Shown: positions 1-64,000 of the stretch, in pieces | Layout of the letters: each line of letters begins with the position of its first letter | How positions within the stretch are numbered: position 1 is the first letter of the stretch | DNA from: Setoptus koraiensis | Lineage: Eukaryota; Animalia; Arthropoda | Assembly: GCA_048013815.1 (NCBI GenBank) | Contig: CM106586.1 | Coordinates: forward strand, 1,240,001 to 1,304,000 | DNA: 64,000 bases | Direction of reading: 5' to 3' | Position numbers and translations under genes: made by a program | Notes under the pieces: model-generated | Databases searched by the model: none | What the model saw: the letters and a program-made list of their open reading frames with translations, nothing else | Told to the model about the DNA's origin: nothing

Positions 1-695
1 TTGAGCCTCTCATAGAGTGATGCTTTGTCTATAAGATCTTGTAATAGATCACGGCACAATTTGTCACATTTTTCTTTGGTTAGTTGCGCTGATTCATGAT
101 TATAATCAATAAGATCCAAGTTCCAAAGATCAGTAGATGAAAATAAATCTATCATTCTGATGTAGATCATTGTGTCATTAACATTTAGCTGAGATTCTTT
201 TGAGATATTTTCGAGATAAATGCAGCATTGATGCAAAATCTTTTTCATGTTACCACACCATGCTGAAGTTTGTTGTTCATTTAATGCTATGGTGGCAAAG
301 TTTATATATTTGATGTTATTGGTATCGTCCAATTGATCAAGAGACTTCACGACAGCGGCGGTGTGTTCATTAAGCATTGAGTTAATCACATAGTTGCAAA
401 TAATATCAAATGATGGCTTGTCTCTGATCGGATTGAAATTAAACATAAGCTTCCGGGAGGCGCGATAAACATGTGGCAAGAGATTGGTATCGGTGGTTGC
501 TTTAAATGAGTCTATTGTTGTTGTGAGGTTTTGTCTCAAATGAATTCGTTGTTTATAAGATCTGTAGAAGGCCTGGATTTTAGTTACAGCGATCGCTTGT
601 TTACGTTTCATTTCTCTGTTCTGACGAGCCTCAAGAGCTTGCTTGAGGAAACTCTCACGCTCGTCGGCACTGTTTTTTGTGGATCCCGTAAACAT
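1..695 (-). CDS. UBE3B: HECT E3 ubiquitin-protein ligase E3B-like, 5' part (runs off the left edge of the window)
   Basis: Manual translation from ATG at 695: MFTGSTKNSADERESFLKQALEARQNREMKRKQAIAVTKIQAFYRSYKQR... It has an N-terminal IQ motif and resembles the UBE3B N-terminus (ASRKLMFNF, CGNMKKILHQCC). The frame is open to position 1 and was missed by the ORF track because the stop lies outside the window. Confidence 0.85.
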   Translation of the reverse strand, partial: MFTGSTKNSADERESFLKQALEARQNREMKRKQAIAVTKIQAFYRSYKQRIHLRQNLTTTIDSFKATTDTNLLPHVYRASRKLMFNFNPIRDKPSFDIICNYVINSMLNEHTAAVVKSLDQLDDTNNIKYINFATIALNEQQTSAWCGNMKKILHQCCIYLENISKESQLNVNDTMIYIRMIDLFSSTDLWNLDLIDYNHESAQLTKEKCDKLCRDLLQDLIDKASLYERL

Positions 696-1519
696 TGTGT
701 GGCGATATTATTGTCGAGAGCAACCAGGCTAGGAAAAGAATATCATGTTTAGCGTCAGTACGGTGTGTTAATATGGCCGACCAGAATATACCAGTAGGTA
801 ATAATATCTTAAGCGAATATGATGATGGTTAATAAATTAGACTGGAGGCATAGCCAGAGTGCCAACATTAAGCGTAAATTATGTATTGATAATTTTTACT
901 TTGTTGCTCTCGCCAACATGTTCAATTTTTTAGCATGTGGTTAAAATTTTGACTTGTCGTTGCGACATATATTGCGACGTGTGATAACAGTGTTAATGAT
1001 ATTGTATAGTTATCATCGGTCTCTTGGAATGAATCTGTGGCCCAACGTTTTGTATGTCCTTCGACTGGCTATCCACTGCCTGGCATGTTATTATTGATGA
1101 CGATGATTGATCGAATAAACAGGAGAGTGACATCAGCAGTGTTAAATGGATGGTGCTCACCAAATATAGATGTTTCTCTTTGTTTAAAGATAGCAATCAA
1201 GCTCTAATAATTGTTGACATCAGCAGATATTGCATATTTATTGATTATTTAATTACAATGATACAAAAACATGATGGCAACATTACACTGGATAATGTTG
1301 ACAATTCAGTTACGGAATTTCCGTAGCTTTTATTGTTGTTGTTGTTGTTATTGTTGTTGTCTACTATGTCGACACCGTCCGTCTGCTTGTGCGTCTACTT
1401 ATCTGGCCTTCACCCAATGCTTTACTGTGTTTGCGTGTGTGTACATAAGAAAGTATTTTTAGTACAGCATATTCCAAGAGTAGTGCAGAAGGAATTCTTC
1501 GTCTCTGTTCACTTGATAC

Positions 1520-2050
1520 AAACAACATGTGACATTGTGCAAAAAATCAGAGACCGCAGTGCTGACATTCGATTAATCACTGACAAAAGGCCCAGGTAAA
1601 TTGACCATCACATTCAATGGAACACTTAACGATAGAATGAAAGGATTCTGCCGAAGTAGATATGTAGCTGGAAATGGTCAATACAGATACACGGCAGTAA
1701 CTCACTTTTACTTTTGCAAGCTGCTGGTGACAAACCGATTTTTGAGGTTATGGCTCAATGGACTAAACAGAAAGGATTTCCATGATTGGCAGTGAGCTGC
1801 AAAGCTGAGGGAAAATCTGTCACTCTAACTGTCACTCAGAAAAAAATTGCATCAAATAGAGAATTAGCAACAGATGAAGTCGATATACACGAAATACCCG
1901 CTCAGTGTTGACCTACCTCTAATGAAGTTGAAATCTTTAGAGGTCGTCCATGAGCTAAATATAAATTATGACTCGACAGTCGAGTTGAATCAGGCCGAGA
2001 TGGGGTACATTTGCATTCAATGTATATTAGCTTTTTCCGAAGTTGTCACT
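1520..2050 (+). pseudogene. Degraded M1 aminopeptidase (puromycin-sensitive aminopeptidase-like) fragment
   Basis: SETAVLTFD*SLTKGPGKLTITFNGTLNDRMKGFCRSRYVAGNGQYRYTAVTHF matches the PSA N-domain. It is directly followed in another frame by AAGDKPIFEVMAQWTKQKGFP*LAV, matching PSA ASGKPIAAVMNTWTKQMGFP. There are in-frame stops, frameshifts and no GAMEN/HEXXH. Confidence 0.75.
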
Positions 2051-2266
2051 GTGTGTTTCTCCCCGAAAGACTCTCAAAGCACACCAGCCTAACCTTGATG
2101 ACTTGTCATGACAGTAAAGGATTACTGTCGAAAATTTACATTGTGCGTCTCAATATTGTTACAGAATTAAATTGGTTACATTACCATTTAACATGAGATT
2201 CTTTGTATACATAAGGTTTTGATTGGAATTTATCTCAATTTGTATAGTATAACAAGTGATAAGTTT

Positions 2267-3124
2267 TCATTTTATCATTTGGAACTTGTAATCTACGGTC
2301 CATAAGATCGGCCGATCTGTCTCTACCGTTATTCTAGTTTCATGATCACAACATTTATTGGCTGTACTTACCAGGCCTCCGAACTGAAGTATGGCCTTAT
2401 TCATATTCCAAACTAATCCATGAGTAGTAACTTTAGTAGGACCTTCAAACGGGACAAGGGAGCAAGTTTCATTACCAGCAGGCTTGAATATCACATTTTT
2501 ACCAGGCAGCAGAAGCCAATGGATTGAGCCACCTATATCAACTAATATAACAACCATTTTACTTTTGTGTAATGTGTTCACGATGCCAAATAGGTGATCT
2601 ACACGAGATCCATCGTTTTTGAATAAGGCCACACAAGTGTTCAGATCTGGCCGATAATCAATCGCTAAGTTTAGTGCTTTGGTAAAATCTGTTTCGTTCT
2701 GATTTGGAGTTTCTATTACAGTGGTCTTATTGTTTGTCAATTGCATCAAGAGTTTGGCGTCAATTGAATCAAAGTCACCACACAATAAATCTATTGTCTT
2801 TTCCATGCCCAAATCGCTCAAGCAATTAGCTCCACCATCCACCGCTATCCTATAATCTGATTTATTCCAAATGTAATCGATGGATTTAAGCTCTTTATAG
2901 TATCTATGTTTCATGTTCAATACGCAACAAACATACTTTGGAAATTGTCTACCATCGTGATTCGAGAGCAGTGATAAAGGACGCCAAATGTGTTCGGCAG
3001 ACCCATTGGCTTCAAACAGTTGTGGTGTTGTATTGGTGCCAAATGAGGAACGTAGCCTTGTCAATATCCTATAGCATTGGTAACCGTTCAGCTGTGAAAA
3101 GATGGCTTGATTAATGATACTCAT
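2267..3124 (-). CDS. TPK1: Thiamine pyrophosphokinase 1 (intronless, 285 aa)
   Basis: Motifs RIAVDGGAN, LLCGDFDSI, TPNQNETDFTKAL, GSRVDHLFG, CSLVP, VTTHGLVWNM and FGGLVSTAN are characteristic of TPK. Confidence 0.93.
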   Translation of the reverse strand: MSIINQAIFSQLNGYQCYRILTRLRSSFGTNTTPQLFEANGSAEHIWRPLSLLSNHDGRQFPKYVCCVLNMKHRYYKELKSIDYIWNKSDYRIAVDGGANCLSDLGMEKTIDLLCGDFDSIDAKLLMQLTNNKTTVIETPNQNETDFTKALNLAIDYRPDLNTCVALFKNDGSRVDHLFGIVNTLHKSKMVVILVDIGGSIHWLLLPGKNVIFKPAGNETCSLVPFEGPTKVTTHGLVWNMNKAILQFGGLVSTANKCCDHETRITVETDRPILWTVDYKFQMIK

Positions 3125-3788
3125 GGTGAGTAATAAATTATTCTAGCTTGAGTGAAGGTTTTTTTTATTTTCAAGACATGGCCAGTTATCTCTGCAGTGT
3201 AGAGTTTTTATTTATCCATTGTAACTGTCAACTTTTGTGTTGCGCCAAATTCGAAACGTAATCTTAATAATATTCTAATAGTATTACAACTTGGGGCCTC
3301 GAACATAACTGTAGAAGTTTTGTTTAGATTGTTGGTGCAAGCAACTCACTTACGGTGCAATGCAGTTGAAGGATTCACGGCAAACAGGTGCGACAACGGA
3401 CAGGACAAAACAAGTCGCAAATTCCATGTTGAATGTCGATTGGATCAGTGTTGGTACTTTCGAGAAGAGAGAAAAAAAGCACAGATGAGACGACATGAAA
3501 CACCAAAACAAACAATATGTGCACGGAGCGGCTGTAAGTTACACCTTGTAACAGGTTTCAGAATCTAGCAATCTACATCATGTCGCAATAAACCATTTGA
3601 CAATGATGTGAGAGATACACCAACCTTAATCGATCTCATATCAACATAATACTCATACAAGAATGAACTGATTCTTAAATTTATTTTAATAAATTTATCA
3701 ATTTTTAATTTCTTTTGTCCATTATTAAACCAACATAGATTCATCAATAATATTATTAAAATAACTAAGAACAACTGTCTTAGAGAAC

Positions 3789-4880
3789 ATGAGTTCCTTG
3801 TTTACTTACGATAATTTCGTCCATGCTTTCGCAGGTTCTGTGGTGAGTATCATGAAATTCATTCAACCAACGTCGAATAACTTGATTAGAATTGATTCTA
3901 ACCGCTAATCTCATCGCACCCGTCACATATCTCTCACCAGGCAAGTGGTACGGCCATGTCCTTGTTCTACCCATTAGATACTGTTAGATCGAGACTGCAA
4001 GTAGAGGACAATAGGGAATCGCGGAATACATTGGCTATGATAAAAGAGCTCATCAAGGAGGAAGGCTTGTGAGTCATGTATTTTATTAAATGTCACACTG
4101 TCTAAAATATTGTTGCGACATAACACTAATTCCGTTCTCATCCGAATATCATGCATCTGTTTCATCAACAGTGGATCACTATACCGAGGACTTAATCCCG
4201 TTTTGTATTCATTATTCTGCTCTGGTTTCGTCTACTTTTATACCTTTCACGGCATACGTCGTGTAACAGGTGAAAAGACAGCCATCAAAGATCTGGCCAT
4301 TGGAGCTTTAGCAGGTTCCATCAATGTTCTAACGACAACACCATTATGGGTTGTTAACATGAGAATCAAGATGCAAGGAGCAAAAGTGAGAAAAGGAGAT
4401 GAAAATTTGATCTTCGATACTCAATACAACGGTCTATTAGATGGACTGTTTAAAATTGGAACTTCAGAGGGTCCACAGGCTTTATGGAGTGGAACAAAGG
4501 CCAGTCTAGTGCTGGTGTCCAATCCTGCAATACAATTTATGATTTTTGAATCGCTCAAGAGATATCTGAAAGAAATAACCAAACGTACAGAGATATCTCC
4601 GTATCAAGTATTCGTTCTGGGGGCTATAAGCAAAACAATCAGCACATTAATAAGTTACCCACTGCAAATAGTTCAGTCAAAGAAGCGTTACGGCTCACAA
4701 GATGTAAAAAATAAGCCCATTCTAAGTATTCTATCGGATATAATCCAGAGAGAAGGAAAATCGGGTCTATACAGAGGCCTTGAGGCTAAGTTGCTGCAAA
4801 CAGTCTGTACAACTGCAATGATGTTTGTTTTCTATGAAAGAATCTACAGTGCTGTGACAAGGGCCAGCAAAGCTATTTAG
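3789..4880 (+). CDS. SLC25A17: Peroxisomal membrane carrier PMP34 (SLC25 family), 3 exons, ~296 aa
   Basis: Exons 3789-3842, 3941-4068 and 4172-4880 with GT-AG introns join in frame. The sequence MSSLFTYDNFVHAFAGSV/ASGTAMSLFYPLDTVRSRLQV...TTPLWVVNMRIKMQGAK...SYPLQIVQS contains three carrier signature motifs and closely matches PMP34. Confidence 0.92.
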
Positions 4881-4970
4881 TCATAACTCATGAAAAAGAT
4901 TCAAAACAAAGGTGGTGTAAATTTTCAATGACGCATAAACACTAAATCGGCTTTTACATTATAGAACAGA

Positions 4971-6347
4971 TTAGGCTGATAGCATACATATAATGTCATC
5001 GAGGAGGCCATTTATCTGTAGTGACTCCTCAGAGTATGTTACCTTGTCCTCATTCAATCTGTGCAGTTCAATCTTGCGGGAATTCATAAACTCGCGACTA
5101 ATGACTATTATATTAGGAATACCTAATGATTTTATGTCCGTTAGTCGTCGACCAATCGACAACAAACTTCTATCATCCAACATGACATCTGTACCCTCAA
5201 TTCCAACCATTGATTTCACCGAATCTTTAATGAAACTCATAACTTCTGGTGTATCACTAGTGCTGCCTTCTTTAGGTGAAATAACACAAACTTTAAAGGG
5301 AGCAAGTGTGTTTGGCCATCTAATTTGAAAGTGCCCTCCATCGTTAGCCCTGACAGATAATGTCTCGACGGAAGCGGCTAGTATTCTTGTTAAACCTAGA
5401 CCAAAACATCCCATCTGTAGAGGTAGGGGCGTTCCTTGTTTTGTAAAGAACATGGCCTCCATGGGCTTAGAGTAAGTTGTAGAAAGTAAAAAAGTATGCC
5501 CTACCTCTACGCCCTTGCATGAGATGAGATTAGCACCTCTACATCTATCACACATGTTTCCTGAAGCTTCCTCCTCCGACAGATACTCTTGATTCCAGGC
5601 TACTTTGCAGTCGTTACAGACAAGTATAGTATCCTCTCCTGAGGGAGCAAGTAATTGATATTCATGAGAAAATATGCCTCCGATATTGCCCACACTACTA
5701 ATTGTCTTTGTGTATTTAAGACCGAGGGTATTTAATATCCTAGCGTAAGCGTCGCCAACTTTCTCATATGTACACTTCGCTTGGTCAACAGATTCATCAA
5801 ACGTATACAGATCCTTCATGATAAATTCAGTGGTTCTCATTAAACCATGCTTAGCTCTTGGTTCATCTCTGAATTTAGATGCAATCTGATATAGCATCAA
5901 GGGCAGTCTATTATGAGAAATTTTGAAGTCTGAGACTAATTTAGTGACTCCTTCCTCGTGAGTGGGTCCCAGTAAGTACTCCTTCTTTCTCCTATCGATG
6001 AGCGCATATATATCCCTCATGGCTTCATTTTGATCCAATCTACCGGACTTTCTCCAGAGGGATTTGCTGACGAGACAAGGCATGAGAATCTCTTGAGCTC
6101 CTATATAGTTCATTTCTTCCTCAATTAGTGCCCGCAGTTTTTTCAGTGACCTATTGAGTAAGGGCAATATGGCATAAGAACCATGATTGGCATGATGAAT
6201 GAGCCCATGATGAATCAGGAGAGCCTGGCTGACTGAATCATACTTGAGATCGCCTCTCTTGGCTGTGTTTAGAACTGGAAATAAATCACTGGCGAGTTTG
6301 ATTTTATATAGTAGATTTTTAGGCAGACTTATAATCTTTGAGGACAT
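4971..6347 (-). CDS. PARS2: Probable mitochondrial proline--tRNA ligase (intronless, ~458 aa)
   Basis: Class II ProRS motifs LLGPTHEE, LYQIASKFRDEPRAKHGLMRTTEFIMKDLYTFD, GVEVGHTFLL and MGCFGLGLTRILAA, plus an anticodon-binding domain. The first ATG is at 6347; the track starts at a TTG. Confidence 0.93.
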   Translation of the reverse strand: MSSKIISLPKNLLYKIKLASDLFPVLNTAKRGDLKYDSVSQALLIHHGLIHHANHGSYAILPLLNRSLKKLRALIEEEMNYIGAQEILMPCLVSKSLWRKSGRLDQNEAMRDIYALIDRRKKEYLLGPTHEEGVTKLVSDFKISHNRLPLMLYQIASKFRDEPRAKHGLMRTTEFIMKDLYTFDESVDQAKCTYEKVGDAYARILNTLGLKYTKTISSVGNIGGIFSHEYQLLAPSGEDTILVCNDCKVAWNQEYLSEEEASGNMCDRCRGANLISCKGVEVGHTFLLSTTYSKPMEAMFFTKQGTPLPLQMGCFGLGLTRILAASVETLSVRANDGGHFQIRWPNTLAPFKVCVISPKEGSTSDTPEVMSFIKDSVKSMVGIEGTDVMLDDRSLLSIGRRLTDIKSLGIPNIIVISREFMNSRKIELHRLNEDKVTYSEESLQINGLLDDIICMLSA

Positions 6348-6555
6348 CGTCAAGAGTTACAAGATAAGGACTTATATCAATAGCATTCAAATTCTAAATG
6401 GGTTAATAGACCGGTAGATTCAAAGAAATTGAGCAAACAAACGGTCGCCGCGTAAACATGATAAAATACAAGCACAGTAAACTCATGTGATAAACATATG
6501 ATTTATTTCCCATTTATTATTTTTTTATAACCAAAACAAAAACATTACTAGTTTA

Positions 6556-8196
6556 CTAATATAGGATTTTAGATGCAATCTCTAGACTTAGAGTGTGAAA
6601 ATCAGTTGTTTGACATTTGTTTTGACGAGCTTTGGATATCATTTCATCTAGTGTTGCTGTTTTAAACCAATCAATGAGCCTAACTTTTCTTTCTTCTTTC
6701 GATTCGTCAGGCTCATCAAGAACTTTTTTCAATGCCTCGAATGTCAGCGTTTCCTCTTCAGGAAATTTTCTCACGACATCAGGTGAAGAGGCTGTACTGT
6801 CCACGTCCACACTGATGGAATTGATATCACTCCTTGATGCAGAAGAGTCTTGTCTAGGTTTGAAGCGAGTTTCATGAGCTGAACCGCGGAGATCTTGCAG
6901 GATCTGTTGGAGTTTAACACCTATGACTGAATCCTGTTTGACACTGGGAGCACGACTCTTAATGAAGAATAGTATCTCTGTCTTCTGGTAATCAGGTAAA
7001 TTACTGGAAAATTCTCTCAATGTATCTATCAAAGCTTCTTGAAATAGTATCTCCTTTTTACCATGATTGTTTATTGAAGTGCGTAGATGCTCTAATAAAG
7101 AGTTGATGATCTCTAAAACAGATGGACCGATAGATTCGGCGGCGGCTATTGCAATAATACTTGATAAGACTCTGACCATGCCAATTTTGATCTGTTGGTC
7201 TTGAGTGTTACCTTCTAAACGGATAGAATCATCTAGATGATTCATTAAAATTTGAACTACTGTGTACGAATGCTGGGTCTGAATGGAGAGCATTATAATT
7301 TTAAAAATTTTGACTGAGAATTGATCATCGGGATTGCCACTTACAAGCAGCCATAGATTGTGCCCGTCGATGTGCTTTAATACCGGCTTTATGACAGATT
7401 TTATATGACCAAAAGTGGCTCTCCTAATGAGCTCCTTCAAGCAGTCCTCAGCTATCATTGCGGGTGCTGATGTGTCACCAAAGGTTGGAGTAATGAGAGG
7501 AGTTTCAGCTATCATTGAAGCTATATTGCGATGAGTATCGGTTGACTCAGTGACTGGTTTAATATCTTGAGATTGCATATTGTACAATAGAGATGGTACA
7601 ATTTTGTCCATGTGAATTTCATCCCAAATATTAGCCTGGAGATCGTCGCTGACTGTCTTACGAATGACTCCCTTCAGTCCATTTAAGCCGGCCATGCGTA
7701 GTTGACGTCTTTTGTCCATATTAGTGTCACTACTGTGTGACATGGATGCAAATTTTGATACAAAGAAATCATATCTCCTATGATAAGACGGTGTATCCTC
7801 TTCAATGCTAGCAAATTTGACAAATGATTGGGTCGCTAATAGTTGCATATTGATATTATTGCTCTCCACTAATTGTTGAACTACACGTAAGAAACTTTCG
7901 ACAAATAAATTCAACGATTGAGCATTACTAGTGGATAGTAGACGATCCATGGCCTCCACACCAATCGCAACAAATACAGTCCTGTTACGAGCCAAATCCC
8001 TGGCTATTCTCTGCGCTAGATAGTCGCCGATTCTGTCTAATTTCTCTGGCTGAGAACGAGCATAAAAAGTTAACTTTTCCAAGTTGCTTTTATCATAACT
8101 ATCCTGGGGCACCGCTGGATAGATGTTATTGATGAGTCTTTTGTAGCGAGGCCTGATGGGCGCACAACAGCCACACGAACACTCCATCATGGGCAT
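6556..8196 (-). CDS. EFR3: EFR3 homolog (PI4KIIIalpha plasma-membrane adaptor), intronless, shortened to 546 aa
   Basis: N-terminal Cys cluster CSCGCC followed by RPRYKRLINNIYP, LEKLTFYARSQPEKLDRIGDYL, EEDTPSYHRRYDFFVSKF and LQANIW, plus the C-terminal TLTFEALKK segment. Confidence 0.92.
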   Translation of the reverse strand: MPMMECSCGCCAPIRPRYKRLINNIYPAVPQDSYDKSNLEKLTFYARSQPEKLDRIGDYLAQRIARDLARNRTVFVAIGVEAMDRLLSTSNAQSLNLFVESFLRVVQQLVESNNINMQLLATQSFVKFASIEEDTPSYHRRYDFFVSKFASMSHSSDTNMDKRRQLRMAGLNGLKGVIRKTVSDDLQANIWDEIHMDKIVPSLLYNMQSQDIKPVTESTDTHRNIASMIAETPLITPTFGDTSAPAMIAEDCLKELIRRATFGHIKSVIKPVLKHIDGHNLWLLVSGNPDDQFSVKIFKIIMLSIQTQHSYTVVQILMNHLDDSIRLEGNTQDQQIKIGMVRVLSSIIAIAAAESIGPSVLEIINSLLEHLRTSINNHGKKEILFQEALIDTLREFSSNLPDYQKTEILFFIKSRAPSVKQDSVIGVKLQQILQDLRGSAHETRFKPRQDSSASRSDINSISVDVDSTASSPDVVRKFPEEETLTFEALKKVLDEPDESKEERKVRLIDWFKTATLDEMISKARQNKCQTTDFHTLSLEIASKILY

Positions 8197-9312
8197 TGCA
8201 TGTATGAGAGAACAACAATTTATACAAGTAATACAATAAATAATAATAATAAAATAAAATAATAATAATAAGATTAGATTGTTTTACTCATGAGGATCAC
8301 TGATGGAACGGGCAATAAAAAATAAACAAGAATGTCTGGCCGTTTGTTGCCACAACATTTGTGATGCCCGACCTTGCGCATACGCGTCGTATCACGCCTA
8401 TTCCGCAAGCGGTATTCACACACGACAAGTTGTATTTATAACGTGACAGAGAATTCATTGGACAACAACAAGAGTTCACAACTGTACAAGGGTCTTTTAC
8501 AGTTGTAGTAGAATAAGCCAAAGGGCAAAACAATTCCCAGTTATTCCCCATTATTTAGGCACAAGCCGAATCGCAGAGTTTTTAATGTACCAACGTATTA
8601 ATGGCACTGGGTGTGGGCACTATCTCATTGTGGGAGTAGCAACTAACTAGCCTTAGATTGAAATACACTCTCTACAACTGATTGTGTTTATAGCCAAAGT
8701 ATACAACAACAAAAAACATTGATCACATTAACCAGAAATGATTTTCCTGATGGATAAGTATCCTATGGCCATGGCCATCCCCTTCTCATTTTGTGAGTCA
8801 CCACCTAACTAGGCCACCTTATGAACTATCCGCATCATCAACTAGGTCTGCCCATCCAACCCGATACCCAACACGAGGCATCCGGTCACTCTGTGTGAGC
8901 GCGTCCCGACATAAAACACCATTTATGCCATTTTGAATCTGCCTTCAAAATCATCTGGGTGCGCAGAAACTAAAAAGTGCACAAGTCGTCGTTTCAGTGC
9001 GCGAATGCTTTCACTTTCTAGCAATTCACAGCATTTGTGCATAGTGTATTCTCGTGCACCGGCGCACATGTGCTGAGGAAGTTGAACAGACCTAACGGTG
9101 GTCTTTCGTCTGCTGGCACTCACTGCTGTGCATGGGAAAACACATGTTATTTATCCTCGTCCTTTGTGAGGCTCAACCTTATTTATGACAGCAACAATAA
9201 TATGTTATGCAATAATGCAATTCGCAATTAACTTACAAGCAAATGAGGTTTACCTTGTTAGCGCCCACTTTTTTGCAAAATAGACCAACTATTTTTGTTG
9301 TTACCAGCCATC

Positions 9313-9804
9313 ATGTTTCATCTAGTCGAACACGATTATGCGCTCTCCGATGCTGCCCGGAAGAGGCCCAGGACTAGTGAGGCAGAGAGAGTCAAGATCA
9401 TCAAGTTGCACAACCAGGGCTACTCTTTGGGTACCATCTCTTGGATGACAGAGCGTAGCAAGTCTGGCATAAGTAGAATAATCAATGTTTGGACTAAAGA
9501 GAACAGAATCAGCTTGAATGCCAGTCCAGGTAGATTAGTCAAGTTCGATTGTGAAAACGATGTTAGAGAATATTTTAGCGAGTTTCCTTTTGCCTCTGTT
9601 CAGGACTGCATTCGCGATCTCAAATTAAAATGTTCGGAAGCCACTGTGATGAAGATTTGCAAGAGGATCAAAGTGAAAACACGTCGATCGAGCAACAGAA
9701 ATGAGTCTGCAATAACCAATAACAACAAGGCTACAACACTAGAGAAGAAACAACAATGTGAGAGTGAGCAGAGTTCGAATAGAAAGAGCATCCATGCTTC
9801 ATAA
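9313..9804 (+). CDS. Tc1/mariner-transposase-derived bipartite HTH protein without DDE catalytic domain (163 aa)
   Basis: ERVKIIKLHNQGYSLGTISWMTERSKSGISRII...SPGRLVK...FPFASVQDCIRDLKLKCSEATVMKIC resembles the paired-like plus Tc3-type HTH of Tc1 transposases. The ORF ends without a DD34E domain, and no TIRs were seen. Confidence 0.65.
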   Translation: MFHLVEHDYALSDAARKRPRTSEAERVKIIKLHNQGYSLGTISWMTERSKSGISRIINVWTKENRISLNASPGRLVKFDCENDVREYFSEFPFASVQDCIRDLKLKCSEATVMKICKRIKVKTRRSSNRNESAITNNNKATTLEKKQQCESEQSSNRKSIHAS

Positions 9805-11226
9805 TAATGTGTTATGAAAAGTATTGTCTCATGACAATTTACTAAATGATGAGTCGTAAACTTTTTTTACAAATATATCTGCTACTGAGATGTATAAATC
9901 TCAATCAATGATAGTAATCTTATGCAATTTTGTCTGTATGTGGTTGTCGCCGTCGTCGTTAATTTTGTCGTCTTAGTCGTCTTACTTGATGATATTAGTT
10001 GAATGGTTGTTGCGATTAATATATCGTGTATATATAGTCTCCTATTAATGGTAGTTTTGCTATTATATAATACAGCACAAATAGAATATATACATGTAAT
10101 AACAGAACAAAAAGTTATTCTCAGTCTATGTCATTTAAAGTGGAACGTCTTGATATAAATTGATTAATTAATTTTCTCGTCTAGTTCGTCTATTAACAAC
10201 TGACTATCGAGCTTGGCGTGGCGAGACATCGATCAATACACAATCTAATCTGTGCTATAAATCAAATGATGAATTCCACGATTCAAGGGTTGTGCTCGTG
10301 TTGCGCAATAGTTTTTTTTTTACGACGATTAGGTAAATTCAATTTGTTATTAAGCTAACGATTCGCTGAGTTGAAACATACCAAAAGGTAAATTGAATGT
10401 TATCTTTTCTTCCTCTTCCATGACTTCTATGTTTCAATCGCATACAATCAGGCACCCACACACCCACAACGTATTCATTATGCATAGTAATATTTCTTAA
10501 TATCCAGGCATTATGATTAGTTGCAAGTATTCTAATTGTGACTAGTTGACTACCATTAAATATGATATCATTAATAATGGTAGGAATGAGAGCAGCATAA
10601 GGATAGGGATTTATGTGTGTGAATCGTATCTAAAATGCTGACTGGATGATCATGATGATTAATGTGTGATTGTGACCAATCAAGTCCACCATCATAACGA
10701 GAAGATGATGGTTAGTTTGTTCTGTGTCTTGGAAAATTTGGCACCTATTTCAATGATGAGATCTATCTATCGCGATCTACCATCATTTTAGATTCTTGGA
10801 AAACCATAATGTTCAATGATCGTAAACAAACAGGTCATAATATCGTCAATAGTAACCTGGTGATCAATTGGCACTGATGATAATGATAGTATATTGTTGT
10901 TGGCACTGACAGTTGAACAATGGCAGTTGTTATGCAAGTTTGGGTTTGTGTGTGTTCGTCTGATTCGATCGCTCTGGTTGGTTTACGTTTTTCTACTGTG
11001 TTGGTTGGCTTGTCGGTTTAGTTTGTCAAAATTGAATTTTCTTCTATCCTCTTCGTTCTGTACGTATCTCATTTATGTCTGAGTGTGCCGTCCATCAATA
11101 GTGATCAAAAGATCAATCTAATATAGTTATATATGTTTATAATCCAGTATATTCGAATGGGAGTATCTAACAGGAACATCTAAAGATGGTTCAATGGCAA
11201 AGTGCACCTGGCGAGGATTAGTAATC

Positions 11227-13834
11227 TCAAGGATAAGTAGCGCTAGTCAAGGCCACATTGGCCGACCTATCGCCGGCCACTTCTTTGGCCGGCGATCCAG
11301 TGGGCGCCGACAAAATTTGCCATCTTTCCTTGAGTGTTCCTGGCGTCGTACAAAGAGCATAAATAGCATAAATGGGCACCATTACGATTGAGCTCAAGGC
11401 CAATGTCCAGCCCATGAGAGTTGCCCACAATGGGTACTCGTATGTGTCATTGTACCTGTTTAGTTTGATGATATTAGTTGATTGGTTGAATCAGTCGATT
11501 CAATTGTTGAACTAGTTTACACATTACAATTTATTGGCAAGGTAAGAATTGGCAAACGTAAACTCACTTGAGAGGCTTGAAATCGATCATAAACATGACG
11601 AAGATGACTCCTGTCAATGTAGGAGTAAAGTATTTCCAACACAACTTGAACCATATGAACGGCTTGTATCCAATCATTTCCTTGATGTTGCCCAAAAATT
11701 TGTCCACTCCTGTTGCACCAACACATTACGATTGGGCATAAAATAAAGAGTAGGTATCAATATCACTCTGTATCCGGCAATTCCAAGTATCAATAGTAAA
11801 CGAAAGGATAAATCAAAAGTAAGCTACTCACCATAGATCCAAGACACTGCGGCACATTCGCAGAAACACAAAAATAGTAGGCACATTCCACTGGCTGCAT
11901 AGTAATCAAACAATTGAAACACATAAATGCCGCCCCTAGTGACCATGGTCAGACCTAGTAGCCAAGAGATGAGACAGGTGATTCCGATGAACCACTCGCG
12001 ACGTTTGCCAACACGCAAATAACCAGGAAACAGGTCGACGATGGCCGTGATGAATCCCTCGACGGATACAAACTGTTTTGTTGGGTCGCGTTGGTCGCAT
12101 TTGTCGATTGGTGGAAATTGTAAGATTGTAAGACAGAATTCAATTGTGAGATACGAGTGCTAAATTATTGAATAAAGTAGAAAACAAGTGGCAACAAACA
12201 AGGTGCGCAACTAACCTGGCTGCCCACTCCCAACAAGAGAATCATGGCGAAAAAGGTGACAGCCCAGAATGGGGCCAGGGGCATTTGAGCAACTGCTTGC
12301 GGATAAACGATGAAGGCCAGACCGGGTCCCTTTTCGGCCACTTGGCTCACTTCAACGCCGCGTTGATCGGCCATGAAGCCCAGGACGGAGAATATGGCAA
12401 ATCCGGCAAATACCGATGTTGAACTATCGAGAGTGGCAACAAACACCAATTGTTTGTAAAAGTTATTGTGGAATGGATTGTAGCTTCCCAGGGCGGTGAG
12501 ACAGCCCAGAGCGAGCGCGTAAGAGAAGAATATCTGAGTTCCGGCGTCCGACCAAACGTTTATGTCGGTGATCTTAGAAAAGTCTATTGTGTCGCATGCA
12601 GTGATAGCAAATAAAATGAGAACGTTGAATAGAATTGGTGATTTTATGCTATGTCCAGATGATTGGTAGACTGACTGATTCGTGAAATTATATTAATTAG
12701 CGAAATAGATTTGAATATTTGCACCTACCTGGCTTCAGATAAAACTCTAGACCCTTCATGCAGCCGGGCAAAGTGAGACCTCGTATCAGTAGAATGGTGA
12801 GCGATATGTAGGGCAACAGGGCGATTATGTAAGCGGATTTTCCTGTTGATTTGATGCCCTTCCATATGCAAAAGAAACAGAAGATCCACATGACTAACAG
12901 ACACAGGGCCAGTTCCCATTGTAGGCCGCCCACTTCGTCTATGCCTGACGATATTCTCAGTATGCGATTTTCCCAAAATTCAACGGTTGAATCGTGGCGC
13001 CGATTGAAGGTCAGATTGATGGCTGCGCCCATTCCGCCCCCATATCCGAGAGAATTTTGATAAACTGATTTGTATGTTTCGTTTGTTCTAATCATGGCAA
13101 TACAATTTGGCGAATTCCAGGAATTTCCGCACGTCGACCAAGGCAGTGGCGACTGAAACGAGAATAGCATGTATAATAGTGCCCAAGCCAATATAACAAT
13201 ATAGTAGATATTCAATAGAAATAGCGCCACTATTGATCCAACGCCCACGCCCTTGGAAATGGGGCACACGTTCTTCCAGACGGTCAAGCCGCCCGTTTGC
13301 CAGTACTGACCAATGCCCGATTCCAGAATGAGTATAGGTATGCCCGCGGTGATCACACAAATGACATAGGGCACCATGAAGGCGCCGCCGCCGTTCTTGT
13401 AGCACAGATAGGGGAACCTAAATAATAGATAATAATATAATCAACATGGTCAGTATAATCAGTATACAGTTAGTTGTATCGAGTGCTCGGATAAGGTGGA
13501 TAAATTCAATTATTCGGTCACTCAATCATTCAATTCAGTTATATTTGGCCACTCACCGCCAGACGTTGCCCAGACCGACCGCGAAGGCGATGGACGAGAG
13601 CACAAATTCGGCCTTGTTGCGCCACTGCTCCCTCGGTCGGTACTTCTTGGTTTTGCCGCCCTGCGTGGTCACTACCTGTTGTTGTGATCGGGTGCCACCG
13701 TTGGCGGCATTGGCCTCAATTAGCGATTCGCGATTGGCTATCGAATCCGCGTCGTCTATATATCTGATTGTGTGTCCATTTGTGAATTGGCTCTCTGTTA
13801 AGGCCTTCGCTGGGGCCTTGTCCTTTTTGGCCAT
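11227..13834 (-). CDS. Gat: Sodium/chloride-dependent GABA transporter (SLC6, Gat-like), 6 exons, ~648 aa
   Basis: Exons 13834-13557, 13417-12729, 12583-12216, 12072-11832, 11709-11568 and 11455-11227, all GT-AG and in phase. SLC6 signatures: [62 protein letters not shown] and [11 protein letters not shown]. An AG acceptor at ~13862 may add a further upstream exon. Confidence 0.92.
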
Positions 13835-16800
13835 TGATTGAGCTGCTGCCAATTGGCCACCTAATTACAACCAGCCAATTGTTGTCCAGATATGAAACCT
13901 ATGTAAAACTTGTTTGTTGTCACAATTGTTGTTGCAATAGATTGTTTTGACCTAAAGGAAAGACGCCTATTGTGCATTGTTGTGGTGCACAGGCCAACAC
14001 AATTGTCCGATTGTCCGCGTAATGTTGTTATCCATAAAACGATACGATGGTTTGGTGATTGTGATATCGGGTGTAAGCGATGAACGATAACAGTGGATTG
14101 TAAAAGAGGCTAATGATAGATTGTTTGAGCGCGATCTTTTCACGATTGTTGCAGCTTCTCGCTGTCTATATATCTATCCATCTATCTAACAAAGCAAGTG
14201 ATGGCGACACAACATACACTGATTGACTAATTAGACAAACAATGAGCGTGATGCAGCTAACCGCTGGCTTTATCCGACCCAACATGCGTGCGATATGTGG
14301 CCGTTGTTGTTGCCACAATTGCAGCTTCTCCCCGTTTTATTGCAACGACGGGCGGCGTCGGTGTTTATTATCATCACGAACGAGCGACTATACGAAACGG
14401 TTGCTGTTCAGTTAATGAAAATCAGTTACGCAATGTTACGCAAAAAATACAAAATGTTGCGCAAAAGTGCGCGCCTTCATACACACAAACAAAGGCAATT
14501 CATGGCAGCAATATAAACACATTGGCGTAATCTCGTCAAGCCAGTAGTTATGTAATATATCGTTTGTTTGCGTTTGCCAGCTTTCAAAGTTGCTGCTCGT
14601 TTTATTGGTGGCTAGATGTTTTTTTGCGAGAGACAGAGCAAGTTGTTGCTGCTGCTGCTGCTATTTTTGCTGTCATATCACCTACCTGTGCCGACCTGTT
14701 GTTGTTTCTGTCACTGTTTGTTTGGTTAGCTGGTTGGTTTAAATCAACTTGAACACTTGTTCAGACTGCAGCTTAATAGCAGCAGATGCATATGATGAAT
14801 TCACTTAACTGTTTTAACTGATAAAATCTCGACGGTTGCGTTTCGCTTAAACGCGAAATCGCGAAATTGTTGTTGTTGTTGTTGTTTGTTGTGCTTGTTT
14901 GTGTTGACGCCTTCAGCTTGTGAGGATAAAAATAATTGAAAGTAGCAGTACTAGTTACCTTATTATGTTATTATGTGTACGATGTCGACTCAATATCCCT
15001 GAGTGCTTTTTCTATTTCAGTGCCAATGTGCCAAGTGTCTAGATCGAGTAGCGGCAACGTCTTAGTTGCGACTCGTCATGTTCGTTAATGTTGCCGCTCG
15101 TCATTGACGTCGTCGACGCCAGAAAATGATGCGACGCAAGCCAACGAAATGCTCGTTTAATGCGTGCTCGATGTCGCTCGCCCAGCTCACAATTTTGTCA
15201 CTTACTCATTATATCTAGCCGAAAATCTAAACTAGATCTAGCTAAATCTAGAGTGCTCTCTCTCTGCCTCTGTTATTTAGCGCTTTTACTTGTTGTTGTT
15301 GTTGCTGTTGTTGTTGCTGCTGACACGGTTGTAGTTGTTGCCATATGAGCAACAACTAGCTTGCCAATAACGCTCAACTACAAACATGGAGACACACAGA
15401 GAGAATGCAATTTTGCACATTATGTTGCATATGCAGATTTATGTATCATACACACTCAAAACTCTGAACTAAACTAAAGAAGCAAACTGTCACATTCATG
15501 CACTGCTCCCACTGCGCCATTAGGGCCTTGATGATGATGATGATCATCGTTATTTTGTCAACTCTTTCTCGCTTGCCATTGCCTGCTCGTTGTTTCCACT
15601 CCTCTTTAGTCTAGACACTAACTAACTAAATATCCGACGACACACCGGCACAGATTCCAACGACAACCACAACAGCAACAACAACAACAACGACACACAC
15701 GCACGCGCCCATAGTTGCCAGAATCAGTTGTTGCAAAATGCCAAATAGTGGCCACTCGAACATGAACAATATATAATGTATATCTGTCAGTGTGTGGCGA
15801 CACAATTATACAATTACACTCTCTCTCTCTCTCTCTCTCTCACTCTCTTTCTCTTTGTGCGTAATAAATTTTCATTCAGCAAACATAATTCATTCCGTTG
15901 ACAATGCAGCAATGTAGCAACAGAGCAACGGGGTATTATGGCACCATGACAACCAGCCAAGTATTACTTGGCTGGCTGTCAGAATAACTGTTAATCCGCG
16001 AAGCCAGCCAACTGACTGATGTGCAATAATTATTTATTCGCCATGAGTGAAGCCAATCCAAAGCAAAATACTACTGTTGGCTCGACGAGTCAGCCATTAA
16101 GCGTAATTGATTGCACGGGATTCACATTGAAAGCTTTTCATCAATTGAACAACAACAACAACTAGTCAACTGTATATTTCAAATGAGCGTCATAAGCAAT
16201 TTCGAATTCACCGCAATCAAGCCACAACTACAGCCAAAACTAATGATTGATCGCATCAATCATGTCATCTCGATGATACGTCCTAATTGTATAATAATAT
16301 ATTGCGCTTGTTGTTATCTAATTGTTGCCAGCTTGCTTAAAACAGACGAGTCACTTAATGGCCACCAACACCGACTCGAATGATTTTATACAAACATATG
16401 GTCACAAATAGAGAGCAACATATTTTGTCTATAGGCTGACTCGTGAGAGCAACAACTGAAACAAATGGCCATAGCTAACCGACTCAACTGGGTCAGACTC
16501 AATTGGGTTTATTAATTAAAATTAGCAAACATTGTCATTGCTCGGTCCAACCACAAAATCGCAACCACTTATACCTTGCACGAGCGCACACTCAGACGTA
16601 CACTTCGCGTCATGATACAAATAATATAGAGATTCAATATGCAAAGACAGAGTCGTGATCGCAATCTTAAATTGCAATTATTATGTGTGTGATGAGAATG
16701 ACAAACAACACGAGCTGGCCTATGGGGTCACAGAGCATCTCTTTATTTGCAGTTTGGCCCATCGCTGGCTGAAAGTATCGAGAAGCCATAGTTTCGATTG

Positions 16801-17168
16801 AGCATTCTGTTTAGAAAAGATATCTCTCGAAGCGAGCGGGGTCCCGCGACAAACAGCTCAAGCTCATGTCAGGTGACTTTTGTCCACGAACAGACTGGCA
16901 GAAAATCGGCAAACATTGGAGCGAAAGTTCCAAATTTAGCTTCCAGATACGTAATCGTCATATGATTACAGTTGGGTTGCTTTCACACCGTGGATTTCAA
17001 CACTTTTTTTCTGGAAAAATAGATGTTTGGATGGCTTAAAAAGACTCAAAAGCGTTTTTTTTCAAGTTCGAGTTGCAGGTATTTTCTGCGTGACTATGAT
17101 CTAAAAATTGCAATTTCTATAAATAATAATCTCGCTGTTCAACGAACAAGTTTCGCTTAGACTGAGGG

Positions 17169-17206
17169 TATATAAAGGGGCATCAATCGAGAGGAAATTT
17201 TCATTC
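17169..17206 (+). promoter_or_regulatory. TATA box plus initiator of the secreted-protein gene
   Basis: TATATAAA at 17169-17176 and Inr-like TCATTC at 17201-17206, at canonical ~30 bp spacing, ~100 bp upstream of ATG 17304. Confidence 0.65.
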
Positions 17207-17303
17207 TTACAACAACCAAAAGTTGCTACCAAAACTGAGAGAAAATCAATCAATTATTTCACTCAATTCATCCAAAATCGAAAAATAAATAAAAAATATC
17301 ACA

Positions 17304-17726
17304 ATGTCAGTCAAAATCATAGTCCTACTGAGTGTGGTTGCCACCCTCGCAACAATGACCCTCGCCGGCCCGATCGAAAGCCATCTTCATGAGAATACAA
17401 AGGAGGCTTTCCAAAATGGCCTCGCGAAATTCGGGGGCGTTAAAAGCGCAGCAAAAAAGGAAGCCAAAGTTGCGCCAGTCGTGCCAGATGACAAATACAA
17501 AGGTGTCCTACCTTTCTCCCAGTACACCGAGAAGCAAGGAGTTTCCGTATCCGGTGGTAAGCCAACGCTGAACGAACAGCATCGCGAACACCACTATACC
17601 CCATTGGCGCCCACAAAGGTTCCTCTTGAGCACAAATCGGCCAAGGACAGACACGCACCCCAGCCTGCGCTCCAGCACACCACTGACAAACAACAAATTT
17701 CTGCAAACATCCATTCGTCAATTTGA
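17304..17726 (+). CDS. Small secreted orphan protein (140 aa, signal peptide, Cys-free, Lys/His/Pro-rich)
   Basis: ATG in good context (acaATG), hydrophobic signal peptide MSVKIIVLLSVVATLATMTLA, a well-formed TATA/Inr promoter, and coding-like composition. No family recognised. Confidence 0.72.
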   Translation: MSVKIIVLLSVVATLATMTLAGPIESHLHENTKEAFQNGLAKFGGVKSAAKKEAKVAPVVPDDKYKGVLPFSQYTEKQGVSVSGGKPTLNEQHREHHYTPLAPTKVPLEHKSAKDRHAPQPALQHTTDKQQISANIHSSI

Positions 17727-17804
17727 GAAGCATAATTTTCAAAACACACACATGCATTCATACAAAATGCATAATCGATTCGACAAACATATACATAATA
17801 CATA

Positions 17805-17839
<35 letters not shown>

Positions 17840-18011
17840 ATATATATATCCCAGCTTATATCTGCTGTAATTAATTATAATTAACGTTAATATTAAAAAA
17901 CAATTGATCAATTAATTAGAGTCAGTCTTGTTTATACAGGTCGCAATACTGTTCGTTGCATTGTTGTTGCTGCTCCAAATGACCCGGTTGATAATTGCTG
18001 TAACTATGATA

Positions 18012-19991
18012 TCATAGCCAGTAATTTGTTGTAACTATAGTGGTGATACTATTCTCGTCCAATCTCACAGGAATCTTAAATCTCTTGTCAACATTAATTG
18101 TTAGCTCTATTGGTTTCATGTGATTGTTCAAAACAATTATCACCAGATGATTAGAGGGTGTAAGTGCGCCCAGCGTCAGTATAAAATCATCGTACAACTG
18201 GCTGTATTCCCCTTGACCACTCAATGCGGTACCGATGATCCTCGAGCCTCTAGGCAGAAATTTGCTGACGTGGCCCATGATATAGAAGCCAGGATTTTTG
18301 TAATATTCTTGCGCTGTTGTGTTGACAATAACCAGAGAGTCAACTGAAAAACGAACAAAAACAAACAACGTTAGTTATAAATAGCAAACGAAAATGAAAG
18401 AGTTACGTCATTGATGACATTTTGTTGCTGGAAAACTCTTCCACAATCTAGAAAGAGAAAACTTTCTAGTTGTGCGACTCACCATGATTTTTCGCCCAAT
18501 TTGGACCACCTTTGGTGTCGAGAGCCAGATTCCAGTCTATCCAACCGTTGACGTGAAATTTCAGATCTTTTATAATGTCCAACGCATAGGTAACTCCACG
18601 CCGCCAACTGCCAAGTTCTACAGGTAAACCTCGGATTGGCAGATAACCCTCAGAAGCTTCAGTGGACAAGATGAACTTGTCTGGGTAGCGCCGTTTTATG
18701 GTTGTCAGTACATGATGAGGAACTGCATAGTTATAATACCAATGAATTGCAATTCCAGTTGTATACTTGTACACTTCTTTGTCTGCCAACACTATCTTTA
18801 GATAGTGCTCGGCTAATATAAGATTATCGTCTAAAATCATAAGTTCTAACTTGTCGTTTTTGTTTTTGGCTGTTGAAACGCTGAGATTTTTCTCGTCTAA
18901 CAGAGGGCCCAGATCAAACTTTATAAAGTCTCTATGATCCTCTGGTCTCATAATCATTGAATTGAAATTCACCGATGGATTCAATGGGTGTATTGGCTCA
19001 TTTTGAACGGTTATACCCCACAATGTAACATTGCGCTTCTTATATTCCTCATAGGATTTGAGCATGTAATTTGCGTATGCCTTGTAATATGGGCCACCTG
19101 GTTTACCTTTCAATGTACCCTTGACTAAATTATCGTTTGTTTTCATCCATCTTGGTGCCGTCCATGCACTTCCGATAACTCGTACATCTTTGGGATAGGC
19201 CTCTTCGTTGGCCACTTTGATCAACGGTATCTTTAGGTGTTCATCTTCATAGGCCAACTCAAAATGTTTCAAGTCGAAGTCTTCTTCAATATCGTCAGCG
19301 TAAGTGTAGGGTCGGACGGAAAAATCGGCACCACCCAACGGCACTCTTATAAAATTGTACTCCAATCCTGTTGCACTGTTGAAATAATCCTCCATTAGAG
19401 ATCTGTTCAGTGGATATTTTAAACTTTGAATATTGAACGAAGCAGAGTCACTCAGCGCACCACCAAAACCGAAAATCTCTTGATATTTATCGCTCGTGTC
19501 GACATTGAGATCTATTTGTTTGTAGTCACGTTCATTGAGAATGGGTCGCTCGTCGAACTGTCGTTTACCATCGCTTGTGAACGTTTTGTGAAATCTCAAT
19601 CCGGCCATGGTAGTCCTCACCACCAGCACATCGTTTCGAAGAGGCCAGTTGAATTGCAATTTGTCGCAATAGTCGACATTACAAACACAAGCCAAATTGT
19701 CTACATCGTTGTCCTGGCCAAATTTTCTCAAGTTGCATGCTGTGGATAGAGAAAATAGAGAAAATGAAATATTGAATACCAATGATTTGATGAGTTGAGA
19801 GACAAATATCAGCTCTAACTCAGTTTGTACTCACTTGTATCGTCTTTGTTTGCGTCACCTTTTACTTCCGTTGCAATAGCGACAATGCCAATAATTACCC
19901 ATATCAATGAGGCCAGTCTGAAAATATTGTCGGCTCCATTGAATCTATTGGATCGGTCGACTAGAATCAACGCTCCTGAAAAGTGACACAT
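18012..19991 (-). CDS. GBA1: Lysosomal acid glucosylceramidase (GH30), 3 exons, ~581 aa
   Basis: Exons 19991-19835, 19739-18483 and 18343-18012 join in frame. Motifs CVCNVDYCD, GFGGALSDS, RVPLGGADFS, ITVQNEP (acid/base Glu), LSTEAS (nucleophile Glu), WIDWNLALDTKGGPNW and MGHVSKF. Confidence 0.93.
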
Positions 19992-21124
19992 TTCCTGACT
20001 GGGAGAACTGAAAACTGGTGAATACGCTAAATTTTGCAAATTATATCGTTTTTCCAATGTTCATAACATTGAAATGTAATCATCAGATTAGAATGGAGAA
20101 CAATAATGAAACAAGAAAACAGTTTGCAACATTCAGTTATTCCATTGGATGACTCTCCGTTGCGATAAGCAATTGAATGAGTGGAATTATATTTGCTGAT
20201 AACTTTAGCTACTTGTATGACATAGTGACAGTATCAAGATCAAAACGTTTGATCTGTAATGCTTTACGCGCCAATCGAGACACGATCGGTGATACCATTG
20301 TCTTCAAATGAATAATTCAAGGCCAAGTTGTCATAACTGCTGTCGGTTTCCTAGTGACGACAACGACGGCGAAGACTACTAATCAAAGATTGTCTGGAGA
20401 TAATTAAAAATCGAGCGCCAACTCAATCATAAGACTCGCAAAGATTGTCCGGATAATACGTGATATAATACGCAAACAAGCTGACGGAGTCTTCAGGTTG
20501 TAATTTGACTATTTATTTGTTTCTCTTAATTGTTTGAAACAGATACTCGTTTATCGCCAAGTTTATTTCTGCCATTTTCCATTGTTCGAAGTTGATCATT
20601 GTCTGACCAGTTCAATATTTCATTTGAGGTTCTTCATTCCTCGTTCTATGAATACAGAGTAAAACACATGGAAATAAACCGGAGTCACTAAGTGTTTGTT
20701 GAATTTATTTGCTGATGATGCTGCTGCGACATTTGTGGGCAATCATCGCCTTTACTAATGATATGATTTTACAAGTACCAGTCACAATTGATTGCAATGA
20801 AAACAAATATTCCCAGACAAAATGGTAATTAGCTAAATGCTACTAATTATATAGTTGCAAGCAAGTCACTCCACAGGGGTTGAATTGTCTTAATTTTATT
20901 TATTTTTCGACGGAAATGTCCGGAGTTTGCAACGCCTTATGATCCAGCAACTATGAAACGGCCTTTTCTCGTCCGAGAACGTTAATAAGAACTCTTTTTG
21001 ATATGTTATAACAATGCGAACTACAACTCTAGAACATATATAGAGATTCATAGAGTCACAAAAAGAAGTAAGTATAAGATACGAGAAAGACGAAACACAA
21101 TTCTAAAAGAAAATTTTCTCATTT

Positions 21125-22603
21125 CTATTTATTTGCTAGATTTACATTGAGTGGCTGCCCATCTACGTTGGGTTCATTAGACTCCGTCTTCAAATGTGCT
21201 CGCTCATTCTCAATAACTGTCGTGTCTTTGACAGAGTCATCAATATCTACTGTCATATTTTCAGATACATCATTGGTAGGATTGGGTTCCTCGCCAGCTT
21301 CCTTCCCCTCTATCCTCATTTCTACAGTTGTAGCAGCCTGGTCATGAATGTCTGCCGGTTCTTCACTGAGTTTATCTATGTTTTTCCTCGATTCGCAAGA
21401 GCCATCAGCAGTCATTAGCTCTTCGCCAGAGTCTTTGTGTATGTGTGAATCATTGGTGAGATTGAGTTCTTTGTCAGGCTTGTTTTCGTCTGTATTCATT
21501 TCAACATTTGTGCCGGCTTGATCATCAAGGGTGGTTGGTTCTCCGCTAGATTCATTCATGTCTGTTTGTTCCTCATTTGATTCCATTTTCATTTCTCCAG
21601 GTGTATCGTTGGAGTTGGTTGGTTCTTGAGATTCACCAAGTTCAGTTTTCATATCTACATCACTAGCGGTAGCTTCTTCAGTGGGGCTGTTTGCTGACAA
21701 TTGTGTTTCGTTAGATTCACTAGACTGACTAGACTGACTCTCTTTCTCGTTTGTTTTACATATCTTGTTTTCCAATAAGTTAACTGCTTTGTTGATTGTA
21801 TTTACGACTGACTTTCTAGCTTTGCGAACATCTTCTCTACCTTGAACTTCTATTGCGTCCAACTTAATGAGGCAGCGGGTCAACATCTCATCTAAAAATC
21901 TGTATTGCTTGTCTTGGGCAGTTCCAGTGAAGTTATCAACTTGACAACTGAGCTCGTTGGCTTCTTTCTGTATTTGTTCAATTTGTTCAAAAATATCTGG
22001 TTCAATTTGCTTCTTGGTGGATACATTGTCGTCGCTCAACGTTTGATTTACTTTTTCTTCTCTAGTTTCTTGAGGTCGGTGCTCGCGATTATGAGTGTGG
22101 GACCTATTGGAGCGCCTAGGAGTGGATTGAGTGTTGTCAGTGTTGCTATCAACTCTCATGATGGGTATTTCTCTGTAGACTCCCTTTTTGTCATCGTCAA
22201 CATGTTGCAATTTTTGAGGAGGATATTTCAAGTGTTCGCTTGTCGTATCCTTAGGGGTGCATCGTTTATGTTGTGAAGATTCCCTCTGGATTGGAATGTT
22301 GATATTGCGCGGATGATCGTAAATTTCCGTGTCATCCCTGGTCGGCTGCATCCATGAATTGATTCTATTGGTTGGCCTTGTTTGGTTCATTTGCTGTTGT
22401 TTCATTCTTTGACTGTTGATGTAATCATCGTAGAATTGATCATCATTGTCATCGTACCAAGAGTAGGGCATTGAGTAAGCCGGTGATGAATAATATGCTG
22501 GCCTCTGGTGAGACGAGAAGTAATCAAACGGCGATATTGCAGGTCGATCAAGTGATGAGTAATAACGGGGCGAGTTGTTACCCCAGAAATCGTAGCCGTA
22601 CAT
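21125..22603 (-). CDS. BAG-domain Hsp70 co-chaperone (starvin/Samui/BAG3-like), ~492 aa
   Basis: BAG domain IEQIQKEANEL...DKQYRFLDEMLTRCLIKLDAIEVQGREDVRKARKSVV, with IPV-like motifs (INIPIQ, EIPIMRV) and a long acidic tail. The first ATG is at 22603. Confidence 0.85.
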   Translation of the reverse strand: MYGYDFWGNNSPRYYSSLDRPAISPFDYFSSHQRPAYYSSPAYSMPYSWYDDNDDQFYDDYINSQRMKQQQMNQTRPTNRINSWMQPTRDDTEIYDHPRNINIPIQRESSQHKRCTPKDTTSEHLKYPPQKLQHVDDDKKGVYREIPIMRVDSNTDNTQSTPRRSNRSHTHNREHRPQETREEKVNQTLSDDNVSTKKQIEPDIFEQIEQIQKEANELSCQVDNFTGTAQDKQYRFLDEMLTRCLIKLDAIEVQGREDVRKARKSVVNTINKAVNLLENKICKTNEKESQSSQSSESNETQLSANSPTEEATASDVDMKTELGESQEPTNSNDTPGEMKMESNEEQTDMNESSGEPTTLDDQAGTNVEMNTDENKPDKELNLTNDSHIHKDSGEELMTADGSCESRKNIDKLSEEPADIHDQAATTVEMRIEGKEAGEEPNPTNDVSENMTVDIDDSVKDTTVIENERAHLKTESNEPNVDGQPLNVNLANK

Positions 22604-22801
22604 GATTGTTGGCTTGTTGATGTTGTTTGATTGGCTCAAGTATGTGTATATTTGCAGGATTAGTTGATGACTGACTCGTTGTATTGTTGTTAAGACGATT
22701 GTAGATTAATAAAATTTTTCAGAATTTCTTAGCATATATTGCGAGGTGTTTACGTTTGAATGTGCGTTTTTAGTCTGTTACTCTGTGTGAATGTGCCGCA
22801 C

Positions 22802-22881
22802 TATATATTGCAATGAGCGAGCTTTCGCGATTTTTCTCGAAATAGCCAGTGTGTTCGCGCCGTTCGCCGAACTTTCCAGAT
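22802..22881 (-). promoter_or_regulatory. Heat-shock-type promoter of the BAG gene: two HSEs upstream of a TATA box
   Basis: GATttTTCtcGAA at 22829-22841 and GAActTTCcaGAT at 22869-22881 are each three alternating nGAAn units with one mismatch. TATATA lies at 22802-22807, ~200 bp 5' of the ATG. Confidence 0.6.
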
Positions 22882-24033
22882 AAACAATGTATGTGTGTGC
22901 GTAGGTGAGTGTGCTACTCTGTGCCACACAATGTGCGCTTTTGCCATTGGCTTCTCTGTTACTTCTTTTTTTCTCCGCCAGGGGCGCGCAGAACTCGTTG
23001 GAGTGTACAGCGAGACCTACAGTGCTCAGTTGAATGAGACAACTGTGGACACTACTCAGCAGTTACCTAGCAGACAGGTTGTGGCGCTGCTACATTGTAC
23101 ATAACTGCACTCGTCGTAGTAGCGGCAGTTCACCACCGGCAGTTCACTCACACTGCTATCCACACTGCCTATGGAAATGCGCCGCCCCTCGCGTCTTTTT
23201 CTTGAACTACAGCCAGAGCCATTGGCAAATTGCCACACGGCACTATTTTATACTGTAGCCCTTGTTCCATTTTCTTCTGAATTGTCGTTCAACTCTTCTA
23301 GGGTCCCTCTCTTCTTCAAAAGGGTAGCTATCTTTTGTAACTAGATCACCTCAACGAACTTGAGCCAGAGAATGACCTCTGCCATTCGAAACAACATTTG
23401 AGGAAGCCTATCCCCGCTGGGAGAGGCTAGTTAGTCTTGTTAGTTGAGCAAAAGATACCTCATGCGATTGTTTGAACCCGTTGTGACAATTTGATCATTG
23501 CAACATCGGAATATCATTTGTTGTCTTGGTGAAAATGAAGCGCGAGATTTACTTGCTAATGAAATCAATGATTGCCATATTTACTACCGGAAGATAACTG
23601 CTTGCACACTCACGTGAGACGCCTTGCTTTCAGAAATTTTCATTCTCACTACGAATCTGATCGTCACCTAATTTTTTCTTTCTGTCAATCACTGTATGCT
23701 GCATGTCAGTATCTGCCACCCGGGAGCGCATTTAGATTTCTAGTGCCGGACATGGGTGGAAATGTGTAGAAAATTTTAATTATTTACGACCAGCACTACG
23801 TTGCGGAAAGTAATCAGAGGTGTCATGCGCTCTCATACGTCATTTCTTGTTACTCTCAATCAGCGGTATCCAAAAAGCTATGATTGTGTGATTCTCAATG
23901 CCACACCAAAGAGGTTCGCCTTGTAACTTGTTTGTGGATTTTTCTCCGATGTCGCAATTATTTGCAAAATTTTCATGTTGTGTCGGACTATCTGGATTTT
24001 CTCAAATTTAGCCACTGGACAAGGGCGATGCTT

Positions 24034-25915
24034 CTACCGGAATGCCCCGTTACTAAGGTATTCGTTTTCTACACGATAAAAGTTCCAGATGAAACGTCTG
24101 AATGTGATAGGAAAATAGATGAGAATGAATTCCCATTATCGATGGCTATTAACTTGAACTGCATCAACCGAATAAACAACACTAACCTGAATATCTCGCA
24201 TGGAGCCAATACAAGAGTAATGAGGTCAAGTGGTACAGAAGCAAATTCTGTCAGGCAAATACTGAAAAATGGACCAAACCTGATAATCACGTCTTGAACT
24301 ATGGCAACGTAATAATATTTTGTGGGATAAACAATTTCCCGACGCAGGAATTTATGCTCTCTGGGTGCTTCAGGATCAGCAAGACCCCAATCCATTGTTA
24401 CATCCCAGATAGACAAGTAACTGCAACTAATGACTGATGCTGCCAACCAACAGAAAAAGAATGGATTGTCCATTGAGCTGTTATGTGCAACTGATGTTGA
24501 CCGATTTCAATAACATTCGCATAAATGATGTAAATAGATGATGAAACAGTCAGTGAATGAATTAGTAGATCGGACTTGAGGGGGCCAATATTATATCTGC
24601 ACCAACCTTTTGTGTATTCAGTTAATGCTGAGAACAGAACAACAAACCAGATAGTTGCATATTTCCCGGCGTTCAACAAATGAGGTTTCACGCTGCGTCT
24701 GTTCTCATCGTAATGACGTCTAACACATTGAGCGAAACGCCACCAAGCCGCCAAACAGGCCACTATTGACCTGATAATAAGACCCTTTGGTTCTCTCACT
24801 AGACAGCGATCTAGATCTGTAAAATAGCCACAATTTGGTTGGGAGTAAAAATGTTCAATCAAATAAATAAAATATGAATCTTACATAAGTTTTGAGAACG
24901 AGAGAACTGAGAATTGATAGATCAAAAACAGAAATTAATATGATTAAACTTGACTTACTTTGGGTGTGCATTTCAATGATTAAATAATGAATAAGCATGA
25001 TAGAGAGAAAATGCAAGAATAAAAACATACTATATCTACATTCACCAATGGTGAAAACAGTTAATGATCAATTCCAAAGTGAACACAATCGACTATCATC
25101 AATGTTGACTCACCGGTATTCCCGTACAAGTCTGATGAGGTTAAATAAAAGCACGAGATGTATTCTATGTCGAGGAGTATGGGTACGAAACTGTTAAATT
25201 GGTCACCTAGCCATAACTCGCCAAATTTCACGCGATAAAACGGAGCGGAAATCATGCGGCCCTTTGAAAAGTGAACAGAAAGATGAATAATAGAAAACAA
25301 AGATTGGATATCAATGCAAAAGGCAACTAGTCCGATATATCAGATGTCTCTTTGAGTAAGTTATGCAATAGTTATTTTAGAGTTGAGCAATTGATTACTC
25401 ACTATGCAGGTGAGCAGCCAGACTCTGGCGCTGTAGTGGCACGTTTTCGTTGGATTCAATAAATACAATATCATCACCGAGTTCAAAATTAACGGATTTA
25501 TCAGGGGCGGAATTCCAATTGTTGACGACCACAAAAATAACAGTACTGAGGCGCACCACAATACTCCGAATGTAAACGATACCTCTAATAAGTCTTGCGC
25601 TCCTAAATGATCGCGGGGATCCAACTCAAATATGAGTACGTGATTGACGCCGTGCGCTCGCCAACCATAAATGTTGATGCCAACTAGAAAGATGAATATC
25701 ACAATAAATAACGAACTTCTGTACAATCGGAATACAATGCGCCAATCGTCGCTAGTCTGTTGAAATAATCCTGTCAATATAACGGCACATACAAGCATTA
25801 GGAAGGCCCCAGAAAAGAAGCCAACTCTGAATGCTGTCCAAGATCTCGATTTATCGTTTGGTGATGTCGAACAGGTAGGCTCCGAGTAATCGGTGACAAT
25901 TTCTTTCCCGACCAT
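24034..25915 (-). CDS. XPR1/PXo paralog lacking the SPX domain and C-terminal tail (EXS/transmembrane part only), 5 exons, ~412 aa
   Basis: Exons 25915-25403, 25261-25114, 24816-24607, 24490-24187 and 24097-24034. Intron positions and phases match the adjacent full-length copy, with no frameshifts. It begins [36 protein letters not shown] and ends [22 protein letters not shown]. Confidence 0.75.
25396..25825. repeat. 430-bp direct repeat, copy 1 (partner at 29463-29892)
   Basis: By-eye comparison found no mismatch from tactcactatgcagg to agaaaagaagccaac. Confidence 0.88.
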
Positions 25916-27665
25916 TTGATTGACTGGAATTGATTTGGTGTGAATCGGTTGGCTTCTCCAAAGTACGGTCAATGTCTATATACTTCGATCGAGTGGTTTG
26001 AACCACAATTTTGTGTTGTTCTCTATTCTGTTTAGTGATCTCTCCACTTTGAGTCAGAGATGTCGTGTCAAAAGATAAATTCTAATCGAAAAGTTTTTTG
26101 GTATAAGATATTCATGAGACAAAATCCCATCGTGGTGACAGATTCTGTCGGTTGAGTGTATTTTTGACTGCAGCAGAATTTCGCAAATCAACCATTCATT
26201 CAAGCTAGAAATTAAGTGGGACTAGCTGATGAAATTTATCTTCACCAACGATGACTAACTATTCTATCCTCCCTATCAAGAGTGAATTCTCTTCTAAACG
26301 GGTCAGTTCATAAAATAAGCATCGTCATTTTCCAAAACAGGTTGAAGTTTCTGAGCAACAAAGAACAAATCAACACATCGGATAACCATATTAAACTATG
26401 ACATAAATTTATACATTTATGAGATGAGCCAGCTAACTGGCAATCGATTCTCATGTAAGTCGAGTGTTATTTCGTTTGTGGTAAGCAAAGACAGAAAATG
26501 AAAAGATAATTATATTGTCAGGTCGAGTCTCAGCTGGGAGAACTGTCAGTCGTCGCTTGATAATCCATAATAATCTAGCAGAATTGTTTCATCATTTCAT
26601 TGACGTTAAACAACGTGATACAATCGTGTTATATGCATCCATATGTTAGAAATGCTATTTTGTGTACTCTTTTTTTGGAAATTTTCCGATTGAATCTATC
26701 CCGATGAAACTAGAAGGTATCAAACAACAAACAAAGAGCATAGGCCGTCTTATCCCAAAAAACACGACTGATTTGTTGTGGGTGCTAATCATTGGAAGCA
26801 CTCGCAATAGAATTCACCATTGGTGATATGCTCCGGCGTAAATGAGAGAGGGAGAGAAAGAGGGAAAAAAATCCACATATTTGATAATGTCAACCAAGTG
26901 TGGTTATCTTTCAAAAAGTTTCTCCGTCAACAAAATCACCAGCAAACCATTGATACAAAATAGCATTGGTCGCCTCGCTTTTATTCGCCTGATTGATTAG
27001 ACAATGAGAAAACTTGCTCCAGTTCCGTCCTGGTTTTCACTATTTTTATTTGATAATCGATTGACCAAATCAGGTAGTTTTTATCGATGGATTGATTTTT
27101 CTTCGGTTCACTCTGCCAAATGATTGTTCATGTGATCTCATAATGCTGCATGACCGATTAACTCAATTATTCTCCACAAAGATCTGTCTAAATGTATCTC
27201 TCACTGGTAAGGCCTAATGTATACTAGTTATTAACCAGTTGTTAGTCTCATTAATTTACAACAATTATGTTAAATTTTACAGTTTTTGGCATTTAAAAAA
27301 TGGGAAACTTTTCAATGAATTGTGAAATTGAACCATTTGCACACGGATAGTGGTTGTTTCGTGCGGCCCCCTCACGGCGAAGATTGTGTCTTGGATTAGA
27401 AGTGGCCGATCGCAACAAAAAGATACCCCCGTATCGTCTCGAATATCTGACGCTAATTTATAGTACAAAAATACAGTATCCTAAACATTGTGCATTGTTG
27501 TACGCATTATTTGTTAGTTCCGGCAATCGTAAGCTTGTCACCGTTGTGCAATTTATTCTCTAACTCGTCATCTTATCTAACAATTGCTTTTTATTTTAAA
27601 GTAACGAATTGAGTGTTAACTAAATTTAGCCTATTTCTAATGAATTGGTTCAATTTGTTTGTGTT

Positions 27666-30600
27666 CTACATTATCAACACAACAGAAGGGTCCATACTCT
27701 CCTCTAAGGCTTTCTTTCTGGATTTCTCGTCTAACATTCTCGACTTTATCTTGTTTCGGAACATGGACAACCCGTCTGGCTCATCCATCACTTTGAGGAT
27801 TCTATTTAATGAGCTGAGATTTATATTTTGGCCTGATATCGATATATCTCTGACTGCTCTGAATTCACCACAGTTATTGAGATGTTCGTTTTCCAAACGA
27901 TAGAAGTTCCAAATGAAACGCCTAAATATCAATGAGCGAATGATATCAACCGATGAACAAATTATTAGTAATGTGACACGCAATTTAAAAATGTCTTGAG
28001 ATCGGTCAAATTGTTTGAGTTTGCACTCACCTGAATATTTCGCATGGCGCTAGCACAAGTGTTATAAGATCGGGTGGTATGGCACCTACTTCTGTCAGAG
28101 AAACACTCAAAGTCCAACCGAATCTAAACACAAAGTCCTGTACCATGGCTATATAATAATACTTAGCCGGATAAACAATTTCCTCGCGCAAAAACATATA
28201 TTCTTTGGGCGCCTTTGGATCATTGAGGCCCCAATCCATTTTGACATCCCATATAAATGTGTAACAAGAACTGAAGACTAGCGATGTTATCCAGCAGAAA
28301 AAGAATGGATTGTCCGTGGAGCTGATATAATCATCTGAGCGAGTTATTTAGATGATGCATTTAAAATGAAAAAAAGACGATATAATCAGTTGCCAATTCA
28401 CATCAATCATAACTCTGAATTACGATCGACGGCAATTGGTACTTACCTTGAGTATACTCCGTCAGTGTTGAGAATAAAACAACCAACCAGACGGTCGCAT
28501 ATTTTCCGGCGTTCAACAAGTGGGGATTTGCGCGTCTATTCTCATCAAAATAACGTCTAACACATTGAGCAAAGCGCCACCAGGCCGGCAAACAAGCCAC
28601 TATTGACCTGATAATCAAATCTTTTGGTTCCCTAATCATACACCGGTCTACATCTATTGATGAATAAACATTTGATGGGATTGACATAAAAAGAATGGCT
28701 CATACAGAGTTAGTAAGAGTGGTTATCAAGTTGGAAAGTGCCTCTTGTAACATCTAAGATGTGTGAGTCTAATACTAAATTAAAACAAAGATAACAGTTT
28801 CAATCTATATTGAAGCGTTGATCTAGAGTGACATACTTACATGCATAACAATCAATATTAAACAATCAATTAATTAATGGGAGCAATTTAATGAGAGTGA
28901 CAAATCAAGATATTAATATACAAATAATAATGGTAAATAATTAAAAAAAACAAATTAGGAATTAAATTAACAAAATTAAGAATCAAATTAACAAAATCCA
29001 GAATAGATTTTTCGAAAGTTAATCTACTAGTGAGCAAACAACATAGGTCACAATCGGTGACTGAAATGTTCAGCAATCTAGATAAGCGATAAATACAGAT
29101 GCTATGCGAATGACATATGTACCGTTATCCATTATCTGATACTCCAGTGAACAATCAATGAGCAGTTTGTTATAAATATTGCCATTTCTGTTATTGCGTC
29201 TACTTACCGACGTTTCCATAAAGGTCCGATGAGGTCAAATAGAAGCACGAGGTATATTCCACGTCTAATAGAACGGGCACCAGACTGTTGACTTGATCAG
29301 CCAGCCAGAAATCGGCGAATCTCACTCGGTAGAAGGGTGCTGCCACAATTCGACCCTGCACATAAAAGAAAGTTGATTCAGAAAGAAAATTGATTTTTTT
29401 TTAAATTAGCACAAATAAATTAGCACAGATAAATTAGCGACAAAATAGCGATGTTAGATAGATACTCACTATGCAGGTGAGCAGCCAGACTCTGGCGCTG
29501 TAGTGGCACGTTTTCGTTGGATTCAATAAATACAATATCATCACCGAGTTCAAAATTAACGGATTTATCAGGGGCGGAATTCCAATTGTTGACGACCACA
29601 AAAATAACAGTACTGAGGCGCACCACAATACTCCGAATGTAAACGATACCTCTAATAAGTCTTGCGCTCCTAAATGATCGCGGGGATCCAACTCAAATAT
29701 GAGTACGTGATTGACGCCGTGCGCTCGCCAACCATAAATGTTGATGCCAACTAGAAAGATGAATATCACAATAAATAACGAACTTCTGTACAATCGGAAT
29801 ACAATGCGCCAATCGTCGCTAGTCTGTTGAAATAATCCTGTCAATATAACGGCACATACAAGCATTAGGAAGGCCCCAGAAAAGAAGCCAACCCTAAACA
29901 CCGTCCAAGGTTTTGGCGTGTCGTTCAAGGGTGGCACTCGCAATCGTTTCATTGCCCGTTGCCTGTCGCCGGCCTCTAAATGACAGGTGACAATATTTTC
30001 TGTTTCTTCCACCAGTTTATCGACATCTTTGTTTGTGTGAAAGAACGAACATTCAACGTGTTCATGGTGCCACCTTTTGCCTATTTCATTACCTAATAAT
30101 TTATCGTGTTTCTTAAGTATCTTTCTAAAGCCTGTGAAATTAAGCCTCTGATAGTTTTGTAGTAGCACTAGACTGAGATAGAATTCGCTAAAGGCCAATT
30201 TTAAATCATGTAATTTCTTTTTATCAATACCAGGTCTAACGGCCAACGGATGCATGTCCGAATAGGAGTGTGCTTTTATGAGACGTTGTTCATCTTTCTC
30301 TGATTTGTTGTTGCCACCGCCACTGTTGTTACCATTTCCGGATAATATTGCCACGTCCCAGGTTGATTTTGGAACAAAATTGCCCGTGATACTTTGGGTC
30401 TGTTGCTGCTGTTGCGGTTGGGGTGGAATAGGAAATTGTGGAAATGGTTGTTGTTGTTGTGGTTGCGTTTGTTCTAGTTGCTGCTGTTGTTCTAATTGAA
30501 ATTGTTGTTGTTGTGGCTGCTGCTGTTGTTGTTGTTGTTGTGTTTGCTGTTGTTGTTGTTGTTGCTGGAGCACAGAGTTACGTTGACGCAAATTGATTGT

Positions 30601-31017
30601 CGACACAAATGATGAACGTGTAAAAGGTGGAGGTATGTTGCTGAGATTGCCATGGTTGCCTTGGTGATGGAAAAGGGACGTCTTAGATTGTTGCTGATGT
30701 ATCAATTGCTGATGATGCTGTTGTTGTTGTAAGGCCAGCGCGTCCATTTCCTTTTTGAGAGCATCAAATTTCCTCTTGGCCTCTGCCAGTTTTTCTTCGT
30801 AAAAAACATTTATTTTGAATAGTTCTTTTTCGCAAAAGGCCAAAAAATCTTCATCGAATGCCCTAATCAATCTGACAATCTCCTGTGGGTCCGTTGTTTC
30901 AATGGTGGGTAAATTTTCAATGGCCTCATACAGCATTGTTTTCATGTCTTCGTATACGATATATTGGCGGCGCCATTCTGGCGTTATGTGCGCCAATAGG
31001 TGCTCTGCGAATTTCAT
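27666..31017 (-). CDS. XPR1: Full-length XPR1/PXo phosphate exporter (SPX + EXS), 5 exons, ~820 aa
   Basis: Exons 31017-29470, 29355-29208, 28653-28447, 28334-28031 and 27921-27666. SPX motifs MKFAEHL...YEDMK and [36 protein letters not shown] motifs [28 protein letters not shown] and [31 protein letters not shown]. Confidence 0.95.
29463..29892. repeat. 430-bp direct repeat, copy 2 (partner at 25396-25825)
   Basis: Same sequence as 25396-25825. It covers the 3' part of exon 1 of XPR1 plus 7 nt of intron. Confidence 0.88.
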
Positions 31018-34000
31018 TTTTGTTCGTTCGCTATGTGTTTAGTTGTTTGTTCCTTGGCTTGTTGTGTTTTTGTTTCTGTCTTTTATCTCCCCTCTATTAC
31101 CACTATTACTACTGCTACTACTGCTATTGTTCTGGTTTCCGTTGAAATCAATCAATTTATAAATGCTGATAAAATGGTAATGCAAGCTAATAAAATACTA
31201 TCATATACTCTGTGTAGTTGCGTATCTAAAATTTGTTTTTGTCTATCGATGGTCGTCTGGCAAAAATAGGTGTCTGTCTGGCATCAATGGGCGATAGTCA
31301 TCGAGGTGGCGCCATCATAACAACATTGATTATGATGACAACAATAACAACAATATTAATTATAATGATTATAATAATAACAACGAATAATATAAATTAG
31401 AATAATAAAATCATGTTAATTTGTAGCGATGGTTGTATCTAGTGTATCAATTGTCACAATGAGAGCGCGATTAGTGGTGGCTGGTTGGTTGGTTGATTGT
31501 TGCCGCGCCAATACAAATATACAAATAAACAAATGAGAGAGACACACACAACTAGACACACAAGGTGACTGCTCCATACTCTGATATATCACGGCCACTC
31601 GCTTGCTTGCTGGGCTGGCGTCGAGCCTTCCAGTCGCGAGCTGTGAGCTTAACCATTTTGCGACGACGACCTCGACAACGAGCTGGCTGCTGCTGTTTGC
31701 GTGTCAGTGTGTCACGTCGCCTAGTGAACAAGCCCAGCAAATTCTCCCACTCACAACATTTCCAGCTCGCAAGCTGCCAGTTACGTCAAAAACAGCAATC
31801 ACCTGGCAAGCTAGTGTTGCGAATGCGCCGGCGCTAGAGTCGCTGCTGCTGCTAATATCGCTATGTTCGCGCGAGCAGCAGCGACACCAGCGCCAAAGAC
31901 GATATTGCGTATATTGTGTGGTACACAAGCGAATGGGACACAGTTCTTGTGCACTTGATCATATGTTCGTCGTTGTTGGCCATGAGATCAGCAGCAGCGA
32001 CAACAACAACAACAACAACATAACAACATGGCAATGAAAATAAAAGAACAAGAAAATAAAATTAACTATTACTGTCCTAAATTGCTGCCGCTCTCTAGTT
32101 ACACAATCCACTAATAGCCTTTAGTGTAAATCTAATAGCGAGCTTCAATTCAATTCTCGTCGGTCTATAGTTAGCTAGCTCGCTCACTCATAAGTCACCA
32201 GTTAGTGGAGTAGCGACTTTGCTTGAACTTGAACCATTGCATGCTTACATCACGCCGTGTCACTCAATGCACATCTCATTGGATTTCCTTAATTTGCATA
32301 ATTCATTCTCCCTTCCTCTCGTTCGCTCTTTTTGTTCTTGCTGCTAATGGCTGAATGTGTGACTTCAATTTATCATAATATAATTATGATGCAAACAGTA
32401 ACAGTAGAGGTAAATTGTCACCTTTCAATTGACTCTGTCCAACGCATCTACATTTGAACGTTTACATTTTGCATTCAGCTGCCATAAGTGACTGTCAGCG
32501 ACTGGCCGGCCACCAGAAAAAACGCAACGTCTGCAACAGTGATCAATGCCGAGCTTAATTAACTTAATACTATTAACTTAACAGTCGCTTGCAATCATTT
32601 TGCATAATATAAGACAGTTAATTGCAATTAAGCAGAACATTATTGATATGTAAACAACAGTGTAGCATTGATACTTTCTATGACTGTGGGTGCATGCATT
32701 GTTTCCATAATGTCAAACATCGGACAAGGTGTTTTCTCGATGACGAAAATGACGGCAAAATATTTCTCTCTAAACACCTTTTGTCTGCCTCTTGAACGAC
32801 AATAATTTTTAGCCTCGCGACACAACTAACTTATATATCTGAAAACAAATGCCGAACGAAATCCTCTAAATCTACTAAATCTAAACTCTTGTTGAGCCAT
32901 TGTTTAAATTGCGATGACGACAACGACAACGACTACGACCACCACTACCACCACCGAAACAATTACAATTAATTCATTGGGCTTACCACTCAAGCAACTG
33001 AAAGCTATGATTTTCAGTCGGCTGTCAACATAACTGTAACATGTAGCCTCACATTAATTAATCAGCTCAAGCATGACACGGCTGTTTACATGTTTTGTGG
33101 CTTCCTTTTTCTACTCTAGTTTTGCTTTAATAGATTCTATTCCAGGAAACGATGCGCTGTTGTTGTAGCCGTTGTTGTTGTTGGTGTTGTTGTTGTTGTA
33201 GCCGTTGTTGTTGCTGTTGCTGCTAACAGTAATATTGCTGTTTTGACAGGTTGATCTGTTTACTGTCTGGTCTGTGGCTAGCAAGTGGAGTTTATCAATG
33301 AAACAAAAGTATTTTCGGTTGGTTCATTCTGATGAAATCAATGTCACGAGTTTGTTGTTGTTCTCCTTGATTTGTTGATCGCCGTGTTGCTAATGCGGAT
33401 GATCTAGGTATCGCGAACTCATATGATACAGTGACGTTGTTTAGCAGTCTAATTACAACAACATAAACGCAGATTTTTCGCTAATTAACAGCACTAACTT
33501 TTCTCATCTTTCGCACACGTAAACACATCATATTTTCATTTGTTTATGTTGTTGCTAATGTGTCTGGAATTGCAGCAATAGAAGGACTTTAAATTATCAA
33601 TAGAGGCAACTAGCTACATACAGATGATACTTTTGTTATACTAAATCACGGCTAAACAGTTCTCTAATATATATTTGATTCGCATTCACTCTTGTTGATC
33701 TTGCGAGCGACTACTTTAAATATGCAACTTGTTACAAACTTCAATAGCTATAGTCATTATGAGGTATTCATGCACTATTGTTTGCACAATTATTATGGGT
33801 TAAGGGATGGGCTTATAATGGTGGTGGGGTGATTTTGAGTAGACAAACTACGACAACAGTTGATGCTATTGGCAATTTACCTATCTACATGGAGTATAAA
33901 TAGAACGCTCTAATCTCTGGGATAATTCACAGTCACCTAATCACTTACAACAGGTAAACAAACAAAAAAGACTAGCCAAACTTTGACATCTTTTTTCTAT

Positions 34001-35874
34001 TTAACTCTATTTTCATTTTGTTATTAAAGACATTGTGTTGTTTGCTGATTTCAGATGTCATTATTTCTGCATTTGTCATCATTTGACGTACACAAGAATG
34101 TATCGTGTCGATTGTTTTGCCAAGTTACTTTGATTTTGCGATCATTCTCACAACAGTAACGCACACACACAAATTAAACAGGGTGCCATAAACTCTGTTA
34201 ATCTATCCACTGTCACCTGACACGACTAGCTAACGTTATAATCAATAAATTAAATTAGTATCTGCGATGGGATGAAGGAAGGTGAGTTCACGATGAATGC
34301 GAAAAATAAAACTATGGAAAATTGTCACACCATAATCATGTCTACTTGACACCACTTTTAGTTATTTTAGTCATTTGTCCTCGGAAACTAAATCATCATT
34401 TGATGAAGTATTTCACTAAACTTTATTAGATACTGTGGTTTGGTTGGCAATTAGTTATTTGCCTGATACGCCTCTGAGAGATAAGAGAGCCAAAAGGTAC
34501 CACTGGCTGATGATCAGGCCAGTGAAAATTCAAAAACAAATGCCTTTCTGATGATATAGCACGTATTATATCCATGATTGATCGTCATTATATTGATGAT
34601 GTTCATCATCAATGGAGTATGAGAAAAAATTCAATTATGCCAACTCTTTTCTTTTGGAAACAGTTTCATGTGCTGCCAATGGTTGACAATCCGGTTCTAA
34701 TGTAAACTCAATTAAGCATTAAACGACAAACGTTTAATGTTCTCGGTGCCTATTAAATAGCTAGAGTTGTAGACAAAAAGGCAGATAGATTGATAGCAGA
34801 ATTTCGTGCCCCAGAGCATCATGAGGAGAGCCATTCAACTCTCTTGAGCTGATTAGAAAAGCAATGAGTCATTCAGTCTACTAATGCAACATGTGACTAT
34901 CAATAATATCAGCAACTAAATTGTTGTAATTTGAGTTGTTGCTGTCTTGCCGATTTCACCAATCAAAGCGTATTGTTTGTTCCACTAAATGATTATTCAT
35001 GTATATATAAAATCAGCCATTGCATTGTTGTGCGATACCGTCGTCTCTCATGATTTAACAATCATTGATTGTTGCGCGACAGTAATGCACAACAGAACCA
35101 TATAAAGATCTTGTTTTTTTCCTTTGTATCCGTTCCTTGTATGGATTCTGTTGTGTCTCTAAAGAAAAGAAAACTGTAATTTCACTGTAATGGTCGTCTG
35201 AATTATTTAACGGAACAACAATTACAGTGTAACAGCACAGTGGCGTATTGTCTTGTCGAAAGGGCTCGATCTACTGAACAATATTCTCAACGATTTCTTA
35301 CGTATAGCTAGACACTGCTGAAGCAGTCGATAGTGTCATGCATTGGAAGTTGTCAGTTTCGCATCGGTTGGATCATTCTCAAGATGCGAAACTTATTTTT
35401 CAACTTTCACTTCAATCAGCTTCGTTTGAATCAATGGCTACTACCATAGTTGGACTAGTTAGGGTTATATCGGATGTCGTGGAAAACATTCCAAAGCTAT
35501 CATTGTAATATTGATTTGATACCTCGCGAGAATATGAAAAGTATCTGGATTCCTTGATCCTGAAAAGTGAACGACGAAAAAAAAACTTTTTTTTCAAAGT
35601 TGGCGCGCTTCCCATCGAACGCACGTCAACGAACTCGATGTATTGTTGACACTAGTGAATCAGCTGTTTTCGCTGTGAGAGCTTTATCATATGTTTGACA
35701 CATCACTAGATTCATCCAGACTCTTTGAGGTATGGACAATTGCCTCTGCCAATCAAACAAACTTAACGTATATTTATTTATTTAACATTGTTTCGTATGT
35801 CATTGGCTACGACGATCGGATGTTTTCGTTCAACTCATCAGCGTTGACAATCAGTAATTAGGATTATTTGTAAC

Positions 35875-36894
35875 ATGGGGCCCGACATGGAATCGTCATC
35901 GTCAAACACTAACACCATGCACCACAGCAATGGTTCAGCAGGCTTTGGCGATCATGACGATAACGCAAACAACAATACTAGCAGCAAACACAAATCTACA
36001 GAGGCCAGTGATGTAACAAAACTACGTCGCAACGTAGAACCCGAAAAAATTCACAAAGAGCTTGTTCAGCCTAAATTCTCTATGCCCGAATCGTTTCAGG
36101 AGAAACTAAACAGAAAGAACGATCAGATTGGTCAGTTGATGGCCGATTTAAACAGACTCGAGAACGATCTACGAACTCGAAAAGCTCAAATCAATCAATT
36201 GACAACTCAATTGTCTTCAACGACACAAGAGAGAGATGAATATAAAGCAGAAGCAGACAGTTTACAAGTGAAATTGAATGAAATAGAAAGAAATCTTAAC
36301 CAAAAGACTCTACTATTACAAGATGCAATCGATGATGCCATGAGCAAAGAGAACACAATACAACAAATGAAATCCAAATTGACCGCATTAGACGCTAAAA
36401 TGGCAGCCATGCAATCTAACGATGATATATTTATGGAAAAAGAGCGCATCATACGCGAGTTGACTCTTTTGACTAACCAGTTAAAGTGGCAATTACAAGA
36501 GAAAGATTCTCAATTAGAGCGTGAATTGAGACAGAATAGAGAGAGAAGCAACAATAATAATGTTGATAGTGGTCATCAGCAGTTTGGATCTCAATCGTCC
36601 CATTATTCATTGACGGTTGATCCTATGCTTGACAATCAGATTGGCAGCAAGTCTTCAAAATATAACAGTAGCAATAGTAGTCAAGATTTGTTAACGAATG
36701 TAACAAAACAATTCGAACGGTATATAGCAGATTGCAATATGGATAATATGACAAAATTAATGAAGCAATATAGGCGTACATTATCTGGTATCATATCGAA
36801 TCCGAGTTCATTATCATCACGCAAACTACTGAGGATCGGAATAGTGTTCTATTTACTCTTGATACATATCATCTTGATAATTTATATGTTTTAA
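35875..36894 (+). CDS. Tail-anchored coiled-coil protein, golgin-84/CASP-like (339 aa, intronless)
   Basis: Long heptad coiled coil and a C-terminal TM segment RIGIVFYLLLIHIILIIYMF with the Tyr...His pattern of golgin-84/CASP anchors. The exact orthologue is uncertain. Confidence 0.65.
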   Translation: MGPDMESSSSNTNTMHHSNGSAGFGDHDDNANNNTSSKHKSTEASDVTKLRRNVEPEKIHKELVQPKFSMPESFQEKLNRKNDQIGQLMADLNRLENDLRTRKAQINQLTTQLSSTTQERDEYKAEADSLQVKLNEIERNLNQKTLLLQDAIDDAMSKENTIQQMKSKLTALDAKMAAMQSNDDIFMEKERIIRELTLLTNQLKWQLQEKDSQLERELRQNRERSNNNNVDSGHQQFGSQSSHYSLTVDPMLDNQIGSKSSKYNSSNSSQDLLTNVTKQFERYIADCNMDNMTKLMKQYRRTLSGIISNPSSLSSRKLLRIGIVFYLLLIHIILIIYMF

Positions 36895-38658
36895 CCAAGT
36901 GAATATAATAAGGGTAACAGCAACGATTATCAGTTATCAATAGTTGTCTCATGTGTGTTTATACCGTTTGTGTGTAAGCCACAACTACGAAAAAAGAGAT
37001 CAGGTTTACTTATGCATTTGAGTGTGATCGCAAATAAATTTATATATTTATTTATATAATAGGATATTATTTTTGTTCGTTTATGATTAGTATATCAACA
37101 ACAACAACAACAATAAATTGAAAATGAGAAATTCATGCTGCCATTCATGTTGCTGGCTTGCTGACTTGTCCGAGTGATTTAATAGTATCCATTTGGAGCC
37201 GCTCAACGGGTGGCTTCTTTCGCTTCGCGTATTGGTGATAATCGGTCAAAGCATCATCGAATAATATATTGATGGCACAATATATTCATTTGCAACGTAT
37301 ACATATAATGTAGTCTACATAGACTAAATGAGCACAGTGGATAGAGCGAGAATACAGTTATGTTTCAATCAACTTTAATGTGCTCGTCATGAAATAGCCA
37401 TATAAACTACAATGATCAATTGGTTTCGTGACGCGCCCACTAAATTTTCTAGAAGAGTTCTTCAGTTTACAGTATGTTTGTGTTCGATTCTCGACTATTT
37501 CGCAGCTACTTACATGGTGCGTTTTGACAGTATACATGATGATCAATTCGACTGATCAATTTTGCTATGATCAAGACTGACCGATTGAGTTGTCAGACTC
37601 ACTAGCAGCAAGCAAACGGGAACATTACATCCACGAGCCGGGTTGCTATTACCTGCTACATTGTGGGTAGTGTGCTGAAACAGTGGCACAAATGCGATGA
37701 TGGTCACCGAATTACAATTTTAATCAGAATTTCAGGATTCGGATGCAGAGCAATATGATCGTTTCGAACGAGCGACTAGCCGGTTATTATCAAATGTAGC
37801 GACTATCTAGTGGCGTTTGATACACAAGTAAGTAATAGTTTTGGTTGGTTGTGGTGAGTGGAAGCCGTTATTAGCCACTGGCCACTGGCCACTGGCCACT
37901 AGGCAACCGAAAATCAGCAACCGGCAGCCAGGTATGAGTACAACAAACAGCGACAACAAGTAGAGCATCTGAATTGTATGTTTGCGAGAGAGCGGGAGTG
38001 CACTCATTAGAGGTTAATTTATGGTTTGTGTATCTATTGCGGACAGCACGAGCCATAGAAGGAGATTAGTGTTAAATGAGACAAATTGTGTGCGCCAATT
38101 TTATAGATATCATTCCGTTTCAAATAATATCATATCTATTCGGTACATGGTGATTGTAACGGCAGCGCTGGTGCTGCCACAATAAACAATTAGTCACTCC
38201 TTCCTTGGTAGGCTCACCACTTGTTGTTGTTGTTGGTGCTGTTGTTGTTGTCGACAGGAGCAGCGCCAGTGAGGACAGGTAACAACGCGCGTTGTTGCAC
38301 CGGCAACAACAAAGATTGATGCGATTTTGATGATGATGCTGCCGCTGCCGATTTGTGGCGTTTACGAGAGCGCTGTTGTGTTGTTCGCTTTTGAGAAAAG
38401 TGAACAATAATATATAATGACTGCAGATAATATCCATTCCATGCCATGCTCAGATAATCCCGATATCCCAATGGCATTAGCGAGCGGCAACAAAGTGAGT
38501 GACCGTTAAATAGTGACCGAGAGAAAGAGAGGCCAACAAAAGAGTTCATTGATATTTATACTTCTTTGGCTATCAATTGCAATAGTCGGCTGCCCATTTA
38601 CAATGCTCGTATGCTCTAAGGTCATCACGACGATCGCCAGCGCACAAAATGACGACGC

Positions 38659-38711
<53 letters not shown>

Positions 38712-38724
38712 GCTGTTGTTGTTG
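38659..38724. repeat. (TGT)n trinucleotide microsatellite
   Basis: Near-perfect tgt run. It is the source of the spurious poly-Cys/poly-Leu ORFs in the track. Confidence 0.9.
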
Positions 38725-41574
38725 TCATCATCCATCATTTGGTGTAGCCACCATTTTTTGGTTTGCCACCACTGCTACCTCTCGCTAAAAGCAACTCACC
38801 TGAGTTGCTTGTGCGTCGGATCAATACTAATGTTGCCGATAAATGTTGGTTGTAAGTGCGCGCCCAATGCCAGTTCTCAAGAGCCAACAAATTAGAGGAA
38901 TGAGCTGATGGAAATGGTTGCTTAATTGCAACACCGACAACAATGATAACGTTCGTCTGCAAGCTACAAACCTTTCAACAGCTATGCCAAAATAATGATT
39001 TATTATCTTATTCAACAACGACAATTAGTGCACACTTTCTATACAATCACCAGATACAAACAAATTGTATAGAAAGTGTTTGAGTGTCTCGTCACTTTGC
39101 TAGTCACTCACTGCCGGCAACAGTACGTGTGTAACAACTGTCGTCATTTTCAATTGCCGACATTTTATTGAATTTTATTAAATTTTATTTCATTTTATTT
39201 TATCCACTCGACTTTACTCATTTTATCCACTGCTAGCACTGCACAACAGTGGCTCGTCGGCTCAATTGGGCGCCCACGGCTCACCTACGACTAATCCTAT
39301 CTGTCTCGCTTTGTTGTGTTGATGCCGCTCTCTCTGTTAGAGGCTCATCAGTGACCAACTGGACTGATGGGCAACTTGCGAGCATGCAATTTGCCGGTGA
39401 ACACGAAGCATTCGAGCGAACGCAGGCAAAAACTTGTGATTGTTGTATAATTAAAATCTAATTTAAACCGGTGGCTCACAACGATATTCCGTCTGAGTTG
39501 GTAGCGGAGTGTGGCCACCGACAATCCATAATCACGACTGCATCACAAAGTGGCTAGACAAGGACAGTCATGATGATACCTATATACTGAGTGTGTACAA
39601 TTAAGCGCAAGTTACGCTAGTTATAGGTCAACATTTGGTTGGCGACGACAAGCATGAAAGTTACATTAGTTATGACATAGCGAGTGCACGCTGTTGATTG
39701 GAGTGGTCAGTTGGAGCGCGTTGGCGTTGTTGTGAGTGTGTCAGGCTGAACTGGGACGTTGATGACCACTAATGATGATTATCATTCATCGTTGCTTGAC
39801 CATCATCATTTTCACGACTACAATAGTTGCAATGATACAGTTATAACACCCAACTAGTTGTGCGCCGTGACCGGAACAGGCCACTTCTTTCCAATTGAGA
39901 ACTGTTGCTCGTTGTGTCGCTCTTTGTCTTCATCAACTGCACTCCACTAACTGACCACTGTGCCGCACCAAACCGGGGCCACCTATAAAAGCTCCAGAAA
40001 ACACTACCGGTCAGCATGACTACCGGGCAATTTGAGCATGCCCGACAGCGCACACATGCACTGTCTATCATACATTTGATCTGATATATATAAATATATC
40101 AGATCAGGTATATATCTGGTGGCGTCGCAAGGCACTCACTGTAATATCAAATGTACGCAGAGTTCATTGGTCAGCTATCAGCAATCAACAAACGGATAGT
40201 GGCAGCAGTTATCAGCTATCGGTTATCAGCGAATGTGTGTTGACAACCAGTTGATTGATTGAGTCGCTATTGTTTTAGCGGGCGCTCATGTTTCACTCTT
40301 GTCAATTTCTTGCTTGTGGATTGAGTTTCGTTTCTCAGTTGTGGGCATATCGTTGTGAATCTCGCATGAGTGAGACTTCAATTGTCGATACGCGAATATC
40401 CTCTGAGAATCCTTTGCAACTAGATGCTCGCTCGCACAACACAATCAAAGCGATAATTTGAGAAAGAAGATCAAATAACGCCAGTAATTTATGCACAACA
40501 AAATAGATAATGAATGCAGATTAAACTCGCTCTCTCTCTCTCTCCAAACACGATTGTTGTCGCTCGCTCTATGGCCTCAACTCTCCTCGGCTCCCTTTCG
40601 GCTCTAGCGGAGCATAAAATGAACTAGTTGATACAATTGTAATCAAGTTGTTTCTGTTGATTACCGTTGCGATGAGATATAGATTAGAAGTGGCGCTCGT
40701 AGTCTGCTACCGACGTCCACATCCCTTCCCAATAAACTGTTGCTTTTATACCTTTTATGCCTCGCATGGCCTGGATCGATGATAATGTTGTCGCTTTATT
40801 GCCGTTTTATTCTCTCTTGCTCTCTTTGTGCTGCTCTCCGTCTTGTCCGTTGTTCAGTGTCCATGTTTGTTCGCTGTTCGAGTGCCTCACTGTTTGGTGT
40901 TGGGTGATTCACTTTCGATCGGGCGGCAGCTTCGAAACAGCCTGACAAAAGAATCAGATTAAATTGAAAAGGAAAAGGCGCGTGTCAGTGTCGCCCAAAC
41001 CAACGCTGACCGGTAGTAATCATTCGCTGTGTGTGCGCCATTAATCGATTTCAGCAAGCATAAAACTAGAGATATAAGACTACCGAAAACCATCAAACCA
41101 TTTTATCTGTGATGACAATCTCATTTACATACGGCCACTGGCGCACAGTAATTAATTAAATATTCATTGTTTCGGACAGCGCCAACAATGAGCGCGCCTC
41201 AAGCCAATCTATATTGTTGCAGTTTGCAGTTGCGACAACAACTCTTGTAAAAAACTCTCGCTAAACAATCTCGCATCTCATTCTATCTAACGGCCAATCT
41301 CTGCCACCAACTCTTGCCTTTCTTTGCGCCGCTGCTCGCCCTCACAACTGTCAGCTCTAATATGTGAGCTGATGGCCAGTATGAGAGACACTGTCGCGGC
41401 TACAATAATCAATTAGCGACACTAGCGCAGATCGAAAGTCGCCATCTACCTGTCGCATCGAATTGAAATTAAAGATAAAATGAGCGAAAAAGTAAATTAT
41501 AGAAATCAAAGTGAGAGACGCTCGCTTAAAACGATCAGATAGAAAAATGCTAATCTATTTATTACTATTGTCAG

Positions 41575-42321
41575 TTAATTATGCCAGCGCAGGGGATGCG
41601 AATATTTGGCGCAAATATGATGCGAATCTAAAAGTACATAGTTGGCTGGTGCGGGCTTGAATTGCGTTGTAAATGGACCAAATGTTGCGTAATGCTGTGG
41701 CGTGGGCGGTGTGGGTGGCGTGGAGGGCGCGAATGTGTCCATTGTGAATGTTGTAAATTGTTGTTGTGTCGTTGTCGGCATTGGTATAAATTGTTGTGCT
41801 GTCATGGGTGTTATTGGTGTAGGTGGCGCAGTTGGGGTATACGATGCCGCTGACGATGACGACGACATGTCCAATGTGTCCAATGTGTGCGACACTGTCG
41901 TTGATGTCGGTGTCGGTGTCACTGTTAGTGTCGGTGTTTGTGTCGGTGTGTGCGTCGGTGTTTGTGTTGGCGTTGTCGTCGGTGTTGTTGTTGTTGTCGT
42001 TGTTGTTTTTGTTGTTGTTGTACAGTCTTCGTTTAGTATAATAGTCAAATGTCTTATGTAATCGTGTGCCTGACACAAAATGTCCCATTTGGACATTCTT
42101 TTAACGTCCTCTTGATCGCCCAAACGCGTTCGCAAATCCTCGAACGCCTTGTTCAACAGGTGCATTCGTTTTCGTTCTCTCGCGTTGGCCGCTAAGCGTT
42201 TTCTTTTCGATGGAGGCAGAGTGCTGTTGTTTGTAGACTTGTGTTTGTTGCTGCTGGTTATTTTTGTCTCTGACAGTGACATTGTGGAACAATCGTCGTC
42301 AATCGATGATGTCGTCGACAT
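41575..42321 (-). CDS. Atonal-family proneural bHLH transcription factor (248 aa, intronless)
   Basis: KRKRLAANARERKRMHLLNKAFEDLR...KRMSKWDILCQAHDYIRHL carries the ato/amos/cato basic region, followed by a Thr/Pro-rich tail. It is embedded in long noncoding DNA as expected for a developmental regulator. Confidence 0.88.
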   Translation of the reverse strand: MSTTSSIDDDCSTMSLSETKITSSNKHKSTNNSTLPPSKRKRLAANARERKRMHLLNKAFEDLRTRLGDQEDVKRMSKWDILCQAHDYIRHLTIILNEDCTTTTKTTTTTTTTPTTTPTQTPTHTPTQTPTLTVTPTPTSTTVSHTLDTLDMSSSSSAASYTPTAPPTPITPMTAQQFIPMPTTTQQQFTTFTMDTFAPSTPPTPPTPQHYATFGPFTTQFKPAPANYVLLDSHHICAKYSHPLRWHN

Positions 42322-45300
42322 ATTTGTTTATTTGCTGTTTATCCACTCGTTGCCAGTTTTGCTAACCAAACTTGAAAACTTTACTTTTGATTTTGCTTTT
42401 GATTTTGCTGTCGCTGGTGCTTCTGTTGTCCGGCTGTAATCGACTGATGCGAGACGCGAATTCGAGTTGCCACAACAACAAACTGACCGCTCCGCTTCGA
42501 ATTGGCCTATCGAACGTTCTTTCGACCAGCTCACTTTTTTCAGGTGCGCATGCGCCGATTTACCTATCCAAACGCACACACTCTCGTCGTACCTGTTACT
42601 GGCGCTGCTGTTGTTGTTGTTGTTGTTGCTGTTGATGTTGTTGATGCTGTTGATGTTGTTGATGCTGTTGTTGCTGTTGTTAATGCTGCTGTTGTTGCTG
42701 TTGTCGTGATAGGCTCACAGCGACTTTTTGGGCGAATGTGTCGCTGGACGAAAGAAGCGAGCTCCTGTTCGCTGGCGTGCTCGTCGTTGGCACACTGTCC
42801 ACCAATCTAAATTCATTGCAAACAAGCTCAACTAGCCACAAGTTTCACCGTTCGCTTTTTCTCAATTTACAATATGAATCGTTCACATTTGAGCAATATT
42901 TTGGCGAGATGGCACACAACGCAAGCGCCCTTTTCGAGCCGTTGTTTTCACACCTGTTTGTGGGCCGAAACTGCATGAACGAACGGCCACCGAAATAATT
43001 GCCTTTCGACACACCGCTAACATTATAGGCTCACAGAAACAGAAGCCAGTTGATTTCAACTTGAGAGATTCACTGTCAACTCGACGGGCTTGTGCTGGGC
43101 GTCGGAGAAGAGGGCACGCGACTGTCATTAGTTGATGCTGACGACAAGCTGCTACCTCGACACTCGCCAAATGACATGCAATTCCAATTGTGCCCCCGAT
43201 CGCGTGGCTGCAATCCGAGAGACAAAAAGAAACGCAAGCTACATTGGGTGAGATGAGCTGGAGAAGGCGCCCACTCGTTGCGTTCTTTTCGCTCTGTGTG
43301 TGTGTGTGTCAGTCGAGGGCGGCTTTCAATTGGAGAGAAAGCGAAATATTTGCGAGTAAATGCGATGCCGACAAGCAACAACAACAACAACAACAACAGC
43401 ATGCCATACACGTGATTACGTGTCAGGTGACACTTAGGTGTCAAATAACCGTTACAATGGCGCAATAGCCACTGTTGAGAGTGAGAGGGCAGCGCACAAT
43501 TGTTGCCGATCTAATTAGATAATCGCACGCCGAGAAACAATGAGAATGATGGATTAGTTAATGGCTCTCGTTGATTGGGCATGACATACACGCAACACAC
43601 CATGTTAGCTGTGGGCATATGTTATGGATAAATGATGGGTTGCACGTTGTTGCAAGTTGCAATTATATTACATCTATTACCTAACACAGTGACTCGATGT
43701 CTGTTGCGCAGTCGATTGTTGGTCAGTATAAACAGAGCGACACACACAACACAACATCAAAACAGACAACGCACAACGGTCACCAGTTACATCACTGACA
43801 CTGACAGTTAGCGGCATTTGTTTGTAAAGCAACAGTTTTATCGGCAACTGGCAACTGCTGTGACTGGCATCTTTTTGGTTGAAATGAGCGCGTTAACAGT
43901 GTCAGTGGCGGCCGTTGTTACACAAGCGGCCACTTAATTAAGATTGATGGCACGTGATTACACATGATAATTATGTGACAACAGTTATAGCTCGCTCGTG
44001 GCCAGCTTATAACTGTTTAGAACTTGTAAATTATAAGTGTTGCAATGAGAGATGAGCCTATGGAAATGGCAACACTCGACATTGACAACAAAGAGCTCGA
44101 GTGTGTTGAACAGGTGGCACGAGTGCGGCACGAGCGAGGCGATTGGCAAATTGGCGCGCACTTGAGCGTCGCCACACTGGCCATCGCTAGATTGGGCATC
44201 GTCAGAAATTCATTGGCTCGAGTGGGCACAGATATTGGATCCACTGACCACTTGACAGTATTAATTGTAGTGTCCAGTGGATGGCAGAGATGAGTTCATT
44301 AGTTGCGCTAATTAGCAGAGTGTGGCCACGGCCAGTGTGACTGACACTGGCATAAATATAGCAATATTTATATTTATATTTTGTGTGCCCAATCGGCGAT
44401 CATCGGCGATCATTAACTGGCACAATGATAATACAATTGGCACAATTATAAATGTGAGCAGACTGTTATTAACTGATTGTGAGCAGATTGTTGTGGCCGC
44501 GACTTTGTGTTGATCGCGAACAAGTCGATCACACACGGCAAATTGAAGCGACCGGATCCTCTGCAAACAATGCGCGCACGAAAGATACAAAACAGCAACA
44601 AGTGATCGCTGTTGTTGGCTTGTGATGAGGGCCAATTGTAATTGCAGAGCCAATTGTGGTTGCACACAGCTAATTGTAAATGGCCATTGTTTGCTGTAAG
44701 TGGCCAAACGCAAACAAACAAGCGGCCAGTGTTTGTTTACTGTGCAGCTAATAATAATTGTTTTGTGATTAGTTGTCAGTTATTAGTGCACATTAGTGTG
44801 CACACAATACACTCAACACGCGCCACGCGCCACGTGATATATGTCGGCCAGATCGTGCGCGCGTCACGCGTTTCTTGTGCCTACCACGAGACCTGTCCGT
44901 CAATTTGCGATTGTGGCTGGCATCGCAAATTGACGGTTCTATGATATTTATTATTTGTTTGTTTATATCGCTCATGCCCATACCGGCTACAGACTATTGC
45001 TGTTGTTGTTGTTGTTGTCGCAAGCACGTTGTGCCGTCCACGAGCCATGGGTGCCCTAACGAGGCCAATCGTGACTGCTGGCACAATGGGCAAATTCAGG
45101 CGAGCTGCTGTTGCTGTTGTTGCGTCGTCGACAGTGCCTCACAAACAATGCACTTCACTGAATAAGGCGACCAACGGTAGCCGGCGATGATACTCATACA
45201 GACGTGGCCAGCATAAATCACGTTATAGACGTTGTAGCTGCCACTGATTTATTGCAACAGGCCACTGAGCTGATGCAAAAATGTTGAACACATTCAAGAG

Positions 45301-48300
45301 TCCATTGCGCGGCACTGTTGACCGTGCACAGGTAAGTTGGCTCACATTACTCACTCACATATTGTCCGTGGTGGCGCTTCTTGCAGTGTGCGTCTACCTG
45401 TTGGCTTGTCTTCATGCTTGAAATGATTCCAGAAGCCAACAACTGAATGGATCTCGAACGGCATCGTTGCCGTGTCTGCCCCATCTGATGGCCAGCAAAT
45501 CTCTGTACATGCACAGTATATCCGCACTATATCCGCGCTATATCCTCAGTATATGTGCAGGCTGCAGCAGATGCAGCCTAGGCAGCATGTTGTATTTTGG
45601 CAGTAGTGGAGTGCGCGTGGAACTTGCACCGAACAGCGTGATTGCGCAAAAAGGCGAATGGTCGCCACTCGCGAATAATCATCGAGCATCAGCTACCAGA
45701 AACTGCTCAGGTGTGACCGTTATTTATGTATATCATGCTATCTGCCTATCGCTGCCTACAGGCGAGTGCATGCTCAGTAGATAGAGATTGCACAGTATTA
45801 TACTGACGCGTTGTGTAATATTATCTAATTAAAGACACATCAAGTGTGTATAATAATAAGTGTGTAATGTCAATTATGCCAGATCTTGCATAATTATGTC
45901 ACTGGGCAGCGTTTATGGTCTGCACTCGGCCGCTCTGTTTGCGCGCTGCAAGTGCCATAAAACTGCAGCTACAACTGTCAGTTAATCTGTTGGCTATCGG
46001 CGTCGTTCAACAGGTAGGCTCACAGTATGCCTGCCATTGTCAGTGTTTTGTTGGGCCAAAATAACACTGCCAGCCGGCAACACGTTAGCTGGCAACAAGC
46101 AACCGATATGAAAAAAAAAGCATCGAAATCGGGAACGTGATGCAAACGTTGCGACAACAACAGCCAGTTGTTTGCATTTCGGCCAGAAGCGGGGCAACAA
46201 GAAGAAATTATCGCGCGTCATTGTTGCGCAATTGGCTGGCATTAACTGAGAGTCGCTCACAAGTTTCACCTATGACTTGTGAGACAGACCCTTGAGTTTC
46301 GAAACTTTTAAATGTTTTCTATCGATAATACTCGTGTCAGTGCTACTGTTGCGCTGAACGCGACTGGCAACACTGGCAGTGATGGCACCAGGTAAATAGC
46401 TAAATTGGACACCCCAATGCCTAAGGCCAGTGAACGTGGTCAGTTTGTCGGCTTCTGTTTGTTGGGCGCACAAAGGTTGCGAATAATCGACGAGAAATCG
46501 CTAACTAACGCATTGCCCAACACTTAAATCTGTTCGTCTGTCAAACAATTAGATTACACCCATCGACTCAATCAATCATCGTTTTTTTAAAGGTTACATC
46601 ATCTCGTCGTTTGCATTATCATTTGCACAATCATTACGTTAGGTTACATCATTATTACACAACACTGTCTATCAACTATAGAGCACAACAACAACAACAA
46701 CAGTGAGAGAGCGCGATTGTGTGTGATATCACAATTCATTTTGCCATTTGCATCGATTGCGCACACTATGATGGATTGCTAATGCAACAATATAAAATAT
46801 CCATTGTTGCATAATGGTGTTGTTAGGTCTAGCTTGCGTTGCTTGCAATGGTGACTCACTATTAGAGAGTGTGTCGACAGTAAATATTGTGCTCGATGTG
46901 AGTATCTCGCATTCTTTTTGCAATGATACAATCAATGGCTCGCTCCACTCAAATCCAGCCTGTCTGTGCGAGCTTGTTAGTGGATGTCGAGATTTCGCCC
47001 ATTTTAATCATTTTTCTCATTTTGCCAACGAGTGCCGGCAAACGAGCGAAATAAGGAACGAACGTCGAGAAATCAAAGGTGCTATCACAACGATTGTTGG
47101 AATTGTTTGATTGTAGCAGTCGTTGCGAGCAGCCATTCAAAGAAAGTAGCTGAAGTGCGCCAAAAGAATCAATTCGATTGCTATCCGATTGCTATGACTT
47201 GTACGCAGCTCATAATGTGTCTAATGATGCAATTCAATGAGATTAACATTGCGAGTTTGGTTTGAGTTTAATATGGTCGCGAGTAACAATTGTTTCGCAT
47301 GAGTAAGCGACTAGAGCGCGGTAATTACTTGCAGTGTCTATCAACTTGATGGTATCAAGTGGCCAGTGGCATCGTTATTGGCATTGTTGTCCAATAGTGT
47401 TCGCGTGCTACTATCGCTACTATCCGACTGTTTATATACGGATGTAACCGTAACTAATCATTGCATCCGAGCCGACGACTTGATTCGATTTGGTCTAATT
47501 TGATTTGAGAATGATCTCTGATTTGCGGCACACACACACACACTCAATGTCACATCATGTAACGCGTTGTTGTTTGCTCGCAAATGACCAAGTCGCTGGT
47601 CAGTGGCCATTGTCTGTGTGTGTGTGTGTCGGCGATTGACAGCGACGTCAAAAAGAAGCGCCGACTTCTCTGAGACACAAATGACACTTTTGATTTTGAT
47701 CGCTCACGTGAGCACTGTCGTTGTTGTTGTTTGTGCCATTCGCAAGGTACCATCGAGAAATTATTGTGGCAGCCAGCAAATAACTGTCAGACGATGATAT
47801 TGGTCTGGTTGTTGTTTGGGGGCATGAATGCGGTCGGAGCCACACACACACACACACATACACACGGCCATCGATGCGCTTCGAAAGTTCATAATTACTA
47901 AAAGTGTCGCCACCTAGACACACCAGTGGGCACATTCGATCGGATGGCCACACAACCGTTGAACGACAACAATGAACAACAACCAACAACGACGACGACG
48001 ACAACAACGACAGCCAACAGCAACAATGACCGGCCTACAACGACCACACAAATCAATTGAGCCAATGGGGCCACACACAAACACTGTTACAAGTTGTGCA
48101 GTTGGTGGGTCGTGCAAAAATAAAAACACAGCTCACCTGGGCAGCGTCAATCAAATAAACACTGGCAGCACATTGGGCAATTGGGCACGCACTTACATTG
48201 TAATTAGTGGCACGTACACTGACAGTTAATTATAATTTGTCAATGTTTACGACACACGTTCGTCAAAAGTGACAATTGAGCGAGTTAAAAACATTGCTCA

Positions 48301-49213
48301 CATTTGATTGCTACCGCGACATTGCTCACTGTGCCCTTGTGATACCGTTATACTGGTCACAAATACTAGCCACTGGCTCATGCAATGCAGTGCTAGTGAG
48401 CAGTTGTGAGCCGACAAATCAACAATTTGTTGCCACGTACAATCTGTGCCTGCTACTTGTACGCGGCAACAAACTGTCCAGTGGTCAGTACTAATTAGAA
48501 TATTATTGCTTGCATTATTAGAACATGTGCCGTTGAACACAAACAACAGTCACGCTCGGATTGGTGCCCCTTGTGCGTACGTGCTGTTTGCTTGCCGATG
48601 GCCAGTGTTTGGCCTCACGGTGACAAGCGTCGATTGGCGAGCTTGTTTGGGCAGCTCGTAGCTTGAGGTGGTTCAATTATGAGCGGCCAACGCGTGTATT
48701 GGCCCATGCATAATTGAAGAGACAAAAATTGATTATTTGTGCCATGGAGCGTGTGAATTGTGGCCATCGTTACACATTTACATGTATTACGTACATGCCT
48801 ACATTATCCTATATGCACACACAATGATCACGAATCGACTACTTCCGATTGTGATGCTAGCGAGCGCCCTCTTGCGTGCAGGTATATTGAGAGTGATGGA
48901 GACTAGATTAGAAATGGTTTTAATCGCGACAATTGATACAATTGTATTACTGGCAGTGGCGGCAGTTCATTCATAACACGCTCAGGTCGTGTTGTGAGTC
49001 TCGTTATGTTGGGTCTCGTTAGGTGCGCTGCGTCGAAGAAAAAATAAAGTTCTCACGATGCCCGAACCGTTTGATCGAATCACAGCACAACGGCAACAAC
49101 AGCACCAACAACAACAACAGCAACAGCAACAGCAGCAACAAATATAGATAAGGTTCCTGTTGTCGTGTGTTGGTTGTGCGGATATTTCCACTGGGCTCCG
49201 TTGTGTTCATTTG

Positions 49214-49293
49214 CAGTTGTGCTCGTATGCAATTGTGCTCGTATGCAGTTGCGTTCGTATGGTGTTGTGTTTGTATACAGTTGTGTTTGTACA
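49214..49293. repeat. Minisatellite, 5 x 16 bp (consensus CAGTTGTGYTYGTATG)
   Basis: Units cagttgtgctcgtatg / caattgtgctcgtatg / cagttgcgttcgtatg / gtgttgtgtttgtata / cagttgtgtttgtaca. Confidence 0.8.
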
Positions 49294-51700
49294 TAGTCGA
49301 TGGTAATTGCTGCGATCATCATTGCGAGTGCACGTGATGTGCTTGTGTTTTTTCGCGAGAGGAAGTTGTCAGACGAGAGTAGATAAGTCACTCTCACAAG
49401 TGCCACTTATTTATGCCCACCAGTAGGCAATCATTCATCATTGTTAGCCGGCAGTGAGTGCGGTGCGACAGTGACGGGCTCTCTCTCGCTCGCTCGCAAA
49501 AGGGAAGCAGCTCAACAAAAACAAAACATAGGAACAGTTGTTGGCGCAAACACACACACTTACCTGTGCAACTCAGGTGATACCTGTGTTACACGACAAT
49601 ACCATGCCGGCCATACGAACAAACAAACTAGCAAGAAGTAATGAGAGTACGTGCAATACGTTGTGTATATGCTCGTTCCAATTATTGGCCACTCACTCAT
49701 GTGGAGAATCAATCAAATCACTGCGAAACTGGCGGCGCAACCCAGCGCGATCCGACGCGATCCGACGCGTTCTGGCGCGACCCAAAACGCGGCCCAATTC
49801 CACGACCAATTGATTTACATCACCCATTTCGCTCACACTGCCGCTCACACTGCCGCTCACCTGTGCGCCCGTTCACCTGTGCCCGGCTGGGTTAGCCGTG
49901 ATTTTGTCGTTGTCCCATTCTGATGCTCATTTTGGCCAACTGACCGAAAGTGACCATCGACCACTTTATAATTATAACATACTCTTTGTGTGACACACTC
50001 AAATCTTGAAAGCATCTTTTGACTTGTCTTGGTTGGGTGTGGCTCCCTTTTAGCGATCGTCGTCGTTGTGACGACAATCCCAACTCGTATTATTGTAGTT
50101 TATGACAAAACGGCGAGCGATGATGGATATAATTGTCGTTGTTGCTGTCATTACAACTGGTCGCGTCTTTTGTCTAGCCTAGTGATAATCGCAAATTATT
50201 ACACAACGACTCATGAATGTAAAACATTGCTATTTACGCATTTTCGTGTGTTTGCACACACATTTTGTGCGTTTACACATATTTTGCGCGCTGACAAATT
50301 GCGCCTCTTCATTGTGATCATTTCTCATAGAAATCTCGTCGTAGTAAATAGCGAATCATTGAGTAAATTTATCTCAATTTGTGCTCCTCTCTTTTGCTTG
50401 CTTGTGATGAGAATTGTGATGAGAAGCCCGTTGAATTCATTGCAAGCGAGCGCCGTTTTGAATTGACAGCAGGTGCTTGTCACAATGAATTTTGTAGAGT
50501 TTTTATTCAAGAAATGAGACGCGCAAAAAGCACGACACACAAATGGACGAATGTTGCATAGACTCGACTATGCGAATGGGCTCACAATTGTCAGCCACTA
50601 TGTGGGCCAACTTTTCGGTTGTGTCGCCAATTGTGACTGTTTCTCTGTCGTGTCTGTCTAGTGTCTAGACTCTGTAGTGAGCTTGATCATCTCTCTCGAC
50701 AGCTCGACAATTGTCAATCAGTTCATTTGACAACAATTGATTTAAAGGGCTTAAAATGCGTTTAAGTGAGCAACTGGACCACACTTGTTGTTTGTGTCAT
50801 TGTGTTCACTGGCGTGTGTTGTTTGTTTGCCGACACACACGAATATTCGTGTCGCTTGTTTGTTCATATGGCACAAGCCAACAACCACTATAAACTCTAT
50901 AGAACATGCCAACAACAACAACGACAGCAACAGCAACAACGACAACCAACAAACTAAAACAGCAACAACAACAAACTAATTAAGAGAATTAGTTTAGAAT
51001 TAGGAGAATCAAGAGAGAATAACTATGATCAACTAGACAGACATGGCACAACGAATAACAAATAGCAAATTATGGATCCGGTCGTCTTATCGTGTTTTAA
51101 ACCTTTATCATCTTGATCATTATTATTGTTGCCACAAGCAGTGTTATTACCATCATCATTATTATCATTAGGGTGTGTGTCTTTTAACCAGTAACCAGTA
51201 ACCAGTGACCAGCAACCAGCAATAACAGCATATGCCAAGCGGCCACTAATTAGCACTAGTCAGAGTGTCATTTAATTGTAATTTTTTGTGTTTATATTTC
51301 TATTTTTTCTCTCTCATAAACTGTCAGCACATTGATGCTCATCCTGAACTGGCGATCATAATTAGTGTATAATAGTATTTGTTTGTCTGGCCTCTCTATG
51401 TTTGTGTGCCCGTCCTTTGTGTCCTCGTGAATGACGTACGTGAATATATTTTATATTTTAATTTATATAAACTCATGTCGTCTGGTCTCGTTAACCCATG
51501 TCGTTCAGTCATATTAACTTTCGCTCGCTCCCTCTCCCTCTCTGTTGTCCTGTTTTTCTCTCCCTACAATCGGCAAGCTATCGGCAAGCTATCGGCAAGT
51601 TTGCGAGCGCGAATCCAACAAGAACAAGAATAATCAGACACGAATTATGCTGATTGTTGCCATTGCAGATATCGGCATTGCCTTCATGTGCCTCTTGTGT

Positions 51701-52582
51701 CTATTGTTTGTTGCCATAGTACTGACGCTTGTGATTAGTGTCGGGCTTGTAGAAATAATACTTCATTATGGCCAGTTGATCCTGTTCGGAGAGGCCATCG
51801 GCGATGCCCAACGGACTGGCCAGTGAATTCTCTAAAACCGCCAAGTAATCGGGCACCAATTCGCCAACATCCAACTGCTGCTGCTGATAGTTGCGCTTGC
51901 CAAATCTTGGAGGAAGTCGCATGGAAACTGGAGCATTTCTAATGGTCTTGTGACCGCTGGTCACAAGTGCGCCGTCCATTATAAAAGAGCCAATGTCTCT
52001 GCCTAGATAATTTCTAGCCGAATGATGATGATTATTGGAATTGGTGATATAGTTGTTGCTGTTTGGCGAGCTCATATGACCCACCGCTCGTCTGATCGCC
52101 TGTTTCCATAAGCCTATATTGTCTTGCTGAGCTGGGTCTTGTCTCAGGGCCGCTTGCAAAACTGCTGCACCTGTTTCGTCATCGTTATCGCTGGTATCGC
52201 TGCTTAATGATGACGATGATCTAGTTTCGTCATTTTGTTGTTGTTGTTGCTTGTTGTTGTTGTTGTTGTTGCTGTTGACCAATTGTTGCAAATCGTTCAA
52301 GTTGTCTGATGCCGACGATGTGAGCTGTGAGCTGTCCTTTGAATAAGCATTTGTTGACAGTATTAATGAATTAAACTGAACAATGACAGCCACAACCACT
52401 AATGATATTATCAAATGACTTGCCTTGAATTTAATCTTGTTTTTGTTGTTGTTGCTGTTGTTGTTGTTGCCGTTGTTGTTGGTGGCATTAATTGATGTGC
52501 TCATGCTACTGACATTATCAAAAGTCGTCAGTAGTTCTGATACCAAGAATGATACTTCTTTTCGTTCACTTGAGTTTGTCAT
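51701..52582 (-). CDS. RFamide neuropeptide precursor (~293 aa) encoding NAPVSMRLPPRF-amide
   Basis: Hydrophobic signal/anchor segment HLIISLVVVAVIVQFNSLILSTNA and a low-complexity propeptide, then KTIR|NAPVSMRLPPRF-G-KR (amidation Gly plus dibasic site). An AG acceptor (cacag at 52596-52592) lies just upstream of ATG 52582; an alternative ATG is at 52504. Confidence 0.75.
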   Translation of the reverse strand: MTNSSERKEVSFLVSELLTTFDNVSSMSTSINATNNNGNNNNSNNNKNKIKFKASHLIISLVVVAVIVQFNSLILSTNAYSKDSSQLTSSASDNLNDLQQLVNSNNNNNNKQQQQQNDETRSSSSLSSDTSDNDDETGAAVLQAALRQDPAQQDNIGLWKQAIRRAVGHMSSPNSNNYITNSNNHHHSARNYLGRDIGSFIMDGALVTSGHKTIRNAPVSMRLPPRFGKRNYQQQQLDVGELVPDYLAVLENSLASPLGIADGLSEQDQLAIMKYYFYKPDTNHKRQYYGNKQ

Positions 52583-53109
52583 CTTGCTAACCTGTGTCCA
52601 GTATATTGTATATACTGTATTATACTGTTGTAGATAGACTGACACTGACTGACTGTAGCCGTATGGTAAGTTGTTGTGTTGTTGTGTTAAAAGTGTCACT
52701 TACTTTTATACTGGCCTCATTATTTGTTTGTGTCTGTGTTTATGTGTTTATGTGTTATCCAACCAGCTTAGTGGGCTCAAGTGAACGCAAACGCCAGATT
52801 ATGAGACTAAGATAGAGTGCGATAAAACAATTCTAAAAAGCAACTTGTCTGCTGCCATCGGGGGCCAGGTATTGGTATTTATTGTATTGTCAAGTGCTTG
52901 TATATCCAGTAGCGAGTAGCCTCAGTGCTATGCGATGATGATGATGATGAGGATGACGTAACAGTCACTATGTAGGCACTATAAGCGACAAAAAACACGC
53001 ACCAGTCAATGAGCCTATTGTGTTGGTTGGAGTATTGAGACTAGGCAGAGAGCCCTTTGATTGACAATTGATCATTTGACAGGTCGCTGCAGGTTGAAGT
53101 CACTAGAGT

Positions 53110-53175
53110 CGCAAGTGTCGCTAGTGTCGCTAGTGTCGCCAGTGTTGCAAATGTCGCTAGTGCCTCTAGTGTCAC
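53110..53175. repeat. Degenerate 9-bp tandem repeat (GTGTCGCTA)n, about 7 units
   Basis: gtcgcaagtgtcgctagtgtcgctagtgtcgccagtgttgcaaatgtcgctagtgcctctagtgtcac. Confidence 0.7.
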
Positions 53176-56100
53176 AGTTGCGCAACGCAGTTAGCTGAGT
53201 GAGCTTGTTGATGATGGGCCACAAATGAGCTCTGTGAGGCCCTCGCCAATAGATACTTAACCAGAGCATACAAACAAACAAAAAGGTAACAAACAGAAAC
53301 GTGTCATTAAATTGTGTGCAAATAGCGCGACACAACATTAGTTGGCGGACAGACGGGCGGACAGACGGACAGATAGTTGTATTAATATTACATATTGGCA
53401 ATGTTAAAGAGATCAAAATTATATCCAAGTGGCTGCTGGTCGCTGGTTTGCTGGTCGCTGGTTTTGCTAGTTGCTGGTTCGTTTGTTTATTAGTTGCTGG
53501 TGCACTTACTCAGCCAGGCTTAGTGTGTATTTTATAAATAAAGCATCATTACAAATAAATAAATCGACTGACAAGCCTCCGTGTGGGCGGATAGTAGTAG
53601 TGGGTTGTGGTAGCTTCACAACTAAAAACAATTGAATTCCCCAGGACACTTGTTTAGCTATTAGTTAGCTAACTAAACAGCAGCTAACCAGCACACCAAC
53701 AGCACCACCTAAATCAGCCTATAAACTAAACCATCCATCTATGTACAGATAAAAATACATATAAACTGGCCATACTCATCTGGGTATAATAAAGCCATCA
53801 CCAATAGATGATTTTATTGTTCACAGGTAAACTGGAAAAGGGCATTAGTTGGCGATTGTGTGCGTGTGTCTCTCTCTCTCTCTCTCTCCCTCGGCCCACC
53901 AACCAGCCTACTAATGACAGCTAAATTGTCAACTGCACAACAACAACCACACTGGCTCAATTCTTCTTGCTCGTGCTGATCTTGCATCATTAATCATTGG
54001 CCACGTTGTTACTTTTTGTCTGTGTCGTCAGATATGACCGTTTTGTCAATTGTTTTTCAATTGTCAATTGTCGCCACGTCGCTTTCATACTGTCTCTACT
54101 ATCACGACGTGAGATGGCGTCAGTTCCAACTGGCACCATCCACATATTTGAGTATACCATCATATGCATACATGTATATTTTCGTTCATCACCATATCCG
54201 TTTCTATACATCCGTTACTATATATCCGTTTCTACGTATATATACGTATATATAAGTATATTATACGTATACATCAGTGAGTCAGTATGCGCCGCGTGTG
54301 CAAACAAACCACTACAAAACAGCCACACATACGACGCTTGTTCATGTACATATGAATACCGTTATAAATGATAATTGTCTTGCGAAAATCGTCGGCGACA
54401 AACAACTGTGGACAGGGATGATAATGATGATGGCACAAAGTGAAGACAGAGTTCATTTGCAGCAGCTCGATGCCAGTTGTACACGAGTTCATTAAACTGC
54501 TCTAGTTCCTTATCTTCGCTCACTAATAACTACTCTTGATATATCTTTGAGCGGCCATTGGAATAGCCGCTCAAAAGTACTGGCGAATTGCCCGACGGCC
54601 CGTGCGCCAGATAAAATCGCACAAAAGAACCAATCGCATTCAATAATGGAATAGTGAGCAGCAACTCGATCATCATGATCGTCATGACCCTAGAAACTGT
54701 GGACCAAAGAAACCAACACCAATCGATTGACCACACGCGCGCTTGACCACATGATGGCAAATAGACAAATAGCTTCTTCTCCGTTAGTTCAGATATTTTA
54801 CACAATTTATTCGCGCCGGCTACCAATGCTACTGAAAGAAAAGGGCAAAACTCAATAATAATAGCATTCTATGCACTGAAATACAAAGAGAAAGTGAAAT
54901 ATTTTCTTCTCTGTTGCGGTTGCGGTTGCAGTGGCCGTTGTAGCTGCTGTTGCTGGCATGATGATCAGAGTGAAGGGTAATTTGACAGGTAAAGAACGAC
55001 GACAGGTAACGCAGTCGAACACAACGCCGCAGACGTGCCACTATGTCGTGCTTATCACTAATGATGGTGCTGCTGTTTCTGTTAATGTTGTTCCCTCTAT
55101 CCCTTTGCCGGTCAAGTGGCGCTGCGTTGGTGCCCTCAGACTCTGTAATATCCATTATAAATTACTATACGCACAAAAAAGTTTTGTACATCTAACGGCA
55201 TGTCGTCGGCTTTATCCTTTCGCCATCCTCACGCGCACTAAATTATACCTGTATCTCACTAGTACCTCTCTCTACCTCTGATAAATTCATGATCGGAACA
55301 CAAAATCTTTCATCGTTTCGCAAAATGAATTCCCAATTCTCAATATTCGTGGCCACAATCAAGACTCCTATTACTCATATATAACTCACGAAACCCAGTC
55401 TCAACTGGTAGTCAGGTGGACAGACAAACAGAGAGGCCATCCACTCGTTGACATTTCGGCTTCTTGTGTGGCTCAGTATGTGGAAGACCCCCCACAGACG
55501 GCTCATTATTGGTGAAAGAGGAACGGGTCATAGTTTTGGTGACTTATTGACACTATCAATACTTAACTGCGTTCGTCCACTGTCAAATAGAAACTGTCGT
55601 TTATCAGAATATTTTATAGACACACAACACCCCGACGACAGAGCTCACGGTGAGTTCCACGCTGTGTTAGCACTGTACGGATGAACGAATGTATAAATGT
55701 TGATATCATTATTATCTTTAGGAGCTGCACAGTTGATGCGTTTCGAAACACCAGACACAACTGGCGAAGAACCACGCGAAATATTCAAATGATCAGTTGG
55801 TCCGGAGCTTTGTATCAACCTCAATCTATCAACATGATTAACTGCATTATAGGTACTATAATATAGCCAAAAATATATATGAACAACAAGGGCGCTCTAG
55901 TATTTACATTCTGTTGGCAATAACAAAATAGGCTGACACAAAGATGCAGAGTTTGTATGAATCAATACATTCCATCCTTGTGAGTAGTAAGAGAATCCGT
56001 TTGCTATACACCCTTGGGTAACAGGTAAAATTATTCCCATCTAGATCGACCTCTTGGCTCTCTCAATCTGTATTATATTCTATGTACTATATACAGCACT

Positions 56101-56482
56101 TCTGAACATATCATAACATTTGCAAGTTGAGCGAAGGATTAGCTCAGAGATGTCAAAGACAATAAATTGGAGAGGTTTAGTTCCAGGTTTAGTTCTTGAC
56201 CGATCGACACACAGTGGATTGTGAATGTAAAAAAATGCATCTAAGTTGTATTTTATTTTCGGGATTGGGGACCTAAGTGTAGCGGTATCGCAATCAAGTT
56301 CAACAAAGAATTTTATGAGATTTAATTATAATCTCGATGGGACGTATTCTGAAATTTCTCTTTGTTTGGCTATTGCATCTTCTGAAGAAAACACTATCAA
56401 GATAGTTAGATAAATAATTTTAAGAAATAGATAGAATGTTTGGTTGTGATCCTAATTACATAAATAGGTTGAACACCAGTTT

Positions 56483-58555
<2,073 letters not shown>

Positions 58556-61500
58556 AATTATTGTATATGACGTGTTATATATAGCTAAGTTCTAGAAGTA
58601 GTAATAAATAGATTGTCATCAACCTAAAGAAGAAGAATATGAAAGTTGCCGTTTTCGCCTATCACTTGGTCATTTTGTCATTTGATTTTCATTGAGTGCA
58701 ACACTAGAATGAGGGCAATATTACACAATAGAGAATGATAGATCTATCCTATTATCTGCACCATAAATACATTATCCTTCCAAGGGTTAGTTTTTAATCT
58801 CTTAGTTATATATAAATATATTTGCTTGGCAAGATGATGTTTTTGACTTATATCCTAGTGAGCCACGATGTATTGATAGTGAATTGTAAATTGATCAATT
58901 CTTTAAGTAGATTATCCGGCTGTAAACAACGGATCCCGTGTGGTGTCGTGCCAACATTGACGAGTAGTTCAAGTTTATAGAATGGATGATAGTGATAATG
59001 TCATAAGAAATCTTTTGTTTGTTACTCGATAATGCTGTATCAGAATGATGAGTCTTACATTGACGAATAACATGAACATATGATTTTACGAAAAATGTGC
59101 CGCTCTTGAAAATCAGACACCTACTGTGCAGACCGCATCACATTGTGAACGAGTGAAAACAGGTGAGTCGAATGCAACCGTAATCAGATGTTTGTTTATT
59201 TCAATCTTCTAAACAGTCACATCACAAGTCAATGTTAGTATAACCATCATATATCAGGATAAAAATTACATACACGTGGTGATATCTGAATCTTTGTAAT
59301 CTATATCTGTTGTCAACTCTACTCTTCGAATTCTTGTATTAACACATGTTTGAAAAGAGACACACCAGAGGGTTCTAAAACAAGCAACATTATGCAAGAA
59401 TCATAAAACAATTGTCGAAACTTTCGACCGCTGCTAGTTTCTCTGTAACTCAAAAATTTGTCGAGCCGGTTGTGCCCTGGTCTGTCTTGTCGCGTCTTTT
59501 CATACGGTTTTCGTCTCTCTTTCCATGGACCGGCGCACAAATGTGTAAGCCCTCATCTAAAAGAGAAATGCGAGCCCCTTCCGTTGAAAAATCTCATGGG
59601 TTTTTTTTCTTTCCGTCACTTCGGTAGGGTTCGCTTTGTTACCGAAGTGTCTTGCAAGTGCAACGGAAATATACGGCAAGATACTCCTCTAAGAAAGGAA
59701 GAGATGGAAGAAAGACCAGAAATAGGCGTCAATCAGAGGGTGAGTTTTTCCGTAGCATGAGCCATGACCCATAGAGCACATTGATTCTCAAACGGATAAC
59801 AATAGGAGATAGAGAGGTGAGCTTGGTTTTAAGTCCGCTAGATCTATGACTGCAATGAATAGGCCGAACCACTTGTCAGTTATGTGGAATTCGAGATGTC
59901 GATTGGCCTATCGAATTCCAGAAATGAAAGTCGCTTTGAGTACAACTTTTGATACAACTTGAAGATACTATAAATGCCGCTACTAATCGGTTAGTGCGCG
60001 GGCGTGCGTTGGTAACGTTAGCAAGACGTAGGGCATCAATATAAAGGCCAGGACAATGCCACTGCAACAATGGTATCCAGTTTGACATTAGATTGTTAGA
60101 TTTACAACATGACAGTTTGTTGTACCTGAGATTTTTTGACATTCGAATCGCGCGCTTTGAACAGTGTGTTCACAAAGCATGGATCATTATGACCACAGTG
60201 CATGAGCCATACCTGGAATTTATATCATATAGCTTTGAAATAGAGTAGTGTTGATCAAATTGACTGAATGCCATTTGTTGTGTCATTATATCATATCGTG
60301 CTCGATGATGTGGTACAACTGTCTAAACAAATGATGAACAGATATGTTGTGAGAAAGAGAGGGAAAGATAAAAGTCAGGTAAAGGGCGCCTGCTCTTGTG
60401 CGATTATTTACATGTGTGTGTGATGATTATAAGCTGGTAGTGGCATGCATCCATTTGCAATGTGCGTGTACGCAAAGTTATATATATATATCAATAGTGG
60501 CACTGGCTTACATAAGAAGCCAAATGCATAGTGTTTATATTGACGACGATGATGATGATCAAGATGTGTGTTAATTTGTGTTAATGACTAAGACAACTTT
60601 GAGCCAGCGCCATGCACACACGAGTCCATGGAAAATCATAAGTAACTATATATATAATCGACTCTAGACTTTACATAAAGTTACATAAAGTCTAGAGTCT
60701 AGAGTCTAGACTACGACGACGAAAACAACCCGACTAAAGGTATATGCCACATTAGAGATTGCCAGCTTGTCTTGTGAGTCATTCGCAGTGAGAATGTTAG
60801 CGTGTGCCTACTTGTTGGTGCGTACAGTGGTGCAGCAGTGGTGCTACAAACGGAACCGATTGAGTCCAAATCTCACATGTATGTATGGTTGCTTTTGATC
60901 AACAACAACCACAAACAAACAAACGAATGGACACACAAACAGCAAACGCCCAAAGAGGCGCACTGACATGAGTACAGATAGAGACAGTGTGGTTGTTATA
61001 TAATCGTTATAACTATGTTTGCGTACAATGGTTAATGAACACCTTGGAATTGGTTGATGAGGCGCGCTCTGGCGTTGGGTCTGACGTGACATTGATCGCA
61101 CCGTCAGTGTGTTGCTTGCCGCCGGATCTGTGCCGCCTGCCTGCGTGTGTGTGTGCGTGTGTGATTGTGTGCCGATGCGCCGCTTGTGTGTGTGTGTGTG
61201 CGTGTGTGTGTGTGTTGCAATTTTGGCGTATAGAACTGGGAGTGGGGTGTAAAAGTAAAAATAGACTTTGCGAGCGCACCAGTGCACAGATGAATCGATT
61301 TGTGCAATCAATGTCAGTTGTCTAGGCTGGCACATAAATTGCTAAAATACGCTCATTGCTCGCTGTCAGTATAAATGGTGCATTTTGTATGTTGGCGCAT
61401 GAATGGCAATTGTATTGATCAGAGAATGAAGTAGCTGCGACACACAACTGCTGTTGCTGCTCCTGCTGCCAGCACTATCTGCTGCAACGTCAAGGAGAAA

Positions 61501-62105
61501 ACGGGGGAAAATTCAATGTCAGATTGACAAGGCCGATATAGTGAGGGGGGCGGCGCGCCGAGCGAACTGCAATAATCAGACATCAGCAGTATTATACACA
61601 CAGTACAGTGTGTATAATACTGCTGCTAATGTAGTACAACACGCAAGAATAAGAGAAGAACAAGTTGCTCGCATTATAACAGCAATGGTGAATAAATTAC
61701 TATTATCAATAATATTATTATTATCATTATTATTATCATCATATACAGTATATAGATACGACGACCAGCACACACACACACACACGCATAGCTTATGCAT
61801 ACAACTATACATATGTATACATTTTGCTAAATTTTTATAATATTATCACTCACTATTGCTATTATATCATCATCATCATATTCATTCGATACTCACAAAC
61901 ATCTTTACAGTGTTGATACACACACACACACAACTACCAATCGTATTCATTCACGCCGCTAATTAGATATCATCGTTGGCCGCTTATTGGGTCAGTCGCA
62001 GCCGCTACAGTGACTTGTGTGAGTCAGCTAAACACGACATTACACAACAACAACAATTCACACATTAATTGTTAATTGTTAACATTAAACAACAACCACA
62101 ACAAC

Positions 62106-63263
62106 ATGAATAGAACACGTGTACTCAAGGAAGCCCAATTGAGGCGCCTCAAGGAGCACAAATACAGCTCCTCGGGCTCCACTATGCTGGACAAATATAT
62201 GCAAATCTACTGGGAATGGGTTGTATCACATCTTCCTCTTTGGCTTGCCCCAAACACAATGACTTTATTAGGCTTAATTGTTGTTATCATAGCAACAACC
62301 ATATTAATATATTATAGTCCCGATGCCAAGCAAGACATGCCACCATGGACAATGTTATTGAGTGCATTAAGTGTATTTATTTATCAAACCCTAGATGCTT
62401 GCGACGGTAAACAAGCTAGAAGAACTCAATCCCAATCTCAGCTTGGTGAATTATTTGATCATGGATGCGATTCATTGTCCACTATATTTATTTCTATTAT
62501 GGTAGCAATTACATGCCAACTTGGATCAAACCCTCCATTACTGTTTTTTCAATGCGCCTTTGCAATTTGTTTATTCTATTCAGCACACTGGCAAACTTAT
62601 GTCTCTGGCACATTGAGATTCGGCAAGTTTGATGTCACAGAAATACAATGTAGCATAATGTCCATGCTTATATTAACAGCTGTATTTGGTAGTAAACTTT
62701 GGTCGCTCTCAGTACCTGTAGTTAATATTTATATGAGTACGTTACCTGTTATTGGGGCAACAATTGGCGGGTCATTAGCGTTTTATGACTACTTTAGAAT
62801 AATATTCACCGGAGGTGTTGGTAGAAATGGTTCATCAGTGGCAGGCACCAGTGTACTATCGCCATCAATACCATTAGCTTCGGTTATAGCGCCAGCTTTT
62901 TTTATTTGGCAAAAATCACCATCTGGATTATATGAAAATAATATTTGCCTATATATTTTATGTATAGGATTTATAGCAACCAAGATTACAATGCGACTTA
63001 TTGTCTGTCATATGAGCAGAAGCGAAATGGATTACTTTGATTCTTCCATGATTGGACTGTTATGTTTATTCTTGAATCAATATTTTGATTGTATGTTAAA
63101 CGAAACGACAGTCCTATGGTTAGCCTTCCTATACTCAGTCTACGATCTCATTAGTTATTCTAGCTCACTATGTCAAGAAATATCAGAATATTTGAATATT
63201 TACACATTTACAATATCCAAAAGGGTACAAAAGGATAGGAGGACTTCTAGACGACAATACTAA
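62106..63263 (+). CDS. CEPT1: Choline/ethanolamine phosphotransferase 1 (intronless, ~385 aa)
   Basis: CDP-alcohol phosphotransferase motif LDACDGKQARRTQSQSQLGELFDHGCD, plus LKEHKYSS, WLAPNTMT, HWQTYVSGTLRFGKFDVTE and GGVGRNGSSVAGTSVLSP. The first ATG is at 62106. Confidence 0.94.
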   Translation: MNRTRVLKEAQLRRLKEHKYSSSGSTMLDKYMQIYWEWVVSHLPLWLAPNTMTLLGLIVVIIATTILIYYSPDAKQDMPPWTMLLSALSVFIYQTLDACDGKQARRTQSQSQLGELFDHGCDSLSTIFISIMVAITCQLGSNPPLLFFQCAFAICLFYSAHWQTYVSGTLRFGKFDVTEIQCSIMSMLILTAVFGSKLWSLSVPVVNIYMSTLPVIGATIGGSLAFYDYFRIIFTGGVGRNGSSVAGTSVLSPSIPLASVIAPAFFIWQKSPSGLYENNICLYILCIGFIATKITMRLIVCHMSRSEMDYFDSSMIGLLCLFLNQYFDCMLNETTVLWLAFLYSVYDLISYSSSLCQEISEYLNIYTFTISKRVQKDRRTSRRQY

Positions 63264-63310
63264 TAAACTGTTACAAAGATTATTAAATTAGATGAATTTC
63301 AAGTCTTTAT

Positions 63311-64000
63311 TTAAATATACATTATAAATGGTTGCATAGGGCAACATTCTTCCTGAATTTTGGCATCGGATGTATCGTCAACCTCTTTCAATTCTATATC
63401 TTGTATATCTAGAGTGTTTCGCAAGTAGGTTAGATTTTCTCCAAGTACTTTAATCTCGTTGAAAGGCGCCGTTTGATCAAATGCGCTTTCGCCTTGTTTA
63501 ACTATGAGTTGTTTCCTAACCTCAGCAAATGGCATAGCCTTTTTCATATACTTTTTCAATGACTCTATTTTGGATAGTTTAGAAGCTATTATCTTGTTTT
63601 CAGGCATTGAGCCGCAATGCTCAATATATAATTCATGCAGAGCTTCTGATATAGTAGCCTGCCAAGTTGGAAATATCCTAGCGACATAAATTGTTGCCTT
63701 AGACGCCTTTGGTGGGGCTTCCTGAGTTCCAGTAACTTTTGATTTCTTGTTCGACTTCAAACTTGCCAGTTGGAATGCTTTCAGACGTATTCTAAAATCA
63801 TGAGATACATCCATAAGGTATTCGTATGACTTGTGCAAGTCTTCATCAACAACCTCTGTAGTTGGGAACCTGACACAGGTGGTGAATAAAGTTAAATCCC
63901 TAGTTTGAGGCATCACTTCCTTCAATTTTTCTGCAATATGTGGGCAGATTGGACTCAGAAGGATTGTTTGGGTGTATATAAAACGCAAGGTGAGCTCTTT
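63311..64000 (-). CDS. LARS1: Cytoplasmic leucine--tRNA ligase, 3' part (continues beyond the right edge)
   Basis: LLSPICPHIAE, SYEYLMDVSHDFRIRLK, ATIYVARIFPTWQ, LKKYMKKAMPF and EECCPMQP match the LeuRS C-terminal domains. The frame is open to position 64000. Confidence 0.92.
   Translation of the reverse strand, partial: KELTLRFIYTQTILLSPICPHIAEKLKEVMPQTRDLTLFTTCVRFPTTEVVDEDLHKSYEYLMDVSHDFRIRLKAFQLASLKSNKKSKVTGTQEAPPKASKATIYVARIFPTWQATISEALHELYIEHCGSMPENKIIASKLSKIESLKKYMKKAMPFAEVRKQLIVKQGESAFDQTAPFNEIKVLGENLTYLRNTLDIQDIELKEVDDTSDAKIQEECCPMQPFIMYI

What the first reader, a model, noticed from the sequence alone, without database searches (positions are those of the whole stretch)
24034..31017. 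Tandem XPR1 pair: one canonical exporter plus a paralog that has lost all three known gating/regulatory elements
Seen in sequence: the downstream copy (24034-25915) keeps the exon structure and an open frame, and it retains the positions corresponding to pore residues ([23 protein letters not shown]). It has three losses. (1) It has no SPX domain; a short unrelated 25-aa N-terminus replaces it. (2) It has Pro instead of Trp in RFGW>RFGP (codon TGG>CCA at 24270-24272, a 3-nt change unlikely to be a read error). (3) [12 protein letters not shown] is changed to SN-GAFR* so the cytoplasmic tail is gone. Established, recalled from human XPR1 structures: SPX is the InsP/PP-InsP sensor, W573 is the extracellular gate and E622/F623 is the C-terminal plug. 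By my alignment the altered residues are W573 and E622. Inference: the paralog could be an InsP-independent, constitutively open Pi channel, or a heterodimeric modulator of the canonical copy, giving a two-component phosphate-export system. I know of no description of this in arthropods.
Basis: partly seen in the sequence, partly recalled or inferred. Interest (0 to 1): 0.85.

Follow-up and report, generated by a model that had tools for sequence, protein, structure and literature searches.

The report
SPX-less XPR1 duplicate in a mite
A plant-feeding eriophyoid mite carries, next to its normal phosphate exporter gene XPR1, a transcribed partial copy encoding only the membrane pore, without the phosphate-status sensor, the inner plug or the gate tryptophan; selection has kept it intact, but its function is untested.

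Summary
On the minus strand lie a full-length XPR1 (27666-31017, 820 aa, SPX+EXS) and a 412-aa copy (24034-25915). The copy has five exons, the same four intron positions, all GT-AG, and no frame break. It spans human-equivalent residues ~232-624 and has no SPX domain. It carries W573P and E622A, lacks C620, and stops after R624. I also found F394L, the docking partner of the plug loop.

The copy is not decaying neutrally. In exons 2-5, dN/dS against the full-length gene is 0.10-0.15 (dS 1.2-1.65). An RNA-derived run covers its private 5' end. However, it evolves about 6 times faster than its neighbour, breaks 15 of 88 arthropod-invariant positions, and one RNA contig runs unspliced into intron 3.

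A 430-nt tract (TM1-TM4, which includes the dimer helix) is 100% identical in both genes, indicating gene conversion. The scan had noted this tract already (s1-367133). Seven loci from other eriophyoids (L001-L003 being one species) were fetched; those reaching downstream of XPR1 show no second copy there.

The "constitutively open" reading is weakened: three studies report that W573 substitutions impair human XPR1. Loss of SPX and tail fits the breakpoints of one partial duplication. Best reading: a maintained, ERD1-like, EXS-only paralog, either a differently gated pore or a heterodimer partner.

The parts
27666..31017 (-). Full-length XPR1/SLC53A1 gene: 5 exons (31017-29470, 29355-29208, 28653-28447, 28334-28031, 27921-27666), 820 aa, SPX + EXS, with a long Gln-rich insert in the SPX region
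   Evidence: Introns 1 and 3 are seen spliced in RNA run X4. It sits on a short branch among eriophyoid XPR1.
24034..25915 (-). SPX-less paralog: 5 exons (25915-25403, 25261-25114, 24816-24607, 24490-24187, 24097-24034), 412 aa, EXS only
   Evidence: Intron positions and phases match the full-length gene, so this is a DNA-level duplication and not a retrocopy.
25843..25915 (-). Private N-terminus (25 aa) with no similarity to SPX; first ATG at 25915
   Evidence: An in-frame stop lies upstream of 25972.
25916..26044 (-). Transcribed 5' leader of the paralog (at least 129 nt, no upstream ATG seen)
   Evidence: X4 contig 25796-26044, depth 7, no mismatches. It runs contiguously across the start of homology.
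25396..25825 (-). 430-nt tract 100% identical to 29463-29892 (TM1-TM4 coding part of exon 1 plus the first 7 nt of intron 1): gene-conversion tract, paralog side
   Evidence: Depth in X1 is 213 here against 104 in the flanks, so two genomic copies exist.
29463..29892 (-). The same 430-nt tract in the full-length gene
24270..24272 (-). CCA (Pro) at the position of human W573. The full-length copy and 80 of 89 EXS cluster representatives have Trp here. The next two residues are Phe-Phe instead of Thr-Leu.
   Evidence: The codon is unchanged in strain X2/X3.
25214..25216 (-). TTA (Leu) at the position of human F394, which contacts the C-terminal cover loop
   Evidence: One search gives the numbering; one search shows Phe invariant in the 17 other arthropod sequences.
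24034..24051 (-). Remnant of the cover loop, N619-G621-A(622)-F623-R624, then the TAG stop. C620 is missing and the whole conserved tail is absent.
24491..24606 (-). Paralog intron 3 (116 nt) with a weak donor GTTGGT. Retention would shift the frame.
   Evidence: X4 contig 24553-24808 runs 54 nt into this intron without a joint.

Best explanation
A segment of the XPR1 gene running from the first codon of TM1 to the codon of R624 was duplicated in tandem as DNA; all four introns are kept. It landed about 1.7 kb downstream of the parent gene. There it picked up a new start (25 private residues) and ran into a stop directly after the breakpoint. This one event removed both cytosolic control modules: the SPX inositol-pyrophosphate sensor and the C-terminal tail.

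The copy became a transcribed gene and has been kept by purifying selection, though relaxed. Its TM1-TM4 scaffold and dimer module is still being overwritten by gene conversion from, or to, the parent gene. Its pore half (TM5-TM10) has diverged. It keeps every charged or polar phosphate-coordinating residue, but it has lost the gate Trp (W573P, followed by Phe-Phe), the plug residue E622 and the plug's docking residue F394.

Inferred function: a stand-alone EXS pore protein that still binds phosphate and is blind to InsP8. Its architecture converges on ERD1 of fungi and plants, and its extracellular gate is rebuilt. It works either in its own dimer or paired with full-length XPR1 through the shared TM1.

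Shown: anatomy, duplication, conversion tract, transcription of the 5' end, selection. Inferred: transport, gating, localisation, pairing.
For: Intact frame and GT-AG introns at the parental positions. EXS only, with no SPX anywhere nearby. Homology spans human 232-624.

Selection. For exons 2-5, dN is 0.167, dS 1.2-1.65 and dN/dS 0.10-0.15. Three-point dN is about 0.13 for the paralog and 0.03 for the parent, which puts the paralog's own dN/dS near 0.2. The chance of keeping 241 codons free of stops under neutrality at 0.3 or more substitutions per site is 0.0015 or less. Invariant columns are hit less often than variable ones (15/88 versus 53/152, p=0.003). Between strains there are 2 differences in 726 exon bases versus 8 in 531 intron bases (p=0.02).

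Expression. RNA-derived run X4, which shows spliced joints in the parent gene, covers 25796-26044 and exon 3 of the paralog at a depth similar to the parent.

Residues. All 14 pore residues checked are kept. In human XPR1, E622A and F394A raise efflux (bioRxiv 10.1101/2025.01.17.633679).

Precedent. EXS-only ERD1 proteins work as Pi transporters without SPX or plug (PMC13521290, PMC5714488). PHO1 exports Pi without its SPX domain in a transient assay (PMC13521290).
Against: W573 substitutions impair human XPR1 in three studies, so the pore may not conduct. Fifteen arthropod-invariant positions are broken, against none in the parent. The branch is about 6 times longer than the parent's (0.44 versus 0.069). 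The only RNA contig that crosses a paralog exon-intron border is unspliced, and that donor is weak. No orthologue was found in other eriophyoids or in two protein libraries. RNA evidence comes from one low-depth run of contigs without strand information. No structure prediction or functional test was possible.
Confidence: 0.5

Rival explanations
1. Pore-dead regulatory subunit. The paralog no longer transports phosphate because W573 is lost. It dimerises with full-length XPR1 through the shared TM1 and changes that partner's activity or InsP8 dependence, since a heterodimer would carry only one SPX domain.
For: TM1-TM4 is identical at the nucleotide level. TM1 is the only transmembrane dimer contact and TM2-4 support it (PMC11947285). 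G238 and G242 equivalents are kept, and position 234 carries a small residue. W573 mutants are impaired. SPX rearrangement between the two subunits is part of activation (PMC11947285).
Against: The conversion tract equals the longest uninterrupted stretch of homology, bounded by the duplication edge and by a diverged intron. It therefore needs no selective explanation. All 14 phosphate-pathway residues checked are conserved, which a mere scaffold partner would not require, although by chance alone about 0.83^14, roughly 0.07, would do the same. No interaction data exist.
Confidence: 0.22
2. Transcribed partial duplicate that is losing, or has recently lost, its function. It was constrained for a long time but is now an unprocessed pseudogene in early decay.
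For: An essential Trp is lost. Fifteen invariant positions are broken and the protein evolves about 6 times faster than the parent. The intron 3 donor is GTTGGT, and the only junction-spanning RNA contig is unspliced, whereas both observed parental junctions are spliced. The copy is absent from six other eriophyoid loci.
Against: There is no stop, frameshift or broken splice dinucleotide in 1,239 coding bases despite dS above 1. dN/dS is 0.10-0.15. Exons 4 and 5, which lie downstream of the suspect intron, are themselves constrained (0.13-0.19 and about 0.03). Strain differences avoid exons.
Confidence: 0.2
3. One reading: an InsP-independent, constitutively open phosphate channel, because sensor, plug and gate are all gone.
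For: The SPX domain and the plug are absent. In human XPR1, E622A and F394A increase efflux. TM9 kinks at W573 in the open state, so a Pro there could favour a bent helix.
Against: Every tested W573 replacement (G, A, N, L, Y) lowered transport. The indole coordinates Pi at site 3. An uncontrolled Pi leak would be costly.
Confidence: 0.08
4. One gene, not two: the downstream block is an alternative 3' cassette spliced to the SPX exon of the upstream gene.
For: Same strand, 1.7 kb apart, same exon structure.
Against: In the upstream gene, SPX and TM1-4 lie in one exon, and no donor was identified by eye before the codon of W232 (no donor search was run). The paralog has no pyrimidine tract or usable acceptor at 25842. 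An RNA contig runs straight through that point into the private leader. The upstream gene has its own complete 3' end.
Confidence: 0.02

Closest known systems
XPR1 / SLC53A1 (human; Drosophila PXo), the SPX-EXS phosphate exporter
   Same: The paralog nests inside the eriophyoid XPR1 clade. It matches Pfam EXS and human XPR1 chains over residues 232-624. It has the same ten-helix core and the same phosphate-coordinating residues.
   Different: It has no SPX domain and no tail after R624. The cover loop is damaged (C620 missing, E622A) and its docking residue is changed (F394L). The gate Trp is replaced by Pro. About 28% of residues in TM5-TM10 differ from the neighbouring gene.
ERD1 (fungal and plant EXS-only cis-Golgi phosphate transporters)
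   Same: Same architecture: an EXS domain alone, without SPX and without the C-terminal plug (PMC13521290). These proteins show that such a protein can be a working Pi transporter.
   Different: The resemblance is not by descent. The mite protein is a recent offshoot of XPR1, and the ERD1 subfamily is reported absent from metazoans (PMC5714488). Localisation and transport direction are unknown here. Whether ERD1 keeps the gate Trp was not checked.
Engineered SPX-less PHO1/XPR1 constructs
   Same: The SPX domain is removed while the pore is kept. PHO1 without SPX still exported Pi in transient assays (Wege et al. 2016, as cited in PMC13521290 and PMC5714488).
   Different: Those are laboratory truncations that retain the gate Trp and the tail. 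The mite gene is a natural truncation, is under selection, and carries further changes in the gate and the plug.
N-terminally short XPR1 database entries (for example P0042 from Amblyomma, P0035)
   Same: Pfam reports only EXS, and their lengths are 471-476 aa.
   Different: They begin inside the linker just before TM1 and keep RFGW and the full tail. They look like partial models or isoforms of the ordinary gene, not a diverged paralog.

Membership tests
EXS family (Pfam PF03124) | Match to the EXS profile above the gathering score | tested here: met
   Paralog exon 1 scores 79.9 bits and exon 4 scores 82.7 bits, against a cut-off of 25.
XPR1/SLC53A1-type SPX-EXS exporter | N-terminal SPX domain (the InsP/PP-InsP sensor) | tested here: not met
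   No SPX hit in the paralog. No SPX-like sequence in 25843-27665 or elsewhere in the window. An RNA contig shows the private leader.
XPR1/SLC53A1-type SPX-EXS exporter | Conserved phosphate-pathway residues of the core (D398, N401, R459, K482, Y483, D529, D533, R570, E600, R603, R604, W607) | tested here: met
   All are present by HMMER numbering on human chains and in the alignment.
XPR1/SLC53A1-type SPX-EXS exporter | Gate tryptophan in TM9 (W573) | tested here: not met
   Pro (CCA, 24270-24272). Trp is invariant in 18 other arthropod sequences and present in 80 of 89 representatives.
XPR1/SLC53A1-type SPX-EXS exporter | C-terminal cover loop (619-625) and the conserved tail | tested here: not met
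   C620 is absent, E622 is Ala, and the stop follows R624. The FRAVRDIS motif that follows is invariant in all the other sequences.
XPR1/SLC53A1-type SPX-EXS exporter | Descent: placement within the animal XPR1 clade | tested here: met
   It falls inside the eriophyoid clade with 100/100 support. It is sister to the neighbouring gene with weak support, 72/41.
XPR1/SLC53A1-type SPX-EXS exporter | InsP8-stimulated phosphate export | not testable with these tools
   Needs flux assays.
ERD1 subfamily | EXS-only architecture without SPX or plug | tested here: met
ERD1 subfamily | Descent from the ERD1 lineage | tested here: not met
   The paralog nests in mite XPR1. ERD1 is reported lost in metazoans (PMC5714488).
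ERD1 subfamily | Golgi residence and retrieval of luminal phosphate | not testable with these tools
   Needs localisation and transport assays.
Unprocessed pseudogene | Frame-breaking lesions or lost splice dinucleotides | tested here: not met
   None in the five exons; all four introns are GT-AG.
Unprocessed pseudogene | Neutral substitution pattern (dN/dS near 1) | tested here: not met
   dN/dS is 0.10-0.15 pairwise and about 0.2 on its own branch.
Unprocessed pseudogene | Failure to make a correctly spliced mRNA | tested here: inconclusive
   It is transcribed, but the single contig over an exon-intron border (exon 3/intron 3) is unspliced.

The most novel reading that the evidence does not exclude
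An animal has rebuilt, from XPR1 itself, an ERD1-like stand-alone EXS phosphate pore: no InsP8 sensor, no plug, and a Pro-Phe-Phe gate. Its dimerisation module is kept in concerted evolution with the full-length exporter, so that sensor-bearing and sensor-less subunits form a two-part phosphate export system.
Probability: 0.2. Interest if true: 0.7.

Novelty: new variant of a known kind. Interest (0 to 1): 0.45.

Why it matters
XPR1 is the only known animal phosphate exporter. Its control by the SPX sensor, the C-terminal plug and the W573 gate has only recently been worked out from human structures. This mite offers a natural version that selection has kept for a long time, in which both cytosolic modules were removed at once and the gate was then rebuilt while the phosphate-binding residues stayed.

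If the protein conducts, it shows how an EXS pore can be gated without SPX, plug or Trp. That is the open question raised for ERD1 in PMC13521290, and it would be the first EXS-only protein reported in a metazoan. If it does not conduct, it is a candidate natural regulator of XPR1.

The locus is also a clean example of exon-bounded gene conversion between old paralogs. The value is limited because the gene is known from one lineage and has thin RNA support.

Tried and rejected
1. Assembly artefact for the identical tract: rejected. The tract has twice the depth of its flanks in X1.
2. Hidden SPX exon or SPX remnant: none found by tblastn at E<10 or by sensitive blastn.
3. One gene with alternative cassettes: rejected.
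4. Retrocopy: rejected, because all four introns are kept.
5. Orthologue of the paralog elsewhere: not found. The exon 4 ORF search gave nothing. The exon 1 search gave only hits of 61% identity or less from other arthropods. The representative library gave nothing closer than 65% over 68 aa, and that hit is an ordinary eriophyoid XPR1. This species and its close kin seem absent from those libraries, so these blanks are weak evidence.
6. Tandem copy in relatives: the six loci that reach 3-10 kb downstream of XPR1 (L001-L003, one species; L005, L006, L008) show XPR1 directly followed by a protein kinase, CBS and L7Ae genes with no second EXS block, and L007 and L009 also have no second EXS hit. 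L004 ends too early to tell.
7. Timing of the duplication: unresolved. A sister relation to the neighbouring gene has 72/41 support, and an older origin is not rejected (p-AU 0.31). dS against the other eriophyoids is saturated.
8. Fragariocoptes P0032 (421 aa, EXS only) looked like a candidate. It is an N-terminally partial ordinary XPR1 with RFGW and the full tail.
9. The bacterial promoter scan, Rfam and tandem repeats added nothing.
10. Structure prediction of the paralog or of dimers was not run.
Full report
**What is there**

ORF listing and the raw sequence show two XPR1-like genes in tandem on the minus strand. I built both gene models by hand from conserved frames and splice signals.

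- The upstream gene has five exons: 31017-29470, 29355-29208, 28653-28447, 28334-28031 and 27921-27666. It encodes 820 aa.
- The downstream gene has five exons: 25915-25403, 25261-25114, 24816-24607, 24490-24187 and 24097-24034. It encodes 412 aa.
- All eight introns are GT-AG and sit at the same positions and phases in both genes. The copy therefore arose by DNA duplication and not by retroposition.
- Two upstream junctions are confirmed by RNA. A contig of run X4 skips 29355-29468 (the 114-nt intron 1), and another ends at 28447 with loose letters that match the start of exon 4.

Pfam finds SPX plus EXS in the upstream exon 1 and EXS alone in the downstream gene. The organism is an eriophyoid mite.

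HMMER alignments of each paralog exon to human XPR1 chains in the PDB give the human numbering.

- Exon 1 residues 23-169 correspond to human 229-376.
- Exon 2 residues 2-40 correspond to 380-418.
- Exon 3 residues 14-65 correspond to 447-496.
- Exon 4 residues 9-100 correspond to 509-602.
- Exon 5 residues 1-19 correspond to 604-623.

Homology therefore begins at W232, the start of TM1, and ends at R624. Before W232 come 25 private residues; after R624 comes a stop.

- The Pro codon CCA (24270-24272) stands where the neighbouring gene has TGG. That position is W573.
- The tail reads N619, G621, A622, F623, R624, stop. C620 is missing.

I add three points. First, F394 is Leu in the paralog (25214-25216). 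Second, the two residues after the Pro are Phe-Phe instead of Thr-Leu. Third, all fourteen pathway residues I checked are retained: D398, N401, R448, R459, R466, K482, Y483, D529, D533, R570, E600, R603, R604 and W607.

Contigs of a second strain (X2/X3) carry the same Pro and stop codons.

**No hidden SPX**

- tblastn of the full-length protein against the whole window finds only the two genes.
- A sensitive blastn of 25826-27665 against the SPX-coding region finds only noise.
- The frame has a stop upstream of 25972.
- An RNA contig runs uninterrupted from 25796 to 26044, across the point where homology starts and into the private leader.

**How the copy arose**

Nucleotide homology between the genes ends at 25842 on one side and at the stop codon on the other. 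The simplest account is a single partial tandem duplication of about 2 kb that contained exactly the transmembrane domain. Loss of the sensor and loss of the tail would then be one event and not two adaptive losses. The W573P change needs three nucleotide substitutions and must be a later, multi-step change.

**Gene conversion**

Positions 25396-25825 are identical, base for base, to 29463-29892. The tract is 430 nt and covers TM1-TM4 plus the first 7 nt of intron 1. The remaining exons are only 70-79% identical. In run X1 this tract has depth 213 against about 104 in the flanks, so it is present twice in the genome and is not an assembly artefact.

The tract is bounded by the edge of the duplication and by a diverged intron. 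It is the longest uninterrupted homologous block, so conversion there needs no selective explanation. The scan had already noted this tract (s1-367133).

Its content is still notable. In human XPR1 the scaffold domain is TM1 and TM3-4 (PMC11736019), and TM1 alone makes the transmembrane dimer contact through T234, G238, G242 and V246 (PMC11947285). The paralog has A, G, G, M at these positions, and the neighbour has V, G, G, M.

**Is the copy alive?**

For exons 2-5 (240 codons), amino-acid identity to the neighbour is 72%. dN is 0.167, dS is 1.2-1.65 and dN/dS is 0.10-0.15 by four methods. Exon 4 alone gives 0.13-0.19 and exon 5 about 0.03.

Using other eriophyoid genes as outgroups, three-point dN is about 0.13 for the paralog and 0.03 for the neighbour. 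This implies a dN/dS near 0.2 on the paralog branch against about 0.04 on the neighbour's. That is relaxed but far from neutral.

- A simulation shows that 241 codons stay free of stops in 0.15% of neutral runs or fewer at 0.3 substitutions per site.
- In a 19-sequence arthropod alignment, 88 columns of exons 2-5 are invariant in the other 17 sequences. The paralog breaks 15 of them and the neighbour none. Even so, invariant columns are hit half as often as variable ones (p=0.003).
- Between strains, the paralog shows 2 differences in 726 exon bases and 8 in 531 intron bases (p=0.02).
- In the maximum-likelihood tree the paralog lies inside the eriophyoid clade (100/100). Its terminal branch is 0.44 against 0.069 for the neighbour.
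- A sister relation of the two genes is weakly supported (72/41), and an older origin is not rejected (p-AU 0.31).

**Transcription**

Run X4 behaves as RNA: it covers only exons and shows spliced joints in the upstream gene. It covers the paralog's private 5' end (25796-26044, depth 7) and exon 3 (depth 5), which is comparable to the upstream gene's depth of 6-13.

One caveat matters. The exon 3 contig continues 54 nt into intron 3 without a joint, and that intron's donor is GTTGGT where the neighbour has GTAAGT. Retention would shift the frame before TM9. Because exons 4 and 5 are themselves constrained, splicing must work or must have worked until recently. With one low-depth, strandless contig I cannot say how efficient it is. 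A further run, X5, holds part of the region.

**Relatives**

I fetched seven loci from other eriophyoid-like mites (L001-L003, which are one species, and L005-L009). Those with Pfam-annotated flanks on both sides (L001, L005, L006, L007) and one contig without DNA show XPR1 between a class-II tRNA synthetase gene and a kinase-CBS-L7Ae block. Neither they nor L002, L003, L008 and L009 have a second EXS block within the 3-10 kb held downstream of XPR1. None of those neighbour genes is present in this window. The locus here is therefore in a different place.

The scan reports another XPR1 gene on another piece of this genome (s1-330863). I did not test this. Three protein searches found no orthologue of the paralog, but this species is itself absent from those libraries.

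**What the literature says about the changed parts**

- W573 is described as a conserved residue essential for export. W573G strongly impaired activity (PMC11736019).
- W573A, N, L and Y reduced transport in proteoliposomes and failed in yeast complementation, and the indole helps to coordinate Pi at site 3 (PMC11696373).
- A W573 mutation impaired efflux, TM9 kinks at W573 on opening, and residues 619-625 form a cover loop. E622A, F623A, R466A and F394A increased efflux (bioRxiv 10.1101/2025.01.17.633679).
- EXS-only ERD1 proteins of fungi and plants are Golgi Pi transporters that lack both SPX and plug (PMC13521290). ERD1 is reported lost from metazoans (PMC5714488).
- Among 89 cluster representatives aligned over this position, 80 have Trp.

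**Reading**

The plug-side changes are coherent with one another and with a permanently uncovered inner mouth: tail gone, E622A, F394L. The gate-side change is not a simple opening, because replacements of W573 reduce transport in the human protein. A Pro at the natural kink, followed by two new Phe residues, may be a rebuilt gate. This is inference only.

I therefore favour a maintained, InsP8-blind, ERD1-like EXS protein whose pore still handles phosphate (confidence 0.5 for the whole statement; the genetic part is much firmer than the mechanistic part). The rivals are:

- a pore-dead heterodimer partner of XPR1 (0.22);
- a duplicate in early decay (0.2);
- a single gene with alternative cassettes (0.02).

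**Limits**

I made no structure prediction, because the spliced protein has no reference. RNA evidence comes from contigs of one run. dS is close to saturation.

Noticed in passing
window 25396-25825 and 29463-29892: An exact 430-nt identity between otherwise 70-79% identical paralogs. The tract is bounded by the duplication edge and by intron 1, giving a clean exon-bounded gene-conversion tract. It has twice the depth of its flanks in X1.
   Followed up: yes
window 30050-30700 (minus strand, within exon 1 of the full-length gene): The SPX region of the full-length XPR1 carries a long Gln-rich, low-complexity insert (GTT/CAA repeat at 30447-30564). Orthologues in other eriophyoids have different low-complexity inserts at the same place. 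The N-terminal and KILKKHDK-type basic motifs flanking the insert look intact.
   Followed up: partly
L001, L005-L008 versus window: In other eriophyoids XPR1 sits between a class-II tRNA synthetase gene and a kinase-CBS-L7Ae-ARM block. None of these genes is in this 64-kb window, so the locus has moved, or this pair is not the syntenic orthologue. The scan lists another XPR1 on another piece of the genome (s1-330863).
   Followed up: partly
L001-L003, L005-L009 versus window 24098-24186 and 27922-28030: Intron content varies among eriophyoid XPR1 genes. The species of L001-L003 lacks intron 1. In L001-L008 exons 4 and 5 form one 151-153-aa ORF (148 aa in L009), so intron 4 is absent. Both copies in this window have intron 4.
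   Followed up: partly
window 24283 and 24285: Strain X2/X3 differs from the window at two adjacent codons just upstream of the Pro codon. One change is synonymous (Ile) and one turns Ile into Thr two residues before R570.
   Followed up: partly
window 21125-22639 (minus strand): A 504-aa ORF with a BAG domain (Pfam 67.9 bits) lies directly downstream of the paralog.
   Followed up: no
window 25654 and 25133 (runs X2/X3): Contigs of X2/X3 have loose ends that join the XPR1 exon 1 tract to sense-strand sequence of the Gln/Asn-rich region in inverted orientation. Local depth there is 280. This is probably an assembly chimera at repeats.
   Followed up: no
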